From assembly GCA_037444305.1 (NCBI GenBank), contig JBBIMP010000018.1:1-64000 (forward strand): a stretch of DNA of 64,000 nt, read 5' to 3'. The notes under the pieces were generated by a model that was not told the origin of the DNA, ran no database searches, and was given only the letters and a program-made list of their open reading frames with translations. The position numbers were made by a program, and so were the translations under genes. Below, piece by piece: positions 1 through 64,000 of this stretch. This stretch comes from Acidobacteriota bacterium. Its GTDB lineage: Bacteria > Acidobacteriota > UBA6911. Numbering within the stretch: position 1 is the first letter of the stretch; every line of letters begins with the position of its first letter.

Positions 1-574
1 CCAACCCCGGATTTTGTCGCGGCATGGCGCGACAAGAATCCTTAATTTGTTGGGCAGCGTCCTGGGTGTCGCGCAAAGGAAGGTCGTGCTGGGGATGCGA
101 CTCGACCTCCAGCGATAGCCCCAGCTTATGAAGATCTTCTCTCGACTTGGGACTGACGAAGCGCCGCGCCGAGCCAAGGTACACCGCGACCGGCTTTTGC
201 TGCGCGACTAGGTTTCGGACATTCTCAAGCGTTCCGCGGCTCTTTCCGTCCCAAAGCATCAGGCCATAGGAGGCATCATTGGCCATCTGTTTGTCTTTCG
301 CGGAATAGAGTTCAAACCCACGCGCTCCGCTCGGTGGGTTGACGAGGCAAACCTTCCAGTGGCCGACGTTATTGCGAACGGATCCGGCTATCGCGTAAAC
401 GATTACTCGCTCGTAGTCCCGATCTGCCAAATGCTGCTGCAGAGCGCGATCGGCGCCATTGGCGTCGCCGACAAAGAACCATAGGCCTCGGTCAATGAGG
501 TCGTTGAGTTTAGACCTGATGCTGTCGTTGAGCCGAGCGATCCGTCGTGAACCACCGAGAAATACCGCTTCCAT
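1..574 (-). CDS. SLOG-superfamily (DprA/Smf/LOG-like Rossmann) protein. N-terminal ~190 aa; the gene runs off the window start.
   Basis: The reverse-complement ORF starts at ATG 574..572 and has no stop before position 1. Translation: MEAVFLGGSRRIARLNDSIRSKLNDLIDRGLWFFVGDANGADRALQQHLADRDYERVIVYAIAG... The GGS..(x)..VGDANGAD..(x)..VIVYA pattern is typical of SLOG/DprA-like Rossmann folds. Its ATG overlaps the stop of the upstream PRTase (ggcTGAtcATG). Confidence 0.45.
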   Translation of the reverse strand, partial: MEAVFLGGSRRIARLNDSIRSKLNDLIDRGLWFFVGDANGADRALQQHLADRDYERVIVYAIAGSVRNNVGHWKVCLVNPPSGARGFELYSAKDKQMANDASYGLMLWDGKSRGTLENVRNLVAQQKPVAVYLGSARRFVSPKSREDLHKLGLSLEVESHPQHDLPLRDTQDAAQQIKDSCRAMPRQNPGL

Positions 575-576
575 GA

Positions 577-1178
577 TCAGCCCCGAGTTTTTGTCAACGC
601 AAGGGCGAAAACCGCGGAAACGCCCCCGGATTCCTTGAGGAGACGAGCGAGTGCATTCATCGTAGCGCCGGACTGGTAGAGGTCATCGAGAAGCAAAACC
701 CTTCGGCCCTTCAACCCTTCGCCCTCGATCGCGTGCACTCCTTGAGCAATTCAACGCGCTCCGCATAGTCGGCGTTCTTGAGTTCGGGCGTTGCCTTCGT
801 CTTCCGCACGCTTGTCTTGTCCACTGGCAGATCCAGCAGCCTTCCGAGTTCATCGGCGATCTGGTATAGCGGCTGGACTGCTCGACTCTTACTGGGCGAC
901 GCGGGAACGATGATATCGATTCCGGGGTTCCAGCCACGAACGAAGTCACAGGCAGCCTGGGCAATGGGTGTGACAGTCGATTGATCACCTCGGTACTTGA
1001 GCCTGTAGAACAGCTCTCCGAGCTCCGTGCGAGTGCTCTCGAACTGGGGATGTCCGTACTCGTTGTACCCGATGAACTCACTGCTGGTGACGTGGCGATC
1101 CAGAACACGGCCATCATCCCATGTCCCATGCAACGGTCTCGGATTCAGTTGCATCTTGTCCTCAGCTACGCTGCCCAA
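577..1178 (-). pseudogene. ComF/GntX-type phosphoribosyltransferase (PRTase), split by a frameshift in a gaaggg repeat tract
   Basis: The N-terminal ORF (1178..711) contains IDIIVPASPSKSRAVQPLYQIADELGRLL, matching the ComF-type motif D-x-IVPVP...RG-FNQ. After a frame change near 700-745, the C-terminal half reads KGRRVLLLDDLYQSGATMNALARLLKESGG, the PRPP-binding loop typical of type I PRTases (VLLVDD..TG.T). The two frames overlap within the repeat gagggcgaagggttgaagggccgaagggtt. Confidence 0.6.
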
Positions 1179-1246
1179 CGGGAAGCATCAGCTGCGGCGC
1201 GCGCTTTGCGCCGTCGACTGGATGCTGTTGTTAGCCGGGCTCTCTC

Positions 1247-1459
1247 TCACAGCAGCTTCCGGAATTGCTCTGGAGTGAGCCCAGCGTCGCGGGCGATTCC
1301 ACCCATCGTCAGGGCATTCACAGGATTGTGCCTTGGGACTGTGAGAATTCTGACCCCGTCGGACATGACGACATGTTTCCCCTGACGGATGATCCGAAAG
1401 CCCGCTTTCTCAAGTGCACGAGCTGCCTCCAGGTGATTGATGCCCGGTATCTTTGGCAC
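1247..1459 (-). CDS. hicA: HicA-family mRNA interferase toxin
   Basis: 70 aa: MPKIPGINHLEAARALEKAGFRIIRQGKHVVMSDGVRILTVPRHNP... This is a YcfA/HicA-like fold with a ..GKH..h....tvP.H.. pattern, and it sits immediately downstream of hicB. Confidence 0.78.
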   Translation of the reverse strand: MPKIPGINHLEAARALEKAGFRIIRQGKHVVMSDGVRILTVPRHNPVNALTMGGIARDAGLTPEQFRKLL

Positions 1460-1462
1460 GAG

Positions 1463-1660
1463 TCAGCCCGCGACCTCGATTTCTCGGATCACAGCATCTC
1501 TCAGGAGTTCGTCGCGCGCTTCGAGATATTCCTTGATGGCCTCTTGGATGTTGGCTAGCGCCTCATCCTCAGTGGCGCCCTGGGACCAACATCCTGGGAG
1601 TCCAGGAACAGATACACTGTAGCCCTCGTCAGTCTCATGCAAAGCTATTTTATACCTCAT
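1463..1660 (-). CDS. hicB: HicB-family antitoxin (short UPF0150 form)
   Basis: 65 aa: MRYKIALHETDEGYSVSVPGLPGCWSQGATEDEALANIQEAIKEYLE. This is the classic HicB/UPF0150 signature. There is a 4-bp gap to hicA. Confidence 0.75.
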   Translation of the reverse strand: MRYKIALHETDEGYSVSVPGLPGCWSQGATEDEALANIQEAIKEYLEARDELLRDAVIREIEVAG

Positions 1661-1879
1661 GTTGCCTCTTGCCTAAAGTATACACCCGCGCCCCTCCGGC
1701 TAACGCGAGCTGCGGATCAGCGGCGGGCCGCGTAGCGGACCGGCCGCTGCATCGCGTTGTTAGCGGCCCCTTGTCATCCTACCGCACGGCCCCCAGGAAA
1801 GGTAGTAGAGTCCGCGTGATAGCTGTGGCGGGCGTATCCGGCGCTCTAGCAAGGCGTCACAGGCCTCTCCAGGGTGCCG

Positions 1880-1908
1880 TTGACAAATCAGTCAACGCCA
1901 GCTAGGAT
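1880..1908 (+). promoter_or_regulatory. Near-consensus sigma70 promoter with an embedded palindrome, upstream of the MTase
   Basis: TTGACA (1880-1885), a 17-nt spacer, then TAGGAT (1903-1908), with the ATG at 1915. The inverted repeat TTGAC-N6-GTCAA (1880-1895) overlaps the -35 region and is a likely operator for the N-terminal XRE HTH of the downstream protein. Confidence 0.55.
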
Positions 1909-1914
1909 GGCACC

Positions 1915-4440
1915 ATGACTTTCGGGGCCTTCATTCGCGACCGTCGAGCAGCGCTCGGGATATCTCTCCGGGTCGCTGCCCAGAAGCTCGGGGTCGACGC
2001 AGCTCATCTGTCCCGTGTCGAAGCCGGTAAGGTACCCGTCTCTGAACAACTGATCCATCGCCTGGCGGGGGTTCTCGAATGCGAGGCAGACGAGCTGCTG
2101 CTCCTAGCCGGACGCCTTCCAGAATCCATCCGTGCCATGGTGGTGCAGCAGCCGTACCGCGCGACGGCTGCGCTGAGAACAATGGCCGAGATGTGCGTGG
2201 CTGAACCAGGCGTGCCCTACGGAGAGCCGCTCTTCGCCGAGCGAGGAGTGCGCGTCATCGAAGACGGCTTTCCCTTCGAGGAGATCAGCGAGATCGCTGA
2301 GGTCGAGAGCTGGCGCAAGGAGATTTACAGGCCCATCTACCACGTCCACAAGTGGTGGGCGCAGCGGTTGGGTTCCGTGTTCCGAGCGGCAATTCTCGGC
2401 GCGGCAGCCCCCAAGGGTTCATCGGTCTTGGACCTCTTCTACGAGCCGGTTCGTCTACCGGGCGTCGTGGTTTTCGACCCGTTCATGGGGAGCGGGACCA
2501 CAGTCGGCGAGGCGCGGAAGCTCGGTTGCACTGTTATCGGGCGCGACATTAACCCAGTGGCGTACCGTGCGGTTCGCGTCGCACTCGGCCCTGTGGACAG
2601 GGGAAGGGTGCACGAGCATTTCCGGAAGCTCGAATCCGGTGTCGGCAAAGAGATCAAGAAGCTGTACAGTTCGGTTGACAGTGACAGAGAGCTATGCGAC
2701 GTCCTCTACTTCTTCTGGGTTAAGGTCGTTCCGTGTCCTAAGTGCCAGGCGAAGGTCGACCTCTTCTCGAGCTACGTTTTCGCGACGCACGCGTACAAAA
2801 AGCAGAACCCGGAGGCCAAAATCATCTGTCCAGAGTGCGGCGATGTTTTCTCTGGGCGACACGACGACACCCAGGTCGCATGCCGATGTGGCGCTCGCTT
2901 CAATCCGCAAGAGGGGCCGGCCAAGCGAACCACAGCAATTTGCCGCCTGTGCGGGCACGAATTCCCGATTGCGAAGACTGCGAAAAGCGCCGGGAGGCCT
3001 CCGGATCACCGGCCCTACGCGAAGTTAGTGCTTCGGAAGGACGGAAGCAAGGAATACCTTGGGATCACGGACGGCGACCTGTCTGCGTTCATGGCCGCAA
3101 GGAACCGCCTGAGAGACTTCGATCCACCGCTTCCTAGTGTACCCATCGGCGACGGCCACAACACGCGCCAGATCCTGAACTACGGGTATCGGCACTGGCA
3201 CGAGTTGTTCAATGAGCGCCAGCTCCTGGCCCTGACGATGCTAGCAGGCGCGATTCGGGACATCCCGGAGAACTCGGCTCGGGATGCGCTCGCCGTACTC
3301 TTCTCGGGCATACTTGAGTTCAACAACATGTTCGCATCGTACAAGGGAGAAGGCACCGGCGCGGTGCGGCATATGTTCTCACACCACATCCTCAAGCCAG
3401 AGCGGACGCCCATCGAGGCGAACATCTGGGGGACGCCGCGGAGTTCGGGTGCCTTCTCGACGCTGTACGAATCCCGGTTGCTTCGCGCGCTGGATTACCG
3501 CGACGCCCCCTTCGAACTCGCGGTTGAGTACAGAGGCCCACGCAAGACAGGAAGGAAGGTAGTGGGTGTCAGCCCGCCGATCGGTGGGCCGATAATAGAG
3601 CGGTACCCGAAAGGCGGTCTTAAGCCCGGCGCTACATACCTCTCTTGCGGGGACTCGTCTGCCACGGACCTCCCCGACAAGAGCGTTGACCTCGTGATAA
3701 CGGACCCGCCTTTTTTTGACAACGTCCACTACTCTGAGCTCGCCGATTTCTTCTTCGTCTGGCAACAGCTTTACTTCGGTGACGGTTCATTCAGTGGCGC
3801 CTGTACCACCCGCCGGGACGCCGAAGTTCAGGACGTCGAAGCCGGTGCGTTCGCAGACAAGCTCGGCAAGGTCTTTGCGGAATGCCACCGTGTGCTGCGA
3901 GACGAAGGCGTCCTCGTCTTCAGCTATCACCACTCGCGCGAGGATGGGTGGGTTGCGGTCGCGCAGGCCGTTTTGGGTGCCGGCTTCAACATAGTTCAGA
4001 GCCAGCCCGTCAAGGCCGAGATGTCGGTCGCCGCTCCGAAAAGTCAGGCGAAGGAGTCTATCGACCTCGACGTACTGATCGTCTGCCGCAAACGAAAATC
4101 CGACCCGCGGCCGCGGCGTGCTGATGAGGGAGTTTTGCAACGAGCTGTCGCGAGCGCCGAGGAAAAGGTTAGACGGTTCAACAGCGTGGGCCGACATCTC
4201 TCTCGAAACGATGTGCGCGTCATTTTGCTAAGTCAGGTCCTGGTGGAACTGAGCGTGGGGAGGACGGCGAGCGAGGTGGGGGTTTCGCTCAAGGCCCTAC
4301 TGCCGAAGACCCGCAGCATCATCGAGAGGTCATGGAAGGACCAGAACGTGCGGGAACCATCGGGTCCCGTTGCGCCGCAGCCAGGGGCGGTGCAGCGTGA
4401 ATTGTGGGAAACACTGCCTACACGCGGAACGGGAGCCTAA
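1915..4440 (+). CDS. XRE-HTH::DUF1156 (COG1743) N6-adenine DNA methyltransferase with a Zn-ribbon
   Basis: 841 aa. N-terminus: GISLRVAAQKLGVDAAHLSRVEAG (XRE-type HTH). DUF1156 N-terminal signature: IEDGFPFEEISEIAEVESWRKEIYRPIYHVHKWWAQR. Motif I: VVFDPFMGSGTTVGEA. Cys clusters CPKCQ...CPECG / CRLCGHEF form the Zn-ribbon. Motif IV: DLVITDPPFFDNVHYSELADFF. Confidence 0.85.
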   Translation: MTFGAFIRDRRAALGISLRVAAQKLGVDAAHLSRVEAGKVPVSEQLIHRLAGVLECEADELLLLAGRLPESIRAMVVQQPYRATAALRTMAEMCVAEPGVPYGEPLFAERGVRVIEDGFPFEEISEIAEVESWRKEIYRPIYHVHKWWAQRLGSVFRAAILGAAAPKGSSVLDLFYEPVRLPGVVVFDPFMGSGTTVGEARKLGCTVIGRDINPVAYRAVRVALGPVDRGRVHEHFRKLESGVGKEIKKLYSSVDSDRELCDVLYFFWVKVVPCPKCQAKVDLFSSYVFATHAYKKQNPEAKIICPECGDVFSGRHDDTQVACRCGARFNPQEGPAKRTTAICRLCGHEFPIAKTAKSAGRPPDHRPYAKLVLRKDGSKEYLGITDGDLSAFMAARNRLRDFDPPLPSVPIGDGHNTRQILNYGYRHWHELFNERQLLALTMLAGAIRDIPENSARDALAVLFSGILEFNNMFASYKGEGTGAVRHMFSHHILKPERTPIEANIWGTPRSSGAFSTLYESRLLRALDYRDAPFELAVEYRGPRKTGRKVVGVSPPIGGPIIERYPKGGLKPGATYLSCGDSSATDLPDKSVDLVITDPPFFDNVHYSELADFFFVWQQLYFGDGSFSGACTTRRDAEVQDVEAGAFADKLGKVFAECHRVLRDEGVLVFSYHHSREDGWVAVAQAVLGAGFNIVQSQPVKAEMSVAAPKSQAKESIDLDVLIVCRKRKSDPRPRRADEGVLQRAVASAEEKVRRFNSVGRHLSRNDVRVILLSQVLVELSVGRTASEVGVSLKALLPKTRSIIERSWKDQNVREPSGPVAPQPGAVQRELWETLPTRGTGA

Positions 4441-4933
4441 ACCGACCGCGCGGGCGCGTCCTAGCCTCGCGATCCGGTGTGGGAAACGGGTCCACGAGCT
4501 GGGTAATGGACCAGCCCTCCGGCGCGTCGGAGCGGCGTCGATAGCAATAGAACCTTCGGGTGGTGCCTTCTGAGACGGACCGACGCAGCCTGTATGCAAG
4601 CTGCAGATCCGGCTCCTTACGCGGAACGTCCTCATCTGGGTGGATCAGGATAGGCAAGCCATCGAACTCCCGAGCACCGAGGGGGTTGGCGAAGATGAGC
4701 ATAGGTCGAGCCCGGTCGGCTCCGTCGCCATACGTCCCGAGTCCGATGCGTTTCTGGCGCTCGCCTGTGATGCTCAGGTACAGTTCAAAGTCCTCGTTCA
4801 GGGCGTTGCCATCCACCAGGCACAAGGCCGTCAGGACAACAGTCTGCGCGTCGTCGGGGGCGCACTCCAAGCAAACGAATAGGTAGAAGCCGCGGATGTC
4901 GAGGGCTGCACCCGCTGCATCATAGACGCGCAC
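4418..4933 (-). CDS. Hypothetical protein, probably the C-terminal part of a frameshifted nuclease-like gene
   Basis: 171-aa ORF that overlaps the upstream ORF 4831..5301 by about 100 bp in another frame. Convergent with, and abutting, the 3' end of the MTase gene. Confidence 0.3.
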   Translation of the reverse strand: MRVYDAAGAALDIRGFYLFVCLECAPDDAQTVVLTALCLVDGNALNEDFELYLSITGERQKRIGLGTYGDGADRARPMLIFANPLGAREFDGLPILIHPDEDVPRKEPDLQLAYRLRRSVSEGTTRRFYCYRRRSDAPEGWSITQLVDPFPTPDREARTRPRGRFRLPFRV

Positions 4934-5301
4934 ACGCCCGCAGGGGGCGTAGTGTTGTAATCGAGTCCAGAGCCTCGGGCGACACCGCCCTGCGCCGTCC
5001 GCTCCAGTTTCTTGACCTCAATGCCCACGATGCGGTTGATGTCGGTTGTTCGGTGCTTGAGGTCCATTCCTTCGCACATGCGAGGCCGGTACAGGACCAT
5101 GTCGGGGGTGATGAGCGGCCCGGTCGCCCTCGCGCACGAGATCGCTTCGATGCCTGTGAGCACTTCTGTGACAAGGTACTCGTCGAACGGATCGTCTTGG
5201 GTGTTTCGTTTGTCACGAAGTCTGAACGGTACCGGTCGTCCTGCGCTATCGAAAAACCGGTGGCGCAGTGCCAGAAAGGCGAATGTGGGGAGGTCGATCA
5301 T
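4831..5301 (-). CDS. Hypothetical PD-(D/E)xK-like protein; candidate restriction endonuclease, N-terminal part
   Basis: 156 aa containing ..TPDMVLY.. followed about 25 aa later by ..INRIVGIEVKK.. (a PD...E-x-K arrangement). Frame overlap with ORF 4418..4933 suggests a single disrupted gene. Confidence 0.3.
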   Translation of the reverse strand: MIDLPTFAFLALRHRFFDSAGRPVPFRLRDKRNTQDDPFDEYLVTEVLTGIEAISCARATGPLITPDMVLYRPRMCEGMDLKHRTTDINRIVGIEVKKLERTAQGGVARGSGLDYNTTPPAGVCASMMQRVQPSTSAASTYSFAWSAPPTTRRLLS

Positions 5302-5590
5302 GTCCTTGCCTCACTGGTTACGGGGAATGTCTCATCAGGTGCCGCTTATATTATGCGGGTCTCGATAGCTGGATAGGCCGCCAGTCGGCACCCGCTCAAA
5401 CCATCGAGAATATATCTCTCATAGCACAATGTTGTTTAAAGTCAAACGGTTATGCGGAAGCTGATGGGCGGCATATCCAGCTATGCTGCGAGTTCCGCCC
5501 GCTTAACTGGATAACAAGGGCGAAGTTTTGCTGAATCCCACTGCTCCCTTGGCGGACGGGTTCTGTATACTCCCCCTCGCCGCCACAAAC

Positions 5591-6682
5591 TCACATGCCG
5601 GTATCCAGCGGACTCCGAACCTCTCGGCCGCCACGATTCAGCACATGTGTGCAGATCATCGTCGTGCTCACGTCGCTGTGCCCTAGAAGCTCCTGAATCG
5701 TCCGGATGTCGTACCCTGCCTCCAGCAAATGCGTCGCAAAAGAATGACGCAGCGAATGACAGCTTGCCGGCTTCGCAATTCGCGCCTGGAGGGCTGCCCT
5801 GCGGACCGCTTTCTGCAATACCGACTCGTGAAGATGATGCCTGCGCTTCCTCCCCGACGAGGAATCCCAATAATGCCGGGTCGCCGGAAATACCCACTGC
5901 CAGCTCCATTCCCACGGAGCCTTGGGATACTTTCGCTCGATTGCCTGAGGCAACTCGACGCTCCCCGCCCCGCGTCGAAGATCCTCCCCATGCCTTTGGC
6001 GCACTCTTTCGATGTGCGCGGCCAGCGGTTCCGAAACTTTGCCCGGGAGAAGCGTCACCCGATCCTTGTTCCCCTTGCCGTCACGAACCGTAATTTCACT
6101 CCGGGCAAAATCCACATCCTTGATGCGCAGCCGACAGCATTCGAGCAGTCGCAAGCCGGCACCATAGAGCAGGGAGGCCATGATCCATTCCACCCCTCGC
6201 AGGTTGCCCAATAGGGCTGTTACTTCCGAGCGCGAAAGCACTACAGGCAGATGAACAGGCCGCTTCGCCCTCACGATGCCGGCGACCCACTCGAGGTCCG
6301 CCTGCAGCACCTCCCGGTAAAGAAATACCAGCGCGCATAACGCCTGGTTCTGCGTGGACGCGCTGACCCTGCCCTTGACCGCAAGATGGGTCAGAAACTG
6401 CGAGATCTCTGCCTCGCCCATCTCAGCCGGGTGCCGCTTGCCGTGAAAAAGAATGAATCGGCGAATCCAGCCGACGTATGACTTGGCCGTTCTGCGGCTG
6501 TAGCTGCGCCGCAAGATCTCGTCGCGGACACGGTCCAGCAGTTTCGGTTTTTGCGGGCAGAGAGAGACATTCTCACACACGAATGCGGCGGCCCGAGCAC
6601 AGCAGAATAGAAAATCGGCGGCAACATCTGATGGCTTCGCATCGGCGGTCACCAGAGGTTCAACGATCGATTCTTGGAGCAT
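5591..6682 (-). CDS. intI: Integron integrase IntI (tyrosine recombinase)
   Basis: Contains [39 protein letters not shown] (R-H-R-Y catalytic region). Also contains the IntI-specific additional domain [50 protein letters not shown], which aligns with IntI1 ALERKYPRAGHSWPWFWVF...[22 protein letters not shown]. The [12 protein letters not shown] box is also present. Confidence 0.9.
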
Positions 6683-7101
6683 TTCACCTCATAAGTTGCC
6701 CGAACGCCAGAGATATTTCAGCAGCGCGCCGGCAAATCCAATAACCGGGTCGTATCCCCCGCGAAAAACAGCAACGGGCTTTTCCTGCTTGAAACAAGAT
6801 GGCGCCGGTTGCGGCGTAAATCGCCGGCAATAGTCGTTGGCGGCAGGCGAAATCAAGGACTTCCCGGCGCTGGCGGCGCATGCGGCGACAAGGATTAGGA
6901 GAGAAGCGATGCCCCAGCGCTGGGCTGTTTCCCTTCGCGGGGACAGCGCGATCAGAAAGGCTCGCGGACGCATGCCTTGGCGCTGAACGAACCCGTGCTC
7001 CCGTTCAGTGTCTTGGGATCGAGATCCACCGTGTGCGTTTTGTAGGCGCTGCCGATTCAACCGGTGGCACGGGCGCCGCATGCGCGATCCAATTGTCCCA
7101 C

Positions 7102-7146
7102 TTGACGAGCTCTGTGACTCCTAGTAGCATGAGCGTGTGAGTCACA
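7102..7146 (+). promoter_or_regulatory. Promoter with a dyad operator upstream of, and overlapping, the vapB start
   Basis: TTGACG (7102-7107), a 17-nt spacer, then TAGCAT (7125-7130). The 8-bp inverted repeat TGTGACTC (7113-7120) / GAGTCACA (7139-7146) brackets the -10 and the GTG start, typical of RHH antitoxin autoregulation. Confidence 0.5.
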
Positions 7147-7364
7147 GACTGCAGGTCCTTATTCCCGAAGAATTGGATGCCCGTGTGCGCAAAGCGTCGC
7201 AGCGTTGCCGTATTTCCAAGGGGGAGTGGGTGCGACGGGCCATCGAACGCACCCTGGCCGAAGACGGGGCAACAGCCGAACCCCTCTCTCAACTGGCCTC
7301 ATTGGAGGCGCCCACGGCCGACATTGACCAGATGCTGGAGGAAATCGAAACGGGGCGCACGTGA
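7137..7364 (+). CDS. vapB: Ribbon-helix-helix (CopG/VapB-type) antitoxin
   Basis: 75 aa with a GTG start: ..HRLQVLIPEELDARVRKASQRCRISKGEWVRRAIERTL. This is an RHH beta-strand plus two helices. Its stop overlaps the vapC start (7361). Confidence 0.72.
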   Translation: MSHRLQVLIPEELDARVRKASQRCRISKGEWVRRAIERTLAEDGATAEPLSQLASLEAPTADIDQMLEEIETGRT

Positions 7365-7765
7365 GGGTTTTCATCGACTCCAACATTCCGATGTATGTCG
7401 CCGGCCGCGAACATCCTCACCGAGAACCGGCGCGCCGCTTATTGGAGAAGGTCCGCGCCGCCGAGCTGGAAGCATGCACCAGCACGGAAGTTCTGCAGGA
7501 AATCCTTTACCGCTACACTGCCTTGCAACGGCTGGACCTGGCACGACGGGTGTATGAGCTCTTCGTGCTGATTTGTCCGGTGATCTATCCCGTAACCCTG
7601 GCCGATACCGACCGCGCGAAGCAACTGGTATGCGGCGGAGGCAGCATCGGGGTTCGCGATGCGATTCACGCCGCCGTCATGCTGAACAACGACGTCCACA
7701 ACGTTGCGACGTTCGATGCAGCCTTCGACCTGATCCCGGGAGTGCGCCGCCTGCCTCTGGATTGA
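7361..7765 (+). CDS. vapC: PIN-domain toxin VapC
   Basis: 134 aa beginning MRVFIDSNIPMY (PIN N-terminal acidic residue), with ..DAIHAAVMLNNDVHNVATFDAAFD (C-terminal conserved Asp). Confidence 0.82.
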   Translation: MRVFIDSNIPMYVAGREHPHREPARRLLEKVRAAELEACTSTEVLQEILYRYTALQRLDLARRVYELFVLICPVIYPVTLADTDRAKQLVCGGGSIGVRDAIHAAVMLNNDVHNVATFDAAFDLIPGVRRLPLD

Positions 7766-7864
7766 AGGGCAAAGATCTTCCCCACCTGCTGAGGCAATGC
7801 ATGATAGATCCGGATTCAAGGGACTATCCGAGGAGCGGAGTTTCGATCGCAGGCTTTTGGCGGA

Positions 7865-8917
7865 TCAGCGGCCTGCCGCCGCGAGCTGGCCGCAGGCGGC
7901 GGCGATGTCGTGGCCGCCGCTGTAACGGCGGTGCGTGGCCAGCCCCGCCCGGTGCAGAACTTCGCGGAATGCGGATTCCGTCTCGCGAGCCGTCCGCCGG
8001 AATTCGTCCCGCCCGCCGGCGTCGGCGTTGTAGGGGACGATGCTGATCCGCGGCCGCACGCCCGTGGCGCGCACGAAATCCCGGCCGAGCCGCGCCAGCG
8101 CCGCAGCGTGCTCCGGGCTGTCGTTGACCCCTTCGAGAAGCGTCACGGCCCACATCGGCGCGATGCGCGTTTTGCGCGAATGATCGGCAACGGCGGCCAT
8201 TACCTGTTCGAGCGGGTGGGCGCGGTCGATCGGCATCAATCGGCGGCGGACCTCAGGCAGTGCGCTGCCGATCGAAATGCCAAGACGAACCTTGGGCGCC
8301 TCTGCGGCCAGCTGGCGAATGCCCTCGGGCAATCCCACGGTGCAGACTGTGATGGCTTTGGCGTTTACTGCCATCGTGCTCGGATTGCAGGCGACGGCGA
8401 TCGCCTGGAGCACTGCATCGAGATTGGCCAGCGGTTCCCCCATCCCCTGGAAGACAATCCCATGAATGCGTTCGCCGCGGCGGGGGTCCAGTCCGCCTCG
8501 GACAATCCGCAACTGTTCGATGATTTCCCACGCTTCCAGGTTCCGGTGCAGCCCAAGCCTGCCGGTGGCGCAGAAGGAACAACCGAGCCCGCAGCCGGCC
8601 TGCGAACTGACGCACACGGAGAAGCGGCCGGGACGGTCGAGCGGAATGCGGACGGCCTCCACGGTGCCGCCCCCCGGAACTTCCAGGATATATTTGATGA
8701 ACGGATCGACCCCACTCCGTTGATTGGCGCACACCGTCAGCTTCGGGAGCGATCCCGCAGCGGCGGCCGCGTCAATGACCGATTGCTTTACGCGCCGGAC
8801 AAACTCCAGGCCGCCTCCGCGGTGGATGCCGCTCGCTATTCTCCGGGCGTCGGTCAGGGAAATGCCGGGAATGATTTGAACCAGTTCATCCGGAGTCAGT
8901 GCCTGCAGAGCAATCAT
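7865..8917 (-). CDS. rlmN: Radical-SAM 23S rRNA/tRNA m2A methyltransferase RlmN
   Basis: 350 aa with the radical-SAM motif CSFCATG, plus GMGEPLAN and ..ISIVPYN.. regions, giving RlmN/Cfr family topology. Confidence 0.85.
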   Translation of the reverse strand: MIALQALTPDELVQIIPGISLTDARRIASGIHRGGGLEFVRRVKQSVIDAAAAAGSLPKLTVCANQRSGVDPFIKYILEVPGGGTVEAVRIPLDRPGRFSVCVSSQAGCGLGCSFCATGRLGLHRNLEAWEIIEQLRIVRGGLDPRRGERIHGIVFQGMGEPLANLDAVLQAIAVACNPSTMAVNAKAITVCTVGLPEGIRQLAAEAPKVRLGISIGSALPEVRRRLMPIDRAHPLEQVMAAVADHSRKTRIAPMWAVTLLEGVNDSPEHAAALARLGRDFVRATGVRPRISIVPYNADAGGRDEFRRTARETESAFREVLHRAGLATHRRYSGGHDIAAACGQLAAAGR

Positions 8918-8940
8918 AACAGGGGAGACAGGCGGTGCCG

Positions 8941-9150
8941 CCCTTTCAGGGCTTCCGGTTCACCTCCTGTCCGGCGATCCCAGGGCTTACGCCCTGGGCT
9001 TTCCTGCAGGACCCTTTCAGGGTCCATCATTTAGGTATCACCCCGGCCGGTCCGTTTTCAGAGTCCGCGTTTAGGTATCACCCCGGCCGGTCCCCTTTCA
9101 GGATTTGTTGTTTGGGTTCGATACCGGCCTATTCCTTTTCAGGATTCCTC
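8941..9150. repeat. Short direct-repeat array in the rlmN upstream region
   Basis: Two 34-bp near-identical units, TTTAGGTATCACCCCGGCCGGTCC(G/C)(T/C)TTTCAG(A/G)G, at 9030-9063 and 9070-9103. There are five copies of CYTTTCAGR. A perfect palindrome GGACCCTTTCAGGGTCC lies at about 9009-9025, and a hairpin CAGGGCTTACGCCCTG at about 8981-8996. Confidence 0.6.
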
Positions 9151-9174
9151 ACCTTGGTGTCTGTCTGCAATCCT

Positions 9175-10353
9175 CTAAAAGGCGAACAGGTAGTTGAGTT
9201 TGACGGCGAGGGAACGGTTCCGGATGTTGAACACGCCGCCCCACTCGTCGGTCTCATTGTACACGATGAAGAAATCGCTCCCCGGCCGGACGATCCAGTT
9301 GAAGCGGATATTGCTGGAGAACAGCCGGCTGTCGGTGTTGTACTGAAAGAGCGTCAGCAGAGCCATGTCGTTGCCGAAGGCAACCTGGAAGCGCGTGGAC
9401 ACCAGCTGAGTCGTGAACTTGCCCGCGGGGAGATCCACCCAGTTCACTTCGTAGCGGCCCGAGAGATCGAAATACCGGTTGATCCGGTAGCTGGTGTCGG
9501 CGGAGATTCGATCGCGCTCCCCGTTCCAGAACCCGCCCGTGTCGTAGGCCAGATTGAGGCGCACGTGCCTCCGGCGGAATGTGTCCAGACGTGCGGAGAA
9601 CGTGTTGAAGCGGTAGACTCCCGGCTGGATGGCCACTCCTGTCCTCAGCGCGAAAGGCTCCTCGATCTGCTCGAGCTGATTGACGACGGCTAAGGTCAGG
9701 GCGTCTCCGCTCTCGAACGTCGTGCCGACCGTGAGTTCACGGGTGCGGGTCTCGAGTATGTTCCCCTGGTCGGTCACGTACTGCAGCGAAGCGGAAAAAT
9801 CGAACTTGCGCACCCACTCCAGGCCCGGCCGCGGGCTGTAGCGCAGCTCGCCGGCGTTCTGCCGGCTGCCCGGCCGCCGCACGAAGCCGATCCCCGGCTG
9901 AAAGTTCTCCCCGGCGTCCATATACCGGTAATCGGCCCCCCAGCGGTCGGTGTCGTAGGCGAAGCGCAGATAGGCGGAGTGCGCGCCCTCTTCGATGTCA
10001 GGCGCGTCCACCTTTGCCAGGAAGCCCTCGAGCGCCCAGGCCTGCTTGAAGAGAAAGCCGGCATCCGCTCCGAAGACTCGATTGAAGCCGCCGCCTCCTT
10101 CGCGGTTGGTGAACAGCGCACCGATGCTGGAACGGCTCTCGATGTCGCGGCGGACGCGCAGGACGGTGAAGTTGTCGGCTGCAAAGCCGTGCTCCTCGCC
10201 CGTCTGAATGTTCATCGCGCCGATGCTGTAGGGCCCCTGGCGCCCGGAAAGGCGGGCGCCGGCGCGTATGGGAATGATTCGCCCGTTGGGCGAAAGGCCG
10301 ATGCGCCGGGTGAAGACGAGGTCGTTCTGGCGGGGCACGCCGAACTGGAACAT
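9175..10353 (-). pseudogene. DUF5916-family outer-membrane protein, C-terminal fragment (beta-barrel ending ..NYLFAF)
   Basis: 392-aa ORF ending with the outer-membrane C-terminal Phe signature. Separated from the upstream CBM9-like fragment by a frame break at 10353-10420. Confidence 0.55.
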
Positions 10354-10419
10354 CCGCTCCCCTTCCAGGAAGAACTGCCGCTTCTCGGGGAAAAAGAGTG
10401 AAAAGCGCGTGAAGTTGAT

Positions 10420-11007
10420 CTACTGGACGTCGACTTCCTCCTGGGCAAAGTCCGTGTTGACGGTGAAATCGGCGGTGAGTCCCGAGGTGACTCCCCATTT
10501 CACGTCCAGGCCGGCGTCGGCGCGGCCCTCGGTGGGCGTCCCCTGCCCGCCATAGCCCGCGCCGGCGAGCGCATAAGGCCGGGCTTCGATGCTGCGGCCC
10601 GGTTCGATCCCGCGCAGGCCGTGCAGGTGCCCCAGTTCCGCCGGCCGGTACCAGCTGGAATCATTGGGGACGAAAGGCCAGTAGACCCCTTCGTTCTTGC
10701 GCGGGATGTTGCGCTTGAAGCCGATCCCGAAAATCACATCGCCGCCGTCGGCCGGCGATTGAAAACGGAGGGACTTGAACGGGATGGCGACCTCCACCTC
10801 CCACCCGGCCGGATTCCAGCTGCCCTGGGCGTGCCAGACCGCGTCCCAGTTGTGGTTGCGGGTTTCAGTGGATTCGCCCGTTTGAAACAGGTCCTCTATC
10901 AGGCCGTTGGCGTTGGTGACAAACTGGATCGCGGTGCGATGGTCGTTGTAGGCATCGAGCAGGATCGAGACCAGATCGTCCGCGCCGGCGTTCTCGTCGC
11001 GGAACAT
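10420..11007 (-). pseudogene. CBM9-like N-terminal fragment of the same DUF5916 protein
   Basis: 195 aa: ..NHNWDAVWHAQGSWNPAGWEVEVAIPFKSLRF.. (CBM9/DOMON-like). No signal peptide is present, so the gene looks truncated and frameshifted. Confidence 0.5.
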
Positions 11008-11222
11008 CGAATTGCCAGCAGGAAAATCAAGGAAAACGCGCCCCCGAAGCCTTCGATCGATCCCTCAGGATGCAAAGAACGGCTAAGAATATTCTCATCG
11101 AGAGCGGATGTCCACCATTAGCCTGGTTCTTTCTGTGTTTGTCCGTGTTCGTCCGCGTCCCAAGATGCGTGCTTCCCCCATTTCATGAATAATCCGGGTC
11201 AGGTGAGCCGGCGGCGGACGTA

Positions 11223-14200
11223 TCAGGGTGCGGCGGAGTGGCGCGCATGGCAGAGGGTGTTGACCAGCCGAAGCTCCTCGACCGTCCGGCATGGCGTTGC
11301 CGGCAGGCGAGGACTTGCCACCAGCAGGGTGAGACATCGCGCGCGGGAAATGGCCACGTTCAACCGGTTCCTGCTGAAGAGGAATTCAATATCCCGGGGC
11401 AGATCCTCTGCGCTCGAGGTCGTCATCGAGACGATAACCACCTCCGCCTCCTGCCCCTGGAATTTGTCGACGGTGCCGACACGGGCGCCGGCCGGCAGAA
11501 CCGACCGCAGGCGGTTGACCTGCACATTGTAGGGGGCCACGACGAGAATGTTCTCGGGCCGCATGGGGTGCACGGCGCCGTCCGTGTCGGTGAAGGCCTG
11601 CAGCAGCAGGTTGGAGTAGACCTCGCGCACTACCTGAGCCTCCTCCTCGGATTTCTGCGAGCAGCCGGCGTGATCCACCCCGATGAAGCGGATTCCTGTC
11701 GGGCGCAACTCGGGGTGCGCGCCCCGCTTGAGGAGGAGTCTGCGATTCTGGTTCTTTGCCTCCGGGTGGAGCCGCCCTTCATACACGGCCTCGGATATGA
11801 AACGGCAGACATCGGCGTGCATGCGCCACGTGGTGGGCAGAAAAATCCCCCGCTCGGGCGGGATCGTCGCCGCGTCGCGGAGCAGGTACTCGAGAACAGA
11901 CATCCCCGACTCGCCGGGATGCACGCCCTGGATCGGCTGGCCGAGCTGCATCTGGTCTCCAACCAGCACGATGTTTTTGGCGCTGGTTCCCATAGCCACG
12001 AGGTTTGCCAGCGACACCTGGCCCGCCTCGTCCACGAACAGGCAGTCGAGCCTGCCGTCCATGTCCGGGTGCGCAAACAGCCAAGCCGAGCCGGCGAACA
12101 GGTCGGCGGAGAAATCGAATCTTTCGGTGCGGGTTTCGTTGGCAATCTGCCGCCCTGCGAAGAACGATTCGCTGTTCATTTCGGTCGCCTTCTTGATGCC
12201 GCGAAACGTGAGCCCGGTTTCGTCGGCCCGCCTCTCCACCGCGTGCAGCAGATTGTGGATCGCCTTGTGGGAGTTCGAGGCGACGCCGACCTTCTTTCCC
12301 TGCCGAATCAGCTCCACGATGATGCGGGATGAGACATATGTTTTGCCGGCGCCGGGCGGCCCCTGGATGAGCAGGCAGCTGTTCCTGAGATTGGCGACGG
12401 CGCGGGTGGACTCGATGACAAGGTCCTCCTTCCCGCTGATGATGGGGAGACCGTGCTTGAGGCCCTTGATTGCAGGCAGTTGCCGGAGCAGCAGCGATCG
12501 CGCGGCCGGATACTTCCCATCGCCCGCCGCCATGGAATCGGCGAAGCGGCCCAGGGCATCGTGCAGCACCCTCGTATCTATGGGCCCGGAGGGTATTAGG
12601 GAAAGTTCCGCCGGCAGCGATCCGGCCGAAGCGCCCCGTTTCAACTTCAGGGTGCCTCCTTCCAGGTCCAGCGCCACGATTGTGCCGGCAGGTTCCAACG
12701 TTGCTGCAACCAGACAGCGGTTGCCCGGTCCGAGTTTTGAGTCCTGCGGCGGAAAGCGATACCCGGCGACGATCGAGCGCTTCTCCGTCCGCTGTGGAAT
12801 GCCCGGATCCAGGCCGAGTGCGCCGATGCACTCGTAGTCCTCCACCAGGTCCTCGGGCGTGCTCTCCTGGCGGTCGAACATGGCCCACCATGCCGGCTTG
12901 GCCTCCCGGCGGTGAAAACCGAGCAGGTGCACGACGGTTTCGCGCGCAACCTTCTCCTCCGGAGGGCTGCCCTTCATGAGTTTCTTCCGGCGCGCGGCGA
13001 TTTCCTCCTCCGCCTGGGTTCGGGCAGCGGCTTTTTCCTCGTCCTGGTCCTCCGGCGCCTCGAACCAGGGGGTGCCGTCCGGCCGCAGATCGAGCAGCCA
13101 CTCGCGAAGCAGGTGCGTGGAACGGCAGTCTGCCCGGTTGTAATCCCGGATCTGCTCCAGCAGGCTGTCGTCGTGCGTCAATCGCCACTGCTCGTAAACC
13201 ACGATGCTGTCGCCGGCGCTTGTCACCTCGCCCTCTCGCTTTTTCATGTAGAAAACCTCGAGGTCCTTCAGCGAATAACCCCGCGCGGAAGCCTGGAGGC
13301 CTTCGCGTACGACCTTGTAGAGGTCGACCAGCTTGCGGGCCCGCAGCAGGTGGTCGACTTCCGCCTCGCGCGTGCCGTAGCGCGAGGCCAGCCGTTTGAG
13401 CGCGTTCTCCTCGTAGTGGTTGTAGTGATAGATGTGCGCGCCCGGATGCGCCTCGAGATGCTCCATGAAAAAGTCGACTGCCTGCCGGAACGCCGCCATC
13501 TCCTCGTCGTGGTTGTGGGCCCAGAATTCGCGGAAGACCGGCTTCCGGCTCGCAAACCGGTAAACGCCGAACAGGTATTCCAGGCCCTCGCCGAAGAAAG
13601 GATCCCCTTCGATGTCGAAGAACAGGTCGGCGGCATCGGGTCTGGGCAGCCTTTCGAAGCCTCTGCCCTCCTTGGGCGGGAGGAGCTGCCAGGAGTCCTG
13701 GCCGGTGTCGCGCCTGTTCGTCTGCAGGCGCGCCTGGGTGCGCAGTCGCGTCAGGCTCTCCTGGCCGATCCCGTCAATGCGCCGCGAATCGGGCGTGGAG
13801 GCCAGTGTCCGGGCTGTGGCGATGCCGGCCTCTATCAGCCTGCGGATCTGCGACTGGCGGATGTTGGCGACGAGCGTCAGGTGGTCGTCGTCCTCCCACC
13901 GGCGGCAACAAAGATCGCGCCACCGGCAGAGGTCGCAGTAGCGGCAGCGGCGCGGGTATGAATATTCTGGGGGCGATGCGGCGAATTCCTCGAAGCGGCG
14001 CTGAGCCTCCAGGTGGTAGTGGCGGAAGTCGGCGAAAAGGAAAGCCGCCTCGCTGCCGTCGCCCAGCACCAGGTGCATCGAGCGGGGTGTGAGCCCCTGC
14101 ATCGCCTCCAGCATGTCGGAGTAGCAGCAGAGCTGGATTACGCGGGCGGCCGAAGGCGCTCGGGCCAGCTTTGTGTCGACCGCTTCGTAGCTGAATCTCC

Positions 14201-14558
14201 CAAGCTTGGAAGGGGTGTCGACACGCCGGAGGAAGTCGGCGTAGCCGAACCACGGGTCCTTTTGCAGCGCGGCCTGGTAGATGACGTCGGCGCCTGCGGC
14301 CATTGCCTTGCGGGTCTGGGCGGTCCTTTCTGCCAGGGAGCCATCCGTTGGGATTTCGACCGCCTCCAGGTCTTCGGACAGCAGCTTTGCGAGGTAGGCT
14401 TTTTCGTGTTCCAGCCCTTTCCTGCGGAGGAGTTCGATGCCGGCGTCCTCCCCGGCCTGAGGAAGAGGTTGCTCGCGATGGCGAAGGTCCAGCCATGCGC
14501 AGTGCTCACACTCGAGGAAGCTCAGCAGGGCCGAGGGCGCGTGCATGTGCGGCATCAT
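11223..14558 (-). CDS. Cas4/RecB-like PD-(D/E)xK nuclease (Fe-S) + RNase H-like domain + SF1 (Upf1/Dna2-like) helicase fusion; TM0106 family, Nhi-like
   Basis: 1111 aa. N-terminal Cys cluster CEHCAW...CRYCDLCRWRDLCC (Cas4-type 4Fe-4S). Middle region ..LFFDIEGDPF..EYLFG (RNase H-like, TM0106/YprB). Helicase motifs: LIQGPPGAGKTY (Walker A), LFVDEAGQ (Walker B), VLVGDQMQL, and DKFQGQEAEVVIVS..NRLNVAISRAR (motifs V and VI). Confidence 0.85.
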   Translation of the reverse strand: MMPHMHAPSALLSFLECEHCAWLDLRHREQPLPQAGEDAGIELLRRKGLEHEKAYLAKLLSEDLEAVEIPTDGSLAERTAQTRKAMAAGADVIYQAALQKDPWFGYADFLRRVDTPSKLGRFSYEAVDTKLARAPSAARVIQLCCYSDMLEAMQGLTPRSMHLVLGDGSEAAFLFADFRHYHLEAQRRFEEFAASPPEYSYPRRCRYCDLCRWRDLCCRRWEDDDHLTLVANIRQSQIRRLIEAGIATARTLASTPDSRRIDGIGQESLTRLRTQARLQTNRRDTGQDSWQLLPPKEGRGFERLPRPDAADLFFDIEGDPFFGEGLEYLFGVYRFASRKPVFREFWAHNHDEEMAAFRQAVDFFMEHLEAHPGAHIYHYNHYEENALKRLASRYGTREAEVDHLLRARKLVDLYKVVREGLQASARGYSLKDLEVFYMKKREGEVTSAGDSIVVYEQWRLTHDDSLLEQIRDYNRADCRSTHLLREWLLDLRPDGTPWFEAPEDQDEEKAAARTQAEEEIAARRKKLMKGSPPEEKVARETVVHLLGFHRREAKPAWWAMFDRQESTPEDLVEDYECIGALGLDPGIPQRTEKRSIVAGYRFPPQDSKLGPGNRCLVAATLEPAGTIVALDLEGGTLKLKRGASAGSLPAELSLIPSGPIDTRVLHDALGRFADSMAAGDGKYPAARSLLLRQLPAIKGLKHGLPIISGKEDLVIESTRAVANLRNSCLLIQGPPGAGKTYVSSRIIVELIRQGKKVGVASNSHKAIHNLLHAVERRADETGLTFRGIKKATEMNSESFFAGRQIANETRTERFDFSADLFAGSAWLFAHPDMDGRLDCLFVDEAGQVSLANLVAMGTSAKNIVLVGDQMQLGQPIQGVHPGESGMSVLEYLLRDAATIPPERGIFLPTTWRMHADVCRFISEAVYEGRLHPEAKNQNRRLLLKRGAHPELRPTGIRFIGVDHAGCSQKSEEEAQVVREVYSNLLLQAFTDTDGAVHPMRPENILVVAPYNVQVNRLRSVLPAGARVGTVDKFQGQEAEVVIVSMTTSSAEDLPRDIEFLFSRNRLNVAISRARCLTLLVASPRLPATPCRTVEELRLVNTLCHARHSAAP

Positions 14559-14753
14559 AACAGAACTGAATGCCCGGCAGGCAGGGCCCTCGGGACACGG
14601 AAAAACACAGGCAGGGCTTTTGCCGGCGGCAAAAGCCCTGCTCGCGGATTCCGGCTGGTTTTTCCCTGACGGGGACTATCCATCTATAAAGCCCGGGGAC
14701 CTTGAATCGGGCGGGTGCGGCCTTTATCATCCACGGTTGCTGGAGGAAAGTTT

Positions 14754-15371
14754 ATGAACTGGAAGGGACTGATCGTTCTCTCGCTGGCGGTGTGCATCGC
14801 AGGCTGCGGAAAGAACGGAAATAGCGGCGCAAAGGGCGAGGGGTTATCGGCTGACGAGGAGTGGCACAAGGGGATAGCGGCCGCGATGGAACGCGAGGAT
14901 CATGCCGCGGCGCTGGAACTGATCCGGCCGATAGCGGACAGAGGGGAAGCAGACGGGCAGTTCTTCATGGGCTTCATGCACTATTCCGGCTTCGGGGTGG
15001 CCAAAGACAAGGCGGAGGCGGCCCGGTGGTACCGGATGGCGGCCAAGCAGGGACATGCCAAGGCGCAGGCGAACCTCGGTCTCATGTATCACCTGGGGGA
15101 TGGAATCGACCGGAACCTCGAGGAGTCCATCTACCTCCTCAGGTCCGCCGCCGAGCAGCGCGATTCCGGAGCCCAGTTCATGCTGGGCCTCATCTACAGC
15201 CGGGGAGAGGGCGTGCCGAAGGACCCGGTCCAGGCTTACTTCTGGCTCAATCTGGCCGCCGAAGAAGGTGCGCCGAACGCCGAGAGCTTCAGAAACAAGC
15301 TTGCCGGGGCTCTCTCCGAGGAAGACATTGCCCGCGCCGAAGAGATGGCGCGGAATTGGAAGGCGAAGTAA
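14754..15371 (+). CDS. Sel1-repeat (TPR-like) lipoprotein
   Basis: MNWKGLIVLSLAVCIAGCGK carries a lipobox (IAGC). Four Sel1-like repeats follow, e.g. AKAQANLGLMYHLGDGIDRN and GAQFMLGLIYSRGEGVPKD. An RBS (GGAGGAAAG) lies 5 nt upstream. Confidence 0.75.
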   Translation: MNWKGLIVLSLAVCIAGCGKNGNSGAKGEGLSADEEWHKGIAAAMEREDHAAALELIRPIADRGEADGQFFMGFMHYSGFGVAKDKAEAARWYRMAAKQGHAKAQANLGLMYHLGDGIDRNLEESIYLLRSAAEQRDSGAQFMLGLIYSRGEGVPKDPVQAYFWLNLAAEEGAPNAESFRNKLAGALSEEDIARAEEMARNWKAK

Positions 15372-15456
15372 GAGGCACGAGGCGCAGAGGGTCCCCGAAA
15401 CCCTGCGCAAGTCGGTCCCCCGCCCCTGATTGAGCCGCGGTCCGGTCTTCGCCCGC

Positions 15457-16278
15457 TCACGGGGCAATCCTGGCCGCCGGTGGAAACGCAGCGCTGGCGA
15501 CAATCTCTGCAGCATCTCCGACAGGCACGAGGAAACATGCGGCGAGGCCGCGTGCGTTTGCCCACTTGAGCCCCTGCTCCGGTCCCATGACGTAGAGCGC
15601 CGTGGAGAGAATGTCTGCAGCCAGGGCGCTCTGGTGCAGAACAGTGACCGATCCTCGAAAGGCCGCCGGCCGGCCTGAACGCGGATCGAGGATGTGACCC
15701 ACGCGCCCGCCCGCCGTGGCGCTGTCCCTTTCGGAGCCGCCGCTCGTGGCAAAAGAACCGGACTCGAATTCCAGAGCCAGGAACGGATCCCCGCGCCTCT
15801 CGGGGTGCGGGACGTAAGCCGTCCAGGGCTCGCTGCCGGGGAGCCTTCCGTGCACCGCCAACTGACCTCCCAGGTCGATCATCCAGGGAATAGCTCCATC
15901 GTGCTCCTGCGCACGCAGCGCACGGTCGAGGGCTTCCCCTTTGCCGAAGGCTCCCGAGTCAATCCAGGCATCCGCTTGTCGGGTTATAGTGCAAGCCTTC
16001 GGGTCAAATGCGAAACGCCTCATGCCCGCATTTTTCCGCGCCCTCTCCAGTTCTTCGCCGGAGGGAATCCGGCCTCCGGTGCGCAGTCCCCAGGCATCGA
16101 TCAGGGTGCCGACGGCCGGGTCAAAAGCGAAAGCGGACCATGCGGTCAGCGTGCAGCGCGTGCCCATCAGGTAGACGCTGCGGGTAACCGGTTTCGCTTC
16201 CTCCGAAGCAAAAGGACTTGCCGCCGGTAAAGGAATCGCGAGAAGGCTCGCAACCACTGCTGACCGGAAGCGCTTCAT
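15457..16278 (-). CDS. apbE: ApbE-family FAD:protein FMN transferase (flavin transferase)
   Basis: ..GHILDPRSGRPAAF.. (ApbE signature) with an N-terminal signal peptide MKRFRSAVVASLLAIPLPAASP. Periplasmic. Confidence 0.8.
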   Translation of the reverse strand: MKRFRSAVVASLLAIPLPAASPFASEEAKPVTRSVYLMGTRCTLTAWSAFAFDPAVGTLIDAWGLRTGGRIPSGEELERARKNAGMRRFAFDPKACTITRQADAWIDSGAFGKGEALDRALRAQEHDGAIPWMIDLGGQLAVHGRLPGSEPWTAYVPHPERRGDPFLALEFESGSFATSGGSERDSATAGGRVGHILDPRSGRPAAFRGSVTVLHQSALAADILSTALYVMGPEQGLKWANARGLAACFLVPVGDAAEIVASAAFPPAARIAP

Positions 16279-16697
16279 CTGCGGCCCGACAGCCAATGTC
16301 CGGAAAACACGGCGACGAAAGCCAGGCCCACGGCCAGGTGGACGAGGGCGAGATCGTCGAGCAGAGCCGCGTCGGGAATCACCTGCAGGGCATAGCCCGA
16401 AAGGACCATGAACGGAAGAACGATCATCGCGATGACTCCCGATTTGCGCAGCCGGCGGCCGTTTTCCCGCCGCCGCCCGTTGTCCAGGATGTGCGACCGG
16501 GCCATGGCGCCCATGGCGAAAAGGAACAGCGGGGCGGCCAGGATGTGAATCTTCTGCATCACCGGCTCCAGCGGGTGGTTGACGACGGCGAACGGGTCAT
16601 CTGTTTTCGTGAAGTGTTTCAGATAGTAGTGGGCCAATCCGCTCACAGCCATCACGGCAATGAGAATCTTCAGAGACCCCATCAGCCTGCCGTTCAT
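16275..16697 (-). CDS. Small 4-TM membrane protein (DUF4405-like, His-rich). Candidate redox partner.
   Basis: 140 aa: MNGRLMGSLKILIAVMAVSGLAHYYLKHF... with four hydrophobic segments and conserved His residues. Its ATG overlaps the TGA of the upstream FMN-binding gene (ATGA). The listed 368-aa ORF is an out-of-frame extension. Confidence 0.5.
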   Translation of the reverse strand: MNGRLMGSLKILIAVMAVSGLAHYYLKHFTKTDDPFAVVNHPLEPVMQKIHILAAPLFLFAMGAMARSHILDNGRRRENGRRLRKSGVIAMIVLPFMVLSGYALQVIPDAALLDDLALVHLAVGLAFVAVFSGHWLSGRR

Positions 16698-17302
16698 TTC
16701 CCCGAAGCTCCGGTTTTCCTGCGGAGGAGCACCCGGTCGATTGCCAGGACCCGGCGGGCCGCCTGGTTCGTGGCGGCGGCAGTCAGGGTCGCACCCGCAA
16801 GCGGACGGATCTCGCGCTGGATGTGCAGCTCGCGGGTCAACCGCTTGTCCTGGTACTGGGCGTACCAATTGCCGGGAGCCATGTACTCCTGGGGCTCCAG
16901 AAAGGCCGTGACCTCGATTCGCTTCAATGCTCCTTCGGCGTCCAGGATGATGAGCAGGCTCTCCTTCTTGGTACGGATGATGTGCGTGTCGACGTAGGCC
17001 CGGCCGGCTTCTCGCCCGTCGTTGAACGCCGTGTAGCGCGCGATCAGGGCGCTCGCAATCGGGTTGCCCGCCAGCTCGCCGGCTTCCTTCATCTCGGCCT
17101 CGGTGAGGAAGATGCGTTCGGCTTTGATCGTGGCGCCGGGGAATGCGGAAATCAGCGCCTGCTCCCGCGTGATCAGTCCCCCGGATGCCGCGGGACCCGC
17201 CCGGAGCGTGAGGACGACCGCAAGCAAGCCGACGATCGATGCCGTGCGGTGACCTGACGGGAACCGGTTGAACGCCCTCTCTGAGGAATATGGGATCTTC
17301 AT
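16694..17302 (-). CDS. FMN-binding domain protein (RnfG/NqrC/NosR-type FMN_bind), a likely ApbE flavinylation substrate
   Basis: 202 aa with an N-terminal hydrophobic anchor (HRTASIVGLLAVVLTL) and ..FLTEAEMKEAGELAGNPIA.. / ..AYVDTHIIRTKKESLLIILDAEGALKRIEV.. (FMN_bind fold). Sits in an operon with apbE. Confidence 0.6.
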   Translation of the reverse strand: MKIPYSSERAFNRFPSGHRTASIVGLLAVVLTLRAGPAASGGLITREQALISAFPGATIKAERIFLTEAEMKEAGELAGNPIASALIARYTAFNDGREAGRAYVDTHIIRTKKESLLIILDAEGALKRIEVTAFLEPQEYMAPGNWYAQYQDKRLTRELHIQREIRPLAGATLTAAATNQAARRVLAIDRVLLRRKTGASGK

Positions 17303-17314
17303 CGGAATCCCTGA

Positions 17315-18709
17315 CTAAAATGCATATCCCAGCAGGATGTTGAACTGGTTCTGGCCGTTGCGGGCCCTGGACTTGATCCACTGGTAGTCGCTCTTCACGA
17401 CGATTCCATGCGTCGGGTGGAACTCCAGGCCGGACGTGTGAAACTTCCGGTCCCTCTGCGGGTCGAGGACAAAGCCAGCGGGAACGCGGTCCTGGGTGTT
17501 CACCTTTTCGAAGCGGTAGTAGGGGGTCAGCCGGACCGACTCCGTGTGCCGGGCCAGGAGGTTGTATCCGAACTGGAGGAAGCCCCCCTGAAGAACTTCG
17601 CCGATGGAGTTGGCGCCGGTGAGGTTGCGGGCGCGGTTCAGATCGGCGACGTCTTCGAGCTCGGCGCGGGCATAGAGGGCCCGGACGTCGAAGCCGCGCA
17701 TCTGAACCTGGCCGTGCAGTTCGCCGATGGTGGTGCCGACCTTGATCTCGCGGCCGTTCAGGAGGTATTGGCCCTGGCCCGAGCCACCCCGGTAGAGGGA
17801 TCCCCCCGCCACCACGCCGGGCATCGGGGAGAAGTCCAGCCTCCCGACGAAGGCCATGTCGGTAGCCTTGGCGAAGGAGCCCTTCTGGCGGCCTCCGCGA
17901 AGGCCGGCGGCGCTGAACCCGGCGGCGTCCAGGCCGTTGACTACGTAGGCGCGGTATTCGAACCTGCCGGCCGATCCGAGAAAGCCGAAGCCGTTTTCAC
18001 GCCAGGTCGCCGGGATGATGCGGGTTTCCGTTTCGCTGCGCCGCGCGCCGATGAAAGCGGTCGGCTCGTGGAACTCGTTGGTCAGCCCCATGGGAACCAG
18101 CAGCAGGCCGCCGCGCACGGTGAGGTGATCGTTCGCCAGGTAGTCGAGGTATACGAACTCGGGGGCGACGGTGCCGGATTTGCCGGTGTCGGCGTGTTCG
18201 AATTCGATCTCGGAGTTGAAAACGAACTTGTCGTTGAAACGGTAGCCGGCGTAGATGACCGCGCGGAGAAAGTCGAGTTGCGAGCCCTTGCGCAGCTTGC
18301 TCCCATTCTCGAGTTGGCCGTCGAAGTTCTCGTAGAGCATTTCGCCGTAGCCTGCCAGCGAAACCCCGTGGCGCTTCCTGTAGACGGTGGCGGCCGAGGA
18401 GCCGAGACCGAGCGAACGGGCTCTCCCCTCGGTGATCTCGATGTCCGGCTCGCCGCTGCGGAGCTTCTCGACTTCTTCCGCCAGGACGTCCAGATGGCGC
18501 TGCATCTCAGCAGGCTGCGCCTCGGCCTTTTCCTCCCGGGCGGCCAGGAGCGCCTCGAGCCTCGCGATCCGGGCCTCCAGGGCCTGGATCTTCTGTTTGA
18601 GGTCCTCCTCCTGGGCAGGGCTCCATGAGGGTGCAAGGACGGCGGCAAACATCGCCGCCGCAACGATTGGACGGATCTTCTCCAAAACACTATTCATAAC
18701 ATCACCCAT
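17315..18709 (-). CDS. Outer-membrane porin with an N-terminal coiled-coil
   Basis: 464 aa with a signal peptide and a coiled-coil (KQKIQALEARIARLEALLAAREEK). Alternating beta-strand pattern and the C-terminal ..NILLGYAF outer-membrane signature. Confidence 0.6.
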   Translation of the reverse strand: MGDVMNSVLEKIRPIVAAAMFAAVLAPSWSPAQEEDLKQKIQALEARIARLEALLAAREEKAEAQPAEMQRHLDVLAEEVEKLRSGEPDIEITEGRARSLGLGSSAATVYRKRHGVSLAGYGEMLYENFDGQLENGSKLRKGSQLDFLRAVIYAGYRFNDKFVFNSEIEFEHADTGKSGTVAPEFVYLDYLANDHLTVRGGLLLVPMGLTNEFHEPTAFIGARRSETETRIIPATWRENGFGFLGSAGRFEYRAYVVNGLDAAGFSAAGLRGGRQKGSFAKATDMAFVGRLDFSPMPGVVAGGSLYRGGSGQGQYLLNGREIKVGTTIGELHGQVQMRGFDVRALYARAELEDVADLNRARNLTGANSIGEVLQGGFLQFGYNLLARHTESVRLTPYYRFEKVNTQDRVPAGFVLDPQRDRKFHTSGLEFHPTHGIVVKSDYQWIKSRARNGQNQFNILLGYAF

Positions 18710-18896
18710 ATCAAGATTTTCACGCTATTATGAAAATCAATTTCAGGAAACACTATAAGCGCGGGAATTCCTCTGTCAAGAAAATTATGATTTGACTAGT
18801 AATTGCCTGCGGGAAGGTTCAGACGTCTTTGTGCTTGTTGGTGCCTTTGTGGTGAAGGGTCGAGATCAACCACAAAGGCATCAAGGTTCATGGAGT

Positions 18897-19613
18897 TCAC
18901 CAGACGAGTTCGAACTCGTACTTGTCCTGGCCGTGCTTGGTGTCGCTGATCCGGATCACAGCCGTGAAGCCGTTGTCCGGGGACGGATGCTGCACTACTT
19001 CGAGGGATCCCCTGCCGTCGAGCTTGCGCAATCCGAGTTCGACGCGCCGCTGCGGCAGCGCGGAGGTAAACTGGAACGTCACGTTGGTGGCATGGAATCC
19101 GGAAACGGTCCGCACGTCCGCCTCCGCTCCCTGCACGAACACATGAACCTCCCCGTCGACCGTTCCCTTCCAGCGCAGCCGCCCGGTGATCTTCTTTTCC
19201 GGCACCGGCTCCACCGGCTGCCATTGGGAGGGGCTCAGTTCGCGCGAGATGTCTTCCAGCACCCGCTGCATGTCCTGGAGCTGCCGCCTGCCGTGGGAAT
19301 ATCTTTCGGCGGCGCGGAGCTGGCCTGAGACAATGGCCACCGCGTCCCGGAGTTCCGACTCGGGGCGGCGGTCGTAGGCCATCCGCCGGAGGAGGCCGGC
19401 GCCGGCGTTAATCTGCTGCGCCAGGAACAGGACTTCGACGTCCTGCCGGTTGCCGCGGCCGCGGTTGTTGAAGCCGCGGTAGCTGTCTGCGAAGAATTCC
19501 TCTGCCATCCGCGCCAGCCTGTCGACCCGGGTTTCGAAATACCGGGCCTCGGCGGCCGGCATCAGGCCGATGCAGAAGGCCAACCCGAGCAATGCCTTGA
19601 ATGTGCTTTTCAT
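18897..19613 (-). CDS. Hypothetical secreted protein
   Basis: Signal peptide MKSTFKALLGLAFCIGLMPAAEA (start chosen at M37 of the listed ORF). No recognisable domain. Confidence 0.4.
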   Translation of the reverse strand: MKSTFKALLGLAFCIGLMPAAEARYFETRVDRLARMAEEFFADSYRGFNNRGRGNRQDVEVLFLAQQINAGAGLLRRMAYDRRPESELRDAVAIVSGQLRAAERYSHGRRQLQDMQRVLEDISRELSPSQWQPVEPVPEKKITGRLRWKGTVDGEVHVFVQGAEADVRTVSGFHATNVTFQFTSALPQRRVELGLRKLDGRGSLEVVQHPSPDNGFTAVIRISDTKHGQDKYEFELVW

Positions 19614-19737
19614 GACCCACCTCCGCTGCCGTTTCGCCCGGCGATTGCCTGCTCGATCTATTGGATGAGGCGGCCGGTCTGAAGTTGCCGGCCGCCTCAA
19701 TTTTCCCCTCCACGGAGGCACAAAGGTGGGTCGGTTG

Positions 19738-21483
19738 CTACTTCAGGGAGATCTCCCGGCTGTCGGTTCCGCCCTTTTCGGAGATCACCCGGACCGTCGC
19801 GCGCGGCTCGCCTCTGCCGTCCGCTTTCACCATCCACTCGGCCTTGACCGCGGGGGCGCGGTTGCCGGCGATGTGGCCCAGGTCGGCCGTCGCCTTGCCC
19901 ATGACGAGCGTGGCGCCGGTGAGTTCGAGAACGGCCTTGACGGTGCGCGCCGTCTCGTTGCGGATGGCCTGCCGTGTGACGTTGGTGGGGAGGTGGCCTT
20001 CGTTGTGCACCGATGCTTCGATCCGGATGTAGCCCGCGTCCCCCTTTGTGGCCTTCACATCGGCGATGCGCACCAAGGGCGACATCGAGACGAGGTACAG
20101 GTTCCACTCGGTGTGTTTCTTGAGGAAGTCCTCGAACACGGGACCCGGGTAACACATCAGGTTGGTGTAAGTCTTGCGGGCGGGATCGTAGAGCTTCGAT
20201 ATGAAGCCGCCGATTTCGACCTCGCCGAGCTGCGGGTGCTTGTAGGGTTTCCAGTCGACGAAGATCTTTCCGCCGAGTTCGGTGTCGTTCCATTTCATCT
20301 GCTCGGCCGGCGTCACGGTGCCGTTCTTGTCGTAGTCGCAGAAGGGGACGAGCGAACCCATTTCCGGAACCCAGCTGAAAACGCCGTAGTGTTCGTAGGC
20401 CCAGGCCATGAACACGCCCCAGATGGCGCCGCCGCGCGGCGGTTCGCCGCGGCCGTACACGTTGCGCACCGGCTGCTTGTTAATGATCTCGGTGTACTTC
20501 CGGCCGAAAAGCTCGAAGACGGCGTTGTCCTCGGGCGCCATCTGCTCTTCGATGCCGGTGATCGGGTCGAACTTGCGGTGGGTGGGCGGGCGGTAGAGGA
20601 AGTTGCCCGCCATGTGGTGGTTGACGACGCCGGTGATGTTTTTGTGGGCGAACAGGAACTCCGTCACGGCGCGCGCCTCCGGTTCGGACAGCGGGTAGGG
20701 GCCGGCGCCGTTCTGGATGTACTCCTGCTGCCAGTCGATCGGCCAGTTGCGGTTGATGTCCAGGCCGCCGACTCCGTCCTCGTTGTAGCGGCCGTCGTTG
20801 TCGTTGTCGATTCCTTCGGAGTAGACGCGCCAGCCGCAGGTCTCGCCTTCACGGCAGCTCACCATGAGCCGCGGGTCGTCCGGGGAAATCTTCATGTTCC
20901 CGCGCGGGTCGCGCACGCGCATCTGGGTGATGTGGCCGTCGCCGTTCAGATCCTCGGGCGGGTCTTCGTCCAGGGCGCCGTCGCCATCGGTGTCGTGCGG
21001 GCGGACGCTGCTGCGCATGCCGTCCGGTTTGGTCAGGTAGTGGTCGGAGCCGTCGGGATTCAGCTTGGGCATAACATAGACGGTTCGCGTGTCCACCAGC
21101 CGGGTGATGGCTTCGTCCCTCCCGTAGCCCTTGACCAGCGTGTCGATGGTCTTGAGGCAGACCTCGGCGCCCATCACTTCGCTGGCGTGCAGGTTGCCGT
21201 CGAACCAGTACCCCGGCTTTTCGAGCGGCTTGCCGAGCGACTGGTTGGTGATTTCGAGTACCAGCAGGTCATTTCCCAGGTAACTCTTCCCGATTTTGTG
21301 CAGCTTCGTGATGCCGGGATAGGCGCGCGCGACGGCCTCCAGGTAGGCGGCCGTTTCGGCGAAGGTGTGGTTATGGTCGAACGTGAGGTCGGTCGACTGG
21401 GCCGTGCCCGCCTGTGGGGACGAGGCGAGGGCGAGCAGCGGGATAAGGCAGAGCGGCAGTGCAATTATCTTCCATCCACGCAT
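19738..21483 (-). CDS. M14-family zinc carboxypeptidase (secreted)
   Basis: 581 aa with a signal peptide. ..YWFDGNLHASEV.. (HxxE zinc ligands), ..NRNW.. and a downstream His, giving M14 peptidase architecture. Confidence 0.8.
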   Translation of the reverse strand: MRGWKIIALPLCLIPLLALASSPQAGTAQSTDLTFDHNHTFAETAAYLEAVARAYPGITKLHKIGKSYLGNDLLVLEITNQSLGKPLEKPGYWFDGNLHASEVMGAEVCLKTIDTLVKGYGRDEAITRLVDTRTVYVMPKLNPDGSDHYLTKPDGMRSSVRPHDTDGDGALDEDPPEDLNGDGHITQMRVRDPRGNMKISPDDPRLMVSCREGETCGWRVYSEGIDNDNDGRYNEDGVGGLDINRNWPIDWQQEYIQNGAGPYPLSEPEARAVTEFLFAHKNITGVVNHHMAGNFLYRPPTHRKFDPITGIEEQMAPEDNAVFELFGRKYTEIINKQPVRNVYGRGEPPRGGAIWGVFMAWAYEHYGVFSWVPEMGSLVPFCDYDKNGTVTPAEQMKWNDTELGGKIFVDWKPYKHPQLGEVEIGGFISKLYDPARKTYTNLMCYPGPVFEDFLKKHTEWNLYLVSMSPLVRIADVKATKGDAGYIRIEASVHNEGHLPTNVTRQAIRNETARTVKAVLELTGATLVMGKATADLGHIAGNRAPAVKAEWMVKADGRGEPRATVRVISEKGGTDSREISLK

Positions 21484-21532
21484 GGCTTATATTCCTCCAG
21501 AACGTTGGTTTTCGAACAGCTCGGGCCTGGCG

Positions 21533-21970
21533 TCATCTGAAGTCGCGGGCCGAAATGACCATGGCGAGAGCCAGAACGATCAGAAGCAATCCGGGCACTT
21601 CGGAACCCGGACGGATTCCGAGCAAATGAACCCGCAGCAGCGAGAGCACAGCGCCCGTTCCAAGGGAAAGGAGCATCGCGTAGCGGGCCCACCTCTGGCG
21701 GCGGCGGAAGCCGCTCGCGGCCACCCAGGCAAATAGGACTCCGAAGGAGAAGGCATAAAATGCCGCCGTGGCGCGGCGGCCGCGCAGGGCGGCCGGCAGC
21801 CCGGGATCGACCTCGGCGAGGCGCGAAAGGCTGATCCCGGCAATCGGGTCGTCCGGCGCGTGATAGGCGGTGTACAGCGAAATCGCAGCCCCCAGGGCGA
21901 TGATCGCCCCCAGAAGGGTGAGCGTAATCCAGGCGATGGTGAGCGACAGGGATTTCTTGTCCTGTTCCAT
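21533..21970 (-). CDS. Hypothetical membrane protein
   Basis: 145 aa with four predicted TM helices. No family assignment. Confidence 0.4.
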   Translation of the reverse strand: MEQDKKSLSLTIAWITLTLLGAIIALGAAISLYTAYHAPDDPIAGISLSRLAEVDPGLPAALRGRRATAAFYAFSFGVLFAWVAASGFRRRQRWARYAMLLSLGTGAVLSLLRVHLLGIRPGSEVPGLLLIVLALAMVISARDFR

Positions 21971-22708
21971 GAAGGGTTCCTCCCGGTGTGAATGGCGACA
22001 ATCTTATGCCTGAAAGGGGGGCAAGCGCTACAATTTACGGATGAACAACTTCAAGATCGTGAACGAAAGCGGCGGCCCCTCCATATCAAAAACCCGGGCG
22101 GGAATTGACCGCCAACCTTGTGCTGGAAATCCAACACGCTGCGCTCGACTTGTTGGATTTCAAGCAGTCATGGGTGCCGAGTTCCCCTCTCGCCGCGTGC
22201 CGGGTTGTCCATCCATGTTATTAATAATGTTATAGTTACATCGTCCAGTTCAGCAGAACCGCTGTTTTGGCAAGCCGTTTGCAAGTAATGGTTGGTGTGC
22301 GAGGGGAGACAGCCCTTTTGCCCAATTGCTGTGATAAGCCGCAAAAGCGATAGCGCCGGAAGAGCCGGCAAGGTCGCGGGCAGCCCCCCAGGGCCGTCTC
22401 CCTTGGCAATCTTGATTCGAGGAAGCAACCCGAATTCCAAACCCTCATAACGGTCCAGGATCGGATTTGGACGGCTGCATTTGAAGCTGAGAATCCTAGC
22501 CGTGCCTATATCTGCAGAGCGTGCTTGCCGGCCGGGATTCCACGGAGCCCGGAGCGATAGCGACGGGTCGCGTGGCCTGATTGGGCAATCCGAGCGCATG
22601 CGATGGGATCAACATACTTCCGGCAGACCTTGCCAAAGATTTGTTTCAAAAAAGCGGATACGAAGCCATAATACGGCTTTTGCGGGGATCCGGCTTTGAA
22701 CCCCGCAA

Positions 22709-23812
22709 GTGGGGAGAACCAGGGCAATGTCGCATCCGCTTGAGCTTTCCGGCCAGACGGCTGAGCGTTTTAAGGGATTGAAATACCTGATCGGCAACAC
22801 GCCGATGCTGGCCATCCGCTTTTCATACCGGGGATCGGAGCGGGTGATCTACGCCAAGGCGGAAAGCGCCAACATGACCGGCAGCATAAAGGACCGGATG
22901 GCGTTTCACATTATCCAGCAGGCCTACGCCGAAGGAACTATCAAGCCCGGCGACCAGATCGCCGAGGCGACGAGCGGCAATACAGGCATCGCGTTTGCCG
23001 CCCTGGGACGCGCCCTGGGGCATCCCGTGACGATTTTCATGCCCGACTGGATGAGCCGGGAAAGGGTGGAGCTGATCCGCAGCCTGGGCGCCAGCATCGT
23101 CCCGGTCACCCACGAGGAAGGCGGTTTCCTGGGCAGCATAGCCAAAACCGAGGAGTTGGCCCGGCAGGAGGAAAATGTCTTTCTGCCCAGGCAGTTCTCC
23201 AACGAAGCCAACATCGCTGCCCACGAGGAAACCACGGGCCCGGAGATCTGGTGGCAGCTCAGATTCAGGCAGCTGGAGCCGGACGCTTTCGTCGCCGGCG
23301 TGGGCACCGGGGGAACCGTGATGGGTGTCGGTCGATTCCTCCGGTCGAAGAATCCCTCGATCCGCGTGCACCCCCTGCAGCCCGCCGAATCCCCGACCCT
23401 TTCCGCCGGGCACAAGGTCGGCAAGCACCGGATCCAGGGAATCTCCGACGAGTTTGTCCCGGCAATCGTGAAACTCGACCAACTGGACGAGGTCGTCAGC
23501 GTGAACGACGGGGACGCCATCCTGATAGCGCAGAAGCTGGCGGCGCAGCTGGGTCTTGCGGTCGGCATCTCATCCGGCGCCAATTTCCTCGGAGCCTTGA
23601 AGGTTCAGGAGGAGCTCGGTCCGGACGCCGTGGTGGTCACCGTTTTTGCCGACGACAACAAGAAATATCTCAGTACCGACCTGCTGCGCCAGGAGCCGCC
23701 CAAGGACGGATTTCTCTCGCCGGGAATCGAGCTGCTCGGGTTCGACTCGTTCAAGCGCGTCTGCCAGATCTGCTGTGACCTGCCCGAATGCAACCAGCGC
23801 CTTCCCGGTTGA
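22709..23812 (+). CDS. cysK: Cysteine synthase (PLP-dependent, CysK/CysM-type) with a C-terminal extension
   Basis: ..[16 protein letters not shown].. (PLP lysine), ..[10 protein letters not shown].., ..[12 protein letters not shown]... A probable alternative start is MSHPLEL at 22727. Confidence 0.85.
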
Positions 23813-23928
23813 CAGTGCGGGAAGGGCGTATTGCGCGGTCTTTGGACAAAATCCCCACACAGGCTAAGTACGCCGAAGGAGTCCCACAGAATGCCCAAAA
23901 AAGGCAAACCAAAAGCGAAAAGCAAGTG

Positions 23929-24090
23929 TTACGCCGCGGATTGAATCAGAGACGTGAGCAAGCCTGCGGACGAGATCCTCAAAACCATCGCGAAAGAGGA
24001 TATCAGATACGAGATTTCCACTCTTGTTGGGCATCCCAGATGGGAATGCCGCGGGAAACGCTCACGTCTCGGATTCAATCCGCGGCGTAA
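23929..24090. repeat. 31-bp inverted repeat pair (1 mismatch) flanking 100 bp; a MITE-like or long-hairpin element
   Basis: TTACGCCGCGGATTGAATCAGAGACGTGAGC (23929-23959) versus GCTCACGTCTCGGATTCAATCCGCGGCGTAA (24060-24090). Confidence 0.6.
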
Positions 24091-24157
24091 CAGCACCGGC
24101 GGCGGTCGCCGGAGGCGGTAGAACTTCTCTTGACTCCGAGCGCATTCAGCGCTCGCA

Positions 24158-24508
24158 GTGGAGCAAGGGGGGAGGATGTTGGGAATGCTCAAGAGACATG
24201 AAATCAAGGTTTTACTCAATGCCGGACACTCACAGACTGAAGTTGCCCGCCTGGCCGGCATCTCACTTCGTTCGGTCAAACGCATCGCAAAAGAAGAGGC
24301 CATCACGCATGTCGACGATCATGCTCGGCGCCGGGACTGCGGTATCGGCCAGCCAAACGTGGTTGGGAATTTCCGGAAATCTGTTGTAGCCGTCCTCGAA
24401 AAAGAACCAGGACTGAAGTCGGTCGAGATCCTGCGGCGGATGCGGCTGGAGGGATACAGCGGCGACACCCTTCAGGTTAACTTAGTGGGCGATGAGCGGA
24501 CAGTTTAG
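24158..24508 (+). pseudogene. istA: IS21-family transposase IstA, N-terminal HTH fragment (truncated)
   Basis: MLGMLKRHEIKVLLNAGHSQTEVARLAGISLRSVKRIAKE...EILRRMRLEGYSGD matches the IstA N-terminal HTH region. The ORF stops after about 116 aa, whereas full IstA is about 390 aa, and no istB follows. Confidence 0.55.
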
Positions 24509-24656
24509 GCAATGGAGGTGAGGGCAACGAAAATGTTGTTGGCATACCGTTTTTAAGCAGGGTAGCTTCCAGTCAAGCGGGTGGGTTTTGATGCCGCGTC
24601 TCCCGCGAATTCATCCAACTCAGCCGGCGGACATATTCGTTGCAAGCAGCGCAAGC

Positions 24657-24893
24657 TTACAGATCGTAGTGTTTGTACAAGGTATCGATTTGGCCCGCTA
24701 CAACAACCGCCACGGCCCCCTTTTGGATTCGGTTGAGAGAACGGATAACCTCTCGGACCCTTTTCCCGGACAGCCTGTACTTTGTCGCGCCTCCCGGAGC
24801 ATTTTCGGGCAGGCCAAGAGCTAGAACAAGTTCCACATCCAGCTTATGGAACCCCCTCTGCCTCATGCGCATCTCAGCGTGTTTTGAAAGCAT
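24657..24893 (-). CDS. DUF4258-family protein (toxin-like small protein)
   Basis: 78 aa starting MLSKHAEMRMRQRGF..., with the H-A-x2-R-M-x-E/Q-RG motif characteristic of DUF4258. Confidence 0.55.
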   Translation of the reverse strand: MLSKHAEMRMRQRGFHKLDVELVLALGLPENAPGGATKYRLSGKRVREVIRSLNRIQKGAVAVVVAGQIDTLYKHYDL

Positions 24894-24928
24894 TTTTTCA
24901 TACCTCCAATGGATGAAGGCAAAGGCGA

Positions 24929-25663
24929 TTAATCACACTCCTGCGATTCTTTATTCTCAAAGAACTTGCGTTTCTCAATGGCGTCAACCAATCTCTTGAC
25001 CCAATAAATCCCAGGAACTTTGAGATTCTTAAGAGTGTCCTGCAGATCTCCAGAAGACTGATAAACATTGTCGCATGCGCGCTCGAAATCTCTGGCCTTT
25101 GACAAGACATTTTCTTTGTCTGCCTCTGTAATAAGCTCTTTTTTGAGCAGATCGTCGAGGTGCTTTTTCACTACATCGTATGCAATAAAGCCTGTGAGGT
25201 TTTCGACGACATCGAGAGCACTTGGATTGCTGCTCAGCACTATTTCCAGTGCATTACATGGTGTGAATTCCAGAGCGTTGATGTAGCATTCTAGGAAGTC
25301 CCGCTTAGATCCAACAAGGTACTTGATGAGATTAATGTGACGGACAACATCGACGGGGTAGAATCCAACGGAGCCCCTTTCCGTCTTCCGAATATTGCTG
25401 GTTCCCGATATCAGTTTCATCCCCACATATTTTTTGAAGGTGGGCGCTTTGACCACCATCCCCTTCTTGGCAAGAAGTTCCTGGATTTCTTTAAAAGTCA
25501 AACCCCGCTCTTGGTGCCTTTTTTCGAGCTCATCTAACTCATGCGATGTGAAGTAGCAGGAATGGGTAGCCAAGGATCTACGGTATTGTGGATCATTGAC
25601 GATGGTTCTTGATAGTACATCTCGAAGTTCGGCGTGTTGTTTTGCAAGATCATCTAGTCTCAT
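24929..25663 (-). CDS. Hypothetical 244-aa protein in an AT-rich islet
   Basis: A long ORF in a region of about 42% GC against a 65% GC background. Lys/Glu-rich. It is the upstream partner, 35 bp away, of the DUF4258 gene. No family recognised. Confidence 0.5.
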   Translation of the reverse strand: MRLDDLAKQHAELRDVLSRTIVNDPQYRRSLATHSCYFTSHELDELEKRHQERGLTFKEIQELLAKKGMVVKAPTFKKYVGMKLISGTSNIRKTERGSVGFYPVDVVRHINLIKYLVGSKRDFLECYINALEFTPCNALEIVLSSNPSALDVVENLTGFIAYDVVKKHLDDLLKKELITEADKENVLSKARDFERACDNVYQSSGDLQDTLKNLKVPGIYWVKRLVDAIEKRKFFENKESQECD

Positions 25664-26434
25664 ATTAGTTATCCCTCCAGGGTTATAATAGCTCTCATAG
25701 CTATCGAATAATATACTGCAGTATAATTCATGTAACGTAGCCTGTCAACAATTTTTTTAGAAAGGGCTATCAAGATGCCTTGCTGCGAGGTCGTGGAATT
25801 CGGGCTGTGATTTCCGAAGACGGCTTATAATTTGAAAATAATATATTTAGAGGATTGCAGCTACAGCATGGCTGGCTAGCGCTAACTGCTCGTAATGGAG
25901 TGGAACGACCTAGCCGGCGAGACCTTCAAATTCAATTTTCCCCATGTGTCGATTCTCGCCCTATTTCCCCAATCCCATTCTCAGAAGCTATCCCCCCTTC
26001 AGCTCGACATCGTCTTAGCCGTTTTTGCAACAATGGCAATCTTTTGGTCCATTTTTGTCTGGTGTCGATTTCGCTTTATCCAATGCCGAAGTCGGATAAA
26101 TGCTCTTCATCATCCCGTCTCTCTGTTAGCTTTTGTGTTTCTGGATTGCGGGCAAAAGTCCGACTGGCTGGTGTCGCGACATTCACCGTTTTCGGCTCGG
26201 CCGGCAGGCCCTGAAATTCCTTGTCCACTTCCTCCAGGACCTCCACAAACCGGTTCATGTGGGCGACAACGGCGACCGGGGCAGAAACGACCTGCAACTG
26301 CGTTTTTTTCAATGTCGGCACAAACCTGCACCGGCTGCTGAAGCATACTCCGCCCTGGTCGCCTAATCTCGGTCCCACACGACCGGCAAACACAGGGAGG
26401 GACCACTGGCACTGAGGACCTGACACCATATTCT

Positions 26435-27991
26435 CTACTGTCGGCCCGCAAGATGGAGGCGGCCGTGCAGGCGGATGGCGCCCTCTTCGTAATTCAGCTC
26501 GGCGGAAAACGCTCCCATTTCCTGAAGGGATCCGACTAGGGTGTCCAGCAGCAGGCGCAAGCGCGTGTCGGCCCGCTCCAGCGAGCGGGAGTGAACGAGT
26601 CTCGCGAGCTGCGGGCCGCCCGTGATCAGAGCGCCGTGCGTGCCGGGTGAATTGTAGCCAGCTGGGTGATGTTTCAATCCTTCCACCCAGTTTCTGGCTG
26701 CTCTGGCTGCGCCCACAGAAGTTCCCGCTATCAGGTGATCGTCCCCGATTTCGATCGTCAACACCTCAGCCCGGCCGGAGATTGACTCGAACGAGATTGT
26801 GAGAGTGCTGAGGCCGCCGCTCGATGCGATGCGGTATTGCGGCCTCAGCAGGCCGAAGCTGTCCAGCCAGGCCATTTCACGAAGCCACGCGAGTAAGTCG
26901 CTGAGTGTGGCGTCGAACACTGCGGTCTCGTGCAGTTCAAAAACAACGGCAAGTGCCCTCCCGCCTGAAGCCTCGTCAGGGGTGACCAGGAGCCAGGCAT
27001 GTTCGCCGAAGGCTCCGAAGAGGTCGCGTGAGAGGTCGCGCCGGTACCGCTGCTGAAACTCGTTCAGCCAGAAATCGAGATTGCGCAGCGGTCCCCGCGG
27101 ATCGTTGGCTGAGACATATTGCGCCCAAGGGAGCCAGGCTGCGGGCTCCGGCCGGAACGCCGCCGCCAGCAGCGCGCCGGCAGGCAAGCCCGGCGGCAGC
27201 GTCGACGACGCTGCTTCGGGGTCGAAAAGGCGGAACAGTGCCGGTGGCAGGCGGCCTTCGTCGTAGACAATGACCGCGTCGTCGATGATTTCGCCCCCCG
27301 ACAGTTCGCGCCGGAAGCCTGCGTACCGGACCGCGGCCATTTCGGCTGCCAGGATCGCCTCGAGCCAGTGCATGGGGGCTGAGGTCTCGCGCGACGCCTC
27401 ACGCGCCCAACCCGCCAGGGCCTGGGGATTGATCCAGCCCCGGACCAGTCCCCCCTCCGGCAGCCGGTTGTTTATTTCATCCATCGGAAGCACCCCGGTC
27501 AATCCCATGGAATCCTCCCTGGCGCAGGAGTCAAGGAAAGCCTCGTCACCCGCAGCCCCGACCCAGAGCGCTCCGCGGCCGAACCGGTAGGCGAGCCCGT
27601 CTGCGCGACGGAGAACAGCTTCCGCTTCAAACGGATCGGCGGGCTGCAGGATGGCGATGGGCGTGAGCGCCGGTCGGCGGCCGGCGCGCGCGAGGAAAAC
27701 CACCGCTTCCTCTCCAAGCAGGCGCGGCAGGTGATGGATCGAAATGCCTGCGCACTCGAGGACGGCGTCCTGCAGGCGCGCAATCGGATCAATGGCGCGG
27801 ATTTCATTCCAACGCAGGTCCAGGTCCCTCACCTGGAACGCCAGGATGGCCGAGGCCGGAACGAGGTCCAGCAGCGGCCTCGAGGCCGCGGCGGTGGCGG
27901 CGAGTGAGGATAGCCTCTCGGGGCGCCTGGTGGTGAGAGGAAGGCAGGCCGCGAGAATCAGCAGGCAGAAGCAAGTCGTTTCATGTTTCAC
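26435..27991 (-). CDS. Hypothetical secreted protein (518 aa)
   Basis: Signal peptide MKHETTCFCLLILAACLPLTT. No recognisable catalytic motif. Confidence 0.45.
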   Translation of the reverse strand: MKHETTCFCLLILAACLPLTTRRPERLSSLAATAAASRPLLDLVPASAILAFQVRDLDLRWNEIRAIDPIARLQDAVLECAGISIHHLPRLLGEEAVVFLARAGRRPALTPIAILQPADPFEAEAVLRRADGLAYRFGRGALWVGAAGDEAFLDSCAREDSMGLTGVLPMDEINNRLPEGGLVRGWINPQALAGWAREASRETSAPMHWLEAILAAEMAAVRYAGFRRELSGGEIIDDAVIVYDEGRLPPALFRLFDPEAASSTLPPGLPAGALLAAAFRPEPAAWLPWAQYVSANDPRGPLRNLDFWLNEFQQRYRRDLSRDLFGAFGEHAWLLVTPDEASGGRALAVVFELHETAVFDATLSDLLAWLREMAWLDSFGLLRPQYRIASSGGLSTLTISFESISGRAEVLTIEIGDDHLIAGTSVGAARAARNWVEGLKHHPAGYNSPGTHGALITGGPQLARLVHSRSLERADTRLRLLLDTLVGSLQEMGAFSAELNYEEGAIRLHGRLHLAGRQ

Positions 27992-28027
27992 CTCCTGGGA
28001 TTGGCCGGCGAACCCGCAGACGGCGGA

Positions 28028-29176
28028 TCAGCCGGAGACCGTCTCCCCGGGCTCGCCCGTTGAGACCGATTCCGGAGTGGCCGTCTTCCTGCCCGGCAGT
28101 TCGCGGCCGAAGGCAGTGAGGCCGCCTAGCGCCCCGAGACCCATGGTCTCGACGGCCGAGGACGGGACGATGATCATCGACCCTTTCTGCCGCAGCCCCT
28201 CGTAAACCATGTTCATCGCGCGCAGGTGCAGGGCAACCGGATTGTCCTTGTAGTGCTCCGAAGCGCGCGCAAACTTCTCGGCGATTTCGGTCTCCGCGGT
28301 GCCGAGAATGATCCGGCTCTGACGTTCGCGTTCCGCCTGGGCCTGCCGGCTCATCGCATCTTCGAGGTCCTTGGGGATGACGATGTCGCGTATTTCGACC
28401 GCCTGCGTGGTAATGCCCCAGTGGCTGGTCTTTTCGTCCAGCACCGCCTGCACCTCGTGTCCCAGCCGGTCCCGCTCGGAGAGCAGGTTGGCCAGATCGT
28501 TTTTGCCGATGGCATTGCGCAGCGCGGTCTGCGCAGAGAGGATCACGGCGGCTTCGAATTGCTCCACTTCGAGGACGGACTTCTGGGCATCCCAGACCAC
28601 CCAGAACGCGATCGCGTCCACGTTCACCGGCACCGTGTCGGAGGTAAGCGTCATTTCGGCGCTGAAGTCGTTCACGCGGATGCGCTGGTCGACGAAGCGG
28701 GCAACTTTGTCCACCACCGGAAGGATCAGGAACAGGCCCGGCTTGCGCAGCGCCTGGAAACGGCCGAACCGCAGGACGACGGCGCGCTCCCACTGGTAGG
28801 CGATCTGCACGGATCCCGACAGGAGCAGTGCCGCGATCGCCGTCCCGAGCAGGATTTCGCTTTCGGGCCGGAGCCTGAGATAGCCGAGCAGGCAGGCCCC
28901 GGTGCCCAGGATGACCATCGTCTCCCACACCTGAGTCACCCTGACGAGCACCGCGAGCAGCAGAGCCGAACCCAGAAACAGGATTACGGCGCGCGGGCTG
29001 TAAGCATAAAGGTTGAGATGCACGACCAGGCCGATCACGAAGACGCCGATCAGCAGGAGAGCGTTGACCGGGGCGAAGCGGAAATCGGCCTGGAAAGACA
29101 TGGCAAACCGGTCGAGGCCAAGCCCGGAGGAGAATTTTTCAATCCGGCCCGCCGTTTCTTTTGAGATGGGGCTCAT
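28028..29176 (-). CDS. SPFH/band-7 (stomatin/HflC-like) membrane protein
   Basis: N-terminal TM helices, then ..VVLRFGRFQALRKPGLFLILP..VDAIAFWVV..EIRDIVIP.. (SPFH domain), then a coiled-coil AMSRQAQAERERQSRIILG. Confidence 0.85.
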   Translation of the reverse strand: MSPISKETAGRIEKFSSGLGLDRFAMSFQADFRFAPVNALLLIGVFVIGLVVHLNLYAYSPRAVILFLGSALLLAVLVRVTQVWETMVILGTGACLLGYLRLRPESEILLGTAIAALLLSGSVQIAYQWERAVVLRFGRFQALRKPGLFLILPVVDKVARFVDQRIRVNDFSAEMTLTSDTVPVNVDAIAFWVVWDAQKSVLEVEQFEAAVILSAQTALRNAIGKNDLANLLSERDRLGHEVQAVLDEKTSHWGITTQAVEIRDIVIPKDLEDAMSRQAQAERERQSRIILGTAETEIAEKFARASEHYKDNPVALHLRAMNMVYEGLRQKGSMIIVPSSAVETMGLGALGGLTAFGRELPGRKTATPESVSTGEPGETVSG

Positions 29177-29487
29177 AGCGAACCATCCTTTCTTTGCTTC
29201 AGGCCAACCAGGACCTCATCCAGCGAAAAGCCGTAGGACGAGGCCCGGGCCAGCAGTTCGGTGAGAATCTGGTCCAGCATGCGCCGGCGTTCGAGTTGGT
29301 CGATTTCGGGCTTGCGCTGGCCGACGAAGGTGCCCGATCCCTGGTGGGTGTCAAGCACGCCTTCGATCTCGAGTTCGCGGTAGGCGCGGATCAATCCTCT
29401 ATGGTGAAACCGACCTTGATCGTCACCTGCCAGTAGGCGACCTTGCCGTCCTGGATGTGCCCCCTGGTTTCCACCACCTGGAACCAC
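29173..29487 (-). CDS. Small GntR-like winged-HTH regulator (start uncertain)
   Basis: ..[24 protein letters not shown].. matches the GntR HTH recognition helix plus wing. Its stop overlaps the SPFH start. The N-terminal 30 aa of the listed ORF overlap the dodecin gene, so the true start is probably internal. Confidence 0.4.
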
Positions 29488-29600
29488 CGCATGTTCCTGA
29501 CCGTTTTCGCGGCGCGGTTGAGGGCGTTCTGAATGGCGTCCTCGATCGTGGTCGTGGAGGACCCGGTCAGCTCGATCAGCTTGTAAACGTGTTCAGACAT
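29391..29600 (-). CDS. Dodecin-family flavin-binding protein
   Basis: 69 aa, [69 protein letters not shown], closely resembling characterised dodecins. A GGAGAGG RBS is present. Confidence 0.8.
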
Positions 29601-29723
29601 CTGCCTCTCCTTTGGGGTAAGTGAGCTTGAACAAAACAATTCTGTACCATTGCGCAACAGGGAAAATAGCGGCCGAAAATGCATTTGTGCTATATTCGGG
29701 CACGATACAGGACCCGCGCGACA

Positions 29724-30269
29724 ATGGCCACATTCGACGAAGAGGACCTCAGGGTATCCAGGGTCATGCCCCTCGTGTACGACGAGTTGCGCAGGCTCGC
29801 CCGCCGTTACATGGCGAGGGAGAGGATCGGGCACTCCCTGCAGGCGACGGCGCTCGTCAACGAAGCCTACCTCAAACTCGCAAAGGAAAGAAATCCCGTC
29901 TGGAAGAACCGGGCGCACTTCTGCGCCATCGCGGCAGCATCCATGCGCGAGATCCTGGTGGATCGCGCCCGCGCCCACAAGGCGTCCAAGAGAGGCGGAT
30001 CGCGGGTGCGCGTGACGCTGGGAGACGCCGTCGCCGTCACGGCCGAGGCCGACGTCGACGTACTGGTGCTGGATGAGGCGCTGCGGCGGCTTGCGGGAGT
30101 CGATCCCCAGCAGGCGCGGATCGTGGAACTGCGCTTTTTCGGCGGATTGACCGTGGAAGAGGCGGCCGCCGCGATGGGGATCTCCACGGCGACCGTGAAG
30201 CGCGGCTGGGCCATGGCCAGGGCTTGGCTCAAGGGAGAAATGGAAAGGGAGGGCGGCGATGGACCCTGA
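29724..30269 (+). CDS. ECF-type RNA polymerase sigma factor (Ser/Thr-kinase-associated subgroup)
   Basis: Sigma region 2, ..[31 protein letters not shown].., and region 4, ..[37 protein letters not shown]. Overlaps the downstream kinase gene. Confidence 0.85.
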
Positions 30270-31827
30270 ACGCTGGCGCCGCCTGAAGGAACTGTTCGAA
30301 GGAGCCCTGGCGCTGGACCCTGCGGAACGCGACGAATACCTCGAACGGCGGTGTTCGGGCGACGCGGCGCTGAGGAGGGAGGCGGGGGCGCTGCTGGCCA
30401 ACTACGAGAGCGGGGACGACTTTCTCGAGCGCCCGGCCCACGAGGCGGCCGCGCACCTGTTCGAAGAAAAAGGGGAGGGCGGGGTATGCGTGGGGGAGCG
30501 CCTCGGTCCCTACGCTCTCAAGGGCAAGCTGGGCGAGGGGGGCATGGGCGTCGTCTATCTGGCGGAAGACACTCGCCTGGGACGAGAGGTCGCCCTGAAG
30601 GTTCTGCCGCCGCGCCTGGCGAGCGACGAGCGCTTCCGGGCGCGCCTGCGGCGCGAGGCGCTGGCCGTCGCCAGCCTCTCGCACCCCGGAATTGCCACCC
30701 TTTTCGCGCTGGAAGAAATCGAGGGAAGCCTCTGCCTGGTGCGCGAGTATGTGCACGGCCGAACCCTCCGGGAAGAGCTGTCCTCGGGGCCGTTGCCGCC
30801 GGGGGCGCTTCTCGAGTGCGCCGTGCGCATTGTCCGGGCGCTTGCAGCGGCGCACGCCCAGGGGATCATCCACCGGGATCTCAAGCCCGAGAACGTGATC
30901 CGGACGGATTCCGGGGAGACGAAGATCCTCGACTTCGGCCTCGCGAGGTTTCAAGGTGCGCAGCGGTTGCGCGACAGCCTGTCAGAACCCCGGTTGACGA
31001 AGAGCGGGGCCTTTGTCGGGACCCCGGCGTACGCCTCTCCGGAGCAACTGCTCGGCAGCGGGGTGGATTTCCGCACCGACATTTTCTCCCTCGGCGTGCT
31101 GCTGTTCGAGCTCGCATCGGGAGTGCATCCCTTCGCCGCACCCGACCCCATTTCCTCCATCGCCCGCATATTCGAGGCGGACAGCGTGGACCTGTCCCCG
31201 GTCGATTCAGGCGGCCCTCCCGGCCTGGGCCGGATCCTCCGGCGGTGCCTGCACAAAGACCCGGCACGTCGCTACGGCAGCACCGGGGAACTGGCGGCGG
31301 ACCTGGAGGCCTTGCGGGCCGCCTTCAAAGGGTCGCGAACCGCGGAGCCCGGCGAGATGGAGACCGGCGGGCCCGGAAGCAATGCCGCACGGCTGAAGCC
31401 GCTCTGGTGGTGGCGGTTTCACCAGGCCGCCGTCGGCATCATCTACTATGGGATGCTCTACCCGCTGTGGAAGGCGAGGGAGTGGATGGGCAGCCCCATG
31501 GGGGATTGGCTATTTTTCGCCGCTCTGATCGCCGTGGCGGTGGCCTCCAACCTGCGCTTTCACCTCTGGTTCACCTCCGTCTTTTACCCGGCCGAGCTCC
31601 AGGGACAGCTGCGCCGGTCTTTTCGCTGGATCCGCGGCGCAGACGTTGCGTTTGTGTTCCTCCTGGCTGCCGGGGGGGCGGCGATTCTGCGTACGCGGGG
31701 CGCCGTGGCGGCCCTGCTGATCGCCGTGGCCATCGGCTGCCTGGTGCAGTGCACGCTGATTGAACCGACCACTACCAGGGCCGCGTTCGCGCCGGAGAAG
31801 GATGACGGGGTCAATCGGGCCGTGTGA
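30259..31827 (+). CDS. Ser/Thr protein kinase with a C-terminal multi-TM domain (probable anti-sigma/partner of the ECF sigma)
   Basis: [28 protein letters not shown] (glycine-rich loop and VAIK-like Lys), HRDLKPENV (catalytic loop), [15 protein letters not shown], followed by four hydrophobic helices. The N-terminus has the region shared with kinase-linked ECF systems. Confidence 0.9.
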
Positions 31828-33109
31828 CCGCCGCGAGAGCTCTGACGGCTGAACCCGCCGCATGCCGGTCCCTCATGACCCCGAGTGTCCGCTGCATCGA
31901 CTCGCGGGCGACTCCGTCGATCAGCGGCCGGATCATCAACGAAAGCACCGGTGGAATGCCGCGGCTGAGCGTGAGAGACTCGCACTCGACGATGACGCCG
32001 CCCCGCACCTGCTCGTAGCGCCAGTAGCTGTTCAACCGCCAGAGAAAGCCGCGATCGTTTCCGACCGGCTTCTCGCGTTCTTCTCCCGGGTTCGCACTCT
32101 CCAGTTCCGCTATCCGCCGGGATTCGCTGCTGCTGAAAGCGCGGGCGTCGCCGTGCTTTTCGTAGCGCACCACGTGCTCGGAGTTGTACGCCACCGTCAC
32201 GATCTTTTTGCGCTCCAGCCTGAGGTAGAGCACATGAAAACCGGGTCCGCGCTCCAGGACCGCCGATTCCAGGACATCCTCCTGCTTCGTGTCCTCCGGT
32301 GCCGGGTTTGCGATGCGGGCCAGCAGGTCCTCGAGCCGCACCCCGGGTATCAGGACGCTCCCCCGCCAGTGGTGAATCGCACCGCCGGGAATGTCGATCC
32401 GCCTCCCCTCGGCGTCGAGCGAACAAATTTTGGCGACCGGGATGCTGCCCTCGAGGACAGCGTTGCGTTCGGCTGCGGGGCGACTGCCCTCCAGGAAATC
32501 CATGGCGAGGAATCCTTGGGGCGCCGCAAGCTCCGCCAGAATGCGCCGCTGTGTGGCCTCGACGTAGGCTTTCCAGGCCTGGATGGTCTCCTGCCGGAGT
32601 TGAGCCGCCTCCAGGCGGCCGCCGCCCCAGAGGACGAGCAGGATGGGCAGGATGCCCGGAATCTTTGAAAACCAGCGGTTTTTCATGATGCCTCCTTTCA
32701 ATGCCGGATCTGCGGACCTTTGGGCGAATACCAGCAGGTCGCCGGCGAAGAAGTTCACGAGGGAGCAGACGCCGATCGCGAGCAGGTTGGCCGGAACGGG
32801 CGGCAGCCCGAGGTCACCCGCGAGCACCCGCATCAGAAAGAGGTTTCCGACAAGCGAGATGGCGCCGTTGGCAAGGTTGAATGCGAAGAAGCGCTTCAGC
32901 ATTGCCCCCGGTGCACTGCCCCGCGTCCGGTCAGCCCAGGTCCAGCGCTCGTGCCAGAGAAAGTTGTGCACGACGGCAATCTCGACCGCGAGAGCCGTGG
33001 CGGGCATGTAGTGCAGGGCCAACCCCGCCGTCAGCAGCCAGAGGACCGAAAGCTGCACCATGATGCCCAGGGCGCCCACGGAGTTGAATGCCAGCCAGCG
33101 TCTGAACAT
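31811..33109 (-). CDS. GtrA-family membrane protein, fused to or followed in-frame by a secreted domain of unknown function
   Basis: N-terminal 140 aa: MFRRWLAFNSVGALGIMVQLSVLWLL..VVHNFLWHERWTW.. (GtrA). An internal M (MKNRWFSKIPGILPILLVLW) could start a separate 290-aa secreted protein. No stop lies between them. Confidence 0.55.
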   Translation of the reverse strand: MFRRWLAFNSVGALGIMVQLSVLWLLTAGLALHYMPATALAVEIAVVHNFLWHERWTWADRTRGSAPGAMLKRFFAFNLANGAISLVGNLFLMRVLAGDLGLPPVPANLLAIGVCSLVNFFAGDLLVFAQRSADPALKGGIMKNRWFSKIPGILPILLVLWGGGRLEAAQLRQETIQAWKAYVEATQRRILAELAAPQGFLAMDFLEGSRPAAERNAVLEGSIPVAKICSLDAEGRRIDIPGGAIHHWRGSVLIPGVRLEDLLARIANPAPEDTKQEDVLESAVLERGPGFHVLYLRLERKKIVTVAYNSEHVVRYEKHGDARAFSSSESRRIAELESANPGEEREKPVGNDRGFLWRLNSYWRYEQVRGGVIVECESLTLSRGIPPVLSLMIRPLIDGVARESMQRTLGVMRDRHAAGSAVRALAAVTRPD

Positions 33110-33152
33110 GTCGGCTCCTCCTTTGCCGGCGCCGCGAGGCCCGGCCGGCGAT

Positions 33153-33833
33153 TCAGTCGGGAAGCGTCTCCGTCTTGTACAGCGCGCGCGTATTTCGGGC
33201 CGCGGAGACGACGAAGGTGACCGCCAGACCGGCGATGGCGACGAGTCCGCCGATGTCGAACAGGCGGTAGGGGCCGCTGCCGAAAACCAGGACCTCAGGC
33301 CTGTAGAGCAGGCAGAGCGAACCGGCCGCCAGGATGATCCGCAGCTCCGTGGGCCCCACGTGGAGGAAAGCCAGGCGGAAGATTCCCAGGGAATGTGTCG
33401 CGAGGTAAACCTCGCCGGAGACCATCAGGTAGGCCGAGAGCAGTCCCAGGGCGATCGCCGGGTTCATGAAGCCGGAAAGCGCGAGGCCCCCCAGGATGAA
33501 CAGCGTGCCGGCCATGTCAATCACGTGGTCGACGTACCAGCCGTACCGGGGGCGCTGGCGGTTGCGCACGCGCGCCAGCGTCCCGTCCAGGCTGTCACCG
33601 AACCAGTTGAGCGCCAGCGCTGCGACGGCCAGGACGAGCGCGTAGCGGTTCCACCGGGCGGCCCAGTAGGCGGCGCCGGCCAGGGCCATCGCTGCCAGCC
33701 CGAGCAGTGTAAGGTGGTCGGAGTTTACCCAGGGCGGCAGCCGCCGCGCCATCCGGATCAGCGCCCGCTTTTCCGCGGCCGCAAGCACGCTGCTGTGTTC
33801 GCGTATGTGTATCGCATGGGATTCGGTGGCCAT
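33153..33833 (-). CDS. CDP-alcohol phosphatidyltransferase family protein
   Basis: ..NWFGDSLDGTLARV..(D-G-x2-A-R)..G..D.. motif and multiple TM helices. Confidence 0.8.
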   Translation of the reverse strand: MATESHAIHIREHSSVLAAAEKRALIRMARRLPPWVNSDHLTLLGLAAMALAGAAYWAARWNRYALVLAVAALALNWFGDSLDGTLARVRNRQRPRYGWYVDHVIDMAGTLFILGGLALSGFMNPAIALGLLSAYLMVSGEVYLATHSLGIFRLAFLHVGPTELRIILAAGSLCLLYRPEVLVFGSGPYRLFDIGGLVAIAGLAVTFVVSAARNTRALYKTETLPD

Positions 33834-34018
33834 GATCTTTTTCCTCCTGCAGGGGAAAAGCCCCTCAACCTGGAATGCGCAGAAGGGGACAAGAAGGGAT
33901 CGCGCTTTTTCGCTTGGCGGGATTTCTGTTTGCCCGTAGACTCCGGATCTTGTCGGATTATTGAACCTTCCGCCCTGTCCGGCACGGCGGCACCTGCCGG
34001 ACTGCCGGTCCTGCAGAG

Positions 34019-35374
34019 GTGATGGCGATGCTCGAGCAATTCATTCAGTGGCACGGCACGGTGAACAGCTGGGTCTGGGGGCCATACACCATGACCCTGC
34101 TCATGGGTACGGGACTCTACCTCACGGTCCGCAGCCGGGCGGTGCAGCTGCGGCTGCTGGCGCGTGCGTTCCGCGAGGTGCTGGGAAACATTTTTCGCAA
34201 GTCGGCGGGCACAGGCACCGTTACCCCCTTCCAGGCGGTGTCCACAGCACTCGCCTCGACGGTGGGCGTGGGCAACATCGCCGGGGTTTCCACCGCAATC
34301 ACCATCGGCGGGCCGGGCGCGCTCTTCTGGCTGATGGTCTCCGGCCTGCTCGGGATGGCCACGAAGTTCAGCGAGGTGGTGATCGCGCTCTCCTACCGGG
34401 AACAGGACGGCGGCGGCACCTACCGGGGCGGCGCCATGTACATCCTCAAGAAAGGGCTGAAGCTGCCGTGGCTCGGCGCGATCTTCGCTCTGCTGACGGC
34501 GCTGGCGGCATTCGGCATCGGCAACATGGTGCAGGCCAACAGCGTGGCCGACTCGCTGCGCGCAACTTTCGGGATCGACAACCGCCTCAGCGGGATTGTG
34601 CTGGTCGTGCTGACGGCAATTGTCATTCTGGGCGGGATCCGCAGGATCGCCGAGGTGACGCAGATTCTCGTCCCTTTCATGTGTCTCTCCTACCTGCTCG
34701 GGGCCGTCTTCATCCTGATCCGTTTTTATGAGGGAATCCCCGGGGCGATCGCTCTTGTGTTCAACTCCGCCTTCACGGGCCACGCGGCCGCCGGAGGATT
34801 CGCCGGTGCGACGATCATGCAGGCGATGCGCTATGGAGTCGCGAGAGGCCTGTTCAGCAACGAGGCCGGGCTCGGGAGCGCGCCGATCGTGCACGCGGCC
34901 GCGCGCACCGACCACCCCGTGCGCCAGGGCTTCTACGGCGTCTTCGAGGTCTTCGTCGACACCATGCTGGTCTGCGCCACGACCGGGCTCGTGGTCCTGC
35001 TTACGGGCGAGTGGATGAAGGGGGAAACGGGCGCGGCGCTGGCGGCCAAGGCTTTTGAAATGGGTTTGCCCGGCGTCTGGGGCGACGTGGTCGTCACCAC
35101 GGGGATCCTGGCATTTGCCTTCTCCACTATCCTCGGCTGGTCGTATTACGGGGAGACGGGAGCGACCTACCTGTTCGGCACGAGGATCATTCTGCCCTAC
35201 CGGCTGGTCTGGCTGGTTTTTGTATACCTGGGCGCCGTCGGCTCGCTCCACCTGGTCTGGGATGTGGCCGACACACTGAACGGGTTGATGGCCATCCCGA
35301 ACCTGGTGGCGATCCTGGGGTGCAGCGGCATCGTGGTCAAGGCTCTACGGGATTTCAAAGCGCGGCAGCTGTAG
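34019..35374 (+). CDS. Alanine/glycine:cation symporter (AGCS family)
   Basis: 451 aa with 11 or more TM segments. ..[33 protein letters not shown].. is typical of the AGCS/AlsT family. Confidence 0.85.
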   Translation: [451 protein letters not shown]

Positions 35375-35423
35375 CCCGGATGTTTCATGAATAATGCAGG
35401 CAGGGCTGCGGCGGCGATCGGTC

Positions 35424-36104
35424 TCAGGGTTCAAAGCGGAGCAGGCCGAAGCGCTCCGGGACGTGGAAATCGGGGAGCGGGGTGAAAGTCGGCTGCCAAG
35501 CGAGATAGCCGCGATCGGCGCCCGAACCGACGCAGCGGAAGAGATTGGCGCGCCAGCGCTCCCCGGGGGACGGGGATTTCCCGAGCGCCGCGAACGGGAT
35601 CCGCATCGCGATCACGACCAGGTCTTCCGCAACACGCGCGGCCGCGGTCATGCCGCCGGCAAACTCCCAATCGGTAGCGCGGTCCTGGTCCGGCCGGCGG
35701 GAATCGAGGCGGATGGATAGGTCGAGCCATTCCCCCGTGGGTGCGGCTTCGAACTCAAAGTAACGGGTGACGGGAGCGTCGTCGGGCGAGAGGAAGATTT
35801 CGCAGACGTCCCGTTCCCAAAGGCCGATCGTTTTGCGGGCTGTCTGCGGCGCCCGGGAGACAATCAGCGGCTCGTTCTGACGGCAAACGAAGCGCACCAG
35901 CAGCGAATCCGGCGTCCAGATGACCCGAGCCTCGGCATGGCGGCTTGCCGGCGCTTCCCGGCCCGACCAGTAGCGGGCGATGGCGACGGGGGTCGAAGTC
36001 TTCCAGGCAGCGTGATCCAGATCCGAGGCAGAGATCCGACGGCTCACGCGTCGAGCCCGGATGATTTCTGCCCTATCCTCGGTCATGATCATGGCAACCC
36101 GCAT
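35424..36104 (-). CDS. Hypothetical protein, possibly a CBM9/DOMON-like beta-sandwich
   Basis: Trp/Arg pattern ..AAWKTSTPVAIARYWSG...VIWTPDSLLVRF..WERDVCEIFLSP..YFEFEAAPTGEWLDLSIRL. The assignment is weak. Confidence 0.3.
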   Translation of the reverse strand: MRVAMIMTEDRAEIIRARRVSRRISASDLDHAAWKTSTPVAIARYWSGREAPASRHAEARVIWTPDSLLVRFVCRQNEPLIVSRAPQTARKTIGLWERDVCEIFLSPDDAPVTRYFEFEAAPTGEWLDLSIRLDSRRPDQDRATDWEFAGGMTAAARVAEDLVVIAMRIPFAALGKSPSPGERWRANLFRCVGSGADRGYLAWQPTFTPLPDFHVPERFGLLRFEP

Positions 36105-36192
36105 CCCGGCCTGCCCTATATATTGGCCGATGACTGAAAGAGCGTATTATAGTGGGAATCGAGAGCGGCACGATCGATTCGAGAACAAGGAC

Positions 36193-37491
36193 ATGAACGC
36201 TTTCATCCAGGTCTCTTCGGCCGAACCGGTGTGCGGGGAGGAAGTCCCTCTGGCGCTCGCCGGCAGGGTGATGTCGCAATTTGACGTCGAGGCGCCGCTG
36301 GAAGCCTACGATTTTCCTGAGAAGGGCAACATCCATCAGCACACTTTTATCATCCGGTCCGGGAGCGGCCGGAACACCCGCGACTACCTTCTCCAGCGGA
36401 TCAATCAGCAGGTTTTCACGCGCCCCAGGAGCGTGATGGCGGCGATGACGGCGTGCCTGGAGGCCCAGCGAAAGAACCTGGCGCGGGAAGGAAGCCGCCT
36501 GCAGGGCGAATGGGAGCCTATACGCCTGATCCCCACACGCGGCGGCGCTCCCTACCTGGAGCATGAAAACAGGCGCGGCAAGACCTATTGGCGGATGATG
36601 GTCCGCATCCCCGGCTGCGTGACGTACAAGAACCTCGGCGAGATCCCCGGCCGGGAGGCGCGGCTGGCGCTGGCCGAAGAGGCCGGCCGCGGGCTGGCCA
36701 TCTACGGGGACCTCACGGCGGACATGGATGCCGGCAGCCTGGCCAGCCCGCTGCCCGGCTATCGGGACACGGGGATTTACTACAACCAGCTGAAGTCGGT
36801 GCTCCGCGGCAACAGCACCGAGGCGGAGGCGGGCCCGCTGCTGCCGTCTGACGAGGAGTTGCGGCAGAGCACGCTCCGGCACTTTCTGGTGCATCTGCCG
36901 GAGGAGGAGACCGCGCGTCGCCGGGAGGATGAGACGCTGCGACCCTTCATCGACCTGGCCGAGGCGAGCGAGGATTACGCGATGCGCCTGCTGCTCGAGA
37001 TGGAATCGGGCAGGATCCGCACGGTCGCCATCCACGGGGATACCAAGCTCGACAATTTTCTCTTCGGTTCGCGCTCCGGAAGGGTGAAATCACTCGTGGA
37101 CCTGGACACCATCATGCCCCACACCTGGCTGGCGGACTGGGGAGACATGGTGAGGTCGCTCGTCAACGTGGCCGGCGAGAAGGAGAGGAACCTCGACAGG
37201 GTGGAAGTGGACATGGAGGTCTACGAGGCGCTGGCGCGGGGCTTCCTCCGGACGGCCCGCCGCGTGACCCGGGACGAGATCGAACTGATGGTGGATGGCG
37301 TGCAGATCATAGCCCTCGAGCTGGGAGTCCGCTTCCTGGCCGACCATCTGCGCGGGGACAGCTATTTCAAGCTGAACCTCACCGATCCGCCGGACATGAA
37401 CAAGTACCGGGCCATGGTTCAGCTCCGGCTGTTTGAAAAGCTGAAGGAAAACGGGGACCAGGCGAGGCGGTGCATCTCCCGCTGGGCGTGA
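36193..37491 (+). CDS. APH/ChoK-fold phosphotransferase (protein-kinase-like) family protein; candidate sugar 1-kinase
   Basis: ..IHGDTKLDNFLF.. (Brenner H-G-D-x4-N catalytic motif) and ..LVDLDTIMP.. (DxD metal site). The gene precedes two phosphohexomutase paralogues. The start is uncertain (alternative M at 36130). Confidence 0.65.
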   Translation: MNAFIQVSSAEPVCGEEVPLALAGRVMSQFDVEAPLEAYDFPEKGNIHQHTFIIRSGSGRNTRDYLLQRINQQVFTRPRSVMAAMTACLEAQRKNLAREGSRLQGEWEPIRLIPTRGGAPYLEHENRRGKTYWRMMVRIPGCVTYKNLGEIPGREARLALAEEAGRGLAIYGDLTADMDAGSLASPLPGYRDTGIYYNQLKSVLRGNSTEAEAGPLLPSDEELRQSTLRHFLVHLPEEETARRREDETLRPFIDLAEASEDYAMRLLLEMESGRIRTVAIHGDTKLDNFLFGSRSGRVKSLVDLDTIMPHTWLADWGDMVRSLVNVAGEKERNLDRVEVDMEVYEALARGFLRTARRVTRDEIELMVDGVQIIALELGVRFLADHLRGDSYFKLNLTDPPDMNKYRAMVQLRLFEKLKENGDQARRCISRWA

Positions 37492-37521
37492 AGCTGCGGC
37501 CGGCACGCCCCGGCGGACGGT

Positions 37522-38901
37522 TTGCCGATCATGCGTGAACTCAAGATAAGTCCGTCGTGGATCAGGGGAGTGGTCGGCGAGGCACTCACGCCCGAGCTGA
37601 CGGTCGACTTTGCCTGCGCCTTCGGAGCGTGGGCGGATGGCGGGCCGGTGGTCATCGGCCGGGACACGCGGCGGTCCTCCCCCATGTTGCGGGCGGCGGT
37701 GACGGCGGGTCTCATGTCGAGAGGATGCGAGGTGATCGACATGGGAATCTGCACGACGCCGCTGCTTTCCTTTGCCGTGCGCGAGCTGGCCTGCGCCGGC
37801 GGCATCTCCATCACGGGCAGCCACAACGACGCGCAGTGGAATGCGTTGAAATTTCTGGGTCCGGACGGAGCGCTGCTCAATGCGGTCAAGGGGGAGGAAC
37901 TGCTCGACATTTACCATGCGTCCCCATGCGGCGCGACGCCTCCGGCCTGGCTGGCCGTTTCCGCGCCGCCGCCCGACGTGAGAGAGCGGTACGTAGAGCA
38001 TCTGCTCGCCGCTGTCGACGGAGGCGCTATCCGCAGGCGGCGATTCAGGCTGGCCCTTGATTTCTGCAACGGGGCGGCCGGCGGTGTCGCTGCCGAATTC
38101 CTGGGCCGGCTCGGCTGCACCCTCGTCCCCCTGAATGCGGAGCCGGGCGGGACCTTCGCGCATCCGCCCGCGCCGTCCCCGGAGAACATGCGCCAGTTGA
38201 GCCGCTTCACACGGGAAGTGGCGGCGGACCTCGGCGCCGCGCTCAATGTCGACGGCGACCGGATCGGCTTCGTCCTGCGCGACGGGCGGGCGCTGTCGGA
38301 GGAGCACACACTGCCGCTGGCAGCCCTGGGCCGCCTGGCGCGCCGGCCGGGACCCGTGGTGGTCAACCTGTCGACTTCGCGCATGACGGATATCGTGGCA
38401 GCGCGCTTCGCCCAGAGGGTGGTGCGGGCGCCCGTGGGCGAGAGCTATGTGGTGGACCGCGCGCTGGAGGAGGGCGCGGTCCTCGCCGGCGAAGGATCGG
38501 GGGGAACCGTCGCGCTGCCGGCCGGCATGACGTTTGACGGCCTGCTGACGCTCGGCATCGTGCTGGAAGGGATTGCCGGCGAAGAGGGCGGACTGCAGTC
38601 CCTGGCCGACTCCCTTCCCCGCCTGGAGATGCGGAAGGGCGCGGTGGAATGCCTCCCTGACCGGGCCTACCGTGCCTTGGAATATTTCAGGGCATGCTAT
38701 GTCAGCCGGCAGCCCGACTTCACCGATGGAGTGCGCATCGACCTGCAGCATGCCTGGCTTCACGTCCGCGTTTCGAACACCGAGCCGCTCGTGAGAGTCA
38801 TTGCCGAGGCAGAGGATGCCGGCCGGGCAGACCGGCTCTTTGAGGAGGCGATGGCGCTGGCACGGCGGGCGGCGGACTCTGCGAGGGGGGGTGTGGGGTG
38901 A
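37522..38901 (+). CDS. Alpha-D-phosphohexomutase (phosphoglucosamine/phosphomannomutase family), copy 1
   Basis: ..GGISITGSHNDAQWNALKF.. (active-site Ser loop, a variant of T-A-S-H-N-P), ..LNVDGDRIGFV.. (metal-binding loop D-G-D-x-D/R) and ..GEGSGG.. (sugar-binding loop). Confidence 0.8.
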   Translation: MPIMRELKISPSWIRGVVGEALTPELTVDFACAFGAWADGGPVVIGRDTRRSSPMLRAAVTAGLMSRGCEVIDMGICTTPLLSFAVRELACAGGISITGSHNDAQWNALKFLGPDGALLNAVKGEELLDIYHASPCGATPPAWLAVSAPPPDVRERYVEHLLAAVDGGAIRRRRFRLALDFCNGAAGGVAAEFLGRLGCTLVPLNAEPGGTFAHPPAPSPENMRQLSRFTREVAADLGAALNVDGDRIGFVLRDGRALSEEHTLPLAALGRLARRPGPVVVNLSTSRMTDIVAARFAQRVVRAPVGESYVVDRALEEGAVLAGEGSGGTVALPAGMTFDGLLTLGIVLEGIAGEEGGLQSLADSLPRLEMRKGAVECLPDRAYRALEYFRACYVSRQPDFTDGVRIDLQHAWLHVRVSNTEPLVRVIAEAEDAGRADRLFEEAMALARRAADSARGGVG

Positions 38902-40253
38902 TGCGGCCGCCGGCCCTCAAGATCGGCATAAGCGGCGTCCGCGGCATTGCCGGGGAATCGCTCACGCCGCGGATCGTTACGTCCTTTGCCGCCGCCTTCG
39001 GGACCTGGTGCGGGCCGGGCACCATCCTGATCGGCACCGACACCCGGCCGTCGCGCGAAATGCTCGCGCAGGCTGCCGTCGCGGGATTGCTCAGCGTCGG
39101 CTCGACTCCGGTCTGCCTCGGAATCGTGCCGCTGCCTTCGCTTCAGTATCATGCGCGGCACAGCGATGCCGTCGGCGCGGTCTGCGTGACGGCCAGCCAC
39201 AACCTGGTCGAGTGGAATGCCCTGAAGTTTTTCGGGCCCGACGGCAGCGCGCTGCGACCCAGCCAGTTTGCCGAACTGACCGATCTCTACCACCAGGGTT
39301 TCTACCCGCGGGTTCGCGCGGAGGACATTCGCGAAACACGGACCGATGCGTCGGCGGTGGCGAAGCACAGGGCGGGAGTGCTCGCGGCGGTCGACGCGGG
39401 CTTGATCCGGTCCCGCCGGTTGACGGTTGCGGTCGATTGCTGCAACGGCGCGGCTGCGGAAGCGGCGCCCGAGTTTCTCCGGGCGCTGGGCTGCCGGGTC
39501 ATCGAGGTGCACACGAATTCCGCAGCGCCGTTTCCGCGGAATCCGGAGCCCGCGGCGGAGAATCTGGAGGATCTCTGCCGCGCGGTCGCCGAATCGGGGG
39601 CAGCCGTCGGCCTGGCGCTGGATGCGGACGCCGACCGGCTGGCAATCGTGGGGGAGCGGGGCCGCCCGCTGGGTGAGGACTGCACCGTGGCGCTGGCGGC
39701 GGATCATCTCCTGGGCCGGAGGGGCAGTCCCGTGGTCGTGAGCCTGCCGACCAGCCGGCTGGTGGACGAGATCGCTCGAAGGCACGGCTCGGCGGTTCAC
39801 CGGACCAGGGTGGGGGAAAGCCACGTGGTTGAACGCATGCATGCCTGCGGCGCAGCCATCGGCGGCGAGGGGAACGGCGGTGTCGTCGTGCCGGCGGTGA
39901 ATCCGTGCCGCGACGGCTTTGTGGCGATGGCGCTGTTGCTGGAGATGATCGCCGAGCGGCGGGCCGGACCGGAGGAGATCCGATCGCAGTGGCCGCCGTA
40001 CGCCATGGTGAAGCGCCGGATGCCGTGCCGCGCCCGTGACGTGGCGGCTTTTCTCCGGCTGATGCGCCACCTGTACCGCGACGACGAACTGGATCTCACG
40101 GACGGCGTACTGGTCCGCCGGCCGGACAGATGGCTGCACATCCGTGGTTCGAACACCGAGCCCGTCCTGAGAATCATCGCGGAGGCCCCCACAGACGAGG
40201 AAGCGCAGGGTCTGGTGCAGCACGCGCTCACTTACCTGCGCTCCCCGGGATGA
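38898..40253 (+). CDS. Alpha-D-phosphohexomutase, copy 2 (tandem paralogue; its start overlaps the copy 1 stop)
   Basis: ..CVTASHNLVEWNALKF.., ..LDADADRLAIV.. and ..GGEGNGG.., the same architecture as copy 1. Overlap is gtgATGa. Confidence 0.8.
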   Translation: MMRPPALKIGISGVRGIAGESLTPRIVTSFAAAFGTWCGPGTILIGTDTRPSREMLAQAAVAGLLSVGSTPVCLGIVPLPSLQYHARHSDAVGAVCVTASHNLVEWNALKFFGPDGSALRPSQFAELTDLYHQGFYPRVRAEDIRETRTDASAVAKHRAGVLAAVDAGLIRSRRLTVAVDCCNGAAAEAAPEFLRALGCRVIEVHTNSAAPFPRNPEPAAENLEDLCRAVAESGAAVGLALDADADRLAIVGERGRPLGEDCTVALAADHLLGRRGSPVVVSLPTSRLVDEIARRHGSAVHRTRVGESHVVERMHACGAAIGGEGNGGVVVPAVNPCRDGFVAMALLLEMIAERRAGPEEIRSQWPPYAMVKRRMPCRARDVAAFLRLMRHLYRDDELDLTDGVLVRRPDRWLHIRGSNTEPVLRIIAEAPTDEEAQGLVQHALTYLRSPG

Positions 40254-40443
40254 GAGCAAGCCGGGGAAATCCCGGCGCCGGTCAGCACCGTAATCCGGGC
40301 AGCGGGAACAAGCCGCTGGGAGAGCAGTTCGATCTTCCTCCGGATGTCCATGAGATGCCCCCCTCGTTGCGCGGATCACGCCTGGGCGGTCCAGTGTCGG
40401 CTATAATCCACGAGGCAGGGACCGATCACGGAGAAAGAAGCGG

Positions 40444-41088
40444 ATGAAGCGGGAAAAACGAATCGAGCAAATCCTGGAGAAGCTGGATGAGACCTACCCG
40501 GACGCGCGCTGTGCCCTCGAGCACGGCAATCCCCTCGAGTTGCTGGTGGCCACGATCCTGTCGGCGCAATGCACGGATGAGCGCGTCAACCTGGTAACGC
40601 GCGAGCTGTTCGGAAAGTTCCGCAAGCCCGAGGACTATCTTGGCGTCCCGGCGGAGGAGTTCGAGGCGGACATACACTCCACCGGTTTTTTCCGCAACAA
40701 GACAAAGAGCATACGAGGGGCCTGCCGCGTGATCCTCGACAGGTTCGAGGGGAAGGTTCCCGACACGATGGAGGGGCTGCTCGAGCTGCCCGGGGTCGCC
40801 AGGAAAACCGCGAACGTGGTCCTGGGGACCGCGTTCGGAAAGGCCGAAGGCATTGTCGTGGACACCCACGTGCTCCGCGTTTCGCGCCGCCTGGGACTGA
40901 GCCGGGACGGGACGGCCGAAAAGGTGGAAGCCGACCTGATGGGGCTGATGGACCGGGAGAGGTGGATCGCATTCTCCCACCAGGTGATCCAGCACGGGCG
41001 GCGGGTGTGCAAGGCAAGGAAGCCTTTGTGTGGCGACTGTTCCGTCGAAGACCTCTGTTCATCCGAGGATAAGACGACGCCGCGCTGA
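40444..41088 (+). CDS. nth: Endonuclease III (DNA glycosylase/AP lyase)
   Basis: HhH-GPD ..LPGVARKTANVVL.., catalytic Lys/Asp region, and a C-terminal 4Fe-4S cluster CKARKPLCGDCSVEDLC. Confidence 0.9.
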   Translation: MKREKRIEQILEKLDETYPDARCALEHGNPLELLVATILSAQCTDERVNLVTRELFGKFRKPEDYLGVPAEEFEADIHSTGFFRNKTKSIRGACRVILDRFEGKVPDTMEGLLELPGVARKTANVVLGTAFGKAEGIVVDTHVLRVSRRLGLSRDGTAEKVEADLMGLMDRERWIAFSHQVIQHGRRVCKARKPLCGDCSVEDLCSSEDKTTPR

Positions 41089-41167
41089 GCGGTCCGGCTC
41101 GTGTCGCGGATTATCGTTCTGACGATCGGCGGCGCGGTCGCTTCCGTGGATGCCGTGTCTGCGCCGG

Positions 41168-41720
41168 TCACTTGCCGGCGACCCGGGAAATGTGGCGCAG
41201 GAATCGGCGATGGTCCACGGCGACGTTTCCGGTCACCCGCTGCCCCGCGGCGACGTCGCCGATCACGGCCGATCCCAGACTGATCCCGGCCCCATCCCCT
41301 ATGGTTATGCTGTTTGCCAGGGTTGCGCCCGGCCCGATCCAGACGTCGTCGCCGATCGTCACGTACCCGTTCACGACGCTGCCGTGCCCGATCTTGCAGC
41401 GCCTGCCGGTGCGGACGTTGTGCGAAACGAAGGCGCCGTTTCCGACGCGCGTGGAAGGGCCGATTGTGGTGGGCTGCCGGAAGAACGCGCGGGCGGCGTC
41501 CATGTAGTTGTGACAATGGATGACGTCGGGCTCGAATTCCAGTCGGCGAAGTTTCGAAACGACGGGAATCCCTGCCGCCGCAATTTCCGCCGCGATGTCC
41601 CCGAGAATCGGGCTGTAAACGGCAACCGCGTGGCCCTTCGGCGTGGTCTCAATCCGCTTACATCTCCCGGAAAGGATCACGTTTCGCACAGGCTTCTGGC
41701 TCTGGGCTTGAAGCCGCGAA
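41168..41720 (-). CDS. Hexapeptide-repeat sugar N/O-acyltransferase (NeuD/PglD-like). Start approximate.
   Basis: The C-terminal left-handed beta-helix repeats, ..IGHGSVVNGYVTIGDDVWIGPGATLANSITIGDGAGISLGSAVIGDV.., are preceded by a Rossmann-like ..AVAVYSPILGDIAAEIAAAGIPVV... The 5' end of the listed 343-aa ORF is out of frame. Confidence 0.6.
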
Positions 41721-41721
41721 T

Positions 41722-41932
41722 CGCGGTGGCCGTTCTTTACACCGTGGGAATTGCCAGCGGCCTGCTGGCGGTCGTGGTTTACCGGCGCAGCTTCGGGGAA
41801 GCGGTCGTCCTGCTGGAGGATGAGGAGCTGCGGCGGCGCATGGGCGCGGCAGGGCGACAGCGAGCGGAAACCAGGTTTTCGAGCCGGATGATGATCGAGC
41901 GGACGCTGGAGCTCTACCGTCGGCTGGGCTGA
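41722..41932 (+). pseudogene. Remnant C-terminal tail of a GT1/GT4 glycosyltransferase
   Basis: ..EDEELRRRMGAAGRQRAETRFSSRMMIERTLELYRRLG* is the typical GT4 C-terminal helix. No N-terminal domain lies upstream, since that space is occupied by the opposite-strand acyltransferase. Confidence 0.45.
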
Positions 41933-41956
41933 AGCGGATTTAGGCGCGCCCGGTGC

Positions 41957-42493
41957 ATGCCTTCCGGGCCTGGTCGGAATACGGCTGCAGCAGACCACCG
42001 TTTCGACCGTGGCGCCGCGGAGCTTCTCGCGGAGAAGATGCCCGGGCTGCACGTAGTCCTGATCGGGCCGATCAGCCCCATGAACCGCCGGAACCTGCAG
42101 GCCCGGGCGAACATCCATGCGCTGGGAGCCATCGAATACGGTCGTCTGCCCGGGTTTTTGCAGCACGCCGATTTGGGACTGCTGCCGCTGAGCGATCACC
42201 CGAAGAACCGCGGGAGGAGCCCGATGAAGCTGTTCGAGTACGCGGCGGCGGGGCTGCCGGTAGTTGCACGCAGCGCTTCGGACACAATCCGGAGAAACGA
42301 GTCCTTTGTCCGGACCTATGCCGATCCGTCAGAGATCGTGAGCAAAGTGGCCCGTATTCTGCAAGGCGAACATGCCGGCAGAGAGGACATAAGGGAGCTG
42401 GCGCGCGCGCACTCCTGGAAGGCCAAGGCAGACGTGCTCCTGGATTTCGTCAACTCGCTGACACCGGGCGTGCAGAACGCGGCGCGCCAATGA
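41957..42493 (+). pseudogene. Glycosyltransferase family 1 C-terminal domain only (truncated gene)
   Basis: ..GLHVVLIGPIS..NIHALGAIEYGRLPGFLQHADLGLLPLSD....KLFEYAAAGLPVVA.. matches the Glycos_transf_1 C-domain including the E-x7-E region. The roughly 170-aa N-terminal domain is missing. Confidence 0.55.
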
Positions 42494-42813
42494 GGAGGAT
42501 GCGGAGGTCCATGACATTGGTGCGCGTGGGGCAGGTGATGATCAGGTCGTCCAGCTTAGAGAAGAACTCGTAGGAGTTGTTGTCGTCGCGGCACTGCTCG
42601 AAAACCCGGGGACCGATGGCCGCGGCCGCCTTGCCGGCCCCCAGGACCCAAAGGTTCCGGGCGCGGTTCGGATCGTACCGCTGCCCGGCCAGCCGCAGCG
42701 TCGAGCCGCGCATCTTGAGAGCCCGTTGGATGGCGGCCCCCGGGTCCGCCGCCCGAAGCGCCGCGGACCATATCTTCTCGGCATCGGACCGCAGATCGGG
42801 CTTGCTTTTCATG
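42450..42813 (-). pseudogene. Glycerate kinase (MOFRL/GckA family), N-terminal fragment
   Basis: MKSKPDLRSDAEKIWSAALRAADPGAAIQRALK...NLWVLGAGKAAAAIG matches the DUF4147 N-terminus with the G-x-GKA motif. Similarity is lost after about 95 aa and the ORF terminates. The full protein is about 420 aa. Confidence 0.45.
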
Positions 42814-42831
42814 CGCCGGCCCCGTTCATGG

Positions 42832-43878
42832 CTATTCCCCGCCCGCCGGTTTTTGCGGCGGCTGCAGTTGGGGCAGGATCTGGTCGGCCGCCCCGGTAAA
42901 GACGGCCACCACCTGGCGGTCAAACTGGGTGTCGGCGCAGCTCTCCAGCTCCAGCAGGGCCATGTCCACGCTCAAGGCGGACCGGTGCGGCCTGCACCGG
43001 GTCATTGAATCAAAAGCCTCCGCCACGGCGATGATCCTGGCGCCGAGCGGAATAATGTTCCCTTTCAACCCGTCCGGGTAGCCGCCGCCGTCGTATCGTT
43101 CATGATGGTGGCGGATGTATTTCAAGACCTCGTCGTCGTCCAGGATAGGCTTCAGTACGACCTCGGCCAGGCAGGTGTGTTCCTGGATCTGGCGGTACTC
43201 CTCCAGGGTCAGGCTTTCCTTCTTGTGCAGCAGGAGATCCTCGACGGGGATCATGCCGACGTCGTGCAGAAGTGCGGCCAGGTAGACCTTGCGCACGCCG
43301 TCTTTGGTCATCTTCAGTTCCCTGGCGACATGGCGGGAGATCTCGGCCACGTTCACGGAGTGGCCCACGTCGAAGGGAATTCTCAGTTCGAGCAGGCGCA
43401 CGAGGACCTGGGTCATCGAATAGAAAAGCCGCTGGGTCTCCGCTGCCCGCTCCTCGACCATCTGCTCGAGGTAGTTCTGAAACTCCCGATTGGAGCGCTC
43501 GAGCCTTCCGGTTGCGAGAGCCCGCTTGGCAGCCAGCACCACCTGGCTGAGGTTGAAGGGCTTGACAATGTAGTCGTAGGCTCCGAGATGGATGCACTCC
43601 ATGGCGGTCTCCGCGGTGTTCAAGCCGGTGATCATGACCACCAGCGAGCCGGGGTGCGCCTCCCGGATCTCCTCCAGCAGTTCCTGGATCGGCCTGCCGG
43701 GCATCCTGATGTCGGTGAACACCAGGTCGAAGGCTTGCCGCCGCAATTCGGCCAGCGCGCCGTCGACGTCCGCGGCGGTACGGCAGGCGAAGCCCTCTCC
43801 CGTCAGCAGGGAGTCGAGAATTTCCCTGATGTCCGGTTCGTCGTCCACAATCAGAATCTGTGATTTGTTGTTTTCCAT
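42832..43878 (-). CDS. Response regulator with an HD-GYP c-di-GMP phosphodiesterase domain
   Basis: REC domain: ILIVDDEPDIREIL...DLVFTDIRMPG (phospho-acceptor Asp). HD-GYP domain: ..AALLHDVGM...HHERYDGGGYP. Confidence 0.85.
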   Translation of the reverse strand: MENNKSQILIVDDEPDIREILDSLLTGEGFACRTAADVDGALAELRRQAFDLVFTDIRMPGRPIQELLEEIREAHPGSLVVMITGLNTAETAMECIHLGAYDYIVKPFNLSQVVLAAKRALATGRLERSNREFQNYLEQMVEERAAETQRLFYSMTQVLVRLLELRIPFDVGHSVNVAEISRHVARELKMTKDGVRKVYLAALLHDVGMIPVEDLLLHKKESLTLEEYRQIQEHTCLAEVVLKPILDDDEVLKYIRHHHERYDGGGYPDGLKGNIIPLGARIIAVAEAFDSMTRCRPHRSALSVDMALLELESCADTQFDRQVVAVFTGAADQILPQLQPPQKPAGGE

Positions 43879-43973
43879 AGAAATCCCGCGACAGGCGCCC
43901 AGCGGCCGGCCAACAATCGATTGACACTGGGGAGCCCAAATAGGATCATGTCGACCGATCGGTCTGGAGGCCC

Positions 43974-44171
43974 ATGAAAGAGAAATTTGCCGGTTTCAGA
44001 GAAGCGTGCGACTTCAAGGTCGACGACAAACAGCACCAGTGCGGGGATTGCGCGCTGTTCATTTCCGAGGAGCAGTTCATCGACGCCAAGAGCAACTGGG
44101 GCACCTGCCGTTACCACTCGCACGCCTTTTTGAAGTTCCGGCGAGCCTGCTACTCGTTCGAGAAGAAGTAA
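43974..44171 (+). CDS. Small Cys-rich hypothetical protein (possible zinc ribbon)
   Basis: 65 aa with Cys at positions 12, 23, 26, 45 and 59, and a GGAGG RBS 4 nt upstream. Not conserved-domain verified. Confidence 0.3.
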   Translation: MKEKFAGFREACDFKVDDKQHQCGDCALFISEEQFIDAKSNWGTCRYHSHAFLKFRRACYSFEKK

Positions 44172-44213
44172 GCCCGCCACTCGGCCCGGGGGATTCCCTC
44201 TCCCGGCCCCCAT

Positions 44214-45452
44214 TCAGTTGCGTTCCACCACGGCCGCGGCGACGAGGTTCGCGATGACGCCGCGGAGGTGCGTAGCGTCGCCCTTGCCGTCGGGATGCAC
44301 GCGGTTGCTCAGTATCACGACAAAACAGTCGAGATCGGGATTCACCCACAGGGAAGTGCCGGTGAAGCCCGTGTGCCCGAATCCTTCGCGGAAGAGGTCA
44401 CCGCGAGGGGAGGAGAAGGCAGTGTCCAGGTCCCAGCCGAAGCCCCGGACGGAGGCCGCGGCTTTCGGGGACTGCGGGGAGGTCATGGCGCTGACAGCCA
44501 GCGGTGCGAGCAGATTCCTGCCGTCGTGACTCCCGTGGTTCAGCAGCATCTGAGCATAGATCGCGACGTCCGCGGCGCTCGAAAACAGCCCGGCATGCCC
44601 GGCCACGCCCCCCATGCGCCATGCCGTCGGATCGTGCACCTCGCCCCGGAGGATCGCGTCGGATGGCGCGGCGGCGTCCGCTCCGCCGAGGTACGCGAGC
44701 GCCCGCGTGCGGGACTCGGTGGGGGCGATCCTGGAGTGCCATTCGGCCGGCGGGTTGAACGCCGTATCCTTCATGCCGAGGGGTTCGTACAGGGCTTCAC
44801 GGACGAACACATCCAGGGATTGTCCCGCCACCGACCGGACTATTTCCGCGAGCGCGATGAAATTCAGGTCGCTGTACTTGAACTCGGTGCCCGGCTTGCT
44901 TTCGGTGGTTTCCAGCCAGAGCTCCTCCAGCGCGGCCTCGCGACCGGTCCATTTTCGGGCGAGGTCGAAATCTGGACGCAGGCCCGAATAATGAACCAGG
45001 AGGTGGCGCACGGTGATGTCCTCCTTGCCGCCGCCGGTAAACCTCGGCAGGTAACGGCGCACTCTGTCGCCCAGCCGGACCCTGCCGTCCTGAACGAGCA
45101 TCATGATCGCCGGCGTGGTCGCCATAACCTTGGTCAGGGAGGCCATGTCGAATATGGTGTCCAGCGTCATGGGCTCTGCCGCGGGGCGGACGGCGCGATT
45201 TCCAAAAGGCTTCCAATAGGCGATCTTGCCGTGCCTCGCGACCAGTACCACCGCCCCGGGTATCTCGCCGCCGCGAATGGCTCGTGCGACCGCTTCGTCG
45301 ATCAGCGCCAGCCGCGAGGGCGATAAGCCGACGGCTTCCGGGGGTGCGGTGGGCAAGCCTCGAGAACCCGGAGCCCGCGCCTGCGAGTCTGCGGCTGGCG
45401 CATCGAGCATGAGAATGGAAGCGAGGCAGAGCGACAGATAGGATTGCAGCAA
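44214..45452 (-). CDS. Serine hydrolase, beta-lactamase/PBP4*-family (class C-like fold), secreted
   Basis: ..FDMASLTKVMATT.. (S-x-x-K), ..HYSGL.. (Y-x-N/S-like) and ..GHTGFTG.. (K/H-T-G box), with a signal peptide. Confidence 0.8.
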   Translation of the reverse strand: MLQSYLSLCLASILMLDAPAADSQARAPGSRGLPTAPPEAVGLSPSRLALIDEAVARAIRGGEIPGAVVLVARHGKIAYWKPFGNRAVRPAAEPMTLDTIFDMASLTKVMATTPAIMMLVQDGRVRLGDRVRRYLPRFTGGGKEDITVRHLLVHYSGLRPDFDLARKWTGREAALEELWLETTESKPGTEFKYSDLNFIALAEIVRSVAGQSLDVFVREALYEPLGMKDTAFNPPAEWHSRIAPTESRTRALAYLGGADAAAPSDAILRGEVHDPTAWRMGGVAGHAGLFSSAADVAIYAQMLLNHGSHDGRNLLAPLAVSAMTSPQSPKAAASVRGFGWDLDTAFSSPRGDLFREGFGHTGFTGTSLWVNPDLDCFVVILSNRVHPDGKGDATHLRGVIANLVAAAVVERN

Positions 45453-45465
45453 GTTTCACCCTCCT

Positions 45466-45837
45466 TCAGAGGTTTCCGGCAGCCCTGGCCTCCAGGACTT
45501 CGCGGATCTTCCCCTTGAGCGGCTCGAGGTCGCCGGATTTGATGACGTAGCCGTCGGCGGCCCAGGCGAGAAAATTGTCCATGTAGCAGGAATAGGCAGT
45601 GTTCAGAATGACCGGCACCTTCTCGTTTTCCTGCAGCATCTGGATCATGGCCTCCAGGCCGTCCATCTCCGGCATCCTGATGTCCATGAGGACCAGGTCG
45701 GGAGGCTCGCTCGCGACAATATCCAGGGCCTGCCGCCCGTTCTCCGCCACCAGCGTGCGGTAGCCCTCCTGTTCCAGTTCGGTCTGGTAGAGCTTACGCA
45801 GGTTTTTGTCGTCTTCGACGATTAGGATGGTTTTCAT
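45466..45837 (-). CDS. Single-domain (CheY-like) response regulator
   Basis: MKTILIVEDDKNLRKLY...DLVLMDIRMPEMDGLEA.. This is a REC domain only. Confidence 0.85.
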   Translation of the reverse strand: MKTILIVEDDKNLRKLYQTELEQEGYRTLVAENGRQALDIVASEPPDLVLMDIRMPEMDGLEAMIQMLQENEKVPVILNTAYSCYMDNFLAWAADGYVIKSGDLEPLKGKIREVLEARAAGNL

Positions 45838-47328
45838 TCAGCGCTCCTCCTGCACCCGCTCGGAGCTCCCGCCGGTGAGAGCCGCAGCGGCGGGTTGAGG
45901 CGTCAAGCGGAATCTCAGGTAAAACGACGTTCCTTTGCCGGGCTCGCTCTCGAAGCGGATCGAGCCCTTGTGGTTGTTCACGACCTGCGACACGATGAGC
46001 AGGCCGAGGCCGGTGCCCGAATCCTTGGTCGTGAAAAAGGGCGTGAACAGGCGGTTCCAGTTTTCCCTCACTATTCCCACGCCGGTATCCTTCACGCAGA
46101 TCTCGCAGCAGTCCTTTTGCAGCGAGGTCGCGACCGTGAGGATCCCTCCCGCGGGCATGGCGTCGATGGCGTTGATCACCAGGTTCATCAGGGCGTGCCG
46201 CATCTGGGCCTCGTCGGCGGGCACCCCGGGAAGGTCCGATGCCAGCCGGAGCGTTAGCTTGATCCGCCTCGCGGGACGTTCGCTGAGCATGCTGTGCGCG
46301 ACGGTGTGAATCAGGGCGTTGATGTCCACCGGCTTGAGGTCCGGTTCGGGCATCCGGCTGTAGCCGAGAACTTCCCGCACCAGCTTCTCCAGCCGGTCCA
46401 CTTCCGACACGATGATCTGCAGCTCCTCGGTCCGCGCGTCGTCCGTCGGCGAACGGCGCAGCAGGCGGCGCGCGAATCCGCCGATCGAGACCAATGGAGT
46501 CCGGATCTCGTGTGCCAGCAGAGCGGCCATTTTCCCGACCGCCGACAGGCGCTCCGCCTGCAGCAGGTACTTCTGGTTCTGCAGCAGGGCGCGATTCGTG
46601 CTCTCGCAGGCGGCCACTTTTTCGAGCAACTCGCGGTAGAGCCGGCAGTTCTCAATGGCCCCGCTCGCCTCGTGCGCGTAGATCTGCAGCAGGCGCAGGC
46701 TCGGCAGGCCGATGGGGGCGCGGGTGAAGTAGTTGTCGGCAATCAGGACCCCGAGTTCGCGGTCGGCCATGTACAGGGGCGCGACCGCGAATTCCGCGGT
46801 GCCCAGAAGTTCGGCGACCGCGGAAGCGGCCGGCAGGGCGTGGGGTTCATGGTAGCCGCCGGCGGTCCGGCAGGCTTCGCGCGATTTCATAACGCGGATG
46901 ATGGGGTGGTCTTTGTCGGAGAGGGGAATCGCGAACCTGGCGACGATCTCGTTCACGCGCTCGTCCCTGCGGATGCCGGCCTCGTTCAACGCTTCCAGGA
47001 GATCGCCGAGGCTGCGGTGGTGCTCCATCAGTTCGCGCCAGATGACGGAGGCCTCTTCGGGGGAGCCCGGGCCGATGGCCATGCGGCCGCGCAGCAGGCC
47101 GGCATCGGTGTCGAGCAGCAGCAGGAAGGCCCGGTTGAAGCCCAGGCCGTGGCCGGCCGTGACGCCGACCAGAATCGTGTAGAGGGCCCGCTCCTCATCC
47201 AGGGTGCGCTGGAGCGCACGGCTTACTTCGTAGAGAATGCTCAGCTCGGCGAGCCGGTTCTCCGGGCTGAACGCCGCCGGCGGGGCGGGCAGTGACGGTT
47301 CGGCGCCAGGCATGGGGTGCGCTCCCAT
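45838..47328 (-). CDS. Cytoplasmic GAF-domain sensor histidine kinase
   Basis: GAF-like N-terminus. H-box ..LLAHEIRTPLVSI.., N-box ..LMNLVINAIDA.., G1 ..VKDTGVGI.. and G2 ..GTGLGLLIV... No TM segments. Confidence 0.85.
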   Translation of the reverse strand: MGAHPMPGAEPSLPAPPAAFSPENRLAELSILYEVSRALQRTLDEERALYTILVGVTAGHGLGFNRAFLLLLDTDAGLLRGRMAIGPGSPEEASVIWRELMEHHRSLGDLLEALNEAGIRRDERVNEIVARFAIPLSDKDHPIIRVMKSREACRTAGGYHEPHALPAASAVAELLGTAEFAVAPLYMADRELGVLIADNYFTRAPIGLPSLRLLQIYAHEASGAIENCRLYRELLEKVAACESTNRALLQNQKYLLQAERLSAVGKMAALLAHEIRTPLVSIGGFARRLLRRSPTDDARTEELQIIVSEVDRLEKLVREVLGYSRMPEPDLKPVDINALIHTVAHSMLSERPARRIKLTLRLASDLPGVPADEAQMRHALMNLVINAIDAMPAGGILTVATSLQKDCCEICVKDTGVGIVRENWNRLFTPFFTTKDSGTGLGLLIVSQVVNNHKGSIRFESEPGKGTSFYLRFRLTPQPAAAALTGGSSERVQEER

Positions 47329-47424
47329 CGGAACCGGGCGAGCGTCCGGGACGGCCCGGGCGCGGAATGGCGGTTGCTCGTCGCCTCGGCCGCTTCTCCT
47401 TCCGGGCCACTCGGCTCCGGTCGG

Positions 47425-48918
47425 TTAGCCATGCCTCTGATTGTATATTTTTTGGTACAGCCGCAGGTATTTTTTTGCCGATTCCCGCCACGACCAGTCC
47501 TGCGACATGCAGCGGATAACGAGCTTCCGCCATGCCGGAGGGTCGCCGTAGAGCCGCAGGGCGCGCCTGATGGCCGTCATCATTTCGCCGCTCGAGTACT
47601 CGTGGAAGGAGAAGCCGGTCCCGGTGCGGCCGTCGTAATCGATAATGGTGTCCGCCAGGCCCCCTGTTGCCCGGACGATGGGCACGGTGCCGTAGCGCAG
47701 GCTGTACAACTGGTTCAGGCCGCAGGGCTCGTATTTCGACGGCATGAGGAACATGTCGGCTCCCGCTTCCACCCGGTGCGCGAGCGCGTTGTCGAAGACG
47801 AATCGGGCGGCGACCTTTTCCGGATGGCGGTCCGACAGAGCCTGGAAGAGATCCTGGTATTTCTGCTGGCCCGTGCCCAGCACAACCAACTGCAGGTCCA
47901 GGGCCGCCAGTTCTCGCATCGCCTTTTCGATGAGATCGAAACCCTTTTGATCGGCAAGGCGCGAGACGATGCCGACGAGCGGGACTTCGCGCGCGGGTTC
48001 GGGCAGGGCGAAGTCGCGGCGCAGCTCCCGCTTGCAGATCGCCTTTCCGGCCAGATCGTCCGCGGAGTAGCTGGCGGGGATCCACCGATCGGTTTCGGGA
48101 TTCCACTCGGTATAGTCGATGCCGTTCACTATGCCGCTCAGGTGGGCGCTCCGGGTTTTGAGCACGCCCTCGAGGCCGTAGCCGTACTCGGGCCCCGCCT
48201 GAATCTCGCGGGCATAGGTCTCACTGACCGTGTTCACGAGGTCGGCCAGTTCGATGCCGGCCTTCATGAAGTTCAGCTTCCCCCAATACTCGAAGGGGGA
48301 GCCGGGATGGAAGTGCTCGGACGCAATCCCCGCCAGCGCGAGGGCTTGGGGCGGGAAGAGCCCTTGGTGCGCCAGATTGTGAATGGTCAGCAGGACGCCC
48401 GTGCGCGCGAAGAAAGGATCGTCCCGGTACACGGTGCGGAGAAGGCCGGGCACGAGGGCCGTGTGGGAGTCGTGGCAGTGAATGACGTGGACCGGAATGC
48501 CCCGTCCCCGCAGGAACAGCAGTCCCGCCTTCATGAAGAAGATGAAGCGCTCGGCGTTGTCCTCGAAGCCCATGCGGGTTTTGGGGTCATCGTAGATCCC
48601 GTCCCTGGAGAAGTAATCGCGCCCGCCGAACAGGAACACCTGGATGCCTGTTCCCGGGACGACCGTCCGGTAGACCCGGGCGGGGATTTCGTCCTTTCCC
48701 AGCGTCACCGAAAACGCGGGCATTTCCTGGAAGGGTTGAATGCCGTGGGCATCGAAGTCGATCGCGCCGTATGCGGGGAGGAACACCGAGACGCGCGCGC
48801 CGAGCCTTTCCAGGTTCTGCGGCAGGGCCCCGACGACATCCGCGAGGCCGCCGACCTTCGCAAAGGGCGTGGCCTCGGCCGAGAACATTGCGACGTCAAG
48901 CGCTGGCGTGTGTTTCAT
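47425..48918 (-). CDS. glgA: Glycogen synthase (ADP-glucose type, GT5)
   Basis: N-terminal ..AEATPFAKVGGLADVVGALP.. (K-x-G-G-L) and a C-terminal E-x7-E region ..LMPSKYEPCGLNQLYSLRYGTVPIV... The start is taken at MKHTPAL (48918). Confidence 0.85.
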   Translation of the reverse strand: MKHTPALDVAMFSAEATPFAKVGGLADVVGALPQNLERLGARVSVFLPAYGAIDFDAHGIQPFQEMPAFSVTLGKDEIPARVYRTVVPGTGIQVFLFGGRDYFSRDGIYDDPKTRMGFEDNAERFIFFMKAGLLFLRGRGIPVHVIHCHDSHTALVPGLLRTVYRDDPFFARTGVLLTIHNLAHQGLFPPQALALAGIASEHFHPGSPFEYWGKLNFMKAGIELADLVNTVSETYAREIQAGPEYGYGLEGVLKTRSAHLSGIVNGIDYTEWNPETDRWIPASYSADDLAGKAICKRELRRDFALPEPAREVPLVGIVSRLADQKGFDLIEKAMRELAALDLQLVVLGTGQQKYQDLFQALSDRHPEKVAARFVFDNALAHRVEAGADMFLMPSKYEPCGLNQLYSLRYGTVPIVRATGGLADTIIDYDGRTGTGFSFHEYSSGEMMTAIRRALRLYGDPPAWRKLVIRCMSQDWSWRESAKKYLRLYQKIYNQRHG

Positions 48919-49044
48919 GGGATCCTGGTTCCTTAAATGCTGCCCGCGCAGCCGCTCCGGCATGATCATCGGGACCAGGCCGGGCCGGCGGATTGCGCAG
49001 ATTCGCGGCTGATTCCCGGGCTCCGCTTTCCTGGCTTCCGCGGG

Positions 49045-50073
49045 TTACAGTTCCACCTCGCGGAGATATTTCGCGGCCTCTTCGGGCGCCGTGGGATTGA
49101 TGTAAAACCCGGTTCCCCATTCGAAGCCCGCGACGCTGGTGAGGCGGGGAATGATCTCGAAATGCCAGTGGAAGTCGACCGTTATCGTGTCCCAGTAAGC
49201 CGTGCGCTTGGGCGTGGCGCGCGTGTTGGGAATGGTGTGGATCAGAAAATTGTAGGGGGGGTCGTTCAGGCATTTCTTGATTCTCTGCAGCAGCTCTTTC
49301 AGCGTCCGGGCGAGGCCGCGGAGCATGTCGTCGCTGATTTCCGCGAAGCTGTGGTGGTGATTGCGCGGAGCCAGAAAGAGCTCGAAGGGAAAGCGGGAGG
49401 CGTACGGGGTCAGAGCGACGAAGGCGTCGTTTGCCATGACGATCCGCTCCTCCCTGTCCAGTTCCTCCGCGAGGATGTCGCAGAACAGGCAACGCTCTTT
49501 GACCTGGTAGTGCCGCTTCGCGGAATTGAGCTCCTCGGCCAGCGTGAGCGGCGTCACCGGGGTTGCGATGATCTGGGTGTGCGGGTGGGCCAGCGAGGCC
49601 CCGGCCGCGGCGCCGTGATTCCGGAAGATGAGGATGTACTTGAAACGTCCGTCCCGCAGGAGATCCACGAGCCGTTCCCGGTACATCCAGAGAACCTTCG
49701 TGAGGTCCTCCACGGGCATGTCCGCCATGTCCATGTCGTGCCTGGGAGTCTCGATGATGACCTCGTGTGCGCCGACGCCGTTCATGCGGTCGTGCACCCC
49801 GATGCCCTTGCGTTCGAGCGCGCCTTCGATGCGGAGGGCGGGAAACTTGTTGGGCACGACGCGGACCTCCCAGCCGGGCGTGTTGGGGCCGGTGCCGTTC
49901 GGGCGAATTGCATAGATCTCGGGAGGAGTCTTGCCCTCGTTGCCTTCGCAAAAGGGGCAGAAACCTTCCGCCAGGGCCGCATCCTGCTTGGGGAAATCGT
50001 CGGGCCGGCGGCCCCTTTCGGTTGCGATGATTACCCAGCGCTTCTGGATCGGGTCGTGTCGTAGTTCTGGCAT
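49045..50073 (-). CDS. galT: Galactose-1-phosphate uridylyltransferase-like (GalT/HIT-family nucleotidyltransferase)
   Basis: ..CPFCEGNE.. (zinc site) and ..ASLAHPHTQIIA.. (H-x-H-x-Q active site). The start is taken at MPELRHDP (50073). Confidence 0.75.
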   Translation of the reverse strand: MPELRHDPIQKRWVIIATERGRRPDDFPKQDAALAEGFCPFCEGNEGKTPPEIYAIRPNGTGPNTPGWEVRVVPNKFPALRIEGALERKGIGVHDRMNGVGAHEVIIETPRHDMDMADMPVEDLTKVLWMYRERLVDLLRDGRFKYILIFRNHGAAAGASLAHPHTQIIATPVTPLTLAEELNSAKRHYQVKERCLFCDILAEELDREERIVMANDAFVALTPYASRFPFELFLAPRNHHHSFAEISDDMLRGLARTLKELLQRIKKCLNDPPYNFLIHTIPNTRATPKRTAYWDTITVDFHWHFEIIPRLTSVAGFEWGTGFYINPTAPEEAAKYLREVEL

Positions 50074-50247
50074 AGGCGGGACGCTCAGCCTGCAGTCATT
50101 TCCGGGTGAAGCCCGGAGCCTCCGGGCGGTTCCTGTTCCACGCGCCGATGGTAGCAGGAGTGCGCAGAGAAAGTCCCGCACATTATTGCCTCCCGGGCTC
50201 GCACCCGGGTGCGGGGAACCGGTCCGCAAACGGGCGGAACATCCGTC

Positions 50248-52419
50248 TCAGACCATCCATTCGTAGTGATCCAGCCCCCAGGGGTCCACCGGGACCGTGA
50301 TGAAGCCGCTGGCGGGGAATCTCTCCACCTCGTGCCCCTTTTCAAAAATCGAAACGGAAAAACTCACCTCGTCCGGACCGTCGATGCCGAGCGCCGCCAG
50401 GGGTACCGCGGCCTCGAGGATCCGGTCCCCGGCGAAGCTTGCGGCAGCTCCCTCGACGGGGCTCTGAAACTCGAGGATCTGCCATTGCGTGGGGGCCTCC
50501 ATTCCGGCAAGCAGGCGGCACTCAAGGGGGCCGATCAGGTCCAGCTGCACGGAGGTGGCGTCCGTCATCCTGCGCCGGGCCTCCTCGGTGAAATCGACCC
50601 TGAGGTAGAAATATTCCTTGTCGTAGCCGAAAAAGGTCATCTCGAGGTAGCGCACGAGACGGTGCATGGCGTCGCCGCCGCCCGCGGCGGCGAAGCCGGC
50701 GGATAGCCACTCGAAGTAGCTGGTGACCTTGCCGTCGATCACGGGGTGAATGGTCTGAGTGGGGTTGCGGAACTGTGTCGAGGCCCGGGCCTGCTTTATC
50801 GGCAGGTCCAGGTTCGAGGGGGACTTGAGGCCGAGCACGCGGTAGGCGCTTTTTATGCGGTTTCTGAAGAGAGCGTCGAATTCCGCCGCGTTCTGCGTCT
50901 GGTGGTCGTCGCCATACCACCAGAACCAGTCGCTGCCTTCGGCGACCAGAATGTGGCGAAAGGCCTCCGCGAGAGCGGCGGAGTCCCCCTCCTCCCTTGC
51001 ACGCTCGGCGAGGACCTGCCGGGCAAGGGCGAGGCACTCCCAGGCGCGGTTCTTTTCGGGGTGGCCTATCCACGTGGCCAGGTTCCCGTAGATCCAGCTC
51101 CCCGCAACGAAGGTCGGGAGGCTCTCGCGGTGCGGCTCGAGCTGCAGATACTGCGAAAAGGTCGTGGGCCGGATGAAATCAGCTTCCGTCAAGCCGCGGT
51201 AGAGCGCCTCGAGGAAGTCCTTGCCGTTGTTCGGGTAGTGTTCCCACGCATTTTCGCCGTCGAGGATCACCGGGACGACATAGTGCGTACCGTCATCCGG
51301 GACGGAGCGGTGAATCTCCCGGAGGCGAGCCAGGAAGTCCGCCGCGGCATCGGCGGCGTGCCAGCGCGAGTAAATGAACCCGACCAGGTCGGAGAGCTCG
51401 TGATCCCGGAAAAATAGGCATGGACCGCGCTCGCCCCAGCGGTAGGTCCGATACTGCCGGGCGGGCGCATCCTTCAACCGGATCCCCGACTCGCGCAGGG
51501 AGTTGGCGAGGACGGCTTCGTCGGATGCCAGCCACTGGATTTCCGCGGCGGCTGCGACCGAGAGCGATTCGGCGCTCAGGGCTCCCTCGGAGGGCCACAT
51601 GCCCCGGGGCGGCTGGCCGAACTCCTCGGCAAAACGGCGCACGGCCGAGTCGATCTGGCGCCGGGCATCGGCGGGGTGCGCAAAACTGCTCGAGGGTAGG
51701 CTGATGCCGGGCAGAGCTTCCCTCGCGGAGCGGCCGTCGCACAACAGGGGGAGGATGGGGTGATAGTAGGGCGATGCCGACAGCTCGATCCTGCGCTCCT
51801 CCGCCAGGCTCCGGTACAGGGGAAGAATGGTGCCGATGAACGCGAGCTGGCGCTCGAACAGGACTTCCTTGTCCGCCTCGTTGAAGCCCCTCCCCTTGCG
51901 CAACAGCCCGGCCACGGCCGGGTCCTTCCGCAGGCAGTCGCCGCACCAGCTCAGGTTGTACCAGACCTGCAGGTCCCGGTAGTCCTGCGCCGAAAATCGC
52001 TTCACCGCCGCTGAATAGGTGCCGGTCGGATCCTCCGGCCCGCGGCGGTCGTGGAGTTCCCGGTAGCGGGGGTAGGGAAGGATCATCTGCTTCCAGGGCA
52101 GCTGGAAGAAAGTCTTCAGGAGGAAGGCCCGTTCCCTCTCGTCCAGCTGATTCGGCTCCCGCAGGGAGAGGGACATGCAGGTTTCGGTGGCCCGGCCGCC
52201 GGCATAATGGCCGAGCTGGTCCAGGAGCGTCGGGACCATATTGATGGTCAGGCTCATCTGCGGGATCTCGGCCGCGGTGGCGGCCATGTCGTAGTAATCC
52301 TTGATGGCGTGGAATCTGGTCCAGGGCAGAATGATCTCCCCGGTGCGGGGATCCTGGTAGTCGGGTTGGTGCATGTGCCACAGGATGGCCACGCACAGTG
52401 GTTTTTTCGCCATGCGCAT
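50248..52419 (-). CDS. Glycoside hydrolase family 57 (alpha-glucan branching/amylopullulanase-type)
   Basis: ..AILWHMHQPDY.. (GH57 region I), ..PYYHPILPLL.. and ..WPSEGALS.. (catalytic Glu) ... ..ILDGENAWE.. and ..EGSDWFWWYGDD... The start is taken at MRMAKKP, with an AAGAGGA RBS. Confidence 0.85.
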   Translation of the reverse strand: MRMAKKPLCVAILWHMHQPDYQDPRTGEIILPWTRFHAIKDYYDMAATAAEIPQMSLTINMVPTLLDQLGHYAGGRATETCMSLSLREPNQLDERERAFLLKTFFQLPWKQMILPYPRYRELHDRRGPEDPTGTYSAAVKRFSAQDYRDLQVWYNLSWCGDCLRKDPAVAGLLRKGRGFNEADKEVLFERQLAFIGTILPLYRSLAEERRIELSASPYYHPILPLLCDGRSAREALPGISLPSSSFAHPADARRQIDSAVRRFAEEFGQPPRGMWPSEGALSAESLSVAAAAEIQWLASDEAVLANSLRESGIRLKDAPARQYRTYRWGERGPCLFFRDHELSDLVGFIYSRWHAADAAADFLARLREIHRSVPDDGTHYVVPVILDGENAWEHYPNNGKDFLEALYRGLTEADFIRPTTFSQYLQLEPHRESLPTFVAGSWIYGNLATWIGHPEKNRAWECLALARQVLAERAREEGDSAALAEAFRHILVAEGSDWFWWYGDDHQTQNAAEFDALFRNRIKSAYRVLGLKSPSNLDLPIKQARASTQFRNPTQTIHPVIDGKVTSYFEWLSAGFAAAGGGDAMHRLVRYLEMTFFGYDKEYFYLRVDFTEEARRRMTDATSVQLDLIGPLECRLLAGMEAPTQWQILEFQSPVEGAAASFAGDRILEAAVPLAALGIDGPDEVSFSVSIFEKGHEVERFPASGFITVPVDPWGLDHYEWMV

Positions 52420-52640
52420 TCCTCTTGCTACCGCCGCCGGCCGGGCACGGTCTGCGCCGCGCAGATTATCAAAAACCGGCCCCACACCGCCAGTAGGCGG
52501 GAGTGCCTCCGGCTCCCCAGGATTTCGTATCGACCGGGAGGCTCGAAAAACGAGCATTTCGCTTGACCATGCGTCACCGGCGGTGCTATCTGTGGCCTAA
52601 ATTCCATCCGGATAACTGAGAATCTAAGGAGGGCGACACC

Positions 52641-52919
52641 TTGAACAAGGGAGATCTGGTTGCAAAGATCGCGGCAGATGCATCCATCACGAAAACCCAG
52701 GCGGAGAAGGCCTTCAATTCCCTGGTGAAGAGCATCACGGGATCACTGAAGAAGGGGCAGAAAACCACCATTGTCGGATTCGGCAGCTTTTCGGTCGGCA
52801 AACGGAAAGCGCGCCTCGGGAGAAATCCGCAGACCGGGGCCATGATCAGGATCCCGGCTCGCAAGGTTCCCAAGTTTACCGCGGGCAGCGATCTCAAGAA
52901 AGCCGTCAACGCCAGGTAG
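52641..52919 (+). CDS. hup: HU-family nucleoid-associated DNA-binding protein
   Basis: 92 aa: MNKGDLVAKIAADASITKTQAEKA...IVGFGSFSVGKRKARLGRNPQTGAMIRIPARKVPKFTAG. Confidence 0.9.
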   Translation: MNKGDLVAKIAADASITKTQAEKAFNSLVKSITGSLKKGQKTTIVGFGSFSVGKRKARLGRNPQTGAMIRIPARKVPKFTAGSDLKKAVNAR

Positions 52920-52944
52920 GAAACGAATAGGGGCAAACGAAAAA

Positions 52945-52970
52945 GCCCCCGGAGCCCGGGGGCTTTTTTG
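52945..52970. terminator. Bidirectional intrinsic terminator between hup and rpoD
   Basis: GCCCCCGG-AGC-CCGGGGGC followed by TTTTTT. On the opposite strand the hairpin is preceded by an A-tract, so an equivalent T-tract follows it when read from the rpoD side. Confidence 0.75.
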
Positions 52971-52992
52971 CAGGCGCGTCGGTCACGTCGGG

Positions 52993-54564
52993 TCAGTTCT
53001 TGCTGACGAAATTGGAGAACTCACGCAGTTTGCTCGAGCGATAGGGGCTGCGCAGTTTCAGCAGCGCCTTCTCTTCAATCTGGCGGATGCGCTCGCGCGT
53101 GACGTGGAAAAGCTCGCCCACCTCCTGCAGCGTGTATTCCTTGCCGGCGTCGTTCAGCCCGTAGCGCATCCGGACGATCTCCTGCTCGCGGGGAGACAAG
53201 GTCTGCAGAGCGGCCATGGTCACCTCGCGCAGACTGCGCCTCATGGCATCGTCATCCGGGGAGACCGCCGTCTTGTCCTCGATGAACTTGTTCAGCACCG
53301 CGTCCTTGTTGTCGGCGATACTGGCCTCCAGCGAGATCGGCTCCTGCGCGGCTTTCAAGATCTGGGTGATTTTGACCACCGGCGTCTTGAGCTCCTTCGA
53401 GAGCTCGTGAACGGTGGGCTCCCGCCCCAGCCGCTTGGAAAGCTCGTTCGAGGTCTTCAGCACGCGGTTCATGGCCTCGACCATGTGCACCGGAACCCTG
53501 ATGGTCCGGCCCTGGTCCGCGATGGCGCGCGTGATGCTCTGACGGATCCACCACGTTGCATAGGTCGAAAACTTGTGGCCCAGCCGGTAGTTGAATTTGT
53601 CTACGGCTTTCATGAGGCCCATGTTGCCTTCCTGCACCAGGTCCAGGAGATCCAGACCAGGGTAGGAATAGTGTTTGGCGATGCTGAGGACCAGCCGCAG
53701 GTTGGCGCGCACGAATTCATCCTTGGCGTGGGCCATCTGTGCCTTGTTCTCCCGGATCAAACCGAGAATGCGGCCCAGCTCCATGGTGTTGGTCAGGTGC
53801 TGTGCCTCCAGGCTTTTCCGGCGGGCAATCGCCTCGCGTACCGCCTTGGTCCTCCGGTCCACGGGCCGGCTCTTGGGCAGCTCGCACTCGTTCATCTCCT
53901 GCAGGACCTCCTCCAGCCGCCGCACCAGCGAATGCACCTGGGACTCGGAAAAGTCGATGCGGGAGAAGAGCGCGAAGATGGCTTCGCGGCACTTCTGGAT
54001 CTTGGCGAGCTCCTTTTGCCGGTCGCCGTTGCGAGACTTCTTTTTTTTCAGGCCCTCCTTCAGCGCGCGGTGCCGGACCTCCAGCTGCTTGAGGCGGCCG
54101 GTGATCTTCCGAAGCTCCTTTTCCCTGGCCAGGCCGGCCTCCGGACCGGCACTCCCCTCCTCGTCCGTCGTCTCGGTGGGTGCCGGGCTGAGCTGATCGG
54201 CCATCCGGAATACCTGGGCGGACGAGATCGAGGTCAGCGCCAGCAGCCGCAGGATGTTCGTCTGCGCCGACTCGATCTTCTTGGCCAGATAGACCTCCTC
54301 CTCGCGCGTCAGAAGGGGGATTTTGCTCATGCTGCGATAGTATATGTAGAGGGGATCCGGAGCGGCGGACGATGCTTCCCCTTTCGTGGCCAGGCGGTTC
54401 TCAACCGGCGTGCGAGGGAAGCGCACCCGATCCACGTAATTTTCGCGGGTCAGACCCGGCAACCGGTCCGAGTCGTGATCCCCGGACGCGCGCACTTCTT
54501 CAGCACCGTCGAAATCGTCCGATACCTCAACCTCTTCACGTTCTTCACAATCAACCATTTGCAT
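52993..54564 (-). CDS. rpoD: RNA polymerase primary sigma factor sigma70
   Basis: ..DLLDLVQEGNMGLMKAVDKFNYRLGHKFSTYATWWIRQSITRAIADQ.. (region 2), ..LREVTMAALQTLSPREQEIVRMRYGL.. (region 4), and an acidic region 1.1. The start is ambiguous (54564, or GTG at 54600). Confidence 0.9.
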   Translation of the reverse strand: MQMVDCEEREEVEVSDDFDGAEEVRASGDHDSDRLPGLTRENYVDRVRFPRTPVENRLATKGEASSAAPDPLYIYYRSMSKIPLLTREEEVYLAKKIESAQTNILRLLALTSISSAQVFRMADQLSPAPTETTDEEGSAGPEAGLAREKELRKITGRLKQLEVRHRALKEGLKKKKSRNGDRQKELAKIQKCREAIFALFSRIDFSESQVHSLVRRLEEVLQEMNECELPKSRPVDRRTKAVREAIARRKSLEAQHLTNTMELGRILGLIRENKAQMAHAKDEFVRANLRLVLSIAKHYSYPGLDLLDLVQEGNMGLMKAVDKFNYRLGHKFSTYATWWIRQSITRAIADQGRTIRVPVHMVEAMNRVLKTSNELSKRLGREPTVHELSKELKTPVVKITQILKAAQEPISLEASIADNKDAVLNKFIEDKTAVSPDDDAMRRSLREVTMAALQTLSPREQEIVRMRYGLNDAGKEYTLQEVGELFHVTRERIRQIEEKALLKLRSPYRSSKLREFSNFVSKN

Positions 54565-55073
54565 AAGAACCCAACCCCCGGCAGGGCGCCGATGTACCAC
54601 TACCCGGCACCCCGCTGTTGATTACTTGACCTCTACGGCCGAGGCCTTGGCGGCCGGCCACCAAACCCGAGACAGAGCCTAGAATATCAGATATGTATGA
54701 CCTTAAAATGTTTCAGCCGTCGGTTGCGAAACTTCAGAACCGATCCGCCGCGCCGGGCGTCGCGAGGGTTGTCTTCCGTGATAGTACGCCGTGTGCTGCC
54801 GCCCGGTTCCCATTTAATGTTCGACCCTGGCATCTCTGTTGGCAATCCTTGGACGAGATCGCCGGAAAAATCTTCCTCTGAAATGTGAAATTTCTCTCTG
54901 CCCTCACCCGGGCTCTGCGGGATCCTTGTCGCAATCCGCAGAAAACGCATCGGTAGTTTCAAGCCGCCCTCCAATCCCCCCTGCCCCGTGAGCCCTCGCA
55001 GCCCGATTGACTCCCTCGGGCCGATTCAATATCATTTCTGCTTTCGCTATTGATCCTTCAGGAGGATTCAGGC

Positions 55074-56006
55074 GTGATCGAAGTGGAAAATCTCACCAAG
55101 GTCTACAATCAGCACAGAGCCGTTGACGGCATCTCCTTCCGGGTGGAGAAGGGAGAAATACTCGGCTTTCTCGGCCCGAACGGCGCGGGAAAAACCACAA
55201 CCATGCGCATCCTCACCTGCTACATGCCTGCCACGGAGGGTACGGCACGCGTCGCCGGGTACGATGTCTTCGAAGAGAGCATCGATGTCCGCCGGCGGAT
55301 CGGCTACCTTCCGGAAAGCCCGCCATTATATCCTGAGATGACGGTGAATTCCTACTTAAATTTTGTGGCCCGGATCAAGGGGGTGCCTTCGGCACGGCGG
55401 CGGTCCTCTGTCGATGACGTCATGCAGAAGTGCAGCATAGGCGATGTGGGCCGCAGAATCATCGGCAAGCTCTCCAAGGGCTACAAGCAGCGCGTGGGGC
55501 TGGCCCAGGCCCTGCTCAACAACCCGGAAGTCCTCATTCTGGACGAGCCGACGATCGGCCTGGACCCCAAACAGATTTTCGAAGTGCGATCCCTGATAAA
55601 AAACCTGGCCGGGGAACACACGGTCGTATTGTCGACCCACATACTCCCCGAGGTGAGCATGACCTGCAGCCGCGTCGTCATCATCGACCGCGGGAAGGTA
55701 GTCGCGCAGGATACCCCGCAGGGCCTGACCAACCAGATGAAGGGCGCGGAGAGAATCGCCCTGCAGATCGACGGGCCCCGGGAAGCCGTGCTCGAAAAGC
55801 TGCGGAGCATTGACGGCGTCCTCAGCGTCCAGGCTGGAGACGGCCAGGGTCCGGCCGCCGACTACACCGTGGAGTGCAGGCTGGAAAGCGACCTGCGGAG
55901 CGCGCTGGCCCAGGCGGTGGTTTCGCAGGGGTGGGGATTGCTCGAGTTGCGGGGCATCTCGCTGAGCCTGGAGGACGTTTTCATCAACCTCGTGACGAGG
56001 GAATAG
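55074..56006 (+). CDS. ABC transporter ATP-binding protein (ABC-2/GldA-like)
   Basis: A GTG start with an AGGAGG RBS. Walker A GPNGAGKTT, signature LSKGYKQRVGLAQAL, Walker B VLILDEPT, H-loop. Confidence 0.85.
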   Translation: MIEVENLTKVYNQHRAVDGISFRVEKGEILGFLGPNGAGKTTTMRILTCYMPATEGTARVAGYDVFEESIDVRRRIGYLPESPPLYPEMTVNSYLNFVARIKGVPSARRRSSVDDVMQKCSIGDVGRRIIGKLSKGYKQRVGLAQALLNNPEVLILDEPTIGLDPKQIFEVRSLIKNLAGEHTVVLSTHILPEVSMTCSRVVIIDRGKVVAQDTPQGLTNQMKGAERIALQIDGPREAVLEKLRSIDGVLSVQAGDGQGPAADYTVECRLESDLRSALAQAVVSQGWGLLELRGISLSLEDVFINLVTRE

Positions 56007-56050
56007 ACGGGCATCCGCAAGCCTGTTCAACGAAGTCGAGGGCGCGTGAT

Positions 56051-56818
56051 ATGCAAAACATACTGGCCATCTGGCAGCGTGAAATGAAGTCTTACTTCGT
56101 TTCTCCCATTGCCTACGTGGTGCTGACGGTCTTTCTGTTCCTGTCCGGCGTGTTCTTCTTCTCCATGCTCACCGCCGTGGTGCAGTCTACCATGATGCAG
56201 GGCTTCGGCCAGGGTGCGCAGCCCGTGGACGTTCCAGGGATCGTCAGCCGGAGTTTTTTCGGGACGACCAGCGTGGTGCTGCTTTTCATGATCCCCATGC
56301 TCACTATGGGGCTCTTCGCCGAGGAGAAGCGGCGGGGCACCATCGAGCTGCTCCGGACCACGCCCGTGGGCAACTTCCAGGCCATGATGGGGAAATACCT
56401 GGCCGGCGTCACCTTCCTGCTCGTGATGTTCTGCGCCAGCGGCCTGACGATGTCCGCGCTGTTCATCTACGGGCAGCCCGACCTGAAGCCGATCCTGGGA
56501 GGCTACCTGGGCCTCTTCCTGTACGGCGCCGCCCTGCTCGCGCTGGGTCTATTCATCTCCACCCTGACGGAAAACCAGATCGTCTCGGTCGTGATCACCT
56601 TCGGCGCCATCCTGATCCTGTGGCTCATCGAGGCCCTCGCGGGCGGGGCCGAGGGGGTTACGAGGGACGTTTTGAGCTACCTCTCGGTGATCGGGCACCT
56701 CGACGATTTCATCAAGGGTGTCATCGACACTTCGCACGTGGTTTTTTACCTGACCTTCGCCTTCGTTGGTCTGTTCCTGACTTATCGCTCGCTTGAATCC
56801 ATGCGGTGGAAAAGCTGA
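56051..56818 (+). CDS. ABC-2 type permease (GldF-like)
   Basis: MQNILAIWQREMKSYFVSPIAYVVLTVFLF... with six TM helices, typical of the ABC-2 GldF family. The listed upstream extension is out of context. Confidence 0.75.
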   Translation: MQNILAIWQREMKSYFVSPIAYVVLTVFLFLSGVFFFSMLTAVVQSTMMQGFGQGAQPVDVPGIVSRSFFGTTSVVLLFMIPMLTMGLFAEEKRRGTIELLRTTPVGNFQAMMGKYLAGVTFLLVMFCASGLTMSALFIYGQPDLKPILGGYLGLFLYGAALLALGLFISTLTENQIVSVVITFGAILILWLIEALAGGAEGVTRDVLSYLSVIGHLDDFIKGVIDTSHVVFYLTFAFVGLFLTYRSLESMRWKS

Positions 56819-58401
56819 TGAACAAGATACTTCAGAAACTCGATACGGTGGGGTTGCTGGTGCTCGTGGCCGGGGCCCTCCGCTACACCGTAACCAACGT
56901 CTGGGACCGGTGGACGCTGGCGCTGTTTATCGCGGGCAGCGTCCTGGTGGTTGCCGGGATTGCCGCCAACTACCGGCAGATCATGACGGCCCTGGGGAAA
57001 CGGTCGACGAAATACGCCACCAACTACGTGGTCTCCGTGATCCTGGTCATCGCGCTGGTGTCGGGGCTCAACTTCCTGGGGAAGCGGCACGCCAAGAGGT
57101 TCGACCTGACCGCAGGCGGCCAGTACAGCCTCGCGCCTCAGACCCTCCAGGTCCTCGACCAGCTCGTGGACGACCTCGAGATCAAGGCGTTCTTCCCCGG
57201 CGGCTCCTACCCTCCGCTCGAACAGCTGCTGACGGAATACCGGACGCGCAATCGCCGGCTGCAGTTCGAATTCATCGACCCCGACAAGAGGCCCGACACC
57301 GCGGCCCAGTTCGGCGTGACGGTTTACGGGACCTTCACCAATCCCTTTACAGGCACATCCCTGAAGTCGGGGACCGCGGTCCTGTTCTACGGGGAACGCC
57401 AGGAGAAGATCGAGAAGAGGTCGGAGGAAATCCGGGAGGAGGACATCACCAACGCCATCATAAAGGTCCAGCGCCAGGAGTCCAAGAAGATCTATTTTGT
57501 TCTCGGGCATGGGGAAAAGGACCCGGGCGTGAGCGACCGCGGCGGGTATGCGGCCGCCAAGAAGGCGCTCGAGGAGCAGGGCTACGAAGTGGGGACGGTC
57601 AACCTCGTGAGCCAGGGAGGCGTCCCTCCCGATGCGCGGGTCCTGGTAATGGCCGGGCCCACGGCGGAGCCGTTCGAGCAGGAACTGGAGTTCATGGACA
57701 CCTTTCTGAAATCGGGCGGCGGCCTGCTGCTGATGGTGGATCCATCGCCGGCGGCGTCCCTCTCCCCGTTTCTGAAGGCCTGGGGGGTGGTGCCCCACGA
57801 GGACGTGGTCCTGGACGTGAGCGGGGCAGGCCGGCTGATGGGAGCCGGACCAAGCATCCCGCTGGTAATGCAGTACGAGGGGCACAGGATCACGGACAGA
57901 TTCAACCAGATGACCTATTTCCCTTACGCCCGCTCCCTGGAAATCGCCGGCGACAAGCCGGAGGGCATCAGCATAGAACCGGTCCTCAAGGCCAATCCCA
58001 ACAGCTGGGGCGAGACCGACCTGAAGAGCTCCGAGGCGAATTTCGACGAAAAGTCCGACATCCAGGGCCCGCTGAACCTCGCCCTTGCCGTCAGCCGTGA
58101 GCCGAAGGCGCCGGCCGAGGGCGGCTCGCCGCCCACGGCGCGCATGGTGGTGGTGGGAGATTCTGATTTTGCCGCCGTGCCCTCATTCCAGTCCCAGGGG
58201 AACGGGAATCTGTTTCTCAACATGGTCAGCTGGCTGAGCCAGGACGAAGGCCTGATCTCCATCAGGCCGAAGTCCCCCCAGGACCGGCGCGTGGTGCTCA
58301 CGCAGAGCCAGCAGAGCTTGCTGAGGATTATCACGGTATTCCTGCTGCCGGGGGCCGTGCTGGCCGCGGGCATCATCGTCTGGGCCAGGCGGAGGAGATA
58401 G
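56806..58401 (+). CDS. GldG-like ABC-system auxiliary protein
   Basis: N- and C-terminal TM anchors flank a large periplasmic domain (..FDLTAGGQYSL..), with the conserved position after the GldA/F-like genes. Confidence 0.7.
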   Translation: MEKLMNKILQKLDTVGLLVLVAGALRYTVTNVWDRWTLALFIAGSVLVVAGIAANYRQIMTALGKRSTKYATNYVVSVILVIALVSGLNFLGKRHAKRFDLTAGGQYSLAPQTLQVLDQLVDDLEIKAFFPGGSYPPLEQLLTEYRTRNRRLQFEFIDPDKRPDTAAQFGVTVYGTFTNPFTGTSLKSGTAVLFYGERQEKIEKRSEEIREEDITNAIIKVQRQESKKIYFVLGHGEKDPGVSDRGGYAAAKKALEEQGYEVGTVNLVSQGGVPPDARVLVMAGPTAEPFEQELEFMDTFLKSGGGLLLMVDPSPAASLSPFLKAWGVVPHEDVVLDVSGAGRLMGAGPSIPLVMQYEGHRITDRFNQMTYFPYARSLEIAGDKPEGISIEPVLKANPNSWGETDLKSSEANFDEKSDIQGPLNLALAVSREPKAPAEGGSPPTARMVVVGDSDFAAVPSFQSQGNGNLFLNMVSWLSQDEGLISIRPKSPQDRRVVLTQSQQSLLRIITVFLLPGAVLAAGIIVWARRRR

Positions 58402-59856
58402 ATGCGCTTCCAGGGAACACTCGTTCTGTTCGCGCTTTGCCTCGGGCTGGGAGCCTTCCTTTATTTCTATGAGTACAGGGGAGGCGCGGAGCGGGAAAAA
58501 GCGAAAGAGGAGGAAAACAGGCTCTGGAACGTCGACGCCGGCGACATCCGGCAGCTGGAGTTGACGTCCGCCGGGGAGACTCTGACCCTGGATCGTGTGG
58601 ACGACAAGGGCTGGATCATCTCCGCGCCGCGCCGGCTTTCGGCGGACGGGGACGAAGCGGACCGGATCGCCTCCGCCGCCGCCGGAATCCGCCGCGAAGC
58701 AACGGTCGAGGCAGAAGCCTCCGACCTGTCCAGGTACGGCCTGGAGCCGCCCGAGCAGGTGCTCCGGTTTGCAACCCAGGACGGAAAGCGGCATGCCATA
58801 AGATTCGGCGGCAAAAACCCAGCGGGCAGTTCCACATACGCCGTCCTGGAGGAGGGCAAGGAGGTCTTCCTGGTCGGGGGCCATGTGGCCGGCGGCTTCG
58901 CCAAGAAGCTGGACGACTTCAGGAACCGCGCGGTGCTGAACTTCGATCAATACGACACCCACATGCTGGAGATCCGGAGCGCCAAAGGCACTCTGAAGCT
59001 CGCCAAGGAAGGCGACCGCTGGTGGCTGGAGGGCGACCAGCGGCACGCGGCGGAGACTTCGCAGGTGGCGTCCATGCTGGGCGCGTTGGCGAACGGGCGC
59101 GTCGAGGAGTTTTTCGAGGAGAACCCGGCGGCCTATCCCGATCTTGGTTTCGCTGCCCCGTTGCTGCAGGTGAAGCTCGCCGTGGGGAAAGACCGCGCCT
59201 TCAAGCAGCTGGCCGTGGGCCTGGAAAAGACGAAACTGCAGCGGCCGGCCGGCCGACCCGCGCAAGGGCAGCCGGGCAAGGAGACCGAGGGCACAGCCGA
59301 AGCCGGAAGGGAGGTTTTCCTGGCGAGAGACGCTTCGCGAGAGGAGCTGTTTTTCGTAAGCCGCGAACTGGTGGACCAGCTCTCCAAAACGGTCGAGGAA
59401 CTGAGGGACAAATCGCTTGCGCTGTTTCAGCGCTGGGAGATCGATGAGGTCGTCCTCTCCAACTCGACGGGGACGGTGAAATTCGCGAAATCGGAAACGG
59501 GTGCCGACTGGCTTGTCGGGGAACAGCGGAAGAAGGCGCGCTGGGATGCCGTCAGCGGGATCCTCGACCTGCTGCAGAAGCCCGTGTTGCGCTTCATCGA
59601 CCGGCCGGAAGAACCGGCGGCCTACGGGCTCGAGAAGCCTGCGGCCCGCGTCGTCCTGAAGAAGGCAGGCGTGGTGCAGGCCGATCTTTCCCTCGGCAGG
59701 AGGACCGGCGAAGGCGTCTATGCCCGGCTCGAGGGCGAGCGGACGGTAAGGGTGGCCGCGGCCGAGGTCCTGGAGGGGCTGAGCCGCGGCGAAGCGGAGT
59801 TTTTGGAGCCCGAAGCCGAGACCGAAAAAAAGGAGGCCGGCCCGGCAAAGAAGTGA
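58402..59856 (+). CDS. DUF4340-like protein (commonly follows GldG-like genes)
   Basis: N-terminal TM anchor and repeated beta-rich modules, with the typical operon position. Confidence 0.55.
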   Translation: MRFQGTLVLFALCLGLGAFLYFYEYRGGAEREKAKEEENRLWNVDAGDIRQLELTSAGETLTLDRVDDKGWIISAPRRLSADGDEADRIASAAAGIRREATVEAEASDLSRYGLEPPEQVLRFATQDGKRHAIRFGGKNPAGSSTYAVLEEGKEVFLVGGHVAGGFAKKLDDFRNRAVLNFDQYDTHMLEIRSAKGTLKLAKEGDRWWLEGDQRHAAETSQVASMLGALANGRVEEFFEENPAAYPDLGFAAPLLQVKLAVGKDRAFKQLAVGLEKTKLQRPAGRPAQGQPGKETEGTAEAGREVFLARDASREELFFVSRELVDQLSKTVEELRDKSLALFQRWEIDEVVLSNSTGTVKFAKSETGADWLVGEQRKKARWDAVSGILDLLQKPVLRFIDRPEEPAAYGLEKPAARVVLKKAGVVQADLSLGRRTGEGVYARLEGERTVRVAAAEVLEGLSRGEAEFLEPEAETEKKEAGPAKK

Positions 59857-59989
59857 CCGGCGGAAGGTGCGCCGGGGTTATACTGTCGCCGGTGTGACGG
59901 GAAGGGGCGCAGAGCCGGCCGGTGAGAGCAGCCGGCGGAAAGCCGCGGCGAAGCGGGCGAGGGCGCTGAACCCCACCGGAAGTCCCGCC

Positions 59990-60018
59990 TTGATCTGACA
60001 GGCCGATTTGGGTATACT
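59990..60018 (+). promoter_or_regulatory. Candidate sigma70 promoter of the rimP-nusA-infB operon
   Basis: TTGATC (59990-59995), a 17-nt spacer, then TATACT (60013-60018). Confidence 0.45.
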
Positions 60019-60044
60019 TCCTCGGCTAGCTTGTAGAGTGGAAA

Positions 60045-60072
60045 GTGGGCGGGCGCCCACTTTTTTATTTTT
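60045..60072 (+). terminator. Intrinsic terminator/attenuator hairpin in the rimP leader
   Basis: GTGGGCG-GG-CGCCCAC followed by TTTTTTATTTTT. It lies between the candidate promoter and the rimP ATG (60083). Confidence 0.6.
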
Positions 60073-60082
60073 GGGGTCAAGA

Positions 60083-60568
60083 ATGGCCCAGCAAGAGGAA
60101 ACGAAGCAGCGGGAAGCTCTCGAAGCGAAGATATCCATTCTGGCCGAAAAACTCGCCGCCTCGATGGGAATGGAAGTTGTCCTGGTCGAGGTCAGAGGCA
60201 GCGGCAGCCGCACGATCGTTCGAACATTTATTGACCAGCCCGGCGGAATCTCGCTGGATGATTGCGGGAGCTTCAGCAGGCGCTTTTCGGTGCTGCTGGA
60301 TGTGGAGGACTGGATTCAGCACGGCTACACGCTCGAGGTCTCGTCGCCCGGGCTGGACCGCCCCCTGGCGAAAGAGGAAGACTTCCGGCGTTTTTCGGGC
60401 AAGGGGATTAAGATCCGGACACGCGCTCCCCTCCAGGGACAGAGGAATTTCAAGGGGAGGATCCTGGGGGTTGATGGGGGACGCGTGCGTGTGGAACTGG
60501 CGCCGGGAAGGCAGGTAGAAATCGCTCTGCCGGACATCGAGAAGGCAAATCTCCTCATAGAGATATAG
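60083..60568 (+). CDS. rimP: Ribosome maturation factor RimP
   Basis: MAQQEETKQREALEAKISILAEKLAASMGMEVVLVEV...SSPGLDRP (conserved RimP core). Confidence 0.85.
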   Translation: MAQQEETKQREALEAKISILAEKLAASMGMEVVLVEVRGSGSRTIVRTFIDQPGGISLDDCGSFSRRFSVLLDVEDWIQHGYTLEVSSPGLDRPLAKEEDFRRFSGKGIKIRTRAPLQGQRNFKGRILGVDGGRVRVELAPGRQVEIALPDIEKANLLIEI

Positions 60569-60592
60569 GCCGGCCAGGCCAAGGAATGAATC

Positions 60593-62074
60593 ATGACGAA
60601 CATCATTGCCCAGACCATCAGTCAGATCAGCAAAGAGAAAAACATCGATTCGAAGATCATCATCACCGCGCTGGAAGACGCGATGGTGGCCGCAGCGCGC
60701 AAGTATTACAAGACCAACGAGGAGATCGGGGCGCGCTTTGATCCCGAGACAGGTCTGGTGGAGATCTTTGCCATCAAGCGGATCGTCGAGACGGTCGAGA
60801 ATCCGCTGCTGGAGATGTCGCTCGCAGAGGCAAAGGACGTGGACGAGACGCTGGAGGTGGACGACACGGTCGAGATCCCGAAGCCGCTGGACGTCCTGGG
60901 CAGGATCGCGGCACAGACCGCCAAGCAGGTGATCCTGCAGAAAGTGCGCGAGGCGGAGCGGCAGAACATATACGACGAATACTCCGAAAAGATCGGGGAG
61001 ATGATCAACGGGGTGGTGAAGCGGTTCGAGGGTCCCGACATGATCATCGACATCGGCAAGACCGAGGCGCTGCTCCCCTGGCGGGAACAGTCGCGGGCGG
61101 AGGCCTACAAGCAGGGCGAGCGGATAAGGGCGGTCATCGTGAAAGTGCTCCCGGTCGCCAAGGGGCCGCAGGTGATTCTCTCGCGGACGGATCCGCAGAT
61201 TCTCGTCCGGCTCTTCGAAATGGAGATCCCCGAAATCTACGACGGCACGATCGTGGTCAAGAGCGCGGTCCACGAGGCCGGGGACCGCGCCAAGGTGGCT
61301 GTGGCCTCGCTGGACCGCGACGTGGATCCGGTGGGCGCCTGCGTGGGGATCAAGGGTTCCAGGATCAACTCCGTCATCCGCGAGCTGCGGGGAGAGAAAA
61401 TCGACATTGTCCAGTGGTCGGATGACCCTGCCCAGTATGCCGCCAATGCGCTGAATCCGGCGAAGGTTTCCAAGGTCCTGATTCTCGATCCGATCGAAAA
61501 ACGGATGGAAGTGATCGTGGAGGAGAAGCAGCAATCGCTCGCCATCGGCAAGAAGGGTCAAAATGTCCGGCTGGCCTCGAAACTGATCGGATGGCAGATC
61601 GACATCAAGAGCGAAGAGCAGAAGCGCATGGAGGTGCTCAGCATCATGGAGTCGCTGACGTCTTCGTCCACGGCCCTGAGCGAGCTGGAAGGGCTCAGCG
61701 AAAAGCTCATCGAGAAGCTGGCAAATGAAGGGATTGCAAATGTCGAGCAGATTCTCGAAATGGGCGAGGAGAAGCTGAAGGAAATCCAGGGCATCGGCGA
61801 CAAGACCGCCGCGAAGATCATGGAGGCGGCGCGGGATCTTTACGAGGAGGTCGAGATCGAAGTTCCGGAAGGGGTGGAGTTGCCCACGGCGATAGGGCCG
61901 ATCACGGCGGCGCCGGAGGAGCCGGCGGCGCCAGAACCCGACGCGGCACCGGAAGAGCCGGCTACGGCTGCGCCCCTGGAGTCGATGGAAGAAACCGGCG
62001 AGGCTGACGAAGCACCCCAGGCCGGCGAGGTTGCGAGCCCGGAGGAGGAAAAGCCTGCGGAGGACATGCGGTAG
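60593..62074 (+). CDS. nusA: Transcription termination/antitermination factor NusA
   Basis: N-terminal domain, S1 (..VVKRFEGPDMIIDIGKTEALLP..), KH1/KH2 (..GACVGIKGSRINSVIRELRGEKIDIV.. and ..AIGKKGQNVRLASKLIGWQIDI..) and a C-terminal acidic repeat region. Confidence 0.95.
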   Translation: MTNIIAQTISQISKEKNIDSKIIITALEDAMVAAARKYYKTNEEIGARFDPETGLVEIFAIKRIVETVENPLLEMSLAEAKDVDETLEVDDTVEIPKPLDVLGRIAAQTAKQVILQKVREAERQNIYDEYSEKIGEMINGVVKRFEGPDMIIDIGKTEALLPWREQSRAEAYKQGERIRAVIVKVLPVAKGPQVILSRTDPQILVRLFEMEIPEIYDGTIVVKSAVHEAGDRAKVAVASLDRDVDPVGACVGIKGSRINSVIRELRGEKIDIVQWSDDPAQYAANALNPAKVSKVLILDPIEKRMEVIVEEKQQSLAIGKKGQNVRLASKLIGWQIDIKSEEQKRMEVLSIMESLTSSSTALSELEGLSEKLIEKLANEGIANVEQILEMGEEKLKEIQGIGDKTAAKIMEAARDLYEEVEIEVPEGVELPTAIGPITAAPEEPAAPEPDAAPEEPATAAPLESMEETGEADEAPQAGEVASPEEEKPAEDMR

Positions 62075-62277
62075 CAGCGCGTACCGCAGCGGCAATTCCG
62101 GCAGGCGCGTCTCCGCGGGAATGGCGCCGCAGATCGGGGGAAATCGGCGGGTATCTCCCACAGCGCGCCTGCGGGCGCGCGGCAGGGCCGGTTGAAAACC
62201 GGCGCGGAGTTGATTTAACATTTGCGGTTGACCTGTCCATTGGGTGACAGGAAACCGTTTAGGGGCAAGTTGCACTA

Positions 62278-64000
62278 ATGGAAAAAATTACGGTCGCGGA
62301 CCTGGCAACAGAATGTTCCGTTCAGAGCAAGGTTATCCTCGGCGAGCTGAAGAGGCTGGGACTGTACGTTTTTTCAGCTTCTGCGCCGATCGACGTCAGT
62401 TTCGCCGAGACCATCAGGAAGAAGATCCAGGCGCAGCGCGACCAGGAGCAGGCCATGCTGGCCGAGGCCGAGAAGAAGGAGGCCGAAGCCGCCAAGAAAG
62501 CCGCCAAGAAGGCGGGCAAAGCTGCGGCCGCAAAGGCGGCGGTCGAAGAGAAAGAGGAGAAAAAGGAGAAGAAGGCCGCCACACCCGGGGTGGTCAAGAA
62601 GAAGGCGGCGGCCAAGGAGGAAAAGCCCGCGGCCAAGGCAGCGGCTCCCCGGAAGCGCAAGGCGGCAGCCAAGCCTGAACCCGAGCCCGTGGAGACTCCC
62701 GCGGCCCCTGCAATGGTGCCCCGAAAGGGCCGTTACCACTACAATCCCGAGACCGAGCAACTCGAAGGGATCGACCTCGAAGCTCCCAAGCCGGAGGCGC
62801 CGGCTCTGGCGGAGGTGGCGCAGGAGATTATGGTCGAAGCGGCAGAAGCAGTCCCGGAGGCGCCGGAGGAAGTCGCCGCTCCCGAGGAGGTCGCCGCTCC
62901 CGGGGCCCTCGAAGCACCCGCGGAGGAACCTGTTGTCGCAGCGGGGGCGGAACCGCCGGCGGCCCCGGCTGACATCGAGGAGAAGCGCGTCCCCGCTCCC
63001 GGCACGGTCGCCAAGAAGATCGTCGTGCGCAAGACGCGCAGCAAGATCCTGATGCGCACCAGCGCCGACGCGCCGACGCCGGCCGATGCCGTGCGCATGC
63101 TCAAGACGCTCAAGGAGGACAAGGCGGCCGGTGTACGCTTCCCCGCCCCGCCGCGGCACCTGAAGCGCAAAGGCGCGAAGCCTGCCGTACAGGAACGTGT
63201 CGTCAAGATTCCGGATCTGCCGAAGCCCCCCGCCTCGCCCGAGGATTTCAAGCCCATCTCGATCACCGAGGGCGTCACCCTCAAGGAGCTCGCCGAGAAA
63301 ATGGAGATCAAGTCGAAGTACATCATCCAGAGGCTGATCTCCAAGGGCATCCTCGCCTCCATCAACCAGACGCTCGACGTGGATGTGGCCAAGGAGGTCT
63401 GCGCGGAATTCGGGTTCCGGGCCGAGGTGATCAGTTTCGAGCAGGAGGCCGAGGCCCAGCAGCATGTCGAGGACAAGGTCGAGGACTACGAAACGCGCCC
63501 GCCGGTCGTCACCATCATGGGGCACGTGGACCATGGGAAGACTTCGCTGCTGGACGCGATCCGCGAAACCAACGTCACCGCCTCGGAGGCCGGGGGTATC
63601 ACCCAGCACATCGGCGCCTACAACGTCGGCATCCACAACCGCAAAATCGTGTTCCTGGACACGCCGGGCCATGAAGCCTTCACCCTCATGCGCGCCCGAG
63701 GCGCCCAGGTGACCGATATCGTAGTGCTCGTCGTCGCCGCCGACGACGGCGTGATGCCGCAGACTGTGGAGGCGATCCACCACGCGCGGGCCGCCAACGT
63801 GCCCATCGTCGTGGCCATCAACAAGATCGACAAGCCGGAGGCGCAGATCGACAAGGTCAAGCAGGCGCTGGCGGACCGGGGACTGCTGGCCGAGGATTGG
63901 GGCGGAGACACGGTCACGGTGCCGGTGTCGGCCAAAAAGCGGAACAACCTCGACCTGCTCCTGGAGATGATCCTGCTCGTGGCCGACATGAAGGAACTCA
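62278..64000 (+). CDS. infB: Translation initiation factor IF-2 (5' partial; continues beyond the window)
   Basis: [29 protein letters not shown] (IF2_N), then a long Ala/Lys/Glu-rich linker, then the G-domain: [24 protein letters not shown] (G1), DTPGHEAF (G3), NKIDK (G4). Confidence 0.9.

Follow-up and report, generated by a model that had tools for sequence, protein, structure and literature searches.

A low-GC islet of about 1.5 kb, located in the 64-kb stretch of DNA that we analysed in full (64,000 nucleotides, hereafter the window), is probably (at roughly 0.6, by our estimate) a horizontally acquired pair of genes forming a type II toxin-antitoxin module, whose large, autoregulating antitoxin would represent a new family. 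The module consists of two minus-strand ORFs separated by 35 bp, gene B (24657-24893) and gene A (24929-25663), exactly as a first-pass annotation of the sequence had placed them (Table 1). Under the mechanism we propose, a single sigma-70 promoter (25748-25720) would transcribe A, then B. The product of B would be a growth-inhibiting effector, most likely an RNase, and A would be its antitoxin: the winged helix-turn-helix (HTH) core of A would bind palindromes in the promoter and repress the operon, and its fast-evolving helical C-terminal half would bind and neutralise B. The copy in the window would have lost a variable third gene, with a truncated IS21 element now in its place.

Table 1. 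Features of the islet and of the adjoining IS21 remnant (positions in the window)
Feature	Position	Strand	Basis or remark
166-bp element with 33-nt terminal inverted repeats and TG...CA ends	23927..24092		Fold z = -11
IS21-family istA transposase, 5' fragment, 96 codons	24176..24463	+	NCBIfam transpos_IS21, E = 2e-6; tblastn
Junction DNA between module and IS remnant; third-gene position in relatives	24464..24640		No gene C trace (tblastn)
Downstream edge of module: last 16 nt homologous to related loci past the B stop	24641..24656	-	Alignment A10
Gene B, 78 aa, divergent DUF4258-like (RelE/ParE-superfamily) putative toxin	24657..24893	-	ORF and sub-threshold Pfam match
Shine-Dalgarno GGAGG, 9 nt before the B ATG	24903..24907	-	Read in sequence
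Gene A, 244 aa, undescribed family, putative antitoxin and autorepressor	24929..25663	-	ORF; winged HTH core in model
Shine-Dalgarno GGAGGG, 9 nt before the A ATG	25673..25678	-	Read in sequence
Second inverted repeat, ATAGCT-N5-AGCTAT, in the A 5' untranslated region	25688..25704		Sequence
Perfect 14-bp palindrome TATACTGCAGTATA, candidate operator	25712..25725		Over the -10 hexamer and likely transcription start
Sigma-70-type promoter, TTGACA, 17-nt spacer, TATACT, 11/12 matches	25720..25748	-	Sequence motif
AT-rich DNA upstream of the promoter	25749..26100		GC 37-52%

The segment from 24.6 to 26.1 kb is the sole part of the window (mean GC content 63%) in which GC falls below 55% over 1 kb, with a minimum of 0.438 (43.8%) at 24901-25900 (robust z -6.7). 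When 300-nt windows are used, GC amounts to 39-46% over 24.8-26.0 kb versus 60-69% in the flanking DNA, which bears out the drop initially reported at 24.9-26.0 kb. An RNA gene can be ruled out as the cause, as no tRNA, tmRNA or Rfam RNA gene matched anywhere in the window. The A-B module has a GC content of 44-48% in every host, where flanking DNA ranges from 52 to 63%, and other A-B loci adjoin BREX or DarTG genes, an integrase, or Mu-like transposases (in one related locus, the neighbours are BrxL and DarT-Macro-DarT). Together with the IS21 remnant adjoining the module, these observations support the foreign origin suspected from the GC drop alone. Flanking direct repeats or att sites were sought around the islet, none of them convincing.

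On its upstream side, the boundary of the islet lies near 26100-26150. The first-pass annotation had described the region 25664-26430 as about 750 bp of AT-rich non-coding DNA that may hold promoter and regulatory sites. Across these 771 bp (25664-26434), the AT-rich description applies up to about 26100 (GC 36-52%), but GC reaches 57-63% beyond this point, where a 117-codon minus-strand ORF (26076-26429) begins 5 nt past the stop of the upstream 518-aa gene. This ORF has a coding-like GC distribution over codon positions (0.63/0.45/0.61) and no match in Pfam. For the 518-aa protein encoded next to the islet, the metagenome collection yielded no relative, and its 90% cluster contains short fragments only. 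Regulatory sites are indeed predicted in the region, as a near-consensus promoter is found directly upstream of A, within the first ~90 bp, but the rest is mostly not regulatory: between 25749 and 26100, no conserved feature was detected, and the alignment to other loci shows no conservation past the promoter.

Gene B had been presented as a DUF4258 gene, an assignment that holds through its relatives but not for B itself. Against Pfam DUF4258 (PF14076), B scores 21.1 bits (E = 3.8e-4), below the gathering cut-off of 25 bits, and the match covers only the N-terminal two thirds of the domain (profile positions 1-46 of 71). However, 14 of the 28 distinct B partner proteins match DUF4258 with E <= 0.01 (2.9e-6 at best), which makes it the one family that is hit repeatedly. 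Furthermore, the B protein of locus L013, which is 51% identical and encoded in the same A-B arrangement, passes the cut-off with 25.6 bits over positions 2-70. By this transitive evidence, B is a divergent DUF4258 relative rather than a scored member. Since the Pfam cut-off is missed by most of its close partners as well, these proteins form a divergent sub-branch of DUF4258. Like the predicted DUF4258 toxins, B is about 80 aa long and exhibits an N-terminal H-x3-R-x2-QRG region and a C-terminal T-x-Y strand. Residues H5, R9, G27 and T71 are invariant, conservation of Q12, R13 and Y73 is at least 90%, and all seven are present in the window copy, whose gene is under purifying selection (dN/dS 0.03-0.28). 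Judging from these sequence features, B is most likely a putative toxin of a divergent DUF4258 branch of the RelE/ParE (BECR-fold) superfamily. PDB profile searches with B alignments matched no solved structure, and we attribute a PscE / Z-alpha-like winged-helix match (E = 0.017) to chance.

DUF4258 is listed among 13 BECR-fold RelE/ParE toxin families and has about 6,000 members, but the family is without experimental characterisation and no DUF4258 toxin-antitoxin pair has been experimentally tested (PMC11980606), so that the toxin role of the whole family is a prediction. CdiA proteins, too, can carry the domain as their toxin tip, with the annotation 'tRNase (?)' (PMC11630599). Partners of DUF4258 named in the papers found are of HicB type (Synechocystis) or MqsA fusions, rather than the small DUF2283-type antitoxins expected in the first-pass annotation. 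Unlike them, A belongs to a family of 225-260 aa without any database entry.

That A has no obvious family, as initially noticed, was confirmed in Pfam, NCBIfam, PADLOC and PHROGs, none of which yielded a family match (Pfam matches to CARD, Iso_dh and TBPIP were dismissed as chance). DUF2283 is absent among the Pfam matches of A up to E = 1 and, with 244 aa, A is not a small DUF2283-type partner. Nor is A an ORF of poor coding potential, an objection foreseen in the first-pass annotation: it is a real, conserved gene with orthologues 55-70% identical and dN/dS of 0.10-0.26, indicating purifying selection. Close relatives are few, with only six close clusters among 5.8 billion proteins, and a search of GTDB genomes with patterns (A3) returned no close relative, whereas a broader alignment (A7) did find relatives. 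By profile, the family comprises at least 181 representatives (50% identity level) at E <= 1e-3. Searches of PLSDB (plasmids), INPHARED (phages) and IMG/VR detected no relative of A, which counts against the toxin-antitoxin reading, since such replicons often carry classic addiction modules.

The confident AlphaFold2 model of A (pLDDT 95.5), which was obtained from an alignment with 64 distant relatives (a six-sequence model reached only pLDDT 48.6), is tripartite, with a helical segment at the N-terminus, a winged HTH core (approximately aa 40-119) and a C-terminal half made of a helical bundle and a long helical hairpin at the end. The order of elements in the modelled core (helix, helix, beta-hairpin, helix) resembles MerR/excisionase-type proteins, which have an HTH, a beta-hairpin wing and a following helix. 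Sequence comparisons point in the same direction, as the closest proteins to A by sequence profile are StbA (7pc1, E = 0.0022) and the HTH of the IS21 transposase IstA, a weak but real similarity. A match to Pfam MerR_1 is found in nine of 47 A members, with a best E of 5.4e-4 among relatives, which is sub-threshold, and A itself scores 15.1 bits, below the cut-off of 21.6. In Foldseek searches, MerR-type regulators (CarH, NmlR, BmrR) and MerR-type phage proteins top the lists, and excisionase and PrtN are other weak neighbours, all non-significant (E >= 0.13). The C-terminal half has no known fold neighbour. These HTH signals are weak but consistent, and suggest that A binds DNA through a winged HTH core, where the first-pass annotation had envisaged a regulatory or sensor partner. 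A is not a scored member of the MerR family: the threshold is not reached, and the HTH of the model begins near residue 57 instead of being N-terminal. A literature search on MerR-type antitoxins returned nothing relevant.

The layout of the region upstream of A, with a promoter and an overlapping palindrome, recurs across the A family. A TTGAC element precedes the first gene in 32 of the 35 distinct related loci (background 0.13 per 110 nt), mostly 64-86 nt before the start codon. The promoter spacer of A has a normal length of 17 nt, unlike MerR-activated promoters, which have spacers of 19-20 nt. At the position equivalent to TATACTGCAGTATA, locus L005 carries TATACCGCTGTATA. More generally, related loci have longer palindromes in the interval from -35 to +20 than shuffled sequences do (the best arm averages 5.69 nt versus 4.60 nt), a modest effect in a comparison that ignores phylogeny. 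GATAGC-type half-sites recur in close relatives, as one to three copies of GATAG/CTATC are present in the 110 nt that precede A in L001, L003, L005 and L006 (background 0.19 per 100 nt). A single operator motif for the whole family was rejected: TATAC-N-GTATA is found in only three of 35 upstream regions, and other clades have CATATG- or TCGC-N-GCGA-type palindromes instead.

Gene neighbourhoods show a tight linkage of A and B. Our A dataset contains 41 distinct proteins from 53 loci, distributed among Desulfobacterota, Bacteroidota, Parcubacteria and metagenomes. Leaving aside three of the 41 lineages that contig ends make undecidable, B is adjacent to A and co-directional in 33 of 38 lineages with enough flanking DNA, nearly all loci having been found through searches seeded with A. 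Gene order is A-then-B in 28 of these 33 lineages and B-then-A in the other five, with intergenic gaps of -14 to +60 nt. Homologues of A are thus regularly found next to B-type, DUF4258-like genes, in both orders, contrary to the refuting condition named in the first-pass annotation (homologues never co-occurring with DUF4258). The two-gene operon and the prevailing order are like those of the DUF4258 family, for which antitoxin-then-toxin has been reported (PMC11980606). As A and B lie side by side in dozens of unrelated environmental bacteria, they most likely represent a new toxin-antitoxin family. The original reading of a toxin-antitoxin or abortive-infection pair therefore stands as far as the conserved gene, the A-B linkage and the lack of an RNA gene are concerned, but is weakened by the sub-threshold DUF4258 match of B. 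The remaining five of 38 lineages have A but no B, with a RAMA/SeqA_N-like gene after A in some cases, showing that A can exist without a B-type putative toxin.

Decayed copies, all of which come from A-seeded loci, have lost B first. Three loci (L006, L007, and L008) exhibit an in-frame TGA at codon 57 of B, the rest of the B frame being conserved and A intact, and in three others (L016, L043, and L044) just the first 17 codons of B are left after an intact A. Loss of B with retention of A is what a harmful B would lead one to expect. We consider it very improbable that the roles are reversed, A being the toxic effector and B its small antidote. Protein sizes would fit such a scheme, small proteins often being antitoxins and larger ones toxins, and the C-terminal half of A, for which no fold neighbour is known, would leave room for it. 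However, the likeness to a toxin family resides in B, not in A, and A has a DNA-binding domain, as an autoregulating antitoxin should. Furthermore, A stays intact in lineages where B is missing or truncated; a toxic A without its antidote would be lethal to them.

The same data bear on the hypothesis of a regulatory rather than toxic role, in which A and B would belong to a mobile element and, for example, a MerR/excisionase-like A with a small cofactor would control neighbouring cargo genes. In its favour, the DNA-binding HTH is the clearest feature of A, whose weak structural neighbours include proteins of excisionase, PrtN and MerR type. In addition, B matches DUF4258 below threshold, the module is always located in mobile or variable regions, and five lineages have A without B. 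Conversely, the sole recurrent family signal of B is a predicted toxin family, and the breakage of B next to an intact A in A-seeded decayed copies is not what one would anticipate of a harmless cofactor. The two genes stay adjacent even where their order is reversed, as is typical of toxin-antitoxin pairs, and the module has no integrase, excision or attachment feature of its own. A regulatory role of this kind thus appears quite unlikely.

Returning to the toxin-antitoxin reading, sequence divergence offers a hint as to which part of A might contact B. The C-terminal half diverges more than any other part of A (mean p-distance 0.77), and its divergence follows that of B most closely (r = 0.82, a modest statistic that ignores phylogeny). 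The partial correlation with B is 0.47 for the C-terminal half when the HTH region is controlled for, versus 0.18 for the HTH region when the C-terminal half is controlled for, again ignoring phylogeny.

The module shares several traits with classical type II modules that have an HTH antitoxin (HigBA, MqsRA and RelE-YiaG type), as A and B are bicistronic and tightly spaced or overlapping, A has a DNA-binding domain (in the model), palindromes overlap the promoter, the distribution is patchy and mobile, and the putative toxin gene decays first. It departs from them in that the antitoxin candidate is much larger and three-part, its HTH is not of XRE/Cro type, and a variable third gene usually trails the A-B pair. 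If the module is only a new type II system, it is an addition to an already very large class. Nevertheless, it is clean, minimal and apparently intact, has its own promoter and may offer a handle on the target of DUF4258 toxins. Describing the A family, with its at least 181 representatives and no database family, would also allow many environmental genomes to be annotated.

The third gene found after A-B in most relatives hints at a larger system. It is co-directional, begins within tens of nucleotides after the pair, and belongs to recurrent, mutually unrelated families. Five lineages carry a gene that we call gene C; six carry a 150-aa family with faint SeqA C-terminal similarity (Pfam 0.013, PDB E = 0.4); five have a RAMA-like family with a SeqA_N-type N-terminus (Pfam 8.2e-5, PDB 1xrx E = 7.7e-4); and another five have a 121-152-aa family with a faint winged-helix-type match. 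An Mrr_N third gene provides the one solid match (2.6e-13), all other domain assignments of third genes being below threshold. A PDB profile search with gene C matched no solved structure.

According to another hypothesis, A and B form the conserved part of a defence or conflict system made up of three genes, in which the third gene, encoding a small DNA-binding protein or a 'reader' of modified DNA, would provide the trigger or the specificity, A would transmit the signal and B would be the effector. The window would then hold a disabled remnant, whose third gene was lost on IS21 insertion. The frequency of a co-directional third gene from recurrent families, the location of the IS21 remnant exactly at the third-gene position and the BREX and DarTG genes among the neighbours favour this hypothesis. 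Such an arrangement, a conserved A-B followed by unrelated small genes (with Mrr_N, RAMA-like, and SeqA-like signals) and lying in one locus beside BREX and DarTG genes, is reminiscent of defence-island cassettes with a swappable sensor or reader. However, third genes are non-homologous to each other, are missing in several intact A-B loci (L029, L051, and L052) and, Mrr_N excepted, have domain assignments below threshold. Gene C outnumbers A-B by far (154 clusters) and stands alone in other contexts, as independent cargo would. In contrast to defence-island cassettes, the candidate system has no component that matches a PADLOC model: PADLOC-DB 2.0 searched at E <= 1 returned no match for A, B, gene C, or L009, a divergent 258-aa form of A. 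In the window, where the third gene is missing, both A and B are intact and evolve under purifying selection. We regard this three-gene reading as rather unlikely. Equally doubtful is a variant of this hypothesis in which A-B would be the invariant signalling and effector core of undescribed three-gene conflict systems, with the window as a natural 'core-only' form. The swappable third gene would there sense properties of DNA such as modification, hemimethylation or a foreign source, and the three-domain A would couple its signal to release of the DUF4258 toxin. As third genes are swappable and faintly like restriction-associated DNA-binding domains (only Mrr_N being solid), they raise the possibility of a modular defence system, which, if true, would be of wider interest than another toxin-antitoxin pair.

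Instead of a third gene, the two-gene module in the window is followed by a truncated IS21-family element (23927-24463) that the first-pass annotation had missed and that also lies within the low-GC stretch. Homology to related loci ends near 24640 (alignment A10), and the remnant occupies the position where relatives usually carry the variable third gene; a tblastn search of the window found no trace of gene C. The istA fragment is 45% identical over aa 1-96 to annotated istA genes (tblastn) and scores 27.5 bits with NCBIfam, versus a cut-off of 160, only the first 96 codons being there. Its homology to istA stops at 24463 and the ORF continues to a stop at 24508. As no istB was found at this location either, the IS21-family sequence is a remnant, not an element. 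The 166-bp element at 23927-24092, whose 33-nt inverted repeats are compatible with an IS end, is probably its left end. An independent contig, L002, terminates exactly at 23927.

We consider it about 60% probable that the low-GC islet carries a type II toxin-antitoxin-like operon gained by horizontal transfer, in which B (78 aa), a putative divergent toxin of the DUF4258/RelE superfamily, would harm growth and A (244 aa), a putative large HTH protein, would act as antidote and operon autorepressor. Both the toxin superfamily and the logic of the operon are familiar; no description of the family of A, of its architecture or of the variable third position was found in the libraries and literature searched.

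The two minus-strand ORFs drawn in the first-pass annotation are recovered at matching positions, 35 bp apart (Table). Window coordinates are identical to those of contig CAZIEJ010000014.1 (assembly GCA_964538715.1) over its first 64 kb, and in an independent second assembly (Logan SRR11582151) both proteins recur unchanged, with their genes arranged alike. A has just six clusters of close relatives among 5.8 billion proteins (55-70% identity, full length); B has seven clusters (51-86% identity). Codon comparison, restricted to cases where synonymous sites are unsaturated, puts dN/dS at 0.10-0.26 in A and at 0.03-0.28 in B. Such conservation argues against a poor coding potential of the 244-aa ORF, a doubt raised at first pass, and identifies both A and B as real genes.

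Features of the module, its surroundings and related loci (W, window; L numbers, fetched loci)
Feature	Locus	Coordinates	Strand	Remarks
166-bp element	W	23927-24092		33-nt terminal inverted repeats, 97% complementary; TG...CA ends; precedes istA fragment
Truncated IS21-family istA	W	24176-24508	+	codons 1-96 (24176-24463) homologous to annotated istA, 45% identity
B	W	24657-24893	-	78-aa ORF, good Shine-Dalgarno
A	W	24929-25663	-	244-aa ORF, good Shine-Dalgarno
Repeat ATAGCT-N5-AGCTAT	W	25688-25704		in leader
Perfect 14-bp palindrome TATACTGCAGTATA	W	25712-25725		over -10 hexamer and expected start site
Promoter TTGACA-17-TATACT	W	25748-25720	-	promoter scan, 11/12 matches
117-codon ORF	W	26076-26429	-	starts 5 nt past stop of 518-aa gene
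Gene C	L003	11120-11611		
Gene C	L005	11135-11569		
Gene C	L006	3388-3810		
Gene C	L009	2334-2762		
Gene C	L023-L027	~5001-5426		
Mrr_N protein	L017	5950-6255		solid match, 2.6e-13
RAMA-like family	L042	1589-2041		N-terminus matches SeqA_N; PDB 1xrx, E = 7.7e-4
150-aa family	L015	5948-6400		faint SeqA C-terminal similarity
121-152-aa family	L018	3426-3839		faint winged-helix-type match; Pfam Linker_histone, E = 0.015
Third-position protein	L021	6015-6815		borderline methyladenine glycosylase match

The GC dip reported at first pass is confirmed. Against a window mean of 63%, GC falls to 39-46% at 24.8-26.0 kb (sliding 300-nt windows; 60-69% in the flanks), with a 1-kb minimum of 43.8% at 24901-25900 (robust z = -6.7), and 23901-26700 is the sole stretch below 55% across the 64 kb (1-kb windows). 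An RNA gene had been named as another possible source of the dip; no tRNA, tmRNA or Rfam family was found anywhere in the 64-kb window. The module, with or without the third gene C of close relatives, has 44-48% GC in every host, with flanks at 52-57% elsewhere and 63% in the window. Homology with related loci stops about 16 nt past the B stop codon, near 24640, and on the side upstream of A GC regains the host level near 26100-26150. Given the GC profile and the 117-codon ORF, we divide the 750 bp described earlier as non-coding into three parts: the promoter and leader (about 90 bp), AT-rich DNA without features (about 350 bp) and, at the far end, about 350 bp that may form part of this ORF. 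The ORF shows coding-like codon-position GC (0.63/0.45/0.61), has no match in Pfam, and is annotated as a gene by one pipeline (on the Logan contig), not in the NCBI record. It may continue the upstream operon; alternatively, it may represent a small gene of the host or what remains of a gene at the edge of the islet.

On the other side, the ORF of the truncated istA runs past 24463 into unrelated sequence before its stop, and istB is absent beside it in the window. The preceding 166-bp element, present as a single copy in the window, folds much more strongly than shuffles (z = -11). The Logan contig stops exactly where this element has its outer end; a repeat boundary would be expected to break a contig in this way, which suggests that the element is a repeated (IS) terminus.

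Linkage between A and B was followed in 53 loci carrying 41 distinct A proteins, obtained from exact look-ups, GTDB genomes (Desulfosarcina widdelii, Desulfogranum marinum, and MAGs of Bacteroidales, Syntrophaceae, Parcubacteria and Deltaproteobacteria) and JGI metagenomes, with B detected by local HMM searches over all six-frame ORFs. The co-occurrence with a DUF4258-like gene that the first-pass annotation proposed to look for is found in 33 lineages, as an adjacent same-strand B (A-B order in 28, B-A in 5; A-B intergenic gaps of -14 to +60 nt). B is missing in 5 lineages with sufficient flank, and 3 further lineages, at a contig edge, are undecidable. As adjacency is kept despite changes of order across phyla, these comparisons provide strong evidence that A and B form a functional pair.

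The DUF4258 label first given to B stands as a family signal, but B itself falls below the Pfam cut-off (E = 3.8e-4; 21.1 vs 25 bits), matching over its N-terminal two thirds only. Among 28 distinct B-type proteins gathered from related loci, 14 match DUF4258 at E <= 0.01 (best 2.9e-6) and no second Pfam family recurs; one of 51% identity to B (locus L013) exceeds the cut-off and spans the whole profile. H5, R9, G27 and T71 are invariant in these proteins and Q12, R13 and Y73 occur in at least 90%, all seven being present in the window's B, which no solved structure matches by sequence. A 2025 survey (PMC11980606) counts DUF4258 among 13 BECR-fold RelE/ParE toxin families; it gives the family about 6,000 members and an antitoxin-then-toxin gene order, names no target and cites no published experiments. 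The domain is also found as a CdiA toxin tip, annotated "tRNase (?)" (PMC11630599). The A-B pair would be of greater interest if it served to establish how DUF4258 toxins act.

The first-pass view that the larger partner has no obvious family is borne out in Pfam, NCBIfam, PADLOC and PHROG, none of which yields a match. A profile of six close relatives, searched against 1.84 billion representatives, retrieves 181 proteins at E <= 1e-3 (60 at or below 1e-10), most of 225-256 aa. The AlphaFold2 model, computed from 64 of these relatives, is confident (pLDDT 95.5, pTM 0.78) and comprises N-terminal helices (3-49), a winged helix-turn-helix (helices 57-66, 73-81 and 106-119, beta-hairpin 90-102) and a C-terminal half in which a helical bundle (123-174) precedes a long antiparallel hairpin of helices (180-242). 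By sequence, the family's conserved core (residues 34-122) is nearest to the StbA HTH (7pc1, E = 0.0022), 2lvs and the N-terminal HTH of IS21 IstA. On these grounds, A is predicted to be a DNA-binding protein from an undescribed family. It is not assigned to the MerR family: MerR_1 is sub-threshold in 9 of 47 relatives, and the MerR-type regulators prominent in Foldseek lists (PDB, BFVD) are all non-significant.

Of 35 distinct loci, 32 carry a TTGAC element upstream of their first gene, in most cases at 64-86 nt from the start codon (background 0.13 per 110 nt). Over the 60 nt after it, the arms of the best perfect inverted repeat are 5.69 nt long on average, vs 4.60 in shuffles. At the position equivalent to the window palindrome, L005 (a close-clade locus) carries TATACCGCTGTATA; other clades have different palindromes between -35 and start, CATATG-centred or TCGC-N4-GCGA. 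Such an arrangement fits an operon repressed by its own HTH protein, with A as the putative repressor at the candidate operator palindromes. A and B could also constitute a regulatory pair without toxicity, which we regard as improbable. If they are toxin and antitoxin, as we prefer, B may be bound by the C-terminal half of A: this half evolves fastest, and of all parts of A it shows pairwise distances that best follow those of B (r = 0.82). Partial correlations with B are 0.47 for the C-terminal half (HTH core controlled) vs 0.18 for the core (C-terminal half controlled). These figures, uncorrected for phylogeny, are a hint at the B-binding region.

Decayed copies, in loci all seeded with A, have lost B and not A. 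Three separate metagenomes (L006 3099-3335, L007 and L008) share one allele of B that reads TGA in frame at codon 57 (Arg or Gln in relatives), with the downstream frame conserved and A and C intact. Elsewhere B is reduced to its first 17 codons directly after an intact A (L016 1193-1243, L043 1409-1459, L044 713-763). This asymmetry fits a harmful B and an antidote A, and argues against the reverse assignment of roles, which is very improbable. A 106-aa coiled-coil ORF lies 3' of the 17-codon B in L016 and L043, with a truncated relative in L044.

Gene C (140-165 aa) lies 3' of B in the close clade (L003-L007, L009-L011) and has left no trace in the window. The A-B pair of the islet could be the core-only remnant of a three-component conflict system, which we find rather unlikely. 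Some intact A-B pairs have no third gene, and the gene C family (154 clusters; no match in Pfam, PADLOC or PDB) also occurs without A-B, beside a reverse transcriptase and a Fic gene (L023) or in a KAP-NTPase, ParA-like mobile island (L024-L027). Distant A-B pairs have other recurrent small genes in third position, mutually unrelated and with DNA-binding or restriction-associated signals, of which Mrr_N is the only solid match. Third genes may be cargo that variable islands carry independently of A-B, or exchangeable parts of a larger system, and a functional link would make the toxin-antitoxin-like operon more interesting. In one A clade (L035, L042), B is missing and a RAMA/SeqA_N-like gene lies directly 3' of A; in L020 (5730-5903) this gene is a fragment, a decayed copy.

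In L005, BrxL (BREX) is encoded together with a cluster of DarT-Macro-DarT genes directly upstream of A-B-C (2794-9823), surroundings typical of a defence island. In the window, a PF07638-type ECF sigma factor gene adjoins a Ser/Thr protein kinase gene at 29724-31827 (3837-5940 in L001, the window's own locus), a pairing common in Planctomycetota-like genomes.
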